Source of the DNA: a virus
IMG/VR virus record: IMGVR_UViG_3300043607_000027
Span: 1 to 41,083 of that record
Reading direction: 5' to 3' (one strand)
Length of the DNA stretch: 41,083 nucleotides
Shown here: positions 1 to 41,083 of the stretch, piece after piece
Numbering within the stretch: position 1 is the first letter of the stretch
Layout of the letters: each line of letters opens with the position of its first letter
Translations under genes and position numbers: made by a program
Notes under the pieces: model-generated
The model's database searches: none
What the model was told of the DNA's origin: nothing
What the model saw: only the letters and a program-made list of their open reading frames with translations

Positions 1-127
1 CCAATGGCTCACGCGGCACTGGCGCGGGTGTGATGCCGGTCGGCGATGGGTCCAACGCGGGCACGCCGGGCACCAAGCGCGACCTCACGCTGGCGATGCT
101 CGACGCCGCCGTGCAGCAGGCGTGGCA
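1..127. repeat. terminal overlap identical to 40957..41083 (circular-assembly signature)
   Basis: All 127 nt match the last 127 nt of the window. The overlap lies inside the capsid reading frame. Confidence 0.97.
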
Positions 128-518
128 AGCGGGCGGCAAGCCGACGCTTGGCATCATGTCCGGTAACATCAAAGCCTACTTCGCCACCCTCTCCCAGGGC
201 GGCACGGGCAACGCGGTGGTGGCTCAGAACATCCAGAATGTTACGTCATCGCAAGAAGTAACCATCATGGGCGCCGTCGATGTCTATCGGACGAACTTTG
301 GAACGATCCAACTGGCGCCTGATCGTTTCTGCCCCGCCAACCAGATCCTGCTGGTCTCCACCGATTATGTCGAACTGGCGCCACTACCTGGACGCGATGT
401 CATAGAGCTCGATTTCGCCAAGACAGGAGATAATACCCAAGGCGCGGTGTTGTTTGAAGGCTCATTGAGGCCAACGGCCCCGAAAGCACACGCATGGATT
501 GCAGATCTCAACCAATGA
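1..518 (+). CDS. major capsid protein, 3' portion (5' portion at 40491..41083; gene spans the circular junction)
   Basis: Same frame as 40491..41083 once the duplicated 127 nt are removed, giving 327 aa in total. The sequence looks like DUF5309/SU10-type HK97-fold capsid (..GIMSGNIKAYF.., ..LVSTDYVELAPLPGRD..FAKTGDNTQGAV..). It lies directly after the scaffold gene. Confidence 0.85.
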   Translation, partial: NGSRGTGAGVMPVGDGSNAGTPGTKRDLTLAMLDAAVQQAWQAGGKPTLGIMSGNIKAYFATLSQGGTGNAVVAQNIQNVTSSQEVTIMGAVDVYRTNFGTIQLAPDRFCPANQILLVSTDYVELAPLPGRDVIELDFAKTGDNTQGAVLFEGSLRPTAPKAHAWIADLNQ

Positions 519-523
519 GTGTA

Positions 524-1027
524 TTATCTAGGATTAATTCCTCTTGTCCTGCGGTTAATAGTCTGTCGTATCCGCCTGCACAAGAGGCATTTCCTGGTAT
601 CGGGGCCACCGCGATGCTGACGCTCGAAATAGACGTTCTCGGCCGTCAGTTCATGTCCTCTCGAACAATGGAGTCGGGGGATCGCGATCTCTCGGGCGCG
701 CATTTCTTTCATGCGCTTCGACGCGACGATTGGAGCAAGGCCGCGCCGGACGTTGATGCTTCCGGTAACGGCTTCGAGGTGATCGGGGTTGATGCAACAG
801 GTAACGCGGCAGAGATGGTCGATCTGCAATCCTTCCGGGATCGGCCCCTTGGCGTATTCGTAAGCGAGGCGGTGCGCCGGAATACTGGCGCCGCGTCGCC
901 CGGAGGGGACTCTTCCGTAGTCGCGGCGTATCACGCCTTCCCATACCCAACAGCCGCAAAACGGAACGGGAATGCAACGCTCAAACAATTCGTCGAGCGA
1001 AGCGGGGAAATGCTGCAAAGTGGTCAT
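524..1027 (-). CDS. HNH homing endonuclease
   Basis: 167 aa. HNH core AHRLAYEYAKGPIPEGLQIDHLCRVTCCINPDHLE, plus a C-terminal CSRGH..x..CLLC zinc-ribbon-like tail. It is the only minus-strand gene in the structural block. Confidence 0.88.
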   Translation of the reverse strand: MTTLQHFPASLDELFERCIPVPFCGCWVWEGVIRRDYGRVPSGRRGASIPAHRLAYEYAKGPIPEGLQIDHLCRVTCCINPDHLEAVTGSINVRRGLAPIVASKRMKEMRAREIAIPRLHCSRGHELTAENVYFERQHRGGPDTRKCLLCRRIRQTINRRTRGINPR

Positions 1028-1070
1028 AGCCTTTGGTCCTTTACGGGAGGATCATTGAGGTCAGGAATGT

Positions 1071-1105
1071 CGCCGGCTTCCAACGGCCGGCGGCGTTCCG
1101 TTTCT
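1071..1105 (+). terminator. weak hairpin / possible attenuator downstream of capsid+HNH
   Basis: cgccggc-ttccaacg-gccggcg (7 bp, extendable to 9 with a G-U pair) followed by gcgttccgtttct. The U-tract is poor. Confidence 0.25.
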
Positions 1106-1121
1106 ACCATGGAACGCGCCC

Positions 1122-1430
1122 ATGGGTAACCTGCTTTACGAAAGTCACGATCCCGTAACGCTCCGCCATACCGAGGTGGAGCGAGAGGATGGCGGACTGT
1201 TGTTCGTCCACTCTCAGGACACCAAAGCGATCACCGAGAGCGCCAAAACGATCGCATCGAACTTCGACCCCCACGTCAGACGCGATACCGTCCACGTCGC
1301 CCGCATCCCGCTGGTGATCTGGAACCGCCTGAAGAAACTGGGGATTACCAGTGATGAGAAGGCGCTGAACGCCTGGTTGAACGACCCGGACAACAGCGTC
1401 TTCCGAACCGATGATCGGAGCACCCTCTGA
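1122..1430 (+). CDS. hypothetical head-module protein
   Basis: 102-aa ORF with balanced composition, first plus-strand gene after the HNH insert. No family recognised. Confidence 0.7.
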   Translation: MGNLLYESHDPVTLRHTEVEREDGGLLFVHSQDTKAITESAKTIASNFDPHVRRDTVHVARIPLVIWNRLKKLGITSDEKALNAWLNDPDNSVFRTDDRSTL

Positions 1431-1431
1431 A

Positions 1432-2028
1432 ATGGCCAGCGGAACCTCGACCACCACACCACCCCCGGCGCCGATGCGGCGCACACCGGGGATCGGCCCC
1501 GACGCCGCCACCACTCCCAACATGAACCGCGGCGGCATCATGCCGCCTGGCAGCACGGCGGGCGTCGGCACGGTGCCGCTCGCGGGCATCGGGATGCTGC
1601 CCGGCACCGAGGACGGCATGACCGAGATCAAACCCCTCGGCCCGCTGAAGCCCGTCCTGGTGGACGGCTTCGACCGCTCCCTCCTGGGTAAGCTCTATCC
1701 TGATGCCGATGATCCCGTGGCCGCCGCGATGGCGGCGGCGGAGGAGCGCATCCGGGTGGGGACGATCGCCGAAGAGTCTCTTCACCAGCCTTTTTACACC
1801 GCCGATGGCGTCCAGTCCCCCGGCAACCCGGTGTTCGATCCGACCCCGCCCGCGGACGCTACCGCGCGCGGCGCGGGCCAGCATCGCCCGGCCCCTGGCG
1901 AGAACGACCCGCCGGTAGCAGGGGGTCCGCATCCCGCCCCGCAACAGTCCACCTCGACCACGCCGCCGCGCGGTCAGCACGACGATGACGATGACAAGAA
2001 GCACGACAAGAAGAACGACAAGAAGTAG
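1432..2028 (+). CDS. hypothetical Pro/Gly-rich virion-module protein with charged DDDDDKKHDKKNDKK tail
   Basis: I chose ATG 1432, 2 nt after the upstream stop (the track start 1411 overlaps upstream). 198 aa. No family recognised. Confidence 0.65.
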   Translation: MASGTSTTTPPPAPMRRTPGIGPDAATTPNMNRGGIMPPGSTAGVGTVPLAGIGMLPGTEDGMTEIKPLGPLKPVLVDGFDRSLLGKLYPDADDPVAAAMAAAEERIRVGTIAEESLHQPFYTADGVQSPGNPVFDPTPPADATARGAGQHRPAPGENDPPVAGGPHPAPQQSTSTTPPRGQHDDDDDKKHDKKNDKK

Positions 2029-2697
2029 GTGGCCTCTTACCAGCAACTCATCGACGATGTTCAGAACTGGCTGAATCGTAGAGATTTAGCCAGCCTGATC
2101 CCTGGCTGGGTGCTGATGGTCGAAACCGAGATCGCCGAGACCCTGCGGGCGCGCTGCATGGTCACCTTCGGCGAGCAGGACATCGACGCCGCCGAAATCG
2201 CTCTTCCCGATGACTTCGCCCAGATGGAATCGATCAGGGACGCCACATCGGGCGAGCTGCTGAAGCTGAAAGACGAGTGGAGCGGGCACTGGGTGGGGAG
2301 ACAGTCCAGCGCCTGGCAAGAGGGTGCGGTCGTAGGGGCTGTTGGACAGGTCTGCACCGCGTATCGGCTGAAGGCGAACTGTATCGAGTTCCTGCCGCAT
2401 CCGATCATGCCAGACCCCCCGGACCCGGCGCATCTTTGGCAACGGGTCATCATGGGGTGGTATGCCAAACCGAAGCCTCTTCTCCTGCCGTCCGACACCA
2501 ATCCGGTCCTGGAGGCCCTCTACGGCGTCTACCTCTGGGGCGTGATCAAACATGGCGCGCTGTTCGAGCTGGATGATGACAGGGCCGCGCAGGCTGACGC
2601 CCAGTGGCAACAGCAGGTGACGCGGGCAAATCTTCATAAGCAGCAGTCGGATTATGGTGGCGCACCGTTACGATCCGAACTGGTATCGTTTGGATGA
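2029..2697 (+). CDS. putative head-tail adaptor/connector protein
   Basis: 222 aa with a GTG start immediately after the upstream TAG. The N-terminus YQQLIDDVQNWLNRRDLASLIPGWVLMVETEI resembles adaptor proteins of alphaproteobacterial phages (from memory only). Position between head and tail genes fits. Confidence 0.5.
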   Translation: MASYQQLIDDVQNWLNRRDLASLIPGWVLMVETEIAETLRARCMVTFGEQDIDAAEIALPDDFAQMESIRDATSGELLKLKDEWSGHWVGRQSSAWQEGAVVGAVGQVCTAYRLKANCIEFLPHPIMPDPPDPAHLWQRVIMGWYAKPKPLLLPSDTNPVLEALYGVYLWGVIKHGALFELDDDRAAQADAQWQQQVTRANLHKQQSDYGGAPLRSELVSFG

Positions 2698-4043
2698 GCT
2701 TCGTCGTCCACCGGGTCGCCAAAAGCGCCGCGCGCTACACCGACGCGGGCGGGCGGGAGAAGTGCGGATACTGCCGTTTCTTCGTCGCCCCTCGCGCCTG
2801 CGGCAAGGTCATCGGTCCCGTCAGCCCCCAGGGTTGGTGCAAATACTTTAGCCGTCAGGTAGCCCAACAATATAGTGGCGCCGGCATCACGGGCGGCGGT
2901 GGTCCTCCCGGTATGACGCTCGATCTCAACTTCATGTCATCCGGCAACATGCCCGCCGGCGTCACGTTCACACGCGCGTCATCCGCGACATACACCGACG
3001 CCTCCGGCGTGATCCAGACAGCCGCGACCAACGCGCCGCGCTGGGATTACGCGAACGGTGTGTTGCGCGGGCTGCTGATCGAGGAAGCGCGGACGAATAC
3101 CCAACCATGGAGTGGCGATCTGAGTCATGCGCCATGGGCACCGGCGGCTCTGGGCGTGATCGCGCCGACTGTCACGGGTAACAATGTCGTTGCTCCGGAT
3201 GGCACACTGACCGCCGCGCGCATCGTCATGCCCGCGGTCCCCGCTGGTGCGAACGCGAGTTTTGTTGGCGCCAATTCTGGATCGGGCGCGGTGCCGACGA
3301 CCTTCTCCATTTGGTTGCGTGGCGCGGTTGGAGGAGAGATCGTCAATGTAAGCGCCAGCAACTTCACTGTTTGGGCACATACGACGGTAACTCTGACCAC
3401 GGTCTGGCAAAGGTATTCGTTCACGACGACGCCGGCAGGCAACTGGACGTTCTTTGTCGGCGCCGACATGCGCGACGCGACGCAGACGCCGACACCGGCG
3501 CAGACGTTTCATGCGTGGGGCGCGCAATGCGAGGCGGGCGCGTTCCCGACCAGTTACATTCCGACGACATCGGCGACGGTGACGCGGGCGGCTGATGTCG
3601 CTGTCATGCCGGCGAATGTGAGTTGGTATGCGCCGCCCCCCGGCACGATATTCGTCGAAACATTGCAACAGGCACTAATGAGTAAGGCGGCGGCGGTGGT
3701 CGCGTTGGCCAACGGGGCCGCCGGGCCGCATACGGGAATAAATGTGAGCGGCGCGAATACCGTCAATATATTCGATAATACAGGCGGGCTTAATTTGTCC
3801 ATCGGAGCGGTCCCCGTCGCCACGCCGTATAAAGTGGCACTCGCATTCGCCAACGGTTCACAACGCGCCAGTTTGAATGGAGCCGCGATCGTCAGCGCGG
3901 CGACGGCGACGATAACCACTGGTGTCACGCTCCTGGCCATTGGCGGCGACGGCATCGGTTCGCAGATGAACAGCTACATTCGCCGTGTTCAATTCTGGCC
4001 GCGTCAGTTGACCGATGCCGAGTTGCAGCAGGTGACGACATGA
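2694..4043 (+). CDS. tail fibre / host-specificity-like protein with N-terminal Cys4 module
   Basis: 449 aa with an ATGA overlap. Residues 1-73 carry C24,C27,C36,C49. The block MTLDLNF..FTRASSATYTDASG..NAPRWDY..GLLIEEARTN is typical of phage fibre proteins with a lectin-like fold. Confidence 0.65.
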   Translation: MSFVVHRVAKSAARYTDAGGREKCGYCRFFVAPRACGKVIGPVSPQGWCKYFSRQVAQQYSGAGITGGGGPPGMTLDLNFMSSGNMPAGVTFTRASSATYTDASGVIQTAATNAPRWDYANGVLRGLLIEEARTNTQPWSGDLSHAPWAPAALGVIAPTVTGNNVVAPDGTLTAARIVMPAVPAGANASFVGANSGSGAVPTTFSIWLRGAVGGEIVNVSASNFTVWAHTTVTLTTVWQRYSFTTTPAGNWTFFVGADMRDATQTPTPAQTFHAWGAQCEAGAFPTSYIPTTSATVTRAADVAVMPANVSWYAPPPGTIFVETLQQALMSKAAAVVALANGAAGPHTGINVSGANTVNIFDNTGGLNLSIGAVPVATPYKVALAFANGSQRASLNGAAIVSAATATITTGVTLLAIGGDGIGSQMNSYIRRVQFWPRQLTDAELQQVTT

Positions 4044-5578
4044 ACGACCGGCCCTCATACCCGTGGTCGGAAGGCGACGCTTTGTTCGCCACGGAACTGA
4101 ACGCGGCCATCGCCAACGCGGGCGGTGGACTGGGCGGCGCCGAGAATGTCCTGGTGCATGGTGCTGATCCAACGGGCGTGACGGACAGCACGGCGGCGTT
4201 CAACGCGGCGGCGGCGGTCGTCGCGTCGGGCAGCACACGGCACAAGGCGGTTTATGTCCCGACCGGCACATATCGCGTTAATGGTCAGATCAACCTGACC
4301 GCCTGCCAGGCGTTCTACGGCGACAGCCGCGGCTCGTCGGTGCTGATGATCGATGACAGGTTCGATCCGGCGGCGGCGGCGGTGATCATGGTCACGGCGT
4401 CGAATTACGATGCCGGTCCCGTGCTGCGTGATTTCGGCATCACATTCGCGCAACCGCTCGATCAGGGCTCGCGCGCCAACTTCATGACCCTGGCGGCGGG
4501 CGGCACATCGGGACCGGGCGGCACGGGCGTCATGTATCCTCCCGCCATCGCGTCCGGCACTTCTTCTTTCCGTATCCAGGTCATCCGGGTGCGCATTCAA
4601 TGCGCCTGGGTCGGCATTACCACAAACGGAAACAACACGGTATTTTGGCTCGATGACATTGAAATGTCCGCGCTGAACATCGGCGTGAATGTCGGAGACG
4701 GGCCGGGTGTGCAGGACTTCATGCACATAAATCAGTTCCACTTCTGGAGTTTTGGCATCAACACGGCGAATGCGCTCTGGAATGTTTACAGTGACGGGCA
4801 GACCATTTCCCTTCAGGTTGGACGATGCGACGGCCTGAACATCAAGGATTTCAGTTCGTTCTGGGGGCGGTTGGTGTTCATCGGGGATGGCGGGTTCACG
4901 AGTTGCCATCTCGTTAACGCCATGATGGACGGCGATGGGGCTACCATCGAGGTCAACGGCACCGGCATCGGCCATCTGTTCATCAGCAATATGTATGGAT
5001 CAGCGGGGACCACGCGGGTGCGTCCGTTGCTTGGCTTCAATGCCGCCGGTCATATACGGATCAATAACTTTTATTCTCACTCGTCATCGAACTTTCCAGA
5101 GATTGTGGTGTCGAACCCGAATGCCGATGTCGCGGTCAGCGGCTTTTGGAACACTTTTTATACTTTGGGCGTCAACTGGGCGCAGATCGTGCGCGGCACG
5201 CTGCGGCTGACCAACGGCTATGTTGCTCCTGTCGGGACACGCACCGCGCCGGTCATCGAGGAAACCACCAACGGAAATCTGGTCATCGACAACGTGCAGA
5301 TCGATGGTGGCGGCGCCGCCGGGAGTGGTGGGATCGCGGTGCGGATGGTCACCGCCGGTCCGGCCACGATGATCGGACGGGTGTCCTTCACCGCGGGGTC
5401 TACCTGGACGTGGTCGCTGCCGGCGGCGCTGAGTTTGACGACTTATAGCCCGAAGATAGGATTTCCGGGCCTTCAGGCAAGCACGACCTATGCCAGTGAC
5501 GCGGCGGCGGCGGCGGGCGGCGTGGCGATTGGACAGCTTTATCGTAACGGCTCCGTCGTTCAGATCAGGATAGCGTGA
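4040..5578 (+). CDS. tailspike, pectate-lyase-like right-handed beta-helix (putative depolymerase)
   Basis: 512 aa with an ATGA overlap. VLVHGADPTGVTDSTAAFNAA..VYVPTGTYRVNG matches the Pectate_lyase_3-type N-terminal signature. The remainder is long and Gly/Asn/Val-rich. Confidence 0.75.
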   Translation: MNDRPSYPWSEGDALFATELNAAIANAGGGLGGAENVLVHGADPTGVTDSTAAFNAAAAVVASGSTRHKAVYVPTGTYRVNGQINLTACQAFYGDSRGSSVLMIDDRFDPAAAAVIMVTASNYDAGPVLRDFGITFAQPLDQGSRANFMTLAAGGTSGPGGTGVMYPPAIASGTSSFRIQVIRVRIQCAWVGITTNGNNTVFWLDDIEMSALNIGVNVGDGPGVQDFMHINQFHFWSFGINTANALWNVYSDGQTISLQVGRCDGLNIKDFSSFWGRLVFIGDGGFTSCHLVNAMMDGDGATIEVNGTGIGHLFISNMYGSAGTTRVRPLLGFNAAGHIRINNFYSHSSSNFPEIVVSNPNADVAVSGFWNTFYTLGVNWAQIVRGTLRLTNGYVAPVGTRTAPVIEETTNGNLVIDNVQIDGGGAAGSGGIAVRMVTAGPATMIGRVSFTAGSTWTWSLPAALSLTTYSPKIGFPGLQASTTYASDAAAAAGGVAIGQLYRNGSVVQIRIA

Positions 5579-5790
5579 GCATGGATCAGCAAATCCCCGT
5601 CAGCTTGTCCCGTCAGCAATGGGAACACGTCCTCACGATGATGGCTGAACAGCCATTCAAAGTATCCGCGCCGTTGATCGCGGAGGTTCAACGTCAGTGC
5701 CAGATGTTCGACATGCGGCAACGCGCGACCCAGCAGCAGCCGCGTCTCGTGCCGGAAGACTACGGGCCGATCGAGCAATTGGCGGAATGA
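5575..5790 (+). CDS. hypothetical small protein
   Basis: 71 aa, GTGA overlap with the tailspike stop. Non-biased composition. Confidence 0.6.
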   Translation: MSMDQQIPVSLSRQQWEHVLTMMAEQPFKVSAPLIAEVQRQCQMFDMRQRATQQQPRLVPEDYGPIEQLAE

Positions 5791-6134
5791 CCGTATCCAT
5801 CACACCAGGGCACTTCGGCCCCCTCGGCTACGGCTCGATCGATGGGCGGCCGGGGCGGTTCACGGCCAGGGGCTATGACATCCCCGGCGTCACCAGCCTG
5901 AGCCAGGGCCGGTTCGGTCCTGACGGCTATGGCGCCGATACATCGATGTGGCAGTCGCCTGGGGACTGCGCGACCGGCGTCTGGACGGCGCCCATCATGC
6001 CTCCCCCCGCGCCTGCCCGTAGGTCACGCCCTTATGGTGTCGGCGCCTATGGCGTCGGTCCCTACGAGCGTTATGCCACCCCATGGATGAAGCCGGCCAC
6101 TTGCTCCGTGGGAACCTGGGCGCGGTCCGCATGA
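5787..6134 (+). CDS. hypothetical Gly/Pro/Tyr-rich protein
   Basis: 115 aa from ATG 5787 (ATGA overlap). I preferred this to the track start 5697, which overlaps the upstream gene by 94 nt. Confidence 0.55.
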   Translation: MTVSITPGHFGPLGYGSIDGRPGRFTARGYDIPGVTSLSQGRFGPDGYGADTSMWQSPGDCATGVWTAPIMPPPAPARRSRPYGVGAYGVGPYERYATPWMKPATCSVGTWARSA

Positions 6135-6607
6135 GCTACTCGGTCACACCCAACCTCGGACTGAAGAAACCGACCCCCGGCGCCGACGACGATATGTGGG
6201 GGACGCACTGGAACGATAACGCGACGATCCTGGATACCGCTTTCACGGCGATCGACAGCACACCGGTGTCGATCACGTTCGTGCTGTCCGGGAAGCCAGC
6301 ATCAGGCGCCATCGCCAACGCTCCTGTCGCGATGCCCCTGTCGGTGCCCGCCGGGCTCGCCGGGACGACGGTGTTCGATAGCACCAGGGCCACGAGCAAC
6401 GCCGCCTTCACGCTCAACCGCATCGTCAACGGCACGACCGTTACACCCATCGGCGCCGTGACCATCACGCCCGCGTCCAATACATCGGCGACACTGACCG
6501 GGGCGGGCGGAACACTCGCGGTTGGCGATGTGCTGCAACTCATCGCGCCGGCGCAAGACGCTACTTTGTCCGATGTCGGAATCACTCTGTTGTGTTCGAG
6601 GATTTAG
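6131..6607 (+). CDS. short tail-fibre-like protein
   Basis: 158 aa from ATG 6131 (ATGA overlap). The N-terminus MSYSVTPNLGLKKPTPGADDDMWGTHWNDNATILD is the fibre-anchor motif also seen at the N-terminus of the 8380..9438 protein. Confidence 0.7.
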   Translation: MSYSVTPNLGLKKPTPGADDDMWGTHWNDNATILDTAFTAIDSTPVSITFVLSGKPASGAIANAPVAMPLSVPAGLAGTTVFDSTRATSNAAFTLNRIVNGTTVTPIGAVTITPASNTSATLTGAGGTLAVGDVLQLIAPAQDATLSDVGITLLCSRI

Positions 6608-6610
6608 CGA

Positions 6611-7021
6611 ATGGCCCTGCTTTATAGCGCCGCCGCGCAGACCGCCCAGCTACAGGCGCTCATCAACAACATCGGCACCGCCACCACTGGCAGTCTCGTC
6701 ATCTACTCCGGCGCGCAGGTCGCCAAACCGGACACGACCCCCGGCCCGACCGGGTCGCTGGTCGCGATCACGCTTCCGGCGCCTCCGCTGACGATCACGA
6801 CCGGCGGCACCGCCGCCGCCTCGGTGACAGCGCTCGCCGGAACGTGGCAAGGCGTCGCCGGAACGGCGGGCACGGCGGCGTCGTGGCGCATCTTCAACAA
6901 CACCGGCACCGTTTGCGTCATGCAGGGCGTGATGACCGACCTCGTGCTCAACAACAATAGTATCGCGGTTGGTCAAACAGTCAGTGTGACATCCTTCGCG
7001 ATAACCGCCGGCAACTTCTAA
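6611..7021 (+). CDS. hypothetical tail-associated protein
   Basis: 136 aa, tightly packed between fibre genes. No family recognised. Confidence 0.65.
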   Translation: MALLYSAAAQTAQLQALINNIGTATTGSLVIYSGAQVAKPDTTPGPTGSLVAITLPAPPLTITTGGTAAASVTALAGTWQGVAGTAGTAASWRIFNNTGTVCVMQGVMTDLVLNNNSIAVGQTVSVTSFAITAGNF

Positions 7022-8038
7022 ATGGCCATCGCGCTCGTCTCGAATGTCACCATCCCCGGTAGTCCAACCGGCGGGACAAGCGCGTCCATCAACACGACCG
7101 GCGCCACGCTTATCGTTATCACCTTGTCGCAATACGACGCTTCGGCGTTCGTCGCGCCAACGGACAACAAGGGCAACACATACACCGGCCTGACGCAACG
7201 GACGGCGGGCACCGGCGTCGGACGGGATAACGCCGGCGCGCGGCTTTGGTATTGCGCGGGTCCGATCGTCGGCGCCGGCCACACCTTCACGTCAACAGCC
7301 GACTATTCCTCCTGCAACGTCATGGCCTTTAGTGGCGCCGCCACGGTGTCGCCGGTCGATGGGGAAACCGGGGCCACGGCCGCGACAACCCCCCTGGCGA
7401 CAAACTCCGTCACGCCCACGGCTAATAACGCCGTCCTCGTCACCGGGGCTTCTTTCGGAACCGCCAGCGCGACCATCACTGGCGGCTTCACGATAGCCAG
7501 TACAGTGCCTTTTGGAGCGTCGAACAACTACGCCAACGCGGGCGCCTACCTGATCCAGACAACCGCCGCCGCCGCCAATCCGCAATGGACGTTCGCGGGA
7601 AGCAACGGCGGCGCGGTTGTCATCGCGGCATTCAAGGCGTCCACCGGCCTCGCCCCGATCACCGGCACGCTGGCCGTCACCGAGGCCGCCGATACGATCA
7701 CCGCCGTTGGCCGCGTGGCTGTCGGTGGCACGCTGGCTGTCACGGAGCAGGCTGACACGGTCAACGCCGCCGGTGCTGTCCGCGTCGCCGCCGCGCTCGC
7801 GCGCACCGAGGCCAACGACACGCTGACGGCGGCCGGGACAGTCACATCCCCCGGCGCGATCAACGGCGCGCTGTCGGCGTTTCAGGCGGTGCAAACGCTC
7901 ACCGCCACCGGCAAGATCCTGGTGAATGGTGGACTAAATCGAACCCAAAGCGCGCAGACACTCGCCGCGACCGGAATCGTGGGTAGCCTCGCGCCACCGC
8001 CACCGGGGCAGAGTGTGCAAGTGATCATAATGTCATGA
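7022..8038 (+). CDS. virion/tail protein with C-terminal degenerate 21-aa repeats
   Basis: 338 aa. ATG directly follows the upstream TAA. It has a globular N-terminal ~205 aa, then 5 repeats of the form xGxLxxTExxDTLxAxGxV. Confidence 0.7.
   Translation: MAIALVSNVTIPGSPTGGTSASINTTGATLIVITLSQYDASAFVAPTDNKGNTYTGLTQRTAGTGVGRDNAGARLWYCAGPIVGAGHTFTSTADYSSCNVMAFSGAATVSPVDGETGATAATTPLATNSVTPTANNAVLVTGASFGTASATITGGFTIASTVPFGASNNYANAGAYLIQTTAAAANPQWTFAGSNGGAVVIAAFKASTGLAPITGTLAVTEAADTITAVGRVAVGGTLAVTEQADTVNAAGAVRVAAALARTEANDTLTAAGTVTSPGAINGALSAFQAVQTLTATGKILVNGGLNRTQSAQTLAATGIVGSLAPPPPGQSVQVIIMS
7658..7984 (+). repeat. coding tandem repeat (5 x ~63 nt, degenerate)
   Basis: The five units are ITGTLAVTEAADTITAVGRVAV, GGTLAVTEQADTVNAAGAVRV, AAALARTEANDTLTAAGTVTS.., NGALSAFQAVQTLTATGKILV and NGGLNRTQSAQTLAATGIVGS. 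Confidence 0.8.
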
Positions 8039-8055
8039 TCGGGAGAGGATGAGCC

Positions 8056-8370
8056 ATGCCATCGACAGCGGGACAGATGACCCAGACACCGACCGGCAAC
8101 CCGCAATGGCGGGCCTGCGACGGCAGCAGAGTCCAGGGCTTCCAGGCCCCGATCGCGCCGCAGACCAATCGCCCGCACACCGGCTACTCCTACGGCACCT
8201 ACAGGGACTGGGTGCTCAGAATGGGCTACAACCGCACCAAGGGCATCGCCGGCTGGCGGGTCATGCTGCCGACCGGCGCGGGCTGGTATGTCGCGGTGAC
8301 CGACGACAGCTCCGACGCGCCGACCGGGGTGACGAACACCGCCAACAATCCACCAGCGGGCGTGAAGTAG
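8056..8370 (+). CDS. hypothetical protein
   Basis: 104 aa with GGGAGAGGA 7 nt upstream of the ATG. I preferred it to the overlapping Arg-rich frame 8049..8390. Confidence 0.6.
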   Translation: MPSTAGQMTQTPTGNPQWRACDGSRVQGFQAPIAPQTNRPHTGYSYGTYRDWVLRMGYNRTKGIAGWRVMLPTGAGWYVAVTDDSSDAPTGVTNTANNPPAGVK

Positions 8371-8379
8371 GAGACACCG

Positions 8380-9438
8380 ATGGCGGATAGTTATACTACC
8401 AATCTGGCACTAACAAAACCAGAAATTGGCGCCTCGCGAGATACGTGGGGGACCAAGGTCAACGCCAATATGGATACACTGGACCAGTTCGTCTCCCGGT
8501 TCTGCGTGGTTGGTATGATCGCCGATTTCGCCGGCCCCACCGCGCCATCAGGCTGGCTCATTTGCGATGGTCGAACCGTTTCGAGAACGACATATAGTAA
8601 ACTGTTCGCCGTGATTGGCGGATACTGGGGGGCCGGGGACGGTTCCACGACGTTCAATCTGCCGAACATGAACGGCCGTGCCGCTGTTGGCCCTGGCTCC
8701 ATGACTGATCAGGGTGGAAATGTCGTGGCGTTCGGCTTCGCCACGGCGTTCGGCTACGTCTACAACACGATCCAGCAGGCGAATCTGCCCAACTACACGC
8801 TGACGACCAACGCGCAAGGCGCGCACGCGCACGGAGAGACGACGTTCCTGGCGGGCGGGCACGGACATTCAAACTTCAACGCGGGATACCATAGCCATCC
8901 TGGTTCTTTCGCCGACGACCACGCGCATACCGGCGCCACCGACGTGCAGGGGTCGCATAACCACACCGTGCATCTGCCTGGCCAGGGCGTGGGCACGTCG
9001 GGTGGTTCTTTCAATGTCATGTCGGATTTCTTTGGCGCCGGCGACTACGGGACAAGCACGAACGGGGCGCATAACCACAACTATAACACCAACTTGTCGG
9101 GGCCGTTACACCTGGGTATCGTCGGTGACGGCGACCACACCCATACCATCACGACGGTTCCCGACCATACGCACACGATCCCTTATGACGGCACGCACAC
9201 GCATACCGTGACACTCGGCGGCGGCGGGACGGCACTCACGGTTCTGTCCCCGATCGCGGTCGTCACGAAGATCATCTACGCCGGCGCCGAAGCCGCTATC
9301 GTCACCGCCGCCGATATCCCCGCCACCCCGGCGGGCTCCGAGATCGAGGCGCTGCGCGAAGAGATCGCGGCGCTGCGGGCCTTGTTCGAGACGCCACGCG
9401 CCAGGATGCTGTCGGCGCCCTCTCGCGGCCCGCACTAA
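8380..9438 (+). CDS. tail fibre with phage tail-collar domain and His-x-His repeat shaft
   Basis: 352 aa with AGGAGA upstream. Collar motif: [56 protein letters not shown]. Nine HxH triplets lie between aa 149 and 275. The C-terminal segment is coiled-coil-like. Confidence 0.85.
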
Positions 9439-10986
9439 ATGCCCCGCGTCGCCCAGGCCCCTCCGCCGGGGATTTTTAGGAACGCGACGCCCGAGGCGAC
9501 GCCGGGCAGGTGGTATGATTCCAACATGGTCCGCTTCCGGGGCGGGCAGTTGCAGCCGATCGGCGGCAATGTCTGGTTGACGGGGTCCGCCGCCAATGAG
9601 CCGATCAGGGATATCCTGACGTGGCATGATAACGCGGGTGTGCGCTGGGCGGCGTTCGGCACCGATATCTGGCTTTACGCCTATCGGTTCGATACCCAGG
9701 CCATTTTCAACATCACCCCAGCGGGTGTCGGCCCGCTCGATCCCCCCGGCGCGCTCGATGGCTATGGGCTCGGCGACTACGGCGAGGAGACCTACGGCAC
9801 GGCGCGCGACCCCGGCGACATCGGCCCCCAGGACATAGCGGCGACGATGGGTGACAGATGGTCGATGGATACCTTCGGCCAGGATCTGCTCGTCGTGCCG
9901 ACCCAGGACGGACACCTGTATCGCTGGACGCCGGTGACGCCAACGGTATTGCCCGTTATCGTGGCGGGCGCGCCCGACCAGAATCGCGGTGTGATCGTTA
10001 CCGACCAGCGCCATGTGGTGCTGCTCGCCGCCGGTGGCGATCCACGCAAGATCGCCTGGAGCGATCAGGAGAACCCCAACGTCTGGCTGGCTGACGTGAC
10101 CAATCTGGCCGGTGACAAGATGCTGGTCACCCAGTCCTACGCGATGACGGCGGTGAAGGTCTCCGATGGTATTCTGATCTTCACCGCGAATGACGCGCAC
10201 AAGATGGTCTACGTCGGCGCGCCTTACGCTTACGGCATCAGCCAGATCGCCACCGGCTGCGGGCCACTCTCGCCAAGGGCCGTGGTCGGTATCGGCTCGT
10301 TTTACGCCTGGCCGGGCGTGCAGACCTTCTGGTCCTATCAGGGCAACGTGCAGCCGCTGCCGTGCCCGGTGCAGGACTGGTTCTACTCCCTGGTCAATCG
10401 ATCCATGGTCGGCCGCGTTTTTGGTAGTCCCAACCCGGCTTTTTCTGAGTTGTGGTGGGACTGGCCGGATGAGGGATCACTGGAAACCAATCGCTACCTC
10501 GCGCTCAATTTCGCTGATCCGGCGCATCCATGGATCATCGGCGTGCGTGCGCGCACGGCGGCCGATCCGTCGGGGACGATGGACTATCCAATCCTGGCCG
10601 GGGCGCTGGGAGATGAGTATCACAGTCTCTATCTTCACGAATGGGGATGGCTGGACAACGGTGTGCCGCGCGCTCCTTACGGCCTGATCTACGCCGAGAG
10701 TGGCGACATCGTCGCCGGCGAGGGCGACAAACGCCTGCACGTTACTCAACTCGTCTTCGACGCCGATGGCCCGCCGGATGTCCTGGGTTATCGTTTCTTC
10801 CCGCGCGAGCAGCCGCACGATGCCGCGTCCGAGTATGACACCGGTCTTTATACGGTCGTCCACGGGGGGCTCATGGACATGCGTTTCTCCGGCCGCTCCA
10901 TCCGCATGAGGATGGAAGCGACAGCGGACGGCCCCTGGGCCGTTGGCCGCCCGAGGCTGGAAGCGAAAGGCGGTGGCCGCCGATGA
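9439..10986 (+). CDS. putative tail tubular/nozzle-like beta-propeller virion protein
   Basis: 515 aa with a W/G/D-rich repetitive beta-strand-like pattern. It lies between the fibres and the internal virion proteins. Assignment rests on position and size only. Confidence 0.4.
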   Translation: MPRVAQAPPPGIFRNATPEATPGRWYDSNMVRFRGGQLQPIGGNVWLTGSAANEPIRDILTWHDNAGVRWAAFGTDIWLYAYRFDTQAIFNITPAGVGPLDPPGALDGYGLGDYGEETYGTARDPGDIGPQDIAATMGDRWSMDTFGQDLLVVPTQDGHLYRWTPVTPTVLPVIVAGAPDQNRGVIVTDQRHVVLLAAGGDPRKIAWSDQENPNVWLADVTNLAGDKMLVTQSYAMTAVKVSDGILIFTANDAHKMVYVGAPYAYGISQIATGCGPLSPRAVVGIGSFYAWPGVQTFWSYQGNVQPLPCPVQDWFYSLVNRSMVGRVFGSPNPAFSELWWDWPDEGSLETNRYLALNFADPAHPWIIGVRARTAADPSGTMDYPILAGALGDEYHSLYLHEWGWLDNGVPRAPYGLIYAESGDIVAGEGDKRLHVTQLVFDADGPPDVLGYRFFPREQPHDAASEYDTGLYTVVHGGLMDMRFSGRSIRMRMEATADGPWAVGRPRLEAKGGGRR

Positions 10987-11213
10987 GTATCCGTCCCGTC
11001 TCCCGCCCGCCCGCGCCGTTCACCGTTCCCGAGGGAGGTGATCTCGACCAGCGGCTGGCGGCGATCGCCACCGAACTGAACAGAAAAGCCAACGCCGGAC
11101 TGGCGGGTCCCGCCTACGCCTTCGTGGGGCTTATTGCTCCAGATGGCTCGACTTATCGTTTAACGGTAGATGATGCCGGTGTTTTACATACGGAGCAGGT
11201 GCCCCGCTCATGA
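10983..11213 (+). CDS. hypothetical small protein (paralog-like to 11210..11398)
   Basis: 76 aa with an ATGA overlap. C-terminal motif APDGSTYRLTVDDAGVL. Confidence 0.6.
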   Translation: MSIRPVSRPPAPFTVPEGGDLDQRLAAIATELNRKANAGLAGPAYAFVGLIAPDGSTYRLTVDDAGVLHTEQVPRS

Positions 11214-11398
11214 CCTTACCAAAACGATCCACGCCGGAATCCTTCTCTCTCACTCCGCCCCCGGTGGTGGCCCCTCCTCCGCCCCCAGACCCCATTCCGA
11301 CCTTCGACGCGGTTAACATCCGCGCCAGCGACGGCAGCGTCTGGCGCATCCGGGTGACGCCGATGGGGTCGATGCTGCTGGATCGTATCGTTACCTGA
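11210..11398 (+). CDS. hypothetical small protein (paralog-like to 10983..11213)
   Basis: 62 aa with an ATGA overlap. C-terminal motif ASDGSVWRIRVTPMGSM, and a proline run PPPVVAPPPPPDP. Confidence 0.55.
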   Translation: MTLPKRSTPESFSLTPPPVVAPPPPPDPIPTFDAVNIRASDGSVWRIRVTPMGSMLLDRIVT

Positions 11399-11770
11399 AT
11401 GTTATCGAGCGAAGAGAAACGCGCGCGACTACAAAAGGCCCTCGATTACGGGGGTAATACCCACGACCTCGCCGACGTGATCGACCTCGTGCGTAAAGGT
11501 GAAGCCCAGTTCTGGGAAAACGGTGACGGGTCTATCGTCACGGAGATTTATCAATACCCACGCCTGAAGGCCATTTCCTTCTGGTTGATGAGCGGAACGA
11601 TCCCCGACTGCATGGCGCTGGAGGACGACATCCTCGCCTGGGCCAAGACTGAAGGCTGCACCATGGCGATATCCACCGGGCGTAAAGGATGGCTGTATCA
11701 CGCCCGCAAGACCGGCTGGCGAGCGCGTCCGCACATGTTCCCGGTCTATAAAGATCTGGCGGAGGACTGA
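11399..11770 (+). CDS. hypothetical protein
   Basis: 123 aa. ATG directly follows the upstream TGA. Globular-looking composition. No family recognised. Confidence 0.7.
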   Translation: MLSSEEKRARLQKALDYGGNTHDLADVIDLVRKGEAQFWENGDGSIVTEIYQYPRLKAISFWLMSGTIPDCMALEDDILAWAKTEGCTMAISTGRKGWLYHARKTGWRARPHMFPVYKDLAED

Positions 11771-11773
11771 GAA

Positions 11774-12937
11774 ATGTCGAAGTCGAAGCCACAGACCACA
11801 TCAGCCACCACCGATACCTCACAACACATTCCCGACTGGCTGGCGGCCACCGGCCAGAGCGCCGTCGAGCGCGCCAATGATCTCTCGCAACGGCCTTACA
11901 CCCCTTACACGGGCGAGATGGTCGCGCCGCGATCGGCGGACACGCTCCAGTCGTATCAGCAGGTGCGCGACCTCCAGGGCCAGGGCGCACCCGCCTTCGG
12001 ACAATCGCTCGACGCCTACGGCCGCCTCGTCGGAAGCGCCGCGCCGATCACCGCCGGGGGCGTCAACGACAACGCCAATGCCCTCTACGGCAACTTCAAC
12101 CAGAACGTGATGAACCCGGCCCAGGGCCTGCTGGGCGGCTATCTCAATGGCGGTCCCGCCACCGCCGCCCAGGTCGGTCAGAACGCCGCCACCCTGATGT
12201 CGCCCTACGCCCAGAACGTCATCGACCCGACGCTGGCCGCTGGTGAGCAGGCGCGCGAGATCGCGCGCCAGAAGGTCGCGGGCAACGCCGCCAACGTCGG
12301 CGCCTTCGGCGGCTCCCGCCAGGGCGTGGCCGAGGGTGTCTCCGACGCCCAGACGCTACTCGGGACGCAGCAGCAGATCGGTCAGATGTTGAACACCGGC
12401 TGGGGTCAGGCGCTGAACTCCGGCACCCAGTTGGGCCTCCAGGCGGGCCAGCAGGGCTACGGCGCGGCCACCGGTCTCGCCAACCTTGGCGCGCAAGGTT
12501 ACGCCAACGCGGCCCAGGCCGGGCAGGGTATCGCCAACACCAACCTGAACGCGGGCCTCCAGGCCGCCGCCGGGCTGCCCAACGTCGCCGGGCTACAGCA
12601 AGGCTACGGCCAGAAAGACGCCTCCTTGCTGCAGACCGTTGGTTCGGCGGAACAGGCTTATCAGCAACAACTCGATAACGCGCGCTATGGCCAGTTCATG
12701 GATCAGCAGAACTACCCAATCCAGAACATCGACCTGTTGCTCGGCGCGGTTGGCGGCGTGCCGTATTCGACGCAGGGTCAGGGCTACAACACGCAGCAGC
12801 AGACCCTGAACAAGAACGTGGCCGCCGGGGCTCTCGGCGGGGCCGCCTCGGGCGCGGCCGCCGGGACCGCCATCCTGCCGGGGTGGGGCACGGCGATCGG
12901 CGCGGTCGGTGGCGGCATTCTGGGAGCACTCGGCTGA
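11774..12937 (+). CDS. internal virion / ejection protein (Gly/Gln/Ala-rich, C-terminal glycine-zipper TM)
   Basis: 387 aa with long Q/G/A/N-rich repeats. The C-terminus AAGALGGAASGAAAGTAILPGWGTAIGAVGGGILGALG looks membrane-inserting. Position is typical of podovirus core proteins. Confidence 0.6.
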   Translation: MSKSKPQTTSATTDTSQHIPDWLAATGQSAVERANDLSQRPYTPYTGEMVAPRSADTLQSYQQVRDLQGQGAPAFGQSLDAYGRLVGSAAPITAGGVNDNANALYGNFNQNVMNPAQGLLGGYLNGGPATAAQVGQNAATLMSPYAQNVIDPTLAAGEQAREIARQKVAGNAANVGAFGGSRQGVAEGVSDAQTLLGTQQQIGQMLNTGWGQALNSGTQLGLQAGQQGYGAATGLANLGAQGYANAAQAGQGIANTNLNAGLQAAAGLPNVAGLQQGYGQKDASLLQTVGSAEQAYQQQLDNARYGQFMDQQNYPIQNIDLLLGAVGGVPYSTQGQGYNTQQQTLNKNVAAGALGGAASGAAAGTAILPGWGTAIGAVGGGILGALG

Positions 12938-13356
12938 TGGCTGACTACATCCCCTACACCGACCCCGATCTGTCCCTCAACTCCGGTGTTGGCGCGCTCG
13001 CGCCTGGGTCGCTTAACAACAGCAACTGGGGCATGTCTTCCGTCTCGGGGTTCTACCCGGCCTACGCGGGCGGCACCGACACCACCAGCACGGCCTCCGG
13101 CGCGGATCTAACCAAGGCGCTGCAAGGTCTGAGCAAATTCGCGGACGGTCAAAAGCAGAACAGCGACAAGGGCCTCCCCGGCGCCGCCATGCCGCAGATC
13201 GCGCCAGCCGGTTCGCCCATGCGGCGGGTGGCGATCGACCAGCTGGCGCAGTTGTTGAACAAACGGCGCGACGATCTCCTCGCCGGCGCGATGAAGCCGG
13301 GCGGACAGGTGGAGCCGTACAGCGTTCCACATTCCCTTGGGCTCCTCGGTTTCTAA
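12937..13356 (+). CDS. hypothetical virion-module protein
   Basis: 139 aa from ATG 12937, which overlaps the upstream TGA by 1 nt. The track start 12883 adds an Arg-rich overlap. Confidence 0.6.
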   Translation: MADYIPYTDPDLSLNSGVGALAPGSLNNSNWGMSSVSGFYPAYAGGTDTTSTASGADLTKALQGLSKFADGQKQNSDKGLPGAAMPQIAPAGSPMRRVAIDQLAQLLNKRRDDLLAGAMKPGGQVEPYSVPHSLGLLGF

Positions 13357-13367
13357 GGTGTAATGAA

Positions 13368-15629
13368 ATGGCTGAAGAAACCACATCCACCGCGTCCGAC
13401 CAGCAACTCTCCCAGATCATCAACCAACTGCTGGCGGACAGGACGGCGCAACCCGCCGTTGATCCCAACACCGGCCCCTCCTCGCGCGAGGGGCGCACCA
13501 TCCTGTCGCTCCTCGGCGAGGGCCTCGGCGGTGGGGCCCAGTATGGATCGGCCACCGACCGTGAGCAGGGTGGCCTGTCCGCCCTCGGCGCGCTGGGTTC
13601 ACGGATGCTTCAGGCGTCCGACTGGTCCGTCATGCCGCACACTTTCGGGTCGATCCTCGGCCAGGGACTGGACGCCGCGCGCGGCAATCTCGGCCACACC
13701 CAGGCGGTCTCGGCGGCACAGCATTACGCGGCGCGACAACTGGCGCATGAGCAGCAACAGGATCAGATCGCGCGGCTGAAAGAGGCGCTGCCGTATCTGC
13801 AACTGCAAGAGCAACAGCGCGCGGCGGTGCGGGCGCGGGAACTGCTGAAGCCAGAAAGCAATACCGATATCGGAAAGGCCGGAACAACCACGACGAGCGA
13901 CGCCCTGCCCGCGACGCCTGAACTGGCCCCCGTCGTGGCCCCTGGCGGCGCGAAGTTTCAGGTCGCGGCCACGGTGGCCGAGAAGTTTCAGGGTCTGGTC
14001 AACGACCTGGAAGCGAACGGCTACAAGCTCGATCCGGCCACATCGGGAGGCTACAACAAGCGTTACATCGCCGGGACGCACACGCCTTCCAACCATGCGT
14101 TCGGCACCGCGATCGACATCAACTGGGCGAAGAACCCGCAAGGCGGGAGCGCCTCCGACCTCCCGCCGGATCTGGCGCGTAAACTGGCCGCCAAACACGG
14201 CCTGGTCTGGGGCGGTGACTGGTCGGGCAAGACGCGCGATCCGATGCACTTCGAGGTGCCGCGACAGCGCGCCGACGCCGCGCCGGAAGACGGCACCGTC
14301 CAGGCGGTCGGCGGTGATGTCGTGCCAACCGGAACCGTCATCCCACCCTCGCCACCCGGCAGCGACGCCGATGTCGCCGACATCAAAGCCGGCATGGTCG
14401 GGGCCGGCGCCGATCCCGACACGCTGGCGCCGGGGCCAGGATCATCCCCGATGGCGCGACCGGGAGCAGTCGTCACCGCCCAGGCGGGCGGGCAACCGCC
14501 TCCCGCTACACAGTTGCCGCCCATCAAGGCCGGCGACGGTCTCATCACGCACCCCGGTACCTACTCCGAGTATCGCGCGCGGGAGTTCGTCCCGCCGCCC
14601 GCGACCGAGGATTTCAACCCTGGCCTGACGCCGCAACAGCAGGGGGCGTTCGCCAATGAACGCAAAGCTCTCGATCAAAGAGCCCTCGTGGAGTCGGCCA
14701 AGACCAATCCCGATCTGAAAGTGGTCGCGGATATCAGGGCCGGACGTGAAGAATTGAAAGCCAAGATCCAGATGGCGGCGCAGGAGAAGGCCCAGAAAGC
14801 CGCGCTCGCGGTCACGAAATACAATGAGACCCAGGACAACGCGATCCGCCCGCGTTACGAGAAAGAGGTCGATGCCTACAAGGCGGCGGCGCAGGCCAAC
14901 CTGACGCACTCTCAGACCATGGAACAGAAAGATAAAGAGGGTGAGATCAGCCGCCTCAACACCCGAGAGGGGTCGTTCGTTGAGAGCAATAAGATAGTTC
15001 GGGACATGATCGGCAAAGATGCCGTGGCGGCCTCGGGCCAGGTGCAGAGTCTGGAAGGGTTGCAGGCCCTGTCCGATAACGTCGGCGACAAGAACGCCAC
15101 GCTGCAAAGCCTCGCCAATGTCAAGGTTGGCGGCACGACGCTGCTTAACCACCTGGCGAGCTTCGGTATCGTCCCCAAGGGTGACGCGGGTCCGATCCAG
15201 ATGCTGCAGAGCGGGATCTCTGGCGCGATCACGCAGTTGCGGGCGGGCGTACAGATGGGCGCTTTGTCCGATCGCGATCTGAGCTTCATCGAGAGCCAGG
15301 GGCCTTCTCTTTACGAGGACCAGGGCACGCGCACCGCCGTTATCAGATACCTACAACAGGCGGCGAAGGCCAAGATGCGGTTCAACACGATCTACCAGGA
15401 GCAGATGGCACGGCCCAACATGGATTCAGGCACGGCGCTGGAGAAGACGCGCGAGATCATGGACGCGAAGCATCCGATCGTGCCGCAAATGACGCCGGAA
15501 GTCGCCGCCGTCTGGAACGAACAGACACCGGAAGCGAAAGCCGCGCGGGCCAAATGGGCGAGAGAGAACAGTGTGAAACAGAATATGCTTGTCCGCCAGC
15601 CTGATGGCTCCCTGATGCTGTTGAAATAG
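13368..15629 (+). CDS. internal virion protein with embedded LAS/M15-type peptidoglycan peptidase domain
   Basis: 753 aa. Residues ~193-297 read ..TPSNHAFGTAIDINW..GLVWGGDW..RDPMHFEV, giving the H-x-D ... H zinc ligands of VanY/M15-like peptidases. The rest is long and helical/low-complexity. Confidence 0.8.
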   Translation: MAEETTSTASDQQLSQIINQLLADRTAQPAVDPNTGPSSREGRTILSLLGEGLGGGAQYGSATDREQGGLSALGALGSRMLQASDWSVMPHTFGSILGQGLDAARGNLGHTQAVSAAQHYAARQLAHEQQQDQIARLKEALPYLQLQEQQRAAVRARELLKPESNTDIGKAGTTTTSDALPATPELAPVVAPGGAKFQVAATVAEKFQGLVNDLEANGYKLDPATSGGYNKRYIAGTHTPSNHAFGTAIDINWAKNPQGGSASDLPPDLARKLAAKHGLVWGGDWSGKTRDPMHFEVPRQRADAAPEDGTVQAVGGDVVPTGTVIPPSPPGSDADVADIKAGMVGAGADPDTLAPGPGSSPMARPGAVVTAQAGGQPPPATQLPPIKAGDGLITHPGTYSEYRAREFVPPPATEDFNPGLTPQQQGAFANERKALDQRALVESAKTNPDLKVVADIRAGREELKAKIQMAAQEKAQKAALAVTKYNETQDNAIRPRYEKEVDAYKAAAQANLTHSQTMEQKDKEGEISRLNTREGSFVESNKIVRDMIGKDAVAASGQVQSLEGLQALSDNVGDKNATLQSLANVKVGGTTLLNHLASFGIVPKGDAGPIQMLQSGISGAITQLRAGVQMGALSDRDLSFIESQGPSLYEDQGTRTAVIRYLQQAAKAKMRFNTIYQEQMARPNMDSGTALEKTREIMDAKHPIVPQMTPEVAAVWNEQTPEAKAARAKWARENSVKQNMLVRQPDGSLMLLK

Positions 15630-15639
15630 GAAAACGCGA

Positions 15640-17598
15640 ATGGCGGACGACTGGGATCCCGGCGCGAACGCCACACCGTTCGGCCCGCAAGGCGGAGCCT
15701 CCGCTCCGGCGGCGGAGGAGTATGACCCAGGAGCGGTCGCCAGTCCGTTGAAGACGGCTTACCAGAACGGCGCTCCCGTGGCCTCGTTCGGGCGTAATCT
15801 CGGCCTGGGAACCCGCGACGTAATCGAGGGTGGACTGAGCCTGCCCATGACCGCGCTCGATATCGGTACTTATCTCGGGCGCGGCCCAATCCGCGCGGCC
15901 GGGGGCACCGCCACCGCGCCATCGGACATGCTGCACAACGCACTGACTTATATCGGCCTGCCGGAGGCGACGGCACCAGGAGAGAAACTCCGCTCCGAGG
16001 TCGCACGCGGCGGCGCCGGTATGATCGGGCCGCAGATCGCGGGCGCCATTCCGCGCATCGCGGCGGCGGTCCCTTCCATGGTCCGATCCGCGTTCGCTCC
16101 GGCGCCCACTTCACTTCCGCTCGCCGCCACCCAGGTCGCCGCCGGGGCGGCCGGCGGAGGCGCGGGCGAGGTCGCGGCGGAAGTGGCACCTGAATCACTG
16201 AAGCCAGCGGCGCGACTGGCGGGCAATATCGTCGGCGCGGGAGGGGTCACCGCCTTGTCGGACGCGGGAGGCAAGCTGCTGAACGCGATACGCGGTCTGC
16301 GGACGCCGATCGCGGACGCCTATGAGCAGCTGCGGATCTTCCCGCGCACGGCGGGGGCCGTCACCGAAAACCCAACCACGCGCTCCCTGGAAGCCGGGGC
16401 GACCAAGATGCCGTTCGCGATCGACCGGCTGCAGCCGGCGCAACGCGACACCTCCAACCAGTTCCACAACGCGGTTGAGGACACCGCGAGGATGCTGGGC
16501 GGCGAGCGAACCGCGCAGGAGGCGGGCGGCAGCGTGCAGCAGATCCTTCAGGACTGGCATGGCAACACGTTCCCACGCTCGCAGGACGCGGTCTGGAACC
16601 CGCTCAATCAACGCCTGGCTGGCGCCTCCGTCGATCCCAACGGCTATCGCAGGGCACTGGAACGCCTCGCCAACCCGCCTGAACTGGGAGGGATGAACGA
16701 GACGCAGCGGCTGGCGGGGTCGGCGTTCGCCAGGGAGCGGCTCGCCGCGCTGAACGCGGACCTGCCGCCGGGATCGTCCATGACCTGGGGGCAGGCGCAG
16801 GCGATCCGCCGCCAGATCGGCGCCGACATGGGAACCCCCGACATCATCAACAGCGTGGGCACGGCCCGTCTGCGTTCACTCTACGCCAGCCTCGCTGGGG
16901 ACATCGAGAACACCGCCCACGCGCACGGCCAGGGGCGGCTGTTCAGGGAAGCCAACCAGACCACGATCGACGCGCACAACTTCATCGACAACACCCTGGT
17001 CAAAGCGATCAAGGCGCGTAATCCGGGACAGGAATCGGTCGCCCCCGACGCGGCGGCCCGCGCGCTGCTGGAGAGCAACAGCGCGATGCAGGAGCTGCGC
17101 GCCCGTGTGCCCCAGGCGGCTGATGCCCTGGCGGCGTATCAGCTACGCAAAGCCGTGCTCGCCAAGGCGGGCCAGCAAGGCGGCACCGATGTGCCATCGG
17201 CGGGCACGTTCCTGACCACGATGCGCCAGCAGCAAATAGATAAGCCAGAGGGAACGGCGGCGCTCTACAGCGATCCGGAGGTGGCGCGGAATCTCCGCGC
17301 GCTGTTGATGGTTGCCGGCAACGTCAGAGAGACTGAACGGCTGATGAACACGTCCAACACCTCCAGCGCGTCACAGGCGTTGCAGGTCCTCTCCGCTCCC
17401 GCGCGATGGGCCGCCGGAGGATATTATGGAGGACCGGTCGGGTTGGCGGCCTCGGTCGGCGCCGACGTCACGCCCTACGCCGGCGCGCGGGCGCTGACAT
17501 CGAGGCCGGGTATAAGATGGGCGGGAACACCAGCGGGGCCAAGATTACCTCTCGACCCCAAAGTGGCGGGTTTGTTGGGCTATCTCGCCAATCAGTGA
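15640..17598 (+). CDS. large internal virion / ejection protein
   Basis: 652 aa, Ala/Gly-rich and helical-looking. It is the last gene of the plus-strand structural block. Assignment is positional. Confidence 0.55.
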   Translation: MADDWDPGANATPFGPQGGASAPAAEEYDPGAVASPLKTAYQNGAPVASFGRNLGLGTRDVIEGGLSLPMTALDIGTYLGRGPIRAAGGTATAPSDMLHNALTYIGLPEATAPGEKLRSEVARGGAGMIGPQIAGAIPRIAAAVPSMVRSAFAPAPTSLPLAATQVAAGAAGGGAGEVAAEVAPESLKPAARLAGNIVGAGGVTALSDAGGKLLNAIRGLRTPIADAYEQLRIFPRTAGAVTENPTTRSLEAGATKMPFAIDRLQPAQRDTSNQFHNAVEDTARMLGGERTAQEAGGSVQQILQDWHGNTFPRSQDAVWNPLNQRLAGASVDPNGYRRALERLANPPELGGMNETQRLAGSAFARERLAALNADLPPGSSMTWGQAQAIRRQIGADMGTPDIINSVGTARLRSLYASLAGDIENTAHAHGQGRLFREANQTTIDAHNFIDNTLVKAIKARNPGQESVAPDAAARALLESNSAMQELRARVPQAADALAAYQLRKAVLAKAGQQGGTDVPSAGTFLTTMRQQQIDKPEGTAALYSDPEVARNLRALLMVAGNVRETERLMNTSNTSSASQALQVLSAPARWAAGGYYGGPVGLAASVGADVTPYAGARALTSRPGIRWAGTPAGPRLPLDPKVAGLLGYLANQ

Positions 17599-17669
17599 CC
17601 TGAGTGGGACAGGAAAAGAAACGTAATAAAGAGGCCACCCGCGAAGCCGAGAATGAGATCGATGATCAT
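17592..17669 (-). CDS. 25-aa hydrophobic micro-ORF (MIIDLILGFAGGLFITFLFLSHSGH)
   Basis: ATGA overlap with the upstream 46-aa ORF. One predicted TM-length hydrophobic stretch. Below the ORF-track cutoff. Confidence 0.35.
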   Translation of the reverse strand: MIIDLILGFAGGLFITFLFLSHSGH

Positions 17670-17806
17670 AACGTCGCCACCACCCACAGGAACACACCGA
17701 CCACGGCGGCCACGGCGGTGGCGTCGGTGGCCCAGCCCCAGGCGCCGCTCCAGAGCCGGGAGCGGCTCCGTCTGAAGTGCCAGTGCCAGGCGAGGGAATG
17801 GTTCAT
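17666..17806 (-). CDS. 46-aa Trp-rich membrane micro-protein
   Basis: MNHSLAWHWHFRRSRSRLWSGAWGWATDATAVAAVVGVFLWVVATL. ATGA overlaps at both ends. Below the ORF-track cutoff. Confidence 0.4.
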   Translation of the reverse strand: MNHSLAWHWHFRRSRSRLWSGAWGWATDATAVAAVVGVFLWVVATL

Positions 17807-17985
17807 GCTCCGCACTCCGCGTTGAGGTTCTTCACGATCATCGTGGCGATTATGAACGTCGTCCCGCGCGCCAGGATCTCGTCCGCCTGTCCTGGGGTAT
17901 GGCGGAGAATATCGTAGCGGCCGTCTTCGCTTTTGCCCGCCGTCCTGATGAGGCTGTAGCGGATCGTGGTTTCTGTCGCTTGCAT
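17803..17985 (-). CDS. hypothetical 60-aa protein
   Basis: Internal ATG 17985 of track ORF 17803..18117, preceded by AAGGAT. The longer version would run through the terminator-like hairpin. Confidence 0.45.
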   Translation of the reverse strand: MQATETTIRYSLIRTAGKSEDGRYDILRHTPGQADEILARGTTFIIATMIVKNLNAECGA

Positions 17986-18025
17986 CTGTTTATCCTTTTC
18001 ACTGTTTACATAAAGGACCGGAGCC

Positions 18026-18063
18026 GGAGCCAGGGTCGCTCGAGACGACAGCGCCCTGGCTCC
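18026..18063 (-). terminator. hairpin after the PEP-CTERM gene (weak intrinsic terminator)
   Basis: ggagccaggg / ccctggctcc form a 10-bp stem, extendable by cgct/agcg with a 1-nt bulge. On the minus strand it is followed by ..ggtccTTTAT. The U-tract is short. Confidence 0.35.
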
Positions 18064-18088
18064 GACAGTGACGGCGATAAGTGCTGAC

Positions 18089-18754
18089 CTATGCCGCGCA
18101 CGCCACGTTGCTACCACGCCGCTTCCGCCGCGTCAGGCCAAGGCCGACCATGCTGGCGCCCAACACCGCCAGCGAGGCGGGCTCCGGCACGGACGATGCC
18201 GAGACATCACCCGTGAACGACGCGGTGAACGAACCGATGGTCGCGCCGTCGATCGCCAGCGCGTTCGACAGGTTGACGAAGGTCAGGTTGAAGCTCGACG
18301 GCGCCAGCAGCTGATCCGCCGGGACCACGTTGGAGGTCAGCACCAGTTGCTCTGGCGGGTTGGAGACCTGCACCGTCAGGCCGGGGCCGCCCAACGCGCC
18401 GAAGGCGGCGTCAGTGAAAACACCACTGAGGTAGTTGCCGCCACAGCCAGCGATGGACGAAACGCAGAACGTCCCGGAAAAATGCTGAATGACGAAGCCG
18501 CCAAACGTCGCCGCCGCGTCGATCGAGGTCGCCGCCAACTGGAATGATGCGCCCGCGACGTTGAAGGCGCCGCCGCCGAGCGTCACCAGAGTCCCCGAAG
18601 CGATCGACAGGTTGGTCGTGGTCCCGTCAGAGGTCGCCGTGACGGTGTTGGCGCCGCTTTCCTGCGCCATCGAGGTGATCAGCGCGGCGTAGGCCGTTGG
18701 CTGGAAGAACATCGCCCCCGTAACGATGGCCGTGGTCATCAACAATCGTTTCAT
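18089..18754 (-). CDS. secreted PEP-CTERM-anchored protein (moron-like)
   Basis: 221 aa from ATG 18754 (GAGGGAGA upstream). Signal peptide MKRLLMTTAIVTGAMFFQPTAYA. The C-terminus VPEPASLAVLGASMVGLGLTRRKRR shows the full PEP-CTERM pattern (PEP, TM helix, Arg cluster). Confidence 0.8.
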   Translation of the reverse strand: MKRLLMTTAIVTGAMFFQPTAYAALITSMAQESGANTVTATSDGTTTNLSIASGTLVTLGGGAFNVAGASFQLAATSIDAAATFGGFVIQHFSGTFCVSSIAGCGGNYLSGVFTDAAFGALGGPGLTVQVSNPPEQLVLTSNVVPADQLLAPSSFNLTFVNLSNALAIDGATIGSFTASFTGDVSASSVPEPASLAVLGASMVGLGLTRRKRRGSNVACAA

Positions 18755-18875
18755 CGTGTGTCTCCCTCTGTGTTTGTGTTCGTAGCCACTCATTCTGGCG
18801 CTCCAGATCCTGTACAAGCAACTCCAGTTCATCGAGCCGGCGGCGCAGATCGTTGATGAGATCGGGGACCATCAT
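18627..18875 (-). CDS. hypothetical coiled-coil-like protein
   Basis: 82 aa from ATG 18875, with GGGAGG 8 nt upstream. The N-terminal half is DLINDLRRRLDELELLVQDLERQNEWL. The 3' 128 nt overlap the PEP-CTERM gene, so its extent is uncertain. Confidence 0.4.
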   Translation of the reverse strand: MMVPDLINDLRRRLDELELLVQDLERQNEWLRTQTQRETHDETIVDDHGHRYGGDVLPANGLRRADHLDGAGKRRQHRHGDL

Positions 18876-19053
18876 TGTTCGTTGCCTCCCATTTATCAGC
18901 GATCTTCCGGAGTATCGCCGGCACCAAAGGCATCCCGACCGACTTCGACAAATCACGTATTTCCGACGAGCACGTTCCCGTGGCGATGACTTCGCCATCC
19001 AGTAGCACCTCAATGATGAGCCGCTGGCTCGTTATGGAATCACCGTTTGCCAT
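18829..19053 (-). CDS. small protein, paralog of 37326..37502
   Basis: 74 aa. The core LIIEVLLDGEVIATGTCSSE..VGMPLVPAILRKIADKWEA is shared with the portal-proximal copy. No family recognised. Confidence 0.65.
   Translation of the reverse strand: MANGDSITSQRLIIEVLLDGEVIATGTCSSEIRDLSKSVGMPLVPAILRKIADKWEATNNDGPRSHQRSAPPAR
18881..19029. repeat. inverted-repeat copy B (partner 37344..37496)
   Basis: The reverse complement aligns to 37344..37496 at roughly 90% identity by hand alignment, including a 61-nt perfect block (18960..19020 = rc of 37356..37416). Confidence 0.9.
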
Positions 19054-19177
19054 TTACGGACCACCCGATAACAGTCAAAGCGATCTCGGCCTTTTTCACC
19101 CACTGGCGGCGGGCGAAGTCGTTCAACTCGCCCCACTTGATATCGCCGTTCGCGAGTTCCGCTGATCCATCGACCAT
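19040..19177 (-). CDS. hypothetical 45-aa protein
   Basis: MVDGSAELANGDIKWGELNDFARRQWVKKAEIALTVIGWSVNGKR. The start is uncertain: the track ORF extends to 19381 through Arg/Pro-rich sequence. Confidence 0.35.
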   Translation of the reverse strand: MVDGSAELANGDIKWGELNDFARRQWVKKAEIALTVIGWSVNGKR

Positions 19178-19227
19178 AGCCTTGGCGACAGATTCAGCAG
19201 AGGGCCAGGCGCTCGTTGCAGGATTGC

Positions 19228-19407
19228 TCACTGTCCGTTTCCATCGCGGCAGGCATTGTCGCACTCCCATTCGTCTGTTCCGCTCGGGTTGTACATCGCT
19301 TCGCGGACGCCCAGGTGGCAGCCGCAACCCGGGCATTTCGGCGTGGCCTGGTCCGGATCGTCTCGGCAATCCCGTAGCCACTGTCGGACGGTCGGAAAGA
19401 CGCTCAT
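19228..19407 (-). CDS. Cys-rich zinc-finger-like small protein
   Basis: 59 aa from ATG 19407, which forms an ATGA overlap with the polymerase stop. Contains CPGCGC..x..C..C. Confidence 0.6.
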   Translation of the reverse strand: MSVFPTVRQWLRDCRDDPDQATPKCPGCGCHLGVREAMYNPSGTDEWECDNACRDGNGQ

Positions 19408-21440
19408 TTCATATACCGTGGCCCGCGCGACCCCTCCGCCCGCAACGGAAAACCCTCGGCCCAGGCGGGCAGCTCCGACATGATCGCGCACATGCGATCC
19501 ACACTCCCAAACCCCACGGGAGGCTCGCAGACAACTTCATCATGTATGAGCGTGAGCGGGCGATAACCCTCCTGTTCCAGGCGCAGCGCGGCATGGACAA
19601 GGAGATCTCGACACAAACCCTGTACGGCGTTTTCCGTCAGCCGGCCTCCGTAGGTCTGACAGCGTTCCCATCGTTTTGTTAGCGAATTAACACTCATATA
19701 CGACACGCAATCGTTGCCGAAACGACCTGTCTCGATCAGCGGTTGGCTGTACCAGATGTATCTCCCCGAAGGCAGGCGCATCCTCAACCATTTACGGTCC
19801 TGCCTGAACCTGATGCGTCCGCCCGCCACCGCCGTCGCCTGTCCGGGATGACGCACGGCGTCGATCGCCGCCTGGTTCATGTCCTCCCACAGGCGGGGTA
19901 TTTGTTTGTAAGTCCCGCGATAAACGTTAACGGCGCGTTCCGCCTCTTCCGGGGCGAGAAGGACACTCGCCTGGGCGATGCAGGTCTCGCGGAACTTATG
20001 CCATCCCATCTGATAGCCGCAGCCAAGCACCAGGGTCTTGCCGACGAAACGGGCGCGGCTGTCCTTGGTGACGGTGGCGGGGTCGATGCCGTAAACCCTG
20101 GCGCCGATCTCGGCGTAGATCTTCCGCTCCTGGCGGAACGCCTCGACCAGATCGTCCTGCCCCGCCAACCATGCCGTGCCCACCGCCTCGACCGAGGCGA
20201 AGTCGCCCGCCGCGATCTCGTGGCCCTCAGCGGGGATGATCGCGCCGCGCAGCATTTTCGAGACGACATCAAGCGGCGGGCCGGCGATGGCGTCCACCAT
20301 CGCCGCACCGTGGTCGAGCAGTTCCCGGTAACCCTCCCAGTCCGCGACAACGTCGCGGGGGAAGTTCTGCACCTGCAACCCTTGTGAGATATACCGTCCG
20401 GTCGATGCGCCGTGATAGGACAAGAGGCCCCGCACGCGGCCATCGGCGTCCGCCCGGTCACTGATGGCCGCCAGCTTCTTGACGCTGATCTTCCCCGCCT
20501 CCAGACGGGTCCTGAGGACACTCTTCTCCAACAGTCCCACGCGGGGATCGGCGATCAGGCGCAGGACATCCCGCCGCCGCAGATCGGGGATCACCTCTTC
20601 CTCCGGTTCAACCTCTTCCAGGTCTTCGAGCAGCTCACCCTCGCGAGCAAGGTCGGGAGGTGGGGCCAGATCCACGCCGCGCTTCATCAGCCACATCTTG
20701 AGCGCGCCGATATTGGACGCGGTTTTCACGGCGCCGATGGTCAACAGGTTCATGTCGTGATTGAGGAGGGCAACGGTCTCTTCCGCCACGATCGACGCGG
20801 CGGCGACGAATGACAGGTCAAACCGCACACCCCTGTCATTCATGCTTTCCGTCAGGTCCCACACGTCGAGTTCCGGCTGGGGCAGAGCGGCCGTGGAGCG
20901 GTATACCTGGCGCTCAACCTTCACATCGACGGAGCAGTAGTCGCTCAGCCGGGTCATGCGGACCTCGTCTTCCCACCACGCCAGGGAGCCGTCCGCCATC
21001 CGCCTCGGTTTGCACATCTGAAGCATGAGACGGTAGCCGTCGCCGTCTTTCTTCATCGGCAGGCCGAGCGCCATTCCCGCCCCGTCAAGGCTGGCCGGCA
21101 GGGCCTGGGCGCGGGCGCGCGCCATGGTGCAGATCCAACGATCGATCGCGACCAGGGGCCAGCCGTGGCGTGGATGCAGGACGCCCTCGATCAGCAGCCG
21201 CTCGAACTGGGCGTTATGGGCGACGACCTCGCGCGTGGGGTCTTCCAGGTGAGCGCGATATTTCGGGAGCAGGTCCCGCCCCGGCCGCCACTCCCACGGC
21301 TCTTCCATGCCGATCGCCAGGCGGGCGACGGTGACCGAGGTGGAAGGGTCCGACGCATAAATGTATGCGCCGGTCTTCCTGAGATCGACCGTGCTTCTGG
21401 TCTCAAGATCGAGAAAGAGAAGATCGTTGATGTCGGTCAT
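19404..21440 (-). CDS. family A DNA polymerase with 3'-5' exonuclease domain (phage type)
   Basis: 678 aa. Exonuclease motifs FLDLETRS, HNAQFE and YCSVDV. Polymerase motifs A (GDFASVEA), B (RFVGKTLVLGCGYQMG) and C (LIHDEVV). Confidence 0.92.
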   Translation of the reverse strand: MTDINDLLFLDLETRSTVDLRKTGAYIYASDPSTSVTVARLAIGMEEPWEWRPGRDLLPKYRAHLEDPTREVVAHNAQFERLLIEGVLHPRHGWPLVAIDRWICTMARARAQALPASLDGAGMALGLPMKKDGDGYRLMLQMCKPRRMADGSLAWWEDEVRMTRLSDYCSVDVKVERQVYRSTAALPQPELDVWDLTESMNDRGVRFDLSFVAAASIVAEETVALLNHDMNLLTIGAVKTASNIGALKMWLMKRGVDLAPPPDLAREGELLEDLEEVEPEEEVIPDLRRRDVLRLIADPRVGLLEKSVLRTRLEAGKISVKKLAAISDRADADGRVRGLLSYHGASTGRYISQGLQVQNFPRDVVADWEGYRELLDHGAAMVDAIAGPPLDVVSKMLRGAIIPAEGHEIAAGDFASVEAVGTAWLAGQDDLVEAFRQERKIYAEIGARVYGIDPATVTKDSRARFVGKTLVLGCGYQMGWHKFRETCIAQASVLLAPEEAERAVNVYRGTYKQIPRLWEDMNQAAIDAVRHPGQATAVAGGRIRFRQDRKWLRMRLPSGRYIWYSQPLIETGRFGNDCVSYMSVNSLTKRWERCQTYGGRLTENAVQGLCRDLLVHAALRLEQEGYRPLTLIHDEVVCEPPVGFGSVDRMCAIMSELPAWAEGFPLRAEGSRGPRYMK

Positions 21441-21456
21441 GGCCGCCCCTAAGAGG

Positions 21457-21480
21457 CCGCCCGCCCCGAAGGACGGGCGG
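21457..21480 (-). promoter_or_regulatory. 10-bp stem / UUCG-tetraloop hairpin just upstream of the polymerase start
   Basis: Minus-strand RNA ccgcccgucc-uucg-ggggcgggcgg (one G-U pair). It lies 17 nt upstream of ATG 21440 and has no U-tract. Confidence 0.5.
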
Positions 21481-21535
21481 AACAGTCAGAACTCGTCTTC
21501 CATTTTCCTCGACGACAGCATCACTTCAATGAGGT

Positions 21536-21553
21536 CCGGGCATCGCTGCCCGG
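21536..21553 (-). promoter_or_regulatory. 7-bp stem / GCGA-tetraloop hairpin after the SSB gene
   Basis: Minus-strand ccgggca-gcga-ugcccgg, in the 143-nt SSB-polymerase spacer. Confidence 0.45.
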
Positions 21554-21583
21554 AATGCCGTCGATGGAAAACCGTTAACGATA

Positions 21584-22129
21584 TTAAAATTCATCCTCCA
21601 TCTCTTCGACCACGGCGTCGAAGTCCTGCGCCGCCGAGGTGCGGCCGAAAGCGCCGTCGTGCTTCAGCAACTGGACGTTGCCGAGGCCCAGCGATACGCC
21701 CACCCCGATGTTGTTGTAGACGAACGGGCGCACCGAGATGTTGGCCCAGCGCCCGGCGTAAACCGCGCGCGGGTCGGTAACCGGTTCAAGACTGGCGTCA
21801 ACGATGGCCGGCTTGTCCTTGGAACTGGCGGATATGAAGTGCCAGCCCTTCTCGTATCCCGCCATGTGCTCTTTCTCTTCGGCGCGGCGGACGACGCTCT
21901 CGGGACGGCGGGCATTAGCGGGCCACTTCTTCATGTCCTTGCCCCACACCTCCACGCACAGATCGTTGAGCGCCTTGAGCAAGGGCGCCACGTCGAAGGT
22001 GGGCGGGAGGAGTAAAGTCGTCGTATATTTCTCATCGGCGCCGTTGAACGAACTCGGTTCGATCAGGGAAGGAAAAGACAAGCGGCCGGGGCCGAGGCGG
22101 ATGGTCGATACGACTGGTTTCTGTGCCAT
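21584..22129 (-). CDS. ssDNA-binding protein, DUF2815 / T7 gp2.5-like
   Basis: 181 aa with the typical DUF2815 N-terminus (RLGPGRLSFPSL..) and an acidic C-terminal tail ending in an aromatic residue (VVEEMEDEF). It sits between the DUF2800 nuclease and the polymerase, as in known clusters. Confidence 0.8.
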   Translation of the reverse strand: MAQKPVVSTIRLGPGRLSFPSLIEPSSFNGADEKYTTTLLLPPTFDVAPLLKALNDLCVEVWGKDMKKWPANARRPESVVRRAEEKEHMAGYEKGWHFISASSKDKPAIVDASLEPVTDPRAVYAGRWANISVRPFVYNNIGVGVSLGLGNVQLLKHDGAFGRTSAAQDFDAVVEEMEDEF

Positions 22130-22133
22130 TTGG

Positions 22134-23300
22134 TTACTGGTCCTCTGTGTTGACTATTTCGAACTCGATGCGTGGAGACACCGCCACGCGCGGATCGGAC
22201 GCCGGAACCAACGTGGTTCCGGGATCGGATAGTGTGACCAGCTCATTCCATTGAGCCGGCTTCTTCAACTTCTTCGCCTTCAGGATCTTCTCGATCTGGG
22301 TGGGCGAGTGGAGTTTGGTGGCGTAGGCGTCCTCACCCAGCATGGCATCCATCGTGGGTGATGCCTCATCCTCGTTCGCCCACACCCTACGGCCGCGTTT
22401 ATCGACCAACTTCCACCCCGGAATCTCCTCGCCTTTGTCGGCGAGGGATTTGGCGTGGGCGCGGACGGCGGCGAGCCATAGGTCGATCATGTCCGCCTCG
22501 GTGAGGACAGAGGCGAGTTCCATGAGGGACAGACGAGAAGGATCGGGCCAGACCAGATCGCGCGGGCCGAACTCGGTCCTCGCCACGGCGAGGGCGCGAT
22601 CCCGCAGCGCCGGGCAATCACCGGCGGCACGGCAAAAGCGACAGTGTTCGCCCGCGAACCTGGGCGCCAACGGATCAAGCGCGGCTTCCGCGATCTCAAT
22701 CAGGTCGGCGGCGAAGTCATGGATCTCCGCCGTCGTCATCACGGTCCTCTGGGGCGGCCCGAGGGCCGGCTGGACGACCACCAGCTCGATCTGAGTGATC
22801 TCGTGGGCGAGGCCGGCGGGCAGGCTGTGCAGGGCGCCGAGGCCGTAGCCGCCCAACTGTAGATTGACCCGCCCATCGGCACGACGGACGGGGACGGCGA
22901 CACCCCGCCCGGTCTTGAAGTCGGCGACGTAGAGGACCGGCGGGGCGATGATCACCGCGTCGGCGGTGCCCCAGTAAAGCTCCGAGAGGGCGGAGAGTTC
23001 GAACGCCCGCTCCAGCAATAATTCACCACCGAGGCGATCATGCGCCGCCTGGACCTCGATCTGATAGGCGAGGATCATCTCCGCGCCCTCCGGGTCTTCA
23101 GGCAGAGCGTCGAGAGGATTCAATCCTTCAGTAATGCACGCCGGGGCCAGCGCATGCAGGTCGGTTCCGCGTTGGGCGTAGACGGAGGTGGTGTTTGGCC
23201 TGCCTTCCTCGGCCCGCATCGACCCAGGGCACATGAAGCGGCGTTCAAGGGCGGACATGCCGAGGGGCGAGTGGCCTCGCGCGGGGGGCGTGTCGTTCAC
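22134..23300 (-). CDS. DUF2800-type PD-(D/E)xK (Cas4-like) nuclease
   Basis: 388 aa from GTG 23300, which forms a GTGA overlap (the track start 23366 overlaps upstream). Features: N-terminal ..RFMCPGS.., a D..ADFKTG core and a C-terminal Cys cluster CRFCRAAGDC. Confidence 0.75.
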   Translation of the reverse strand: MNDTPPARGHSPLGMSALERRFMCPGSMRAEEGRPNTTSVYAQRGTDLHALAPACITEGLNPLDALPEDPEGAEMILAYQIEVQAAHDRLGGELLLERAFELSALSELYWGTADAVIIAPPVLYVADFKTGRGVAVPVRRADGRVNLQLGGYGLGALHSLPAGLAHEITQIELVVVQPALGPPQRTVMTTAEIHDFAADLIEIAEAALDPLAPRFAGEHCRFCRAAGDCPALRDRALAVARTEFGPRDLVWPDPSRLSLMELASVLTEADMIDLWLAAVRAHAKSLADKGEEIPGWKLVDKRGRRVWANEDEASPTMDAMLGEDAYATKLHSPTQIEKILKAKKLKKPAQWNELVTLSDPGTTLVPASDPRVAVSPRIEFEIVNTEDQ

Positions 23301-23941
23301 GCCCCATACTCCGCGAGAACCTTTCGGGCTTCCTCGGCGATGACAGGCCACGTCGAGGGATCGCACTCGGACAGGCGGCGATGGCCACCGTAAATTTCCA
23401 GGATGTTGGTGATCGCCTTGACCTTGAGCGGATGCACCGCGCCGACTTTCGACAGGAGGCTCCGCATCGCCGGCTCATCGAGGGGAGCGGGTTCCAGTGG
23501 GGGTGACGGGGCCAAGGGTGTGGCGTTGATGGGCGCTTCCGCGCCGTTGGTTTTCGCGCGGCGTGTTGGTTTTGGCGGCAAAGGCGGGGGTTCTGGCGCA
23601 ATGGCGTTATTCGCCGGCGTATTGGCGTAATCCGTTGGCGCAATGGTGGCCGCTTCCGGTTCAACGGGCTCCGGGGAATTAAATGTCACGTTTGGTGTTG
23701 ATGCGGGGGCCGCTTCCTCCGCGGCGTCCATCGCCGCTTCGTAACGGTCGTGGTCTGCTGTCGCGATCACTTCAGCCATACCAGGCACGGCGCCCCTCAC
23801 CCGGAGACTGTTCACATCGTCCACACAGAGGGCTCCCGACGCTTCTTTCTTCCTGTATTGCTCGACGTAATATCGATTCATCAGGACAAGCAGCAGCTCC
23901 TCCTCGGTCAGGTCGATCGAGCAGTTGATTGAGATACTCAC
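23297..23941 (-). CDS. hypothetical protein (Pro/Ala-rich middle region)
   Basis: 214 aa with a GTG start forming a GTGA overlap with the helicase stop. No family recognised. Confidence 0.65.
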   Translation of the reverse strand: MSISINCSIDLTEEELLLVLMNRYYVEQYRKKEASGALCVDDVNSLRVRGAVPGMAEVIATADHDRYEAAMDAAEEAAPASTPNVTFNSPEPVEPEAATIAPTDYANTPANNAIAPEPPPLPPKPTRRAKTNGAEAPINATPLAPSPPLEPAPLDEPAMRSLLSKVGAVHPLKVKAITNILEIYGGHRRLSECDPSTWPVIAEEARKVLAEYGA

Positions 23942-25284
23942 GAAGTCTCCTCCAAAAGTTGAGTGACGATCCGCCTTTTACGGCGGACGATATCGGCGAC
24001 GCGGGCGTCAATGCTGTCGGCGACGGCGAGAATGGAGATCCGCACCGGGCGGGTCTGGCCGGCGCGATAGAGACGCGCGATGGCCTGGTCGATGCTCGCC
24101 GCTGTCCAGTCGGTCTCGAGGAATATCGCCCGCCTCGCGCTCTGAAGGTTCAACCCGAAGCCGGCCACCCTGACGGAGGCGACGAGAACCTTGACGACGC
24201 CCGCGTTGAACCCGGCGACAGCGCCCTCGCGAAGGGTGTGGGCGGTTTCACCCATCAGGAGGCGGGCGCCAAGGTGATGGCAGGCGTCGGCGACGGCCTG
24301 GAGCGCGGCGACGTGAACCCCGAAGAGGACGATCCTGTCCGCGCCACCCTCGATTTCGGAACGGATGAGATCAATCGCCGCGCGGGATTTGGCGAGGGCG
24401 AGGACGCGGCGGGTGGAGGCGAGCGGCAACAACATCGCCTGGAGCCGCTGCCATCCCGCCTCGTCGCCACCTTCGATCTGGGTGAGGACGACATTCAGTT
24501 CCGCCCGCTGCCCGTCTGTCATCGTCGCCTCGACCGCGCGCCTATCGGCGGGACTGATCTCGACGGGCAGGGTGTCCACGGTGAGAGCCGGAAGATCAGT
24601 CACATCGGACAGTTTCACGCGGCTGGCGCATTTCGAGAGGATTTGTCGCAGTTCTTCCGTGTTCCTGGCCCCGACTATCACGGGGCCGAATGTCTTTTGG
24701 ACAGTGACGCAGAAATGGTTGAGGAACTGCTGTTTCTGTACCTTGCCTGGGATAAGGTTGGGGAAAAGGCGGCTGAGGTGTGGATGGAGTTCATCCGGTG
24801 AGTTGAGCACGGGTGTTCCCGTGGCGATCCAGACCCGGTTCGAACGGGTGAAGAGCGCGCCTTTGCTGTAGATCGTCGCGCCATACACGGCTCTTGTTCT
24901 CGCCGCGTTGCCATGGCCGAGAGCATGGCCCTCGTCGCAGACCATGGATTCCCAGTAAAGACGGAATAACTGCTTCCAGATTTCGACCCTTCGCATCAAA
25001 TCGTAACTGACGATGACGATATCGGCGTCGGAATCGACGACGGAACGGCCGTTGGTGATCCGCTGGACGCGGGCGGACGGACGCCAGGCGGCGATGTCGG
25101 CCATGGTCTGCGGGATCAGCACGGCGTGGGTGATCCACAGTTGCCGCCCGCCCACGGCCGCTCCGGCGCGGATGAGGGCGGCGGTTTTTCCTACGCCGGG
25201 CTCCCACAGCAGCAGGTAGTGGCCTTTGACGAGAGCCGGGATGACGGCGCGTTGATGCGCCCAGAGAGCAAGGGGAGAGGTCAC
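23938..25284 (-). CDS. SNF2-family (DEAD/DEAH-box) helicase
   Basis: 448 aa from GTG 25284, which forms a GTGA overlap (the track start 25431 overlaps the upstream gene by 150 nt). Motifs WAHQ, EPGVGKT, CDEGH, ATGTP and QAIARLYRAGQ. Confidence 0.88.
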   Translation of the reverse strand: MTSPLALWAHQRAVIPALVKGHYLLLWEPGVGKTAALIRAGAAVGGRQLWITHAVLIPQTMADIAAWRPSARVQRITNGRSVVDSDADIVIVSYDLMRRVEIWKQLFRLYWESMVCDEGHALGHGNAARTRAVYGATIYSKGALFTRSNRVWIATGTPVLNSPDELHPHLSRLFPNLIPGKVQKQQFLNHFCVTVQKTFGPVIVGARNTEELRQILSKCASRVKLSDVTDLPALTVDTLPVEISPADRRAVEATMTDGQRAELNVVLTQIEGGDEAGWQRLQAMLLPLASTRRVLALAKSRAAIDLIRSEIEGGADRIVLFGVHVAALQAVADACHHLGARLLMGETAHTLREGAVAGFNAGVVKVLVASVRVAGFGLNLQSARRAIFLETDWTAASIDQAIARLYRAGQTRPVRISILAVADSIDARVADIVRRKRRIVTQLLEETS

Positions 25285-25532
25285 CGCCGCCTGCTCCGTT
25301 CCGTCGGAGACGACGCGGGCGGCTCCCACTTGTCCAAGGTCTGAAAGAACCACTCCAGACGCATGGGCTCGTCGTCTTCCGTCGTCAGGGCGCATGTGAC
25401 CGGAGGGCACGAGGAGCGGGCGCACTCCCACTCCACCAGGACCGCCCGTTCATGGATCTTCGCGGCCTTCCGGCACATCGAGAAGCCACAGCCGGGGCAA
25501 TTAGCGTAGCCGATGGTGAGATCACCTACCAT
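25281..25532 (-). CDS. Cys-rich zinc-finger-like protein
   Basis: 83 aa with CPGCG..C..x..C..SC..C. It overlaps the upstream gene by 7 nt (ATGGTAG). Confidence 0.6.
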   Translation of the reverse strand: MVGDLTIGYANCPGCGFSMCRKAAKIHERAVLVEWECARSSCPPVTCALTTEDDEPMRLEWFFQTLDKWEPPASSPTERSRRR

Positions 25533-25741
25533 TGCTCGTCATCCGCGACGGCGGGCTCTTTAGGCAGTCCCGACAGCAGAATCGCATCCACTACAGCCCG
25601 CAATATCAAGATCCGACCGCTCAGGCGAATGGCGGGCAGTTCACCGCGCGCCACCTGGCCGTATATCGTTCGTCCAGGGACGCCCAATACCTTGGCGGCC
25701 TCTTTGATACTGTAAGTCTGAGGGGCGGTTGCTTTGGCCAT
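25526..25741 (-). CDS. helix-turn-helix DNA-binding protein (excisionase/MerR-like HTH_17 type)
   Basis: 71 aa from ATG 25741. YSIKEAAKVLGVPGRTIYGQVARGELPAIRLSGRILI matches the winged-HTH pattern. First gene of the minus-strand block. No Shine-Dalgarno sequence upstream. Confidence 0.75.
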   Translation of the reverse strand: MAKATAPQTYSIKEAAKVLGVPGRTIYGQVARGELPAIRLSGRILILRAVVDAILLSGLPKEPAVADDEQW

Positions 25742-25790
25742 AGTGGATGCGTCATATACACACACGGCAAACATGGCAAGAGGAATCGTG
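25729..25790. promoter_or_regulatory. divergent promoter/switch region
   Basis: The gap between the divergent starts is only 49 bp. Plus strand: TTGCTT-N18-CATATA (25729..25758). Minus strand: TTGCCA-N15-TATATG, using the same hexamer, ending 11 nt before ATG 25741. Confidence 0.35.
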
Positions 25791-26012
25791 ATGAGGTTCA
25801 CCAAGGAAAACACGCCGGAAGGGAACGACGACGACATAAGGAAGATGAACGAACGCTATTACATCGTCGCCGATAGCGTGCGCCCTGGCGGATTTACGCC
25901 GGATTTCCTGGAGAAGTTAGCTGAGGTAATCCGGGAGGAGGTGATGGTGCAGCGACGGTTAAGGGAGGCTTTCCGAGACTATCAACGAAAGGGTGGCACA
26001 GATGGCGGATAA
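25791..26012 (+). CDS. hypothetical early protein
   Basis: 73 aa from ATG 25791 (AGAGGA 7 nt upstream). The track start 25734 would overlap the divergent gene. Confidence 0.55.
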   Translation: MRFTKENTPEGNDDDIRKMNERYYIVADSVRPGGFTPDFLEKLAEVIREEVMVQRRLREAFRDYQRKGGTDGG

Positions 26013-26019
26013 TTGCCTC

Positions 26020-26048
26020 TTGCATTATGGATTGAGATGGTTCATATA
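26020..26048 (+). promoter_or_regulatory. sigma70-like promoter candidate TTGCAT-N17-CATATAgg
   Basis: Hexamers at 26020..26025 and 26043..26048. The same CATATAGG -10 context with 17-nt spacing recurs on the minus strand at 32120..32150. Confidence 0.35.
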
Positions 26049-26071
26049 GGTTTGGTCTCGCCGAAAGGCGG

Positions 26072-26110
26072 ACAAAGAAAAACCGGCGGCGCGGGGGAAG
26101 GCGCCGCCGG
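26072..26110 (-). terminator. intrinsic terminator, minus orientation
   Basis: Perfect 10-bp GC stem ccggcggcgc/gcgccgccgg with an 8-nt loop. On the minus strand it is followed by TTTTTCTTTGT. There is no T-run in the plus orientation. Confidence 0.6.
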
Positions 26111-26153
26111 AAGTGGGGGTGTGACGAATCGAGTGGAAAAGGAAGTGAAGCAG

Positions 26154-26414
26154 ATGAAAACGAGCAACGCAACATTGATGACGAAGTGCCGGGACTGCTC
26201 CGGGCATGGGATGAGAAGCCTCGACCACCCGAATGATCCGAACGGGCGGTCCTGGACCTGCCGCGAATGTGAAGGGACCGGAGAGGTCGTGGCGTCTTGC
26301 GAGTGCTGCTCCAGGGACGCGGTGGAAGTATTCGATGGGCTGATGCTCTGCTCGGTGTGCGCGGAAGAGCAGCGACTGGACTACGCGATCGACGCGGCGG
26401 AGTGGAGAGCATGA
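26154..26414 (+). CDS. DnaJ-type zinc-finger (CxxCxGxG) small protein
   Basis: 86 aa from ATG 26154 (AAGGAAG upstream). Contains CRDCSGHG and CRECEGTG, plus CECC..x..CSVC. Confidence 0.65.
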   Translation: MKTSNATLMTKCRDCSGHGMRSLDHPNDPNGRSWTCRECEGTGEVVASCECCSRDAVEVFDGLMLCSVCAEEQRLDYAIDAAEWRA

Positions 26415-26584
26415 GCGGGCGTCTGACCGCTTACGACATCCGAATGATGCTGTTGGAGTTGGATATCGCGGAGAAGCACCGGGAGATGCCGGGGCTACAC
26501 GACTCCAGCATCAACTCGGTGCGCCAGACGCTGCTGCGCGCCAGCCTCGGTGAGGTGACGGTGGAGACGGAGGAAAAACCATGA
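26411..26584 (+). CDS. hypothetical 57-aa early protein
   Basis: An ATGA overlap with the upstream stop defines ATG 26411. No family recognised. Confidence 0.5.
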   Translation: MSGRLTAYDIRMMLLELDIAEKHREMPGLHDSSINSVRQTLLRASLGEVTVETEEKP

Positions 26585-26730
26585 GCGCGTGGCTTAAAAC
26601 AGACGATACGGGCCGCGTCTGGATCGTCGATGCCGAAGGCTGGGAATACGCGGGACCGTATGACACCCCGGAAGAGGCGCTGAAAGCTCACCCGGAAGCC
26701 GAAAGCGAGGACGCGCCATGGACGAGGTGA
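26581..26730 (+). CDS. hypothetical 49-aa acidic early protein
   Basis: ATGA overlap. MSAWLKTDDTGRVWIVDAEGWEYAGPYDTPEEALKAHPEAESEDAPWTR. Below the track cutoff. Confidence 0.45.
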   Translation: MSAWLKTDDTGRVWIVDAEGWEYAGPYDTPEEALKAHPEAESEDAPWTR

Positions 26731-27002
26731 TGAGGGGGATCGTGGAGGATGACCGCGCGCGGCGTCTGGGAGCGGCGCTGACGGCGTTGCGGTGGACCTC
26801 GGGGGATCTGGCGGAGGTGCTTGGCGTCGGCGTCAGCACCGCGCGGAGGTGGCGGGAAGGGCTATATCCGGTCCCGGACGCCGTCATGGCCTGGATCGAG
26901 GGCCTCGCCGGCGCGGTGGCGGCCGCGGGGCCGCCGCCGGTGCGGGTTCGGGTTGGGCATCGACCGTCGAAGGAGATGGACGAATGGGCTGAATGGGGGT
27001 GA
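26718..27002 (+). CDS. putative HTH DNA-binding protein
   Basis: 94 aa. TSGDLAEVLGVGVSTARRWREGLYPVP reads as a helix-turn-helix. Confidence 0.55.
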   Translation: MDEVMRGIVEDDRARRLGAALTALRWTSGDLAEVLGVGVSTARRWREGLYPVPDAVMAWIEGLAGAVAAAGPPPVRVRVGHRPSKEMDEWAEWG

Positions 27003-28000
27003 GCGCATACTACAACGAGAACGATCCCGCCGCCGCCGCGTGGCTGCGGGAGCTGATCAAAGCGGGAGAGATCGCGGACGGCGTGGTCGATGACCGTGGA
27101 GTGGAGGAGGTCACGGCGCATGACGTTCGAGGGTTCACGCAATGCCATTTCTTCGCCGGCATCGGGGCATGGTCGCTTGCCCTCCGGCGCGGCGGCTGGG
27201 ACGACGAAAGGCCGGTCTGGACCGCCAGCCTCCCCTGCCAGCCCTTCTCCAACGCCGGGAAGCGAGAGGGAGTCGAGGACCGGAGACACCTCTGGCCCGT
27301 GTTCTTCCGGCTCATGCTCGCCGGCAAGTGCCCGTTTGTCCCGGTCCTTGGCGAGCAGGTTAGCGGCCGAGGCGGCCTCGAATGGTTCGACCTTGTATCG
27401 GCTGACCTGGAAGGTGAGGGATACGCCGTCGGGGCGACAGATACCTGCGCTGCGGGGTTCGGCGCGCCGCATCTTAGACAACGATTGTATTGGCTGGCCG
27501 ACGCCCAAATCGATCGACAGCACATCGAACCGGGAAAGCGCGGAGAGCCGAAAGGCGCGGGGCTCGTCGGGATCGATCAACCTGACGACGGCGTCGGAGC
27601 TGGCGGGCTGGCCGACGCCGATGGCGGGCACGTCGGCCAGGGGCGGAAACAACGAAGCGGGGAACAACGACAGCAGCCGGAGGACGGTGGCGCTGACGGG
27701 CTGGGTCTCGCCGACAGCGGGGGATCATGGACGCGGCGTGAAGCCGCCGCGTTCATGGGACGCGGGGATACCCCTGTCGCAGCAGGTGGCGGGGATCGCC
27801 CCGGCCCGGTTAACGGCCACTGGGCAGCTGCTGACTGGCTGCCGTGCCGGGACAACAAATGGCGGCCAGTTGAACCCGGCGCATTCCCGCTGGCTTCAGG
27901 GGTTGCCGCCCGTGTGGGACGCCTGCGCGGCTATGGCAATTCCCTCTGTGTCCCGCAGGCGGAAGCCTTCGTCAGGGCGGCCATCGACGCCCTCTGGTGA
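26993..28000 (+). CDS. DNA (cytosine-5) methyltransferase (annotated frame; central part probably not the selected frame)
   Basis: 335-aa ORF. Motifs I HFFAGIG, IV PCQPFS, VI GEQV, VIII GAPHLRQRLYW and X GYGNSLCVPQAEAF. Residues ~170-310 are G/R/D/A-rich filler. See the finding on the two frames. Confidence 0.75.
   Translation: MGVSAYYNENDPAAAAWLRELIKAGEIADGVVDDRGVEEVTAHDVRGFTQCHFFAGIGAWSLALRRGGWDDERPVWTASLPCQPFSNAGKREGVEDRRHLWPVFFRLMLAGKCPFVPVLGEQVSGRGGLEWFDLVSADLEGEGYAVGATDTCAAGFGAPHLRQRLYWLADAQIDRQHIEPGKRGEPKGAGLVGIDQPDDGVGAGGLADADGGHVGQGRKQRSGEQRQQPEDGGADGLGLADSGGSWTRREAAAFMGRGDTPVAAGGGDRPGPVNGHWAAADWLPCRDNKWRPVEPGAFPLASGVAARVGRLRGYGNSLCVPQAEAFVRAAIDALW
27360..27930 (+). other. alternative-frame segment (frame of ORF 27090..28013) encoding Dcm-like TRD and motif IX
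   Basis: This frame translates to ..GSTLYRLTWKVRDTPSGR..GWPTPKS..LAGWPTPMAG..GWVSPTAGD..QLNPAHSRWLQGLPPVWD. Hand-counted GC3 is ~84% here, against ~68% for the annotated frame over 27492..27929. Confidence 0.5.
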
Positions 28001-28041
28001 GGATTGGTGGTAGCGGGAAGATGAAACCGAGGGGGTGAACG

Positions 28042-30594
28042 ATGACGAAGAACAACGACGACAAAACACGCGGGTTGAACCTACGGGATATTCCCGGCCT
28101 CGCCGCGATGCTGAGGGAAGAGCGGTGGATCGACTGGTGGCGGCAACCGATCAAACGGAAAGACGGTAAGCCGGGGTTCCGCAAGGTGCCGCGCATTCCT
28201 GGAACACTGGAGAACGCCAGATCCAACGACCTGACCGGGGCGAGAGGTTATGATGTCGCCCGCGCGGCGGCGCTGGCGGACAAGGGTCTGGCCGGGGTTG
28301 GCTGGATGATGCTGGACGATTTCGGGCGCGCGGCCATCGATATCGATCACTGCCGTGACCCCGTGACGGGGAAGATCGACGGATGGGCGCTGGCGCTCCT
28401 GACAGCCGCCCCAGGGGCGTATCGAGAAGTGACGCCCTCCGGGACTGGCCTGCGGATCATCGGGATGATCAAAGCCGCCGCTGGGGCAGAACCCGTAGAG
28501 GCGTTCCAGGGCAATCTACAGGTGAAGGCGTGGGTCGAGGGGCTGGAGGGGTCTGGCGGCGAAGAGGAGCGAGCCTGGTGGGGTAAGGGGATCAAGGCCC
28601 GCGCGGCGGTGGAGATATTCCACGCCTGCGCGCGGTTCATCACGGTCACGGGGTGGGACGGAATCGGTGATTGTGAAACCGATATATCGACCGTCGTGGA
28701 ATGGCTGATGGAACGGGCGGAGAAAGGGCGGACGATGGCCGGCGTCGCCGCGCCACCGCCCGCCATGCTGCTGGGCGAGATCGAGGATGTCATCGCCTGC
28801 CTCGCCGAGATCCCCAACCCCGATAGCCCTGACTGGGACCGCTTCGCGGTCAGGATCGGGATGGCGGTGTGGGGCGCCACGGGCGGGAGCGAAGAAGGTT
28901 TCGCCGCCTGGGTGGATTGGTCGGCCAAAGCCGAGAGTCAGCATGACGAGAGCGTTTGCCTCGAGCGGTGGAAACATTGGAGCACCTCGACGCCACCGGG
29001 GTCGGGTATCTGGACGCTGATACGTCGGGCGCGGGAGACGGCGCCGGGGTGGCCGCCGCCGACGTGGCGACCAGAGCGGGTGTTCGAGGTGGTCGAGGGG
29101 CCGGAAGGGAACGGAGGCGAGCCCCCGCCGGGGGAGTTGGAAAGGCCGGCGGGCGAAACGACCCCGGCTGGTGGTAAGAAGAAAAAACCCGCCGCCGTTG
29201 GATCGGTCGTCACCGAGGGGAACACGGCGGACGCCTTCACGACGCTGCACGCGGAGCATCTTCGTTTCGATCACACACGCGGCAAGTGGTCGTTGTGGGA
29301 CGGCACGCGGTGGAGGCGGGAAGAAACCAAACTCGCCTACCGCTGGGCGCACGCGGAAGCGCGACGGCTGGCGCGAGGGAAAGGATCAACGGTCGCGGTG
29401 CGGGCGGGTAAGGCCGCCTTCGCCGCCGGGGTCGAACGACTGGCGCAGGCGGGGGAAGCGTTCGCGGTCACGCATGAGATATGGGACCGCGATCCATGGT
29501 TGTTGGGCACGCCGGATGGCGTCGTTGACCTGCGGACGGGAGCGACGAGGGAAGCACGTCCAGAGGACTACATCACGCGGTTGACAGCCGTGGCGCCCGC
29601 CGAGGGCGAATACTGCCCGTTGTGGCTGGCGTTCCTGAATGAAGCCACCGATGGCGACGCGGGGATGATCGGATTCCTTCAGAGATGGTTCGGCTACTGC
29701 CTCACCGGAATAACCCAGGAGCACGCCCTGGTATTCATTCACGGCGACGGCGGGAACGGAAAAGGTGTCGCCATGAACACCATTCACGGGATCATGGGCG
29801 ACCACGCGGTGAACGCGGCGATGGATACGTTCGTGGTGACACGCGGCGATAAGCACACGACGGATCTGGCCATGTTGGACGGCGCGAGGATGGTGATGGC
29901 GTCGGAGGTGGAGGAGGGCCAGACCTGGGCCGAGGCGCGGATCAAGGCGATCACGGGCGGCGATCCGATAACCGCCCGCTTCATGCGGCAGGACAATTTC
30001 ACCTTCATTCCGAGGTTCAAGTTGACGATCAGCGGCAATCACAAGCCGGCGCTGAAAGGCGTCGATAACTCCACCCGTCGCCGGTTCAATATCGTCCCGT
30101 TCAATAAACGACCCGCCGTGCCCGACCCGGAACTGTCCGAGAAGCTGAAAGCGGAATGGCCGGGGATTTTGCGATGGATGATCAACGGGTGCCTGGAATG
30201 GCAACGAGTGGGGCTGGCCGCGCCGGATAAGGTGGTGGCCGCCACCAGGGATTATTTCGAGGCGCAGGATTATTTCGGGCGATGGCTGGAGGACAGATGC
30301 AATCTCGGATGGGGTCTGAAAGACACGCCCATCGCATTGCTGCGCAGTTTCGAGGACTGGTGTCGGACTAACAGGGAAGAGATAATCGACAGTCGTAGAC
30401 TGCATGGAATGTTGGAGAAAACAAAGGGTGTCGATTTCGCCAGGGGCAGGGACGGCCGTTTCGTCACTGGAATAGAACTGAAGGAAACGACGGTGGCCAG
30501 AGAGAGAAAAGCGGCGGAAGAGGCCGAAAAAGCCGCTGCCGCCGGGGGTGGTGGCGCGCCCGTGCCCGAAGAAGAAGCCCCCGGAGAGTTTTGA
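28042..30594 (+). CDS. bifunctional primase-helicase (prim-pol/PriCT-2 N-terminal region + D5/P4-type SF3 helicase)
   Basis: 850 aa. N-terminal DIDHCRDP..TPSGTGLRIIG. PriCT-like WDRFAVRIGMAVWGATGGSEEGFAAWVDWS. Walker A GDGGNGKG. The P4-family C-terminal block is ..ITARFMRQDNFTF.PRFKL..SGNHKP... Confidence 0.9.
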   Translation: MTKNNDDKTRGLNLRDIPGLAAMLREERWIDWWRQPIKRKDGKPGFRKVPRIPGTLENARSNDLTGARGYDVARAAALADKGLAGVGWMMLDDFGRAAIDIDHCRDPVTGKIDGWALALLTAAPGAYREVTPSGTGLRIIGMIKAAAGAEPVEAFQGNLQVKAWVEGLEGSGGEEERAWWGKGIKARAAVEIFHACARFITVTGWDGIGDCETDISTVVEWLMERAEKGRTMAGVAAPPPAMLLGEIEDVIACLAEIPNPDSPDWDRFAVRIGMAVWGATGGSEEGFAAWVDWSAKAESQHDESVCLERWKHWSTSTPPGSGIWTLIRRARETAPGWPPPTWRPERVFEVVEGPEGNGGEPPPGELERPAGETTPAGGKKKKPAAVGSVVTEGNTADAFTTLHAEHLRFDHTRGKWSLWDGTRWRREETKLAYRWAHAEARRLARGKGSTVAVRAGKAAFAAGVERLAQAGEAFAVTHEIWDRDPWLLGTPDGVVDLRTGATREARPEDYITRLTAVAPAEGEYCPLWLAFLNEATDGDAGMIGFLQRWFGYCLTGITQEHALVFIHGDGGNGKGVAMNTIHGIMGDHAVNAAMDTFVVTRGDKHTTDLAMLDGARMVMASEVEEGQTWAEARIKAITGGDPITARFMRQDNFTFIPRFKLTISGNHKPALKGVDNSTRRRFNIVPFNKRPAVPDPELSEKLKAEWPGILRWMINGCLEWQRVGLAAPDKVVAATRDYFEAQDYFGRWLEDRCNLGWGLKDTPIALLRSFEDWCRTNREEIIDSRRLHGMLEKTKGVDFARGRDGRFVTGIELKETTVARERKAAEEAEKAAAAGGGGAPVPEEEAPGEF

Positions 30595-30605
30595 TTTTAG
30601 ATAAA

Positions 30606-30699
30606 CGGTGACAGGGTGTGTCAGGTCAACCACAGTTGCCCTCATACGCGCGCCCGGGTAAACGGAGTTACGTGTTTGACCTGACATACCCTGTCACCG
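30606..30699. repeat. 24-bp-arm inverted repeat with 46-nt spacer (origin/terminator/regulatory candidate)
   Basis: cggtgacagggtgtgtcaggtcaa (30606..30629) pairs with ttgacctgacataccctgtcaccg (30676..30699) at 23/24 positions. It lies in the 128-nt gap after the primase-helicase gene. Confidence 0.85.
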
Positions 30700-30722
30700 A
30701 TTGATGTTTGATAATGGAGTGA

Positions 30723-31199
30723 ATGATGAACGGCTGGAAAACGAGAGAATACCAGGTCCTGGGGCTGCGTACGGGCGGCGATTACCTCGGGGCGTGGGCG
30801 AAGATCAGGGCGCGGGTTGATTCTTTCAGTCCCACCGCGGCGGAAACAGGCCCGTTGGATTTTAGCGTGCCGTGGCTGCTGGAGGATCTGATCCGGGGCG
30901 TTGATTACGTGATCTGGGAATCGCTCGCGGATGAAATTGAAATGACGCCGGATGTCAGCGCCGCGTGGGCTTTCGAGCACGGCAAAATACAGGGGCGCGT
31001 GGAGGCCGCGACGGCGGGAATAAGACAGATCCGAGGTCACGCGGTCTCCGCTTTGTCGTGGTCCCGTTCGTGGGGCCTGGAATACCCAGGCATGAACGGG
31101 CTGAGGCAGGACGCACGCGACGCGGTCGAGATCGCGTGGCGCGGCTGGACAGACATGCGATACGACCTCACGGGCGCGCTCGAGCCCATGACCGCGTGA
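30723..31199 (+). CDS. hypothetical protein
   Basis: 158 aa with GGAG upstream. No family recognised. Confidence 0.65.
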   Translation: MMNGWKTREYQVLGLRTGGDYLGAWAKIRARVDSFSPTAAETGPLDFSVPWLLEDLIRGVDYVIWESLADEIEMTPDVSAAWAFEHGKIQGRVEAATAGIRQIRGHAVSALSWSRSWGLEYPGMNGLRQDARDAVEIAWRGWTDMRYDLTGALEPMTA

Positions 31200-31639
31200 C
31201 CCTCATTCTTGGGATCGACCCCGGCAGGGCTGGCGCGGCGGCGCTGATACGAGTGGAGGCGGGCAAACCTCCCGGCGCCGTTATCGCGCCTTTGTCCGAT
31301 CGGTGGTTTTTGTTGGCCACACGCAATGTCAGGCTTGTCGTCGTCGAAGCCCAACATGCCTCCCCTCAAATGGGCACACGCTCGGCCTTCGCCCTGGGGC
31401 AGGCATACGGGGCCGTCAGGGGCGTGCTGGCGACGCTGCCGGGGTTGAGAGTGGAATATGTCCAGCCGGCGGTATGGAGGGGTGCGTATGGCCTCGGGGG
31501 AGGTGCTACGGGCAAAGCGGCCGGCGTCGCCATGGCCAGGGAGATCCTCCAACAGCCTGAACGGGTCCTCACCCATGACGAGGCGGACGCGGCGCTGCTG
31601 GCGTGGTGGGGGTGGCGAAACATCGTCCAGAAACAGTGA
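31196..31639 (+). CDS. RuvC-like Holliday-junction resolvase
   Basis: 147 aa from GTG 31196, which forms a GTGA overlap (the track start 30965 is an off-frame-looking extension). N-terminal LILGIDPGRAGAAAL and a late HDEADAALLA acidic motif. Confidence 0.75.
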   Translation: MTLILGIDPGRAGAAALIRVEAGKPPGAVIAPLSDRWFLLATRNVRLVVVEAQHASPQMGTRSAFALGQAYGAVRGVLATLPGLRVEYVQPAVWRGAYGLGGGATGKAAGVAMAREILQQPERVLTHDEADAALLAWWGWRNIVQKQ

Positions 31640-31668
31640 AGGCGGCCCGAGGGCCGCCTTTTGCTTTT
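31639..31668 (+). terminator. intrinsic terminator between convergent genes
   Basis: aaggcggcc-cgag-ggccgcctt (9-bp stem) followed by ttgcttttg. It begins at the resolvase stop codon. Confidence 0.7.
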
Positions 31669-31681
31669 GGTCAATGACTGA

Positions 31682-32086
31682 TCAGGCCAGGGTATAGAAG
31701 ATCCGGCCGTCATCGGCCTTGAAGATGTTGCCGCTGATCTGGCCTTCGCTGGCGCGGGCTTCGTATTCGGCCCAGTCGAAGTCCTCCAGATCACAGGCGT
31801 CCATGCCGCATTCCCGCATGTCGCCGGCGATCAGTTGAATGAACAGCGCGTTGATTTCTTCTTTCGACCAGGAAGCGCGCTTTTTGGCATCCCATGCGCC
31901 GGTTTCCCTGGCCCAGTTCAACATGGCGTCAAGCTCATCCTCGGTGTTCAACAATGGCTCACGCGAAGCCTGGTCCTTCGCCGCGTTCCATGTGAGTGCC
32001 GATGCGTTCGCGCCGTGAGTCGCGACCGAGCCCGAGAAAGCCCAGGTGTCGGTTCCGGTGATGAATGAAGTGATATCGATTTCCAT
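31682..32086 (-). CDS. acidic hypothetical protein (isolated minus-strand gene)
   Basis: 134 aa from ATG 32086. By my count 25 D/E against 11 K/R. It has its own promoter candidate and a downstream hairpin. No family recognised. Confidence 0.7.
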   Translation of the reverse strand: MEIDITSFITGTDTWAFSGSVATHGANASALTWNAAKDQASREPLLNTEDELDAMLNWARETGAWDAKKRASWSKEEINALFIQLIAGDMRECGMDACDLEDFDWAEYEARASEGQISGNIFKADDGRIFYTLA

Positions 32087-32119
32087 GGTGGTTATCCTGT
32101 TTGACTGTTTAGCACCATC

Positions 32120-32150
32120 CCTATATGGACCTGTTGCGTTCATAGGTCAA
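32120..32150 (-). promoter_or_regulatory. sigma70-like promoter candidate TTGACC-N17-CATATAgg
   Basis: The minus-strand hexamers correspond to plus-strand coordinates 32145..32150 and 32122..32127. The -10 element ends ~35 nt before ATG 32086. The format matches the 26020..26048 candidate. Confidence 0.35.
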
Positions 32151-32178
32151 CAGGTATTTCGGGGTCTGTGTGAAATAG

Positions 32179-32208
32179 TTGCCTGAACAGGCAAACCGTG
32201 ACAGGGTC
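32179..32208. promoter_or_regulatory. 7-2-7 palindrome TTGCCTGaaCAGGCAA plus GTGACAGGGT box upstream of terS
   Basis: The palindrome is at 32179..32194. The adjacent cgtgacagggt (32197..32207) repeats the outer part of the 30606..30699 inverted-repeat arms. Confidence 0.4.
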
Positions 32209-32229
32209 GCATCTGTATCAGCCCATGGG

Positions 32230-32622
32230 ATGTTGTCTCAATTGCCTGGAAACACGCAGAAAGGATTGAAGAATCCGAATAAGGTGCGGGTTACTTCATG
32301 GAAGCCTGGCGAGTCCGGGAACAAGGATGGTCGCCCAAAAGCGTATAAGGATATTCAGGCGTTGGCGAAGGTTCACACGCCGGCGGCGATCGCCGCGCTT
32401 GTGTTGTCGCTACAGGACGAACGAACGCGCGTGCCGGCGGCTGTCGCCTTGCTGGATCGTGGATGGGGTAAGCCGTCGCAGTCGCTCGACATCAACTCTA
32501 ACTCAACCATTGAGCTGCACTTAGTGGCGGCTCGGGCTATCAGCGCAACCCTCATTGAACAGCAATCAACGCCAACAATAGAGACGATCGAGTCCACGTC
32601 TACAGATTTGCCAACGGAATGA
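32230..32622 (+). CDS. terS: terminase small subunit
   Basis: 130 aa from the first ATG. WKPGESGNKDGRPK and RVPAAVALLDRGWGKP match the common small-terminase signature (PGqSGNP.GRPK ... AA..LLdRGwGKP). It lies upstream of terL. The start is uncertain (no clear SD). Confidence 0.7.
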   Translation: MLSQLPGNTQKGLKNPNKVRVTSWKPGESGNKDGRPKAYKDIQALAKVHTPAAIAALVLSLQDERTRVPAAVALLDRGWGKPSQSLDINSNSTIELHLVAARAISATLIEQQSTPTIETIESTSTDLPTE

Positions 32623-32731
32623 TAGCGCAATGAACACGCATCTAATCATGGAGTGTGTCCGCATACGTCCGTTTGGACATGATCCCAATGCCAAAGGTCA
32701 AGCCGCAGTCAACATGATCGCGCGATCGGGC

Positions 32732-32777
32732 GCACACGCGCGCGCGCGCGCTCAGGCGCGCGGGCGGGCGCCCGCCC
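32732..32777. repeat. alternating purine-pyrimidine run plus 16-bp GC palindrome
   Basis: gcacacgcgcgcgcgcgcgc (32732..32751) is 20 nt of strict alternating purine-pyrimidine (RY). gggcgggcgcccgccc (32762..32777) is a perfect palindrome. Confidence 0.85.
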
Positions 32778-32847
32778 CCCTGCCCGCGCGTGGGGCGATG
32801 GCACTGGCACCCCTTCCAAATTTCCCCGGCACTATTTTGAAAACACG

Positions 32848-32924
32848 TTACGCTTTTGGAATTAATATCCTTCCAAAAATTCCTCGGGGATTTCTGAATC
32901 ATCATTACGATTTTGGAATTAATG
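32848..32924. repeat. 19-bp direct repeat pair in an AT-rich island
   Basis: ttacgCttttggaattaat (32848..32866) and ttacgAttttggaattaat (32906..32924). There is also an 8-bp inverted repeat, ttttggaa/ttccaaaa (32854..32878). Confidence 0.85.
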
Positions 32925-32943
32925 ACGTTGATACGTTAAATCA

Positions 32944-33168
32944 ATGACTAATGATGTTCCCGAACACACCAACGGTCGTAGCGCCACCAAGATTCTGGCG
33001 TCTGTACCGGAGCGATTGATAAGGGCTCTACCTCCTGGATTTGTCGTTCTTATTTGTCTCAACGTATTGTTCATGGGTGTTCTCGCTTATGCTGTTAATC
33101 ATAACACGGAAGCGCGTAACGCTTTTCTTAAGACCATAATCGATAAATGTCTGGAACGAGAACGATGA
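32944..33168 (+). CDS. small single-pass membrane protein
   Basis: 74 aa with TM segment PPGFVVLICLNVLFMGVLAYAV. Its stop forms an ATGA overlap with terL ATG 33165. G+C is lower than in the neighbours. Confidence 0.55.
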   Translation: MTNDVPEHTNGRSATKILASVPERLIRALPPGFVVLICLNVLFMGVLAYAVNHNTEARNAFLKTIIDKCLERER

Positions 33169-34586
33169 GTGCCACTTTAGCAACAAATCCGTTCCACGCG
33201 GCGATCGAAAAGTATGCCCGCGCGCCGATCGCCTTCGTGCGGGATATTCTTGGTCAACAACCTGACGACTGGCAGATGGAAGCACTGCGCGCGGTGGCGC
33301 GCGGGCACACCCGTCTGGCCATTCGCTCGGGGCATGGCGTCGGCAAGACGTGCTTCGCCGCGTGGCTGTGCGTATGGTTCATCTGCACCCGCGCGCCGTT
33401 CAAGGTCGCCATAACCGCGCCGTCCTCGAGCCAGTTGTTCGACGCGCTATGGCCCGAGTTCATCAAATGGCTGAACATCCTTCCTTCCGGCTGGCGGGAT
33501 CTGTGGGATATTCGCTCCGATCGCGTCACGCTAAAGGCCGATCAGGAATGTTTCGTCACCGCGAGAACCTCTCGCCCCGATACGCCAGAGGCGATGGCGG
33601 GGCTGCACTCGGCGCATATTCTTCTTATCGCCGATGAAGCATCGGGCATCCCCGAGCAGGTCTTCGAAGCCGCCTCGGGCTCGATGTCATCGCATGGCGC
33701 GATAACGCTTCTCATCGGCAACGCGACCAGATCAACCGGTTTCTTCTACCGCGCCCACATGATGGAGCGGGACCGTTGGTATACCCAGAAGGTCTCCTCG
33801 GCCTCTTCCAAACGGGTCACCTCGGAGTTCGTCGATGAAATCGCCAACAGATACGGCATGGATTCAAATGCCTTTCGCGTCCGTGTTCTCGGAGAGTTCC
33901 CTCTTGCTGATGATAACACCCTCATCGGCGCCGACCTCGTCGACAGCGCCATGCTCAGGGATATCGAGATCGATCCTCTCGCCATCGAGATCTGGGGCCT
34001 CGACGTCGCCCGATTCGGCGCCGACGCTTCTGTACTGGTGAAACGAAAAGGGCGCGTCGTGACCGAAATGCCGCGCGCCTGGCATGGCTTGGACACCATG
34101 CGACTGGCCGGAGCCATCAAGGCGGAGTGGGATATCAGCACTTCCAACAATCGCCCTTCCCTCATCTGCATCGACGTGATCGGCATCGGGTCCGGCGTCG
34201 TCGATCGTCTGCACGAGCAAAATCTGCCCATTCTCGGCGTCAATGTCTCCGAAACCGCCTCAACCACCGGTAGATACGCACGCCTACGAGACGAGTTATG
34301 GGTGCGCTGCAAGGAGTGGCTTGGCAACCGCAACGTGCGCCTGCCGCGCCATGATCGCCTCCGCGACGACCTCCTCATGCCGCGTTATTCCTTCCTTAGC
34401 GACGGCAGGCTCCAGGTCGAGAGCAAGCAAAGCATGCGTTCTCGCGGCCTCCCCAGCTGCGATCACGCCGATGCGCTAAACCTTACTTTCTGCGAGCAGG
34501 GGCTGGGTGTCGGGTCCGGCATGACCTCGGGCCTGTTCGACAAAACCCCCATGCACATGAGCCTCGCCGATGGAGATCTGGTATGA
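33165..34586 (+). CDS. terL: terminase large subunit
   Basis: 473 aa from ATG 33165 (ATGA overlap; the track start is 33147). Walker A SGHGVGKT, Walker B LLIADEA. The nuclease half has GLDVARFGAD and DHADAL. Confidence 0.92.
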   Translation: MSATLATNPFHAAIEKYARAPIAFVRDILGQQPDDWQMEALRAVARGHTRLAIRSGHGVGKTCFAAWLCVWFICTRAPFKVAITAPSSSQLFDALWPEFIKWLNILPSGWRDLWDIRSDRVTLKADQECFVTARTSRPDTPEAMAGLHSAHILLIADEASGIPEQVFEAASGSMSSHGAITLLIGNATRSTGFFYRAHMMERDRWYTQKVSSASSKRVTSEFVDEIANRYGMDSNAFRVRVLGEFPLADDNTLIGADLVDSAMLRDIEIDPLAIEIWGLDVARFGADASVLVKRKGRVVTEMPRAWHGLDTMRLAGAIKAEWDISTSNNRPSLICIDVIGIGSGVVDRLHEQNLPILGVNVSETASTTGRYARLRDELWVRCKEWLGNRNVRLPRHDRLRDDLLMPRYSFLSDGRLQVESKQSMRSRGLPSCDHADALNLTFCEQGLGVGSGMTSGLFDKTPMHMSLADGDLV

Positions 34587-37333
34587 GCTACAGCACCTCC
34601 GCGTCGCCCCCTTCGCCCTTCCTGTCCCAGGGCCTCCTCGCCCCTCGACAGATCGCCAACATAAACGATCCCTCGCCCCTGCCCAATATCCCCAACCTGA
34701 TCCCCCAGGGGATGCGGCCCACCCCTTTGTCCGCCTCCCCCTCCGAGCAGATGCTGGCGTTCCTTCTCCCCCCGAAACACGACGAAGATCCGCCTGATTC
34801 CGACCAGTCTCTCCCTTCCGGCCTCCGTAAATACGCCGCCGGCCTGCGCCCCACGCAACGCCCCGCCGCCTCACCCTGGTCCCAGGAAATAGTCTTCGAG
34901 CGTCTCGGCAAGACGGATGTGGAAATCAACGCCGTCGCCCGTTTCTATTACAAAACCGCCCAGAACTATGACGCTTACCTGTCCCGCGAGCGGGTCACCG
35001 CCTCCAATTACTACGCCGGTCTGCCCGATGGGCCGCTGGAAGATGGCCGCTCCAAGCTGACGATGACCGTCGTGCGCGACACCATCCGCCAGACGCTGCC
35101 CTCCCTCCTGCGTATCTTCACCGGCGTCGAAGACCCGGTCTCCTTCCAGCCCCTCTCTTCCGACCACACGACGGCCGCCAACGACCAGCTGGCGACCTCG
35201 CTGGCCAGGCAGGCGACGGACTACGCGCGCTGGGCGTTGTTCACCGCCAACCCCGGCTGGACCATCCTCCACGACGCGCTCCTCGACGCCCTGACCCGCA
35301 AGGCGGGCTGGGTGCGGTGGCACTGGGGGTCCTCGAAACACACCCGCACCGAGGTCGCCGCCGGCCTCTTACTCCCCCAGTTACAGATGCTCCTCGCCGA
35401 GCCCGGCATCGAGGCATCCCGCATCGTCAGACGCCCGATGACACCGGCCGAATCCCAGGCTCTCGCCAAAACCCCCGAAGGCCAACTCTACCTCTCCCAG
35501 GGCGCGCCCGCCGAATACTGGAGCGCCACGATCACCCGGAGCGCCACCCAGGCATGGCCCCAGGTCTCCCACGTCCTCACCGAAAGCGTCTGGATCGCGC
35601 CCGAAGCCGCGTCCGTCGAACAGGCCCCGGCCCTGTTCATCGTCCAGGACTCTACCGTCAGCGATCTGATCGAGGCGGGCCTGCCGGAGGACAAGATCCT
35701 CGCCAACGTCGCCTCGGGGCGTGGCTCCGCCGGGCGGCAGCGGACGGAACTGATCGCGCGGTCCAACGCCCAGGGCCACAACATCGCGGGAGCCCCGCCC
35801 AACGATAAAAGCCAGTCGATCGTGCGCCACGCCGAAGGTTGGATCAGGTGCGACGCCGATGGCGACAATGTCTCCGAGCTGCTGCACGTCCATCTCCTCG
35901 GATCATCACAAAACCTCGTCATGTGGGAGCGGGTCGATGAAATCCCCTTAAGCTGCTTCACCCCCTATCGCGAGCCAGGCAGGGTCATCGGCCAGAGCCA
36001 GGCCGACATGGTCATGGACCTGCAACGGGTCGAATCCCGCGTCATGCGTGGCGTGCTCGATTCACTCGGCCAAAGCATGTTCCCCCGCACGACCGTCGTC
36101 GTGGGCCAGGCCAATCTCGCCGACACCCGCCAGACCGCGATCGGCTCGATCATCCGCGTGGCGCAGCAAGGCGCCGTCGCTGAACTGACCAAGCCGTTCA
36201 TGGGGAAAGAAGCCCTGCCCATAATGGCCGTCCTCGAAACGATCCGCGAGTCTCGCACTGGCATCACGCGGGCCTCGTCGGGTCTGACCGTTGATGAGCT
36301 GCAATCAACGGCCCCGATCGCCGTCTCTCAGCAGTCCTCCGCCGCCCAGGACCGCCTCGACATGGTGGCCCGCACGTTGGCCGAGACCGGGCTGGCCCCG
36401 CTCTACAAGGGCCTCCTGAAGATGCTGGCGCGTCAGCAGGACCGCCCCAACGTCATCCGTATCCGCCAGCAGTGGATACCCATCGACCCGCGCGCCCTGG
36501 CGACCCAATGGGAGACGGCGGTCAACGTGGGTGGGAAAGGAATGCCCCAGGAGCGGCTCCAGATGCTCAGCGCCATCGCCCAGAAGCAGGAGCAACTGAT
36601 CCAGCAAGGGGGCCTTTCCAATCCCCTCGCCGGCCTGCCGGAGTATCGCAACACGCTCGCCCGCATGCTGGAGACGGTGAACATCGCCGACATCAGCTCC
36701 TACTTCAAAGCTCTGCCGCCCGACTTCGCCCCTCCCCCAGCCCCTCCCCCGCCACCCAATACCGACCTCATCCTCGCCGACACGCAGAACAAGAAGACCA
36801 ACGCCGACATCGAGAACACCCGAGCGGATCAACAGACCAAACGCGCCTCCCTACTCCTCGAAGACGATCGCGAACGGGACAAATCCGCCCTCGATGCCTG
36901 GGTGAAAGCGTGGGTGGCGGGGGCTACGTCCAACATCGTCGTCCCCTCTCTCGACGAGTTCAAACAAGCAATGAAAAGCAACGCCCCGGCGGTTGGACTG
37001 CTGTCCGATCTCCCGCCTCCGACCTCGCCCCAACCCCCGGCGGTCGGCGCCCCGCCGCCCCAACAGCAGAAGCCTCCCGGCCCCCAGGGCATGCCGATGA
37101 TGCCTCCAGGGCCACCGAGGCCGCCCATGATGCTTCGGCAACCTCCCACACCCCCCGCTCCGCCCTCGGGCCCCATCAACCCGGAAGCCGCCAACACCAT
37201 TCGTCAGTCCCTGGCGACGGGTCGCTTACCGACAGCGTATGGACAACTGACCCAGCGGGCCTCCGCCTTCCCGCTCAACGGTCCCGGCGGCCCGCCCCTG
37301 CCCTCGCCACCAGGAGGCCAACCCAGTGTCTGA
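34583..37333 (+). CDS. portal protein with Pro-rich N- and C-terminal extensions
   Basis: 916 aa with an ATGA overlap with terL. The core (..NYYAGLPDGP..SKLTMTVVRDTIRQTLPSLLRIF..) resembles podovirus-type portals. The last ~200 aa and first ~100 aa are proline-rich. Confidence 0.85.
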   Translation: MSYSTSASPPSPFLSQGLLAPRQIANINDPSPLPNIPNLIPQGMRPTPLSASPSEQMLAFLLPPKHDEDPPDSDQSLPSGLRKYAAGLRPTQRPAASPWSQEIVFERLGKTDVEINAVARFYYKTAQNYDAYLSRERVTASNYYAGLPDGPLEDGRSKLTMTVVRDTIRQTLPSLLRIFTGVEDPVSFQPLSSDHTTAANDQLATSLARQATDYARWALFTANPGWTILHDALLDALTRKAGWVRWHWGSSKHTRTEVAAGLLLPQLQMLLAEPGIEASRIVRRPMTPAESQALAKTPEGQLYLSQGAPAEYWSATITRSATQAWPQVSHVLTESVWIAPEAASVEQAPALFIVQDSTVSDLIEAGLPEDKILANVASGRGSAGRQRTELIARSNAQGHNIAGAPPNDKSQSIVRHAEGWIRCDADGDNVSELLHVHLLGSSQNLVMWERVDEIPLSCFTPYREPGRVIGQSQADMVMDLQRVESRVMRGVLDSLGQSMFPRTTVVVGQANLADTRQTAIGSIIRVAQQGAVAELTKPFMGKEALPIMAVLETIRESRTGITRASSGLTVDELQSTAPIAVSQQSSAAQDRLDMVARTLAETGLAPLYKGLLKMLARQQDRPNVIRIRQQWIPIDPRALATQWETAVNVGGKGMPQERLQMLSAIAQKQEQLIQQGGLSNPLAGLPEYRNTLARMLETVNIADISSYFKALPPDFAPPPAPPPPPNTDLILADTQNKKTNADIENTRADQQTKRASLLLEDDRERDKSALDAWVKAWVAGATSNIVVPSLDEFKQAMKSNAPAVGLLSDLPPPTSPQPPAVGAPPPQQQKPPGPQGMPMMPPGPPRPPMMLRQPPTPPAPPSGPINPEAANTIRQSLATGRLPTAYGQLTQRASAFPLNGPGGPPLPSPPGGQPSV

Positions 37334-37502
37334 TCTTCCAACAAGCCAGCGGCCTCTCATCATTGAGGTGCTACTGGATGGCGAAGTCATCGCCACGGGA
37401 ACGTGCTCGTCGGAAACCGTCAACTTGTCGGAGTTGGTCGGGATGCCTTTGGTGCCGGCGATGCTCCGGCGGATCGCCGATAAATGGGAGGCCAACCCAT
37501 GA
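37326..37502 (+). CDS. small protein, paralog of 18829..19053
   Basis: 58 aa. GTG start with GGAGG 8 nt upstream, overlapping the portal end by 8 nt. Core LIIEVLLDGEVIATGTCSSE..VGMPLVPAMLRRIADKWEA. Below the track cutoff. Confidence 0.6.
   Translation: MSDLPTSQRPLIIEVLLDGEVIATGTCSSETVNLSELVGMPLVPAMLRRIADKWEANP
37344..37496. repeat. inverted-repeat copy A (partner 18881..19029)
   Basis: See copy B. The 61-nt perfect block is at 37356..37416. Confidence 0.9.
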
Positions 37503-37660
37503 ACCTCATTCTCCTCATCCTCATCCTCCTTCTCCTCTTTGGAGGACTTGGCGGCGGTTACTGGGCGCATTCCAACTACGGCGGGTATTACGGTCCCGGT
37601 ATCGGCATCGGGGCCATTCTCCTCGTCGTCTTGTTGTTCATCCTGCTGCGCGGTTACTGA
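37499..37660 (+). CDS. two-TM small membrane protein (DUF3309-like)
   Basis: 53 aa: MNLILLILILLLLFGGLGGGYWAHSNYGGYYGPGIGIGAILLVVLLFILLRGY. ATGA overlap, with the GGGAGG SD lying inside the upstream gene. Below the track cutoff. Confidence 0.6.
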   Translation: MNLILLILILLLLFGGLGGGYWAHSNYGGYYGPGIGIGAILLVVLLFILLRGY

Positions 37661-37663
37661 ACA

Positions 37664-37921
37664 GTGCCGCTCAGCGCCGAACGCCTCATCCAGTGCGAGG
37701 CGGCGAAACGCTTCATCGCCGATCCGCACTTCAACGCTCTCCTCGACCGTATCGCCGAGGACGCGACCAGGAACGCGATCTTCCTCGAGGACGCCTCCAA
37801 CCGCGAGGCGAACCGTCAGTTGATCCTGGCGATCAAACGGGTCTGGGAGGAACTCCAGGCCGACGCCGAGGCCCCCGAGGCTGAGGCCTCCATCAGCGCC
37901 CACGCCCAGAGCATGGAGTAA
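37664..37921 (+). CDS. hypothetical head-module protein
   Basis: 85 aa with a GTG start, helical-looking. No family recognised. Confidence 0.55.
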   Translation: MPLSAERLIQCEAAKRFIADPHFNALLDRIAEDATRNAIFLEDASNREANRQLILAIKRVWEELQADAEAPEAEASISAHAQSME

Positions 37922-37924
37922 CCC

Positions 37925-38956
37925 ATGGCGTCTTTACTCGACGAGGTGCTGGGCCAGGCAGATCAGACACCTCGGCCTCTTCTCCAGCTGCCCGACGAAC
38001 GGCCGCCGTCCTTCCAGCCGGACCCGCGCGCCGACGCCCTCGGCCAGACCTACAAAGACATCACCGACTACATGGCCCAACAGCACCAGAAGGGGGTCGA
38101 TGAAGGTTACTGGACCGGCGGCGGGCTGCTGGAAGGCGGCCACCCGACATTGAAGGCATTCAATTCCGCCGCCGACGAATATGCTCAGGGCCTTCTCATG
38201 GGGACCACGTCGCCATCAGGCAAATACCTGAAGGCGTATCACGGCAGCCCGCACAAGTTTGATGCGTTCAGCGACAAAGCCATCGGCACGGGCGAGGGCG
38301 CGCAGGCTTACGGCTACGGCCATTATCTCGCCGAGAACGAAGGTATCGCGCAGGGCTATCGTAAGAAACTGTCTGGTCCTCGTCCCGACTATACCGGCGA
38401 GATCGCGCCAGAGCTCAGAGCGGCGCTGGAAGCCGAAGACCACCTCGGTTTCGACAGTCCGGGACAGGCCATCGCCGCGATACGGGCGCATCCCGACTGG
38501 GCGGAGCGATGGGACATTCAGAACCCAGACGCGCTCAAGGCGGGCCTGGAGGCCCACGACGCGGCGAAGTATGGCGGCCGGGGCCACATGTATGAGGTCA
38601 ACGTCGCCGCCGATCCCGAGAAATTCCTACACTGGGACAAGCCGCTCTCCGAACAGCACCCGGATGTTCAGGCGGCCCTGGCGAAACTGCCGCCGCCAGA
38701 TGACAATCTGATGTTTCCCATTACACCTAAATCTCTCGGACGTGACTACGTTTCGGGATATGGCTCCCAGGCACTGAAAGACGTGGGCCTCCCCGGCATC
38801 CGCTACCTCGACGCGGGCAGCCGCGGCGCGGGCGAAGGCAGCCACAATGCCGTCGTCTTCGATCCCGCCACCATGGAAATCATCAGACGCTACGGCCTCG
38901 CCGGTCTGATGCTGGGCGGCGGCGGTCTCCTCTCACCTGACAAACAAGAGCAATAA
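37925..38956 (+). CDS. putative H-Y-E (PARP-like) ADP-ribosyltransferase-fold protein, possibly encapsidated
   Basis: 343 aa. AYHGSPHKF (H106), AYGYGHYLAENEGIAQGY (Y134) and GHMYEVNV (E224), with PARP-like spacing. It lies between the portal and scaffold genes. Recognised by motif only. Confidence 0.45.
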   Translation: MASLLDEVLGQADQTPRPLLQLPDERPPSFQPDPRADALGQTYKDITDYMAQQHQKGVDEGYWTGGGLLEGGHPTLKAFNSAADEYAQGLLMGTTSPSGKYLKAYHGSPHKFDAFSDKAIGTGEGAQAYGYGHYLAENEGIAQGYRKKLSGPRPDYTGEIAPELRAALEAEDHLGFDSPGQAIAAIRAHPDWAERWDIQNPDALKAGLEAHDAAKYGGRGHMYEVNVAADPEKFLHWDKPLSEQHPDVQAALAKLPPPDDNLMFPITPKSLGRDYVSGYGSQALKDVGLPGIRYLDAGSRGAGEGSHNAVVFDPATMEIIRRYGLAGLMLGGGGLLSPDKQEQ

Positions 38957-38958
38957 CC

Positions 38959-40092
38959 ATGTCCGAATCCACTTCCACCCCCGCCTCCGCCCCAACCCCG
39001 GCCGCCACTCCCGCGCCCGCCGTCACACCGGCGGCCCCAACAACCCCCTCGACTGACCCTGGCGTATCGCCACCAGCGAACGATAAACCGCCGATCTCCG
39101 TCTCCGAGGCGGCGCGTCTGCTGTCGCGCCAGCGGCGCGAAGGCGCGCCCCCTCCGCCTCCCGCCCAAACCCCCGAAAGGCGTCCTCCGGCGGCGGAACT
39201 GGCGAAAACACCACCTCCCGCCGCCCCAACACCCCAAACCACGCCAACACCGGCCCCTTCGCCTCTCAGCGCGATGGAAAAGGCCCTCGGCGTGCCCCCA
39301 ACGGCTCCGCCATCACAAGAATCCACGTCACAAACCCCCGAAACGCCCCAAAATGCTCTTTCCGCCCTCGAAATAGACGGAAAACACTATTCCCAGACCG
39401 AATTACGCGAAGCGGTGCTGAAATCGACCGATTACACCCGGAAAACCCAGGAACTGGCCCAGCAACGCCAACAACTGGAGGCGCAACAGCGGGCGTTGGC
39501 GGAGGTGCTGCCGCACATCCAGCCGGAACTGATGCGGCTTCAGGAAATGGTGCAGAATCCGCCCCAACCGCCTGATCCCTCTCTGATCGAGACCAATCAG
39601 CAGCAGTATCTGCGCGAGCGCGCCCAGTATGAGCACGCCCTGGCCGAACAGCAGCGCCTGTTCAGTCTCAATAACCTCCAGAGCGCCGCCCAGCAGCGGG
39701 CGCTGGAGCAGCAGGTGGCCGCCGCCAATGAGGTGCTGGCGAAGGAACTGCCGTTCTGGGCCGATCCCCGACAGCGGCTGGAGGCGCAACAGCAGATCGT
39801 CGAATGGGCCACGTCCAAGGGTGGTTTCAGTCGTGACGAACTACGTGGTCTCTCCAGTCCGCATCATCTCAAGACCATGATGAAGGCGGCACTATTCGAT
39901 CGCTGGGTGGAGGGCGCGAAGACCTCCGCGCCGCCATCATCCTCTGTCCCCGCGCGTGGTGCCGCACCCCCGCCCGCGCCCTCGGAGCGTATCGCCGCCG
40001 CCACCGAGGCGTTCCAGGCCCGCCCCGACGCCCGTAGCGGCGCGGCGTTGATCGCGGCGCGCCGGGCGGCGATGAACGGTGGCGCGCGATGA
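38959..40092 (+). CDS. scaffolding protein
   Basis: 377 aa. The N-terminal ~140 aa are Pro/Thr/Ala-rich, followed by a long Gln/Glu/Leu/Arg-rich coiled-coil-like region. It is immediately upstream of the capsid gene. Confidence 0.7.
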   Translation: MSESTSTPASAPTPAATPAPAVTPAAPTTPSTDPGVSPPANDKPPISVSEAARLLSRQRREGAPPPPPAQTPERRPPAAELAKTPPPAAPTPQTTPTPAPSPLSAMEKALGVPPTAPPSQESTSQTPETPQNALSALEIDGKHYSQTELREAVLKSTDYTRKTQELAQQRQQLEAQQRALAEVLPHIQPELMRLQEMVQNPPQPPDPSLIETNQQQYLRERAQYEHALAEQQRLFSLNNLQSAAQQRALEQQVAAANEVLAKELPFWADPRQRLEAQQQIVEWATSKGGFSRDELRGLSSPHHLKTMMKAALFDRWVEGAKTSAPPSSSVPARGAAPPPAPSERIAAATEAFQARPDARSGAALIAARRAAMNGGAR

Positions 40093-40247
40093 TGACCGAA
40101 GAGGACTGGGCTCTCACGTTAAAGCAGTGGGGCCGCCTGATCAGGCGGCGGAGGAAGACCTGCAAGCACACAAGATGGAAAAGTCTTGAGCGGCACGGGA
40201 GGTGCTGCCCCTCATGCGGTACCGTTGTCGCTGATCTGGGAGACTGA
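40089..40247 (+). CDS. possible 52-aa basic Cys-containing peptide
   Basis: ATGA overlap with the scaffold stop: MMTEEDWALTLKQWGRLIRRRRKTCKHTRWKSLERHGRCCPSCGTVVADLGD. Below the track cutoff, with no other support. Confidence 0.3.
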   Translation: MMTEEDWALTLKQWGRLIRRRRKTCKHTRWKSLERHGRCCPSCGTVVADLGD

Positions 40248-40490
40248 ACTGGACAACCCGCTAAAACCGTCTCAATAATCCGCCGTCGCCCCATGGAGTG
40301 CCATTAAGCACCAACCATGACGCGGGCCGTGCCGTCGCCAATGACTGATCACGCGCCGCGAGGAGTGCTCCGCACCAACCTCGCCTAAGCCGGATCGATC
40401 CACCGCGAAACCCCCTTTCTTCGGTTTCACCGCGCGAGCGGCTCCCCATGGAAAGACATGCGGAGCGCCGCGCCAGCGTTGGAGAATGAC

Positions 40491-41083
40491 ATGGCACTTG
40501 GATCAATGGGCGCGGCGCCGGCGAACACGTATTTAGAGCCGGCCGCCATTGGAGTTAAGGAAGATCTCCGCGATGTGATCTTCCAGATCGATCCCGACGA
40601 GACACCTCTTGTTTCCGCCATTCCCAGTGTGGAAGCGAAACAAATCCTCACCGAGTGGGTCGTCCAGGAGCTTGGGGTCGTGGCCGACAACGCCCAACCC
40701 GAGGGCTTCACCGCCAGTATGCAGGCGGTGACGAAACCCGTCCGCATGAACAACATCGCCCAGATCCTCGTCCGCACGGTGGGCGTGTCCAACACGCTGC
40801 GCTCGGTCGATATGGTCGGCGGCGAGGACGAATACGATCGCCAGCTGATCCTGCGCGGGATGGAAGTGAAGCGCGACCTGGAGTTCGCCATCACATCGCC
40901 GCTGGTCCGTACCATCACCGATCCGCGTCACATGAGCGGCCTTCCCTGTTACTGCGCCAATGGCTCACGCGGCACTGGCGCGGGTGTGATGCCGGTCGGC
41001 GATGGGTCCAACGCGGGCACGCCGGGCACCAAGCGCGACCTCACGCTGGCGATGCTCGACGCCGCCGTGCAGCAGGCGTGGCA
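40491..41083 (+). CDS. major capsid protein, 5' portion (continues at 128..518 after the junction)
   Basis: ATG 40491 with GGAGA 6 nt upstream. The frame stays open to the window end and is continuous with 1..518. Confidence 0.85.
   Translation, partial: MALGSMGAAPANTYLEPAAIGVKEDLRDVIFQIDPDETPLVSAIPSVEAKQILTEWVVQELGVVADNAQPEGFTASMQAVTKPVRMNNIAQILVRTVGVSNTLRSVDMVGGEDEYDRQLILRGMEVKRDLEFAITSPLVRTITDPRHMSGLPCYCANGSRGTGAGVMPVGDGSNAGTPGTKRDLTLAMLDAAVQQAW
40957..41083. repeat. terminal overlap identical to 1..127
   Basis: Exact 127-nt match to the window start. Confidence 0.97.

Follow-up and report, generated by a model that had tools for sequence, protein, structure and literature searches.

In the multispecific C5-methyltransferases of Bacillus phages (SPR, phi3T and rho11s), which are single chains, short recognition modules stand in tandem between motifs VIII and IX and vary in number. 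Two-chain enzymes have also been described. [quoted passage not shown] One report further states that beta associates with alpha through its N-terminal part, deletions there weakening the association, and assigns the recognition domain to alpha, not beta (PMC2836561). [quoted passage not shown]

The locus considered here lies in a window of 41,083 nucleotides, i.e., the whole stretch of virus DNA that was analysed (IMG/VR record IMGVR_UViG_3300043607_000027). Its gene (68% G+C) is flanked by an HTH-type regulator gene on one side and a primase gene on the other, placing it in a phage replication module, and it contains two overlapping reading frames:

26993..28000, plus strand: ORF A, the alpha chain, 335 aa, with matches to PF00145, phrog_363 and TIGR00675
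27120..28013, plus strand: ORF B, the beta chain, in the +1 frame relative to A, 297 aa from ATG 27120

The longest frame-B ORF is slightly larger (27090..28013, 307 aa). In the window the alpha stop precedes the end of beta by 13 nt; beta ends 13–19 nt after the alpha stop across the window's clade and 5–60 nt before it in most relatives. The true start of alpha may be GTG 26999 instead of 26993; there it would overlap, as GTGA, the stop codon of the ORF just upstream (26718..27002). The exact alpha protein is already on record (P0121).

The initial annotation of this DNA had proposed that the conserved motifs are split between the two frames, and translation confirmed it: motifs I–VIII and X are read in one frame, and motif IX together with recognition-like repeats, including GWPTPKS, LAGWPTPMAG and GWVSPTAGD, in frame B. 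Its hand-counted third-position G+C of 84% for B and 68% for A over 27492..27929 was reproduced (0.842 and 0.676), as were the counts for the flanks, where frame A reaches 0.80 (26993–27200), 0.89 (27200–27360) and 0.79 (27929–28000). Comparison of both translations with PF00145, also put forward there, gave a one-sided result: the family matches residues 77–169 of frame A (E 2.9e-9, 37.3 bits vs. a cut-off of 22), but Pfam (including PF00145) and NCBIfam searches of frame B returned no match. PHROG families annotated as DNA methyltransferase match both frames: A is covered over its full length by phrog_363 (E 3e-70), and B is matched by phrog_31772 (E 1e-27) and phrog_1008 (E 4e-25).

Frame A carries the catalytic motifs, interrupted by a long unconserved stretch:

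27149..27166, plus strand: alpha motif I, FFAGIG, AdoMet binding; G56 and G58 invariant (115 sequences); within the confident part of the model
27233..27250, plus strand: alpha motif IV, PCQPFS, with the catalytic cysteine; P81, C82, Q83, P84, F85 and S86 invariant
27353..27361, plus strand: alpha motif VI, EQV, counterpart of ENV; E121, Q122 and V123 invariant
27467..27493, plus strand: alpha motif VIII, PHLRQRLYW; P159, R162 and R164 invariant
27503..27829, plus strand: alpha "filler", residues 171–279; frame-A identity 0.13–0.33, pLDDT 32–47
27929..27958, plus strand: alpha motif X, GYGNSLCVPQ, leading into the C-terminal helix; G315 and N316 invariant

The stretch from motif IV to motif VIII aligns with M.HhaI and with gp70 of Mycobacterium phage ShiLan, a single-chain actinophage C5-methyltransferase that has everything in one frame; the alpha motifs align to M.HhaI residues 71–171 (E 8e-15), with EQV opposite its "ENV", and the alpha profile aligns only with motifs IV–VIII of gp70. 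The AlphaFold model of alpha consists of a confident catalytic domain (pLDDT 86–96, residues 1–170), a disordered insert of about 100 residues (32–47, residues 182–279), a small hairpin (strands 281–284 and 290–293) and a C-terminal helix (~94, residues 320–334). In Foldseek its top PDB matches are C5-methyltransferases, at a probability of 1.00 over ~190 aligned columns, including 8yf3, M.HaeIII (1dct), M.HhaI (2i9k) and DNMT2; M.HhaI and M.HaeIII also rank among its best matches by sequence. Motifs I, IV, VI, VIII and X and the fold of a C5-methyltransferase were thus found in alpha, but the arrangement of a single-chain enzyme was not, as motif IX and the recognition-like modules lie in the +1 frame while motif X remains in alpha. 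From its motifs and modelled fold, the locus is predicted to encode a DNA (cytosine-5) methyltransferase with 5mC-forming activity.

The features of frame B begin with a putative start signal inside the alpha gene:

27103..27110, plus strand: Shine-Dalgarno-like sequence GGAGGAGG, 9 nt 5' of the beta ATG at 27120; reads "VEEV" in frame A
27321..27464, plus strand: beta helix and beta-hairpin, SLASRL...GSTLYRLTWKVRDTPSGR...ALRGSARR, overprinted on alpha motifs VI–VIII
27495..27866, plus strand: beta recognition-domain-like region, with GW(P/V)(T/S)P modules from 27495, 27609 and 27702
27867..27920, plus strand: beta motif IX-like block, QLNPAHSRWLQGLPPVWD; Q250 to W258 at least 90% conserved or invariant

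Several observations point to a start of beta at ATG 27120, the farther upstream frame-B ATG at 27090 having no Shine-Dalgarno site. A frame-B ATG occurs at +67..+141 of A in 71 of 74 genes, with the conserved ATG at +109..+127, and a Shine-Dalgarno-like motif lies 4–12 nt upstream of it in 57 of the 74 relatives. At the "ERS" site of the relatives that matches the Shine-Dalgarno sequence, Arg is encoded by AGG in 37% of cases (8% gene-wide) and Ser by AGY in 77% (45% gene-wide), an enrichment of the codons that make up AGGAG. Many of the best 150 B-type gene calls from other assemblies begin at profile positions 10–20, close to the conserved beta start. Beta is accordingly predicted, from these sequence signals, to be initiated at its own start within alpha.

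The first ~70 residues of beta are an unconserved leader, read across alpha motifs I–IV. The helix (residues 68–88) and the strands that follow (93–115) are the sole confident part of the AlphaFold model of beta alone (pLDDT 78–88, against a mean of 62), and conservation of at least 90% extends over G89 to K98, T102, P103 and L111 to S114. Downstream, relatives have 0–6 modules per gene, each of ~30–40 aa and shuffled among close relatives; in the window a GPARLTA-type segment follows the third module and continues up to motif IX, which stands in frame B at exactly the position (27867..27920) given for it in the initial annotation. A profile of 121 beta sequences found no match at E ≤ 10 among PDB sequences, and no Pfam domain appeared among the 120 matches listed for the 2485 beta homologues. 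The beta profile does align with residues 202–359 of ShiLan gp70, between its motifs VIII and X (hhalign 99.6%), the modules falling on the LLPTP-repeat region of gp70 and motif IX on its "RLAPAFSEWMMGWPAGW". Judged by this profile alignment, beta shares homology with the part of a single-chain enzyme that comprises the recognition domain and motif IX.

For this 68% G+C gene taken singly, an open second frame is within chance expectation, as synonymous-codon shuffles gave P = 0.63 for A in the middle and P = 0.87 for B in the N-terminal part. The openness is significant because both frames match those of the window in 81 of 83 related loci, B always being +1 of A, and remain open in genes of down to 50% G+C; in relatives with a gene G+C of 50–70%, A and B are open and the third frame has 6–25 stops. 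Over the B-selected middle, frame A has no stop in any of 66 genes (1.96 expected per gene), nor does frame B over the A-selected N-terminal part (66/66, 0.46 expected). The log10 P values from synonymous shuffles sum to −71 for A and −18 for B when related loci are treated as independent. Sequencing or assembly indels, raised in the initial annotation as an explanation of the split, or a decaying pseudogene with two compensating frameshifts would be compatible with the shuffles, in which a single gene of this G+C content often keeps a long second frame open. However, the layout shared by 81 of the 83 loci, which are independent and include isolated phages of Aeromonas, Xanthomonas, Salmonella (epsilon15) and E. 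coli, the identity of a second assembly (Logan SRR35212529) over 7008 bp, and purifying selection in both frames refute that explanation, and we regard its probability as negligible.

Codon-position entropies, computed over 69 unique genes, locate the frame under selection. The wobble position is A3 at 26993–27290 and 27923–27982; at motif I, where amino-acid identity in frame A reaches 0.85, variability peaks at A3, as it does again in the motif X zone (A3 entropy 1.17–1.57). In the WPTP repeat blocks the wobble position is B3 (entropies 0.90/0.79/1.36 and 1.03/0.80/1.44), and identity is 0.51–0.56 in B vs. 0.29–0.33 in A. In the window's own clade the middle has ~31% identity in either frame and is too diverged for informative codon-position counts. 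At the two transitions the constraint falls on both frames:

27383..27500, plus strand: dual-coding zone 1; both frames conserved, the first 30 nt constrained at all three codon positions
27833..27922, plus strand: dual-coding zone 2; alpha reads DWLPCRDNKWRPVEPGAFPLASGVAARVGR (the small hairpin) and beta ...GGQLNPAHSRWLQGLPPVWDA

In the first of these, 27383–27412 has A1/A2/A3 entropies of 0.79/0.57/0.69 and identities of 0.64 in A and 0.68 in B, and A3 entropy stays at 1.0–1.3 up to 27500 (vs. ~1.5 upstream). In the second, all three codon positions are constrained over 27863–27922, with entropies of 0.70/0.41/0.52 and identities of 0.73 (A) and 0.77 (B) in 27863–27892. Both frames are maintained and selected, A alone at both ends and B in the middle repeat blocks.

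This pattern bears on the notion that alpha is the sole functional protein and that frame B is a relic or is conserved only through constraint on the DNA itself. Standard pipelines annotate frame A only, and only A passes the Pfam cut-off, which would suit such a reading. Yet the wobble at B3, the low frame-A identity (0.13–0.33) and the low pLDDT (32–47) together indicate that the selected protein in the middle is B and not A. Frame B is moreover kept stop-free with a conserved start and Shine-Dalgarno site, and alpha without beta has no counterpart of the small domain of single-chain enzymes. We consider a lone functional alpha very unlikely. The alpha filler, presumably translated, is unconserved as protein, a by-product of the beta frame read one base off register, in which openness alone is maintained.

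Another way to obtain a complete enzyme would be a programmed double frameshift, +1 near 27494 and −1 near 27920, giving one A-B-A chain. The order A (motifs I–VIII), B (recognition domain and motif IX), A (motif X) is collinear with single-chain ShiLan gp70, and the shift points of the initial annotation do mark this collinearity, but no ribosomal shift is needed at them. The window contains neither a slippery heptamer nor a homopolymer run there. Among 73 relatives, just one has a heptamer in the first zone and five have one in the second, at no fixed position. Conservation of the two frames extends for ~120 nt at the first transition and ~90 nt at the second, leaving programmed recoding unsupported. 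The conserved beta segment GSTLYxLTWK, for instance, precedes alpha motif VIII by ~55 nt, and one shifted chain could not include the two. For such a chain it would also be superfluous that frame A is open through the middle, and that frame B, with a Shine-Dalgarno site and an ATG of its own, is open for ~250 nt before the first residues that are conserved. A shifted single chain is, in our assessment, highly improbable.

The explanation favoured by the evidence is the one that the initial annotation had listed as a nested second gene: the locus likely encodes one DNA cytosine-5 methyltransferase composed of an alpha chain and a beta chain, the beta frame lying within the alpha gene. Alpha would provide the catalytic large domain (motifs I, IV, VI and VIII), followed by ~100 residues of disordered filler, a hairpin of small size and the helix of motif X. 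Beta would be translated from its own Shine-Dalgarno site and ATG 27120, inside alpha, through 28013, yielding in order the leader, the helix and hairpin, the GWPTP-led recognition modules and the motif IX-like block, and through it the enzyme would gain the small, DNA-recognition domain absent from alpha. The filler would exist only because the ribosome must cross the beta-coding stretch to reach motif X. We infer that both chains are made, bind each other and are both needed for activity, their assembly being the presumed equivalent of a single-chain C5-methyltransferase. The helix-hairpin of beta may dock it onto alpha, a role suggested by M.EcoHK31I, in which beta binds alpha less well once N-terminal residues are deleted (PMC2836561). 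A separate role for beta, e.g., as a regulator or an inhibitor of host defence, could be read into the lack of a Pfam or PDB sequence match and the mostly low-confidence model, but beta is homologous in sequence to the in-frame recognition and motif IX stretch of a single-chain C5-methyltransferase, the PHROG families that it matches are annotated as DNA methyltransferase, and it is always found with alpha, as follows from its nesting. We hold a function outside the methyltransferase to be quite unlikely.

The family to which the two-chain reading would apply is large, with at least 7999 alpha homologues at E ≤ 0.001 and, for beta-type calls, 19,500 cluster representatives (50% identity) at E ≤ 0.001; epsilon15 and many prophages belong to it. 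Its annotation by gene callers varies, covering one frame, either frame or both, with the second gene usually left out, and PGAP can render a single copy as two partial "pseudogenes". The annotated frame-A protein is probably inactive or non-specific on its own, and cloning, modelling or the prediction of methylation or anti-restriction from frame A alone would miss the DNA-reading chain. The locus also offers a test case for the detection of overlapping genes, being a long (~890 nt), deeply conserved instance of same-strand dual coding in which selection visibly switches frame. As a tentative and rather doubtful extension, beta could be, throughout the family, a complete, exchangeable specificity subunit whose 0–6 cassettes are gained, lost and reordered even among close relatives, each perhaps recognising its own target in the manner of the multispecific Bacillus phage enzymes, and the overlapping alpha frame may need only to remain open. 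If this were true, thousands of "DNA cytosine methyltransferase" entries of the family would represent the catalytic half only, and overprinting would be a general phage route for linking a catalytic core to a fast-evolving specificity module.

Among known enzymes, ShiLan gp70 differs in that the beta helix-hairpin and the alpha C-terminal hairpin, both located in the dual-coding zones here, have no counterpart in it. The module number, variable here between 0 and 6, resembles that of the SPR, phi3T and rho11s enzymes, although two chains are involved here. M.AquI, cited as a precedent in the initial annotation, is rightly a C5-methyltransferase of two polypeptides, which must assemble, but it is not the closest one: alpha here retains motif X, and the beta frame lies inside the alpha gene instead of downstream, for which reasons a serial split of the M.AquI type was rejected. 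M.EcoHK31I is closer. In the literature searched we found no description of the phage family as a nested two-chain enzyme, and none of the 68 chromosomal copies retrieved from E. coli genomes with the epsilon15 gene as query was identifiable as the EcoHK31I system. The one of these copies that was inspected sits in a prophage.

Compared by published description, the present locus shares with M.EcoHK31I a beta ORF in another frame within the alpha gene and the distribution of motifs I–VIII and X to alpha and IX to beta, and its conserved beta helix-hairpin occupies a place equivalent to the association region. Unlike in M.EcoHK31I, the recognition-like modules are found in beta and the stretch of alpha between motifs VIII and X is unconserved filler; either the division of labour differs between the two systems or it was assigned differently for M.EcoHK31I. 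Beta here also spans nearly the whole alpha gene, ending 13 nt past it in the window, and the flanking genes place the locus in a phage replication module and not in a restriction-modification system. The architecture, studied by experiment only in M.EcoHK31I, would in this way be extended to phages.

Two open reading frames (ORFs) overlap at the methyltransferase gene, with products here termed alpha (frame A) and beta (frame B):

26993..28000, + strand: ORF A, a long ORF of 335 aa
27090..28013, + strand: ORF B, 307 aa, overlapping ORF A in its +1 frame

Translation of the window places FFAGIG, PCQPFS, EQV, PHLRQRLYW and GYGNSLCVPQ in frame A, and GWPTPKS, LAGWPTPMAG, GWVSPTAGD and, at exactly 27867..27920, QLNPAHSRWLQGLPPVWD in frame B, bearing out the motif split described in the initial annotation. 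Its hand count of third-position G+C was reproduced as well (0.842 in B vs. 0.676 in A across 27492..27929; 0.79–0.89 in the A flanks). When both translations were searched with Pfam PF00145, A matched at residues 77–169 and B gave no match. In PHROG, both frames hit families annotated 'DNA methyltransferase': A hits phrog_363 over its full length, and B hits phrog_31772 and phrog_1008.

In tblastn searches against GenBank phages, the two frames matched identical places in identical records, in different frames. Both were matched in 81 of 83 fetched loci, with B lying +1 relative to A in every case. Aeromonas phage AeroV_348 carries an equivalent pair, and the records of the Xanthomonas phages PhiXhv-5 and PhiXhv-18 annotate each of the two overlapping ORFs as a methyltransferase. 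The exact alpha protein is also encoded on a contig of a second assembly (Logan SRR35212529), which shares 7008 bp with the window without a single difference. Compensating indels or misassembly had been one option at the outset; the 81 two-frame loci and the identical second assembly speak against it and exclude sequencing or assembly error and a pseudogene.

In the Xanthomonas pairs each frame has its own CDS entry, under the name methyltransferase or DNA methyltransferase (L002, 1504..2523 and 1586..2518; L003, 1504..2496 and 1586..2491). Most other records annotate frame A alone, sometimes with a 'hypothetical protein' overlapping it. For the E. coli Ec1117 prophage (L088, NZ_CP126602.1), PGAP calls two DNA cytosine methyltransferase pseudogene fragments (2492..3092 and 3200..3661), both labelled 'incomplete; partial in the middle of a contig', likely because non-conserved alpha filler interrupts the protein alignment. 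Much longer alpha ORFs (442–770 aa) in the relatives L039, L012, L074 and L083 were excluded from the statistics; in L074, two frame-A matches with overlapping query ranges (1–245 and 168–333) suggest that the middle region was duplicated internally or that another domain was fused.

Codon-position entropy across 69 unique genes revealed which frame is selected in each region, the homologue comparison that the initial annotation had proposed. At 26993–27290 the third position of A is by far the most variable and B identity is 0.23–0.50, indicating selection on A only, with B as a by-product. Both frames are constrained at 27383–27500, encoding motifs VI–VIII in alpha and GSTLYxLTWKxRxTPSGRxIxALRASxRRTSxxxxxGWPTP in beta; within 27383–27412 all three positions are constrained (entropy 0.79/0.57/0.69 for A codon positions 1/2/3; identity 0.64 in A, 0.68 in B). 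The stretch 27503–27800 is variable overall, and in its GWPTP blocks the third position of B varies most and identity is higher in B (0.51–0.56 vs. 0.29–0.33 in A), which identifies B as the selected frame. Constraint on both frames returns at 27833–27922 (alpha DWLxCRDGKWRPVEPGxFPL, beta GGQLNPAHSRWLMGLPxxWD; identity 0.73 and 0.77, respectively, at 27863–27892), followed at 27923–27982 by selection on A only (motif X). Two such dual-conserved stretches are what two separately translated products would predict; a single frameshifted chain would need neither.

Both frames are also kept open. In relatives with gene G+C of 50–70%, frame B opens ~58–118 nt past the A start and runs on for 230–390 codons, ending no more than a few tens of nt from the A stop, and the third frame contains 6–25 stops; E. 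coli phage Bas76 and Salmonella phage epsilon15 (locus G+C ~51%) are clear examples. Synonymous codons were shuffled in 66 genes in two ways. With the B protein fixed, 1.96 stops per gene were expected in the middle of frame A and none occurred (66/66, summed log10 P = -71); with the A protein fixed, 0.46 were expected in the N-terminal region of frame B, again with none found (66/66, summed log10 P = -18), the summed values being overstated by relatedness of the loci but the direction of effect unambiguous. For the window by itself the tests are uninformative (P = 0.63 and 0.87), so one sequence was insufficient for the initial annotation to decide whether both frames are kept open.

Of 74 unique genes, 71 have a frame-B ATG within +67..+141 of A, and 57 have a Shine-Dalgarno (SD)-like motif 4–12 nt upstream of it. 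The commonest form, gaAAGGAGyatygaaGATG, is encoded in alpha as 'ERSIEDV', and at this site AGG encodes the Arg in 37% of cases (8% gene-wide) and AGY the Ser in 77% (45% gene-wide), an enrichment suggesting that alpha codon choice spells the beta ribosome-binding site. The window has the following candidate:

27103..27110, + strand: candidate beta SD, GGAGGAGG, 9 nt upstream of ATG 27120

The frame-B ATG at 27090 is without a comparable SD-like site. Many among the best 150 beta-type gene calls from other assemblies begin at profile positions 10–20, near the conserved start. Judged by these signals, beta has a predicted start of its own. The alpha start may be 26999 rather than 26993: a GTG there would form a GTGA overlap with the TGA stop (27000..27002, within ATGGGGGTGA) of the upstream HTH-type ORF (26718..27002; PHROG transcriptional repressor match, E 4e-5), and would give the N-terminus 'VSAYYNEN', like that of many homologues ('MTAYYNE', 'VSAYYNE').

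Programmed recoding, also considered initially, would join the frames into a single chain by frameshifting around 27488..27500 and 27915..27930. Neither zone of the window contains an X_XXY_YYZ heptamer, and no homopolymer run occurs within the window gene; among relatives, heptamers occur in 1/73 in the first zone and 5/73 in the second, at no fixed position. Recoding is unlikely given this scarcity, the two zones conserved in both frames, an alpha filler free of stops and the start signal of beta.

A beta profile built from 121 sequences aligns to residues 202–359 of Mycobacterium phage ShiLan gp70 (hhalign probability 99.6%), an ordinary single-chain C5-methyltransferase in which this stretch, with LLPTPxAxDG repeats and 'RLAPAFSEWMMGWPAGW', lies in frame between motifs VIII and X. 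The alpha profile aligns with gp70 over motifs IV–VIII only. By these alignments, beta corresponds to the recognition domain together with motif IX, as initially suspected. The recognition region of beta (27495..27866) is a mosaic of ~30–40 aa cassettes, each headed by GW(P/V)(T/S)P, numbering 0–6 per gene and correlating with gene length (r = 0.68). Close relatives (L004–L008) with flanks 88–95% identical share only ~31% identity within it, and cassette orders differ (window x-A-V, L004 N-A-F, L005 C-F-N-F, L007 N); the cassette PTPMAGTPAQNGNNxAGNNDSSRKTVxLAG accounts for 19 of the 203 modules. The mosaic points to shuffling of cassettes and perhaps to more than one specificity; the cassette-like recognition region seems to lie wholly in beta.

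The AlphaFold model of alpha (115 homologues) has a confident catalytic domain (residues 1–170, pLDDT 86–96), a disordered stretch (182–279, pLDDT 32–47), a weak hairpin (281–293) and a confident C-terminal helix (320–334). Its best PDB matches are C5-methyltransferases, among them M.HaeIII, M.HhaI and DNMT2. Of the Foldseek matches to the model of 26993..27997, the best is 8yf3 (E 5.7e-6), whose description names a DNA cytosine C5-carboxymethyltransferase with Cx-SAM; the match is limited to the general catalytic fold (TM 0.29). Beta modelled alone is poor (mean pLDDT 62) except for a helix and hairpin (residues 68–115, pLDDT 78–88). These make up the conserved block whose DNA also encodes alpha motifs VI–VIII, and we infer that they dock beta onto alpha. 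N-terminal deletions of M.EcoHK31I beta progressively weaken its association with alpha (PMC2836561).

On the 41 kb phage contig, the gene lies between an HTH-type regulator gene and a primase gene, with DNA polymerase, exonuclease and helicase genes upstream and a terminase gene downstream. A 357-aa ORF (26594..27667, - strand) runs antisense to it; the window contains many other long ORFs overlapping known genes, as expected of 64% G+C DNA, and no sign of coding emerged for any of these. Given the 81 of 83 loci, dual selection and the beta start signal, the best explanation, and a probable one, is the nested second gene initially listed among the options: a C5-methyltransferase of two polypeptides, its beta gene lying inside the alpha gene but read in the +1 frame. 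The layout is universal (81/83 fetched loci) in a very large family of phages and prophages whose records annotate it as a single protein; our literature search found no description of this family as a nested two-chain enzyme.

M.AquI, the precedent first offered, is indeed a split enzyme but a less close one, being split in series into motifs I–VIII and IX–X (PMC3404938). By published gene layout, the pair would belong with M.EcoHK31I, a natural heterodimeric C5-methyltransferase (PMC2836561, PMC3404938), in which activity was lost when the beta start codons were removed by changes silent in alpha, and returned when beta was supplied from another plasmid (PMC2836561; also PMC3404938). In M.EcoHK31I the recognition domain is assigned to alpha, whereas in the present family selection and homology place the modules in beta.

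Follow-up and report, generated by a model that had tools for sequence, protein, structure and literature searches.

Gene neighbourhood and protein layout

The window analysed is the whole 41,083-nt stretch of viral DNA (IMG/VR record IMGVR_UViG_3300043607_000027). An open reading frame at 37925-38956 on the + strand starts with ATG, 6 nt after a GGAG Shine-Dalgarno sequence, and encodes 343 aa. Its product is referred to here as the ART-like protein (ART, ADP-ribosyltransferase). The gene lies between a portal gene and a scaffold-like gene, both identified by PHROGs matches, in agreement with the initial annotation, which had placed it in a head module. The sequence motifs quoted there are present and correctly numbered: AYHGSPHKF at 104-112 (H106), AQAYGYGHYLAENEGIAQGY at 126-145 (Y134), GRGHMYEVNV at 218-227 (E224) and the C-terminal motif SHNAVVFDPATMEII at 306-320. 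NCBIfam returned no family for the ART-like protein, nor for any of three short ORFs upstream of it. A database protein identical to the ART-like protein, P0001, already carries the PF18760 label. The features of the locus are as follows.

34583..37333, + strand, portal gene (context; phrog_1216, E 1.6e-101)
37925..38956, + strand, whole CDS, predicted stand-alone divergent ART-PolyVal-type protein, 343 aa
37925..38218, + strand, N-terminal region, aa 1-98, modelled as helical with moderate confidence
38219..38374, + strand, predicted ART core, N-terminal half, aa 99-150, with strand 1 (H106-G-S-P) and strand 2 (Y134)
38240..38242, + strand, H106 codon, equivalent to tankyrase-2 H1031, 97% conserved
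38324..38326, + strand, Y134 codon, matching tankyrase-2 Y1060 and the Tyr in GTYFA of PARP15, 99% conserved
38357..38359, + strand, Y145 codon, second Tyr, equivalent to tankyrase-2 Y1071, 99% conserved
38375..38575, + strand, hypervariable helical insert 1, aa 151-217, about 67-68 aa
38576..38674, + strand, predicted ART core, middle part, aa 218-250, with strand 3 (GHMYEVNV)
38594..38596, + strand, E224 codon, on strand 3, aligned with a Val of PARP15, 85% conserved
38675..38779, + strand, variable insert 2, aa 251-285, 33 to 107 aa long among homologues
38780..38902, + strand, predicted ART core, C-terminal half, aa 286-326, with the GIRYL strand and D296
38846..38848, + strand, N308 codon, at or adjacent to the catalytic Glu position of PARP1 and tankyrase
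38903..38953, + strand, C-terminal tail, aa 327-343, GLMLGGGGLLSPDKQEQ, Gly/Ala-rich, mildly hydrophobic and conserved
38959..40092, + strand, scaffold-like gene directly downstream (context; phrog_3927, E 1.7e-26)

The N-terminal region (aa 1-98) has no match to any family. It is kept among the solo proteins of ~350 aa and is missing from gp5 of Sulfitobacter phage PhiGT1 and from the copies in giant proteins; it may serve as a capsid- or portal-targeting region. In the N-terminal half of the core, H106 falls within a predicted strand at 102-108 and Y134 within a predicted strand at 133-136. The GTGEGAQAYG loop bears E124, and the helix that follows strand 2 bears Y145. Sequence inspection shows an Ala three residues before Y145, where PARPs have Ser. 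Across homologues, insert 1 can be as short as 1 residue or as long as 133, and it is missing in the Okabevirinae copies. Strand 3 leads into a short hairpin strand (KFLHW-D238), after which comes a KPL motif. The C-terminal half of the core continues with the loop AGSRGAGEGSH, which contains S299 and R300, the strand N308-AVVFD, which corresponds to the catalytic strand of ARTs, and the final strand MEIIRRY.

Relationship to the ART-PolyVal family

ART-PolyVal, also named 'N4-ART' or the Tox-ART-HYD2 clade, was described by Iyer, Burroughs, Anand, de Souza & Aravind in 2017, with the RPP1 vRNAP (CBX87992.1) as its prototype (PMC5512222). The ART-like protein matches the Pfam model PF18760 with E 2e-5 and 25.8 bits, residues 99-147 aligning with model positions 4-46 of 140. 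This score lies below the gathering threshold of 31.2 bits, which is an operational cut-off and not a definition of homology. For comparison, P0070 scores 53 bits, P0049 49.9, P0222 31.2, Tunturi_5 145 and P0125 111, and the RPP1 prototype itself scores 36.5 bits over half of the model only. When the inserts were deleted, the core aligned with the RPP1 prototype group (five domains) in hhalign with a probability of 95.6% and E 1.1e-8 over 112 columns, which supports the link to ART-PolyVal drawn in the initial annotation. The solo protein of EspM4VN (L015) was excluded from the alignments, as its C-terminal half is apparently frameshifted. The solo form to which the ART-like protein belongs accounts for 14,136 representative clusters at E<=1e-3 (for its domain type, at least 14,000 clusters at 50% identity).

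Other profile comparisons point to PARP-type enzymes. hhalign aligned the ART-like protein with tankyrase-2 at E 3e-4, pairing H106 with H1031, Y134 with Y1060 and Y145 with Y1071, and with PARP15 at E 1.2e-4. The His and Tyr motifs thus exceed chance, given the PF18760 match together with the tankyrase-2 alignment. With the C-terminal core alone, hhalign gave no significant alignment to tankyrase-2 or to canonical ART-PolyVal domains. A Pfam search at E<=10 returned only PF18760 and, weakly, DUF3990; the PARP catalytic model and other H-Y-E models were absent. Sequence searches of the PDB with the single protein or a 91-sequence profile found nothing meaningful, the best matches being Prp19 and a pseudokinase (E>0.5).

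The predicted structure agrees with this assignment. Restricting the AF2 model to residues 99-326 raised its pLDDT to 91.1. A Foldseek search of BFVD yielded 31 viral matches at E<=1e-3, many of which are named ART-PolyVal-like or polyvalent. Trimming made the list of PDB neighbours uniformly ART-fold, its top 50 comprising tankyrase-1/2, PARP15, MbcT and one phage ejection protein; neither the full-length nor the trimmed model gave a PDB match at E<=1e-3, and TM-scores were 0.33-0.43. The ART fold proposed in the initial annotation is supported by PF18760, hhalign, the BFVD matches and the PDB neighbours. The best PDB fold match, chain B of the cyanophage A4 pre-ejectosome, was set aside as evidence; the family HMM matched none of A-4L gp26-29 by sequence, and the HG[ST] motif is absent from gp28.

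On the basis of these sequence profiles and the model, the ART-like protein is assigned to the known ART-PolyVal family (PF18760), as a divergent member that stands alone. The two share the strand-1 His, the strand-2 aromatic residue, the second Tyr, the KP[LM] motif and the h-V-V-F strand, and both occur in virion-associated and giant polyvalent phage proteins. The NxVVFD-type C-terminus noticed earlier is a feature of the family. In contrast, the ART-like protein stands alone, is interrupted by two hypervariable inserts, possesses an additional strand-3/4 hairpin (KFLHWD), and appears to differ at two canonical acidic positions: the Asp of G[YH]D[GS] is replaced by Pro (K, R or H elsewhere in its type) and the E/D of the penultimate strand by an invariant Asn.

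The nearest solved enzyme folds are tankyrase-1/2 and PARP15 (PDB 3KR7, 4PNR, 6RY4 and others). The motifs HGSP, G-x-Y-[FL]-A-E-N...Y, HMY-x-V-x-V and x-VVF-D are common to these enzymes and the ART-like protein, and the model of the latter reproduces the order of the seven strands established for PARPs. Unlike them, it has no Pfam PARP match, no Glu at the E1138/E988 position and neither the PARP helical regulatory domain nor a zinc-binding motif; it also carries the helical insert of about 67-68 aa, and TM-scores are ~0.35.

Active-site residues and the catalytic position

H106 and Y134 had been proposed as the first two residues of a PARP-like triad, and both correspondences hold. His occupies the H106 column in 14/14 aligned canonical and ART-like-type domains, and every one of them has an aromatic residue (Y, F or W) in the Y134 column. 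Six further polar residues, E124, D238, D296, S299, R300 and N308, are as highly conserved as the pocket residues (97-99%).

The third residue of the proposed triad does not hold. E224 lies on strand 3, a strand other than the one that carries the catalytic residue of ARTs, and GHMYEVNV pairs with KHMYVVRV of PARP15 at high local confidence in hhalign, which sets E224 opposite a core Val. Within the subfamily the column is 85% Glu and 9% Gln (alternatives Q/H/N/A/M/K), and the RPP1 prototype also has Glu there. However, the residue is P, P, S, S, P or D in 6/7 canonical ART-PolyVal domains, R in the Okabevirinae copies and His in both copies of P0070. The spacings of 28 and 90 residues given in the initial annotation are correct, but the resemblance of the 90-residue Tyr-to-Glu gap to PARP1 is a coincidence, because this gap spans the length-variable insert at 151-217. 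A PARP/diphtheria-toxin-type H-Y-E enzyme with E224 as the catalytic glutamate is, despite the fair conservation of this residue in the subfamily, highly unlikely; since E224 is not supported as the third triad residue, neither is the H-Y-E label.

The residue that opens the penultimate core strand (PARP1 E988, tankyrase-2 E1138, the PARP15 Leu) corresponds to H307 or N308, as the C-terminal alignments that place it are low-confidence and ambiguous by one residue. Either way it is practically never acidic. Residue 308 is Asn in 99% of ~264 domain copies and acidic in 0/264, and residue 307 is variable and acidic in 3/265. Within the same low-confidence segment, the invariant Asp of the canonical G[YH]D[GS] motif aligns with P290, and the canonical E/D that begins the penultimate strand falls at N308 to within one residue. 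D296 (99%) ends the preceding strand and D313 (84%) ends the N308 strand; D296, D313, D238, E124 and E304 were weighed as relocated catalytic acids and none was assigned.

ART-PolyVal was defined by its describers as H-Y-D, with His on strand 1, Tyr on strand 2 and Asp on strand 5, the last given by strand and not by column (PMC5512222). Because the C-terminal alignments are low-confidence, the ART-like protein is placed in a divergent branch lacking the acid, outside the canonical H-Y-D members. Judged by its aligned residues, its branch is acid-less (H-Y-x-N) and is marked by two hypervariable inserts.

Virion association and possible function

Several lines of evidence connect the family with the phage head. 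The portal gene is adjacent or close to homologues of the ART-like gene in 6/6 phage contexts examined, and the portals in these contexts include P22-type and SU10-type. PhiGT1 gp5 (QLB38217.1) is 39% identical to the ART-like protein over 246 aa, which covers the whole ART-like domain; the H, Y and N residues are identical and its gene occupies the same portal-to-scaffold slot, but the N-terminal regions of the two proteins are unrelated. Published mass spectrometry of purified virions assigned 12 spectra to gp5, with an SC/MW of 0.29, above the authors' contamination level of 0.2 (PMC10386132, Table S3). The protein is annotated only as a hypothetical 'head module' protein, its ART nature being unmentioned in the record or the paper. 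It is the sole relative with virion mass-spectrometry evidence. The detection of this syntenic homologue in virions supports the earlier suggestion that the protein is encapsidated.

The same domain occurs inside internal virion proteins of Okabevirinae, and the same domain type within giant polyvalent proteins of up to 5,566 aa. In P0125 an ART-like-type domain is found together with LPD38, and Tunturi_5 gp273 joins it to three others, namely NUDIX, GNAT and a canonical ART-PolyVal domain; the NUDIX fusion points to NAD or ADP-ribose. In both of these proteins the canonical acid-bearing domain and the ART-like-type domain stand in tandem as distinct paralogues.

Taken with a rough probability of 0.55, our preferred reading is that the ART-like protein is a head-packaged, acid-less mono-ADP-ribosyltransferase of the ART-PolyVal family, most likely released into the host with the DNA. 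It would be made together with the head proteins, be built into the capsid at low copy number and most likely enter the host along with the DNA. The PARP-type NAD pocket appears to be kept in its strand-1 His, strand-2 Tyr and the second Tyr 11 residues on, and the protein would most likely act as a mono-ADP-ribosyltransferase comparable to the H-Y-Leu/Ile PARPs, its target specificity probably arising from the two hypervariable inserts.

Without a catalytic acid, the domain could instead be inactive. A catalytically dead pseudo-ART, acting as a structural or assembly component of the portal or core or as a decoy or sensor that binds NAD+ or ADP-ribose, is possible but doubtful. It is consistent with the loss of acidity at both canonical positions and with a low-copy virion component encoded next to the portal, and the tandem arrangement with acid-bearing domains in P0125 and Tunturi_5 gp273 suggests a separate role. 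However, conservation of 97-99% at H106, Y134, Y145 and the six polar residues is typical of a working active site, and PARPs that have Ile or Leu in place of the acid (H-Y-Ile/Leu) are active mono-ARTs. A tentative reading, no more probable, is that the ART-like protein belongs to a very large paralogous branch of polyvalent-protein ARTs that lacks the acid (H-Y-x-N), a virion component whose chemistry is perhaps unlike classical protein ADP-ribosylation. Such a branch might perform substrate-assisted modification of acidic side chains, ADP-ribosylate the phosphate ends of nucleic acids, or bind and sequester defence signals derived from NAD+ or ADP-ribose at the first moment of infection, and an arms race would then drive the evolution of both hypervariable inserts.

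Two further readings carry less weight. An NAD+-degrading enzyme, either an NADase or an RES/MbcT-like NAD+ phosphorylase, would lower host NAD+ or destroy NAD-derived defence signals and leave macromolecules unmodified. MbcT, an RES-domain protein, belongs to the top PDB fold neighbours (E 0.07, TMt 0.41-0.43), the invariant S299-R300 could bind phosphate, and the NUDIX fusion of Tunturi_5 would fit; yet the nearest sequence and profile matches are PARP-type enzymes and no Pfam RES match was obtained at E<=10, which makes this reading very improbable. The RES/MbcT-like form was dropped as a primary explanation because strand 1 carries a PARP-type H-G-S and not the RES-domain Arg. It is also unlikely that the protein is a late cytoplasmic enzyme, unpackaged in this phage, whose gene position is historical only. 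The region of aa 1-98 is not common to PhiGT1 gp5, and the gp5 signal is modestly above the contamination level, but portal linkage is kept across unrelated portal and capsid types and the domain also lies within internal virion proteins and polyvalent proteins of vRNAP type.

The idea of ARTs packaged in the head is already in the literature. Packing into phage heads, followed by injection, has been predicted for the ART-PolyVal family (Iyer et al. 2017, PMC5512222). Head-packaged ARTs beyond T4 Alt have been predicted since 2017; our literature search found no biochemical characterisation or enzymology for any member, and the NAD-dependent activity of the family is a prediction. The ART-like protein represents an extremely abundant solo form and, together with the virion proteomics of PhiGT1, offers a compact and tractable experimental entry point. 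Residues suited to mutagenesis are H106, Y134 and N308, together with D296, R300 and E124; E224 is unsuited as a catalytic control. If the acid-less branch is active, it would be a phage counterpart of the H-Y-Ile/Leu mono-ART PARPs. An inactive branch would amount to a pseudo-enzyme that is widespread in virions and whose role calls for explanation.

T4 Alt is a head-packaged ART that is injected with the DNA (PMC5512222, PMC9503650) and may be regarded as a functional analogue of the ART-like protein. Alt belongs to the R-S-E (Alt/VIP2) clade, with another active site, and is encoded near baseplate genes; no sequence relationship between the two was detected. R-S-E ARTs have Arg in strand 1, Ser-x-Ser in strand 2 and a Glu (ExE) motif. 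In the ART-like protein, strand 1 reads H-G-S and strand 2 Y-L-A, and no R-S-E family of Pfam was matched. The MuF domain (PF04233) was not found in it by Pfam, PHROGs or NCBIfam. Effectors fused to MuF or SPP1 gp7, which are low-copy portal-adjacent head proteins bearing effector domains (PMC5512222, PMC9503650), are its positional analogues.

Family membership and fold

The target ORF (343 aa; 37925-38956, + strand) has an ATG start and a GGAG Shine-Dalgarno sequence 6 nt upstream. It contains all of the peptides from which an H-Y-E ADP-ribosyltransferase (ART) had been proposed in the initial annotation, and the numbering of H106, Y134 and E224 is correct. A word-indexed search retrieved at least 6,572 related proteins, and an exhaustive search retrieved 14,136 representative clusters at E<=1e-3. 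A precomputed PF18760 (ART-PolyVal) label is attached to approximately half of the relatives listed, including the identical entry P0001. Pfam matches the target to PF18760 with an E value of 2e-5, which is below threshold (25.8 bits vs the 31.2-bit gathering score). This match covers residues 99-147 only (model positions 4-46 of 140); RPP1 vRNAP, the family prototype, itself matches just model positions 5-70. The insert-deleted target profile, built from a 91-sequence alignment minus two variable inserts, was compared by hhalign with five prototype-group domains and matched them with 95.6% probability and an E value of 1.1e-8 over 112 columns. Profile methods settle the homology of the target to ART-PolyVal, a relationship that had been suggested in the initial annotation.

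The conserved core of the target is made up of three blocks (aa 99-150, 218-250 and 286-326) separated by two hypervariable inserts. The first insert (aa 151-217), which is helical in the target, measures 1 to 133 aa across homologues and is lacking in the copies from Okabevirinae; the second (aa 251-285) measures 33 to 107 aa. Solo proteins of ~350 aa have the first 98 residues in common, and these are missing from gp5 of Sulfitobacter phage PhiGT1 and from the copies in giant proteins. Behind the last strand there is a conserved tail rich in Gly and Ala.

AlphaFold2 modeled the full-length target with a pLDDT of 75.9 and the trimmed domain (aa 99-326) with a pLDDT of 91.1 and a pTM of 0.83. 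A viral structure library yielded 31 matches at E<=1e-3, many of which are named ART-PolyVal-like or large polyvalent proteins. The PDB fold search with the model gave no match at E<=1e-3; the best 50 PDB neighbours of the trimmed model consist of tankyrase-1/2 (probabilities 0.85-0.97), PARP15, MbcT, which is a RES-domain enzyme, and a single phage ejection protein. The viral matches and this neighbour list make the predicted ART fold well supported, as had been anticipated, with tankyrase and PARP15 as the nearest solved enzymes. [quoted passage not shown] The family HMM finds no sequence match in gp26-29 of Anabaena phage A-4L (16766-29652).

Domains resembling the target (window type) and acid-bearing ART-PolyVal domains (canonical) occur within single polypeptides, and are therefore distinct paralogues rather than mere variants of each other. 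In the homologue P0125 (2975 aa), a pair of window-type domains precedes a single canonical domain, after which comes LPD38. Tunturiibacter phage Tunturi_5 gp273 (1489 aa) comprises NUDIX (140-254), canonical ART-PolyVal (425-567; a full-length PF18760 match of 145 bits), GNAT (~597-647) and window-type (807-1054) domains. The NUDIX fusion provides contextual support for a link between the window-type domain and NAD/ADP-ribose chemistry.

Residues at the predicted active site

The query sequence of tankyrase-2 is identical to 3W51_A and 3KR7_A, and that of PARP15 is the 6RY4_A sequence. Aligned by hhalign (E 3e-4), the family profile pairs H106, Y134 and Y145 with tankyrase-2 H1031, Y1060 and Y1071. 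H106 and Y134 were therefore correctly chosen as triad residues, and Y145 is the second PARP-type Tyr. In one sub-clade (P0005, P0006, P0012, P0014, P0015, P0019 and P0041; alignments A1 and A2), Gln replaces H106, always together with Thr in place of E124 and 8 additional residues following the HKF motif. Such linked changes suggest functional coupling between H106 and the GTGEG loop, or else degeneration of the Gln-106 sub-clade.

The assignment of E224 as the catalytic Glu does not hold. E224 sits on strand 3 (residues 221-227) of the model, and hhalign places the target GHMYEVNV against PARP15 KHMYVVRV with high local confidence (overall E 1.2e-4), which pairs E224 with Val. Among ~265 domain copies from 234 diverse proteins, this column is Glu in 85% and Gln in 9%, and H, N, A, M and K occur too; it is Arg in internal-virion proteins of Ralstonia and Burkholderia. 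Seven canonical domains carry P, P, E, S, S, P and D in this column.

The catalytic Glu of ARTs is the opening residue of the penultimate core strand. The seven strands of the target model follow the tankyrase order, and the penultimate strand is N308-AVVF-D313. The tankyrase-2 Glu or the PARP15 Leu falls on N308, or on H307 with a one-residue shift, in three alignments that are each of low confidence here and are concordant (insert-deleted hhalign, two MAFFT modes with C-terminal segments, and PARP15 hhalign). At residue 308, Asn is found in 99% of copies and an acid in none of 264; residue 307 varies (H, R, S, Y, K), with an acid in 3 of 265 copies. The penultimate strand of canonical domains opens with E, E, E, E, D, D or H. 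An invariant Asp is another feature of these domains; it lies in G[YH]D[GS], a motif that resembles the non-catalytic FDS of PARP15, and window-type domains have P290 (or K, R, H) in the corresponding column. Judged from sequence, the window type is therefore classed as an acid-less branch, for which H-Y-x-N is the best notation. Several more polar residues that are almost invariant, E124 (GTGEGAQAYG loop), D238, D296, S299 and R300, could contribute to catalysis or binding. Polyvalent-protein ARTs have been defined by a strand-1 His, a strand-2 Tyr and a strand-5 Asp, and assigned to the Tox-ART-HYD2 clade, not the H-Y-E clade (PMC5512222).

Head-module setting and probable packaging

The genes around the target agree with its proposed placement in a head module, between portal and scaffold genes:

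33147-34586, large terminase
34583-37333, portal (phrog_1216, E 1.6e-101)
37326-37502, small ORF in the portal-target gap
37484-37660, small ORF in the portal-target gap
37664-37921, small ORF in the portal-target gap
38959-40092, scaffold-like gene directly after the target (phrog_3927, E 1.7e-26)
40491-41083 continuing to 518, major capsid gene (327 aa), spanning the genome junction
13368-15629, 753-aa protein with an endolysin/lysozyme-like segment (aa 236-327)

The window ends are identical over 127 nt (1-127 vs 40957-41083); the window is therefore a complete, circularly assembled genome of ~40,956 bp. It also encodes tail, fibre and collar proteins and a weak ejection-protein match. No tape-measure or sheath match was found among its proteins, which fits a short-tailed phage. 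The 753-aa protein is probably the internal virion (ejection) protein of this phage, with a cell-wall-degrading domain separate from the ART-like gene.

In each of the six contexts examined, among which portal and capsid types differ, a target-type gene adjoins the portal gene or lies close to it: the window; PhiGT1 (portal, gp4, gp5, gp6, scaffold, capsid); two MAG contigs whose portal and coat are of P22 type; a contig on which the homologue immediately precedes the portal gene; and one whose portal and capsid are of SU10 type. Portal linkage is kept and gene order is not. On a 102-kb contig (L018, 7001-10314), the homologue directly precedes and overlaps a P22-type portal gene.

Mass spectrometry of purified virions identified PhiGT1 gp5, which shares 39% identity with the target over 246 aa, from 12 spectra at an SC/MW of 0.29; the portal reached 0.67, and the authors put the contamination level at 0.2 (PMC10386132, Table S3). 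In Okabevirinae, the window-type domain is embedded in a large internal virion protein alongside a transglycosylase domain. Together with the portal linkage, these observations support virion packaging of the target's relatives. Ejection into the host would follow by analogy with T4 Alt and internal virion proteins.

In the likeliest mechanism, to which we assign a probability of about 0.55 overall, the target protein would enter the capsid at low copy number, probably be ejected, bind NAD+ and act as an acid-less mono-ADP-ribosyltransferase. The main rival, a pseudo-enzyme or a binding role, appears rather unlikely. Literature searches found no enzymology for the ART-PolyVal family. The PF18760 family has been described, and packaging and injection have been proposed for ARTs whose genes neighbour those of terminase, portal and capsid (PMC5512222; PMC9503650); the target is therefore a further member of a described family. 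Three points are apparently unstated in the sources consulted: an abundant solo form has an invariant Asn instead of the catalytic acid, its domain is a paralogue distinct from the canonical domain, and PhiGT1 gp5, which mass spectrometry places in the virion, is one of these ART-like proteins.

PhiGT1 carries another low-copy virion protein of the 'head module', gp4 (3697-4917; 43 kDa, SC/MW 0.16), in the portal-gp5 gap; no ORF of this size occurs at the equivalent place in the window. None of the three small ORFs between portal and target matched PHROGs or NCBIfam. The middle one (58 aa) overlaps the first and has the appearance of a two-helix Leu/Gly-rich membrane peptide. The portal C-terminus (aa ~770-916) is an extremely proline-rich extension of ~150 aa, and the scaffold-like protein has a long Pro/Ala/Thr-rich N-terminus (aa 1-~110); such low-complexity additions on head proteins are unusual.
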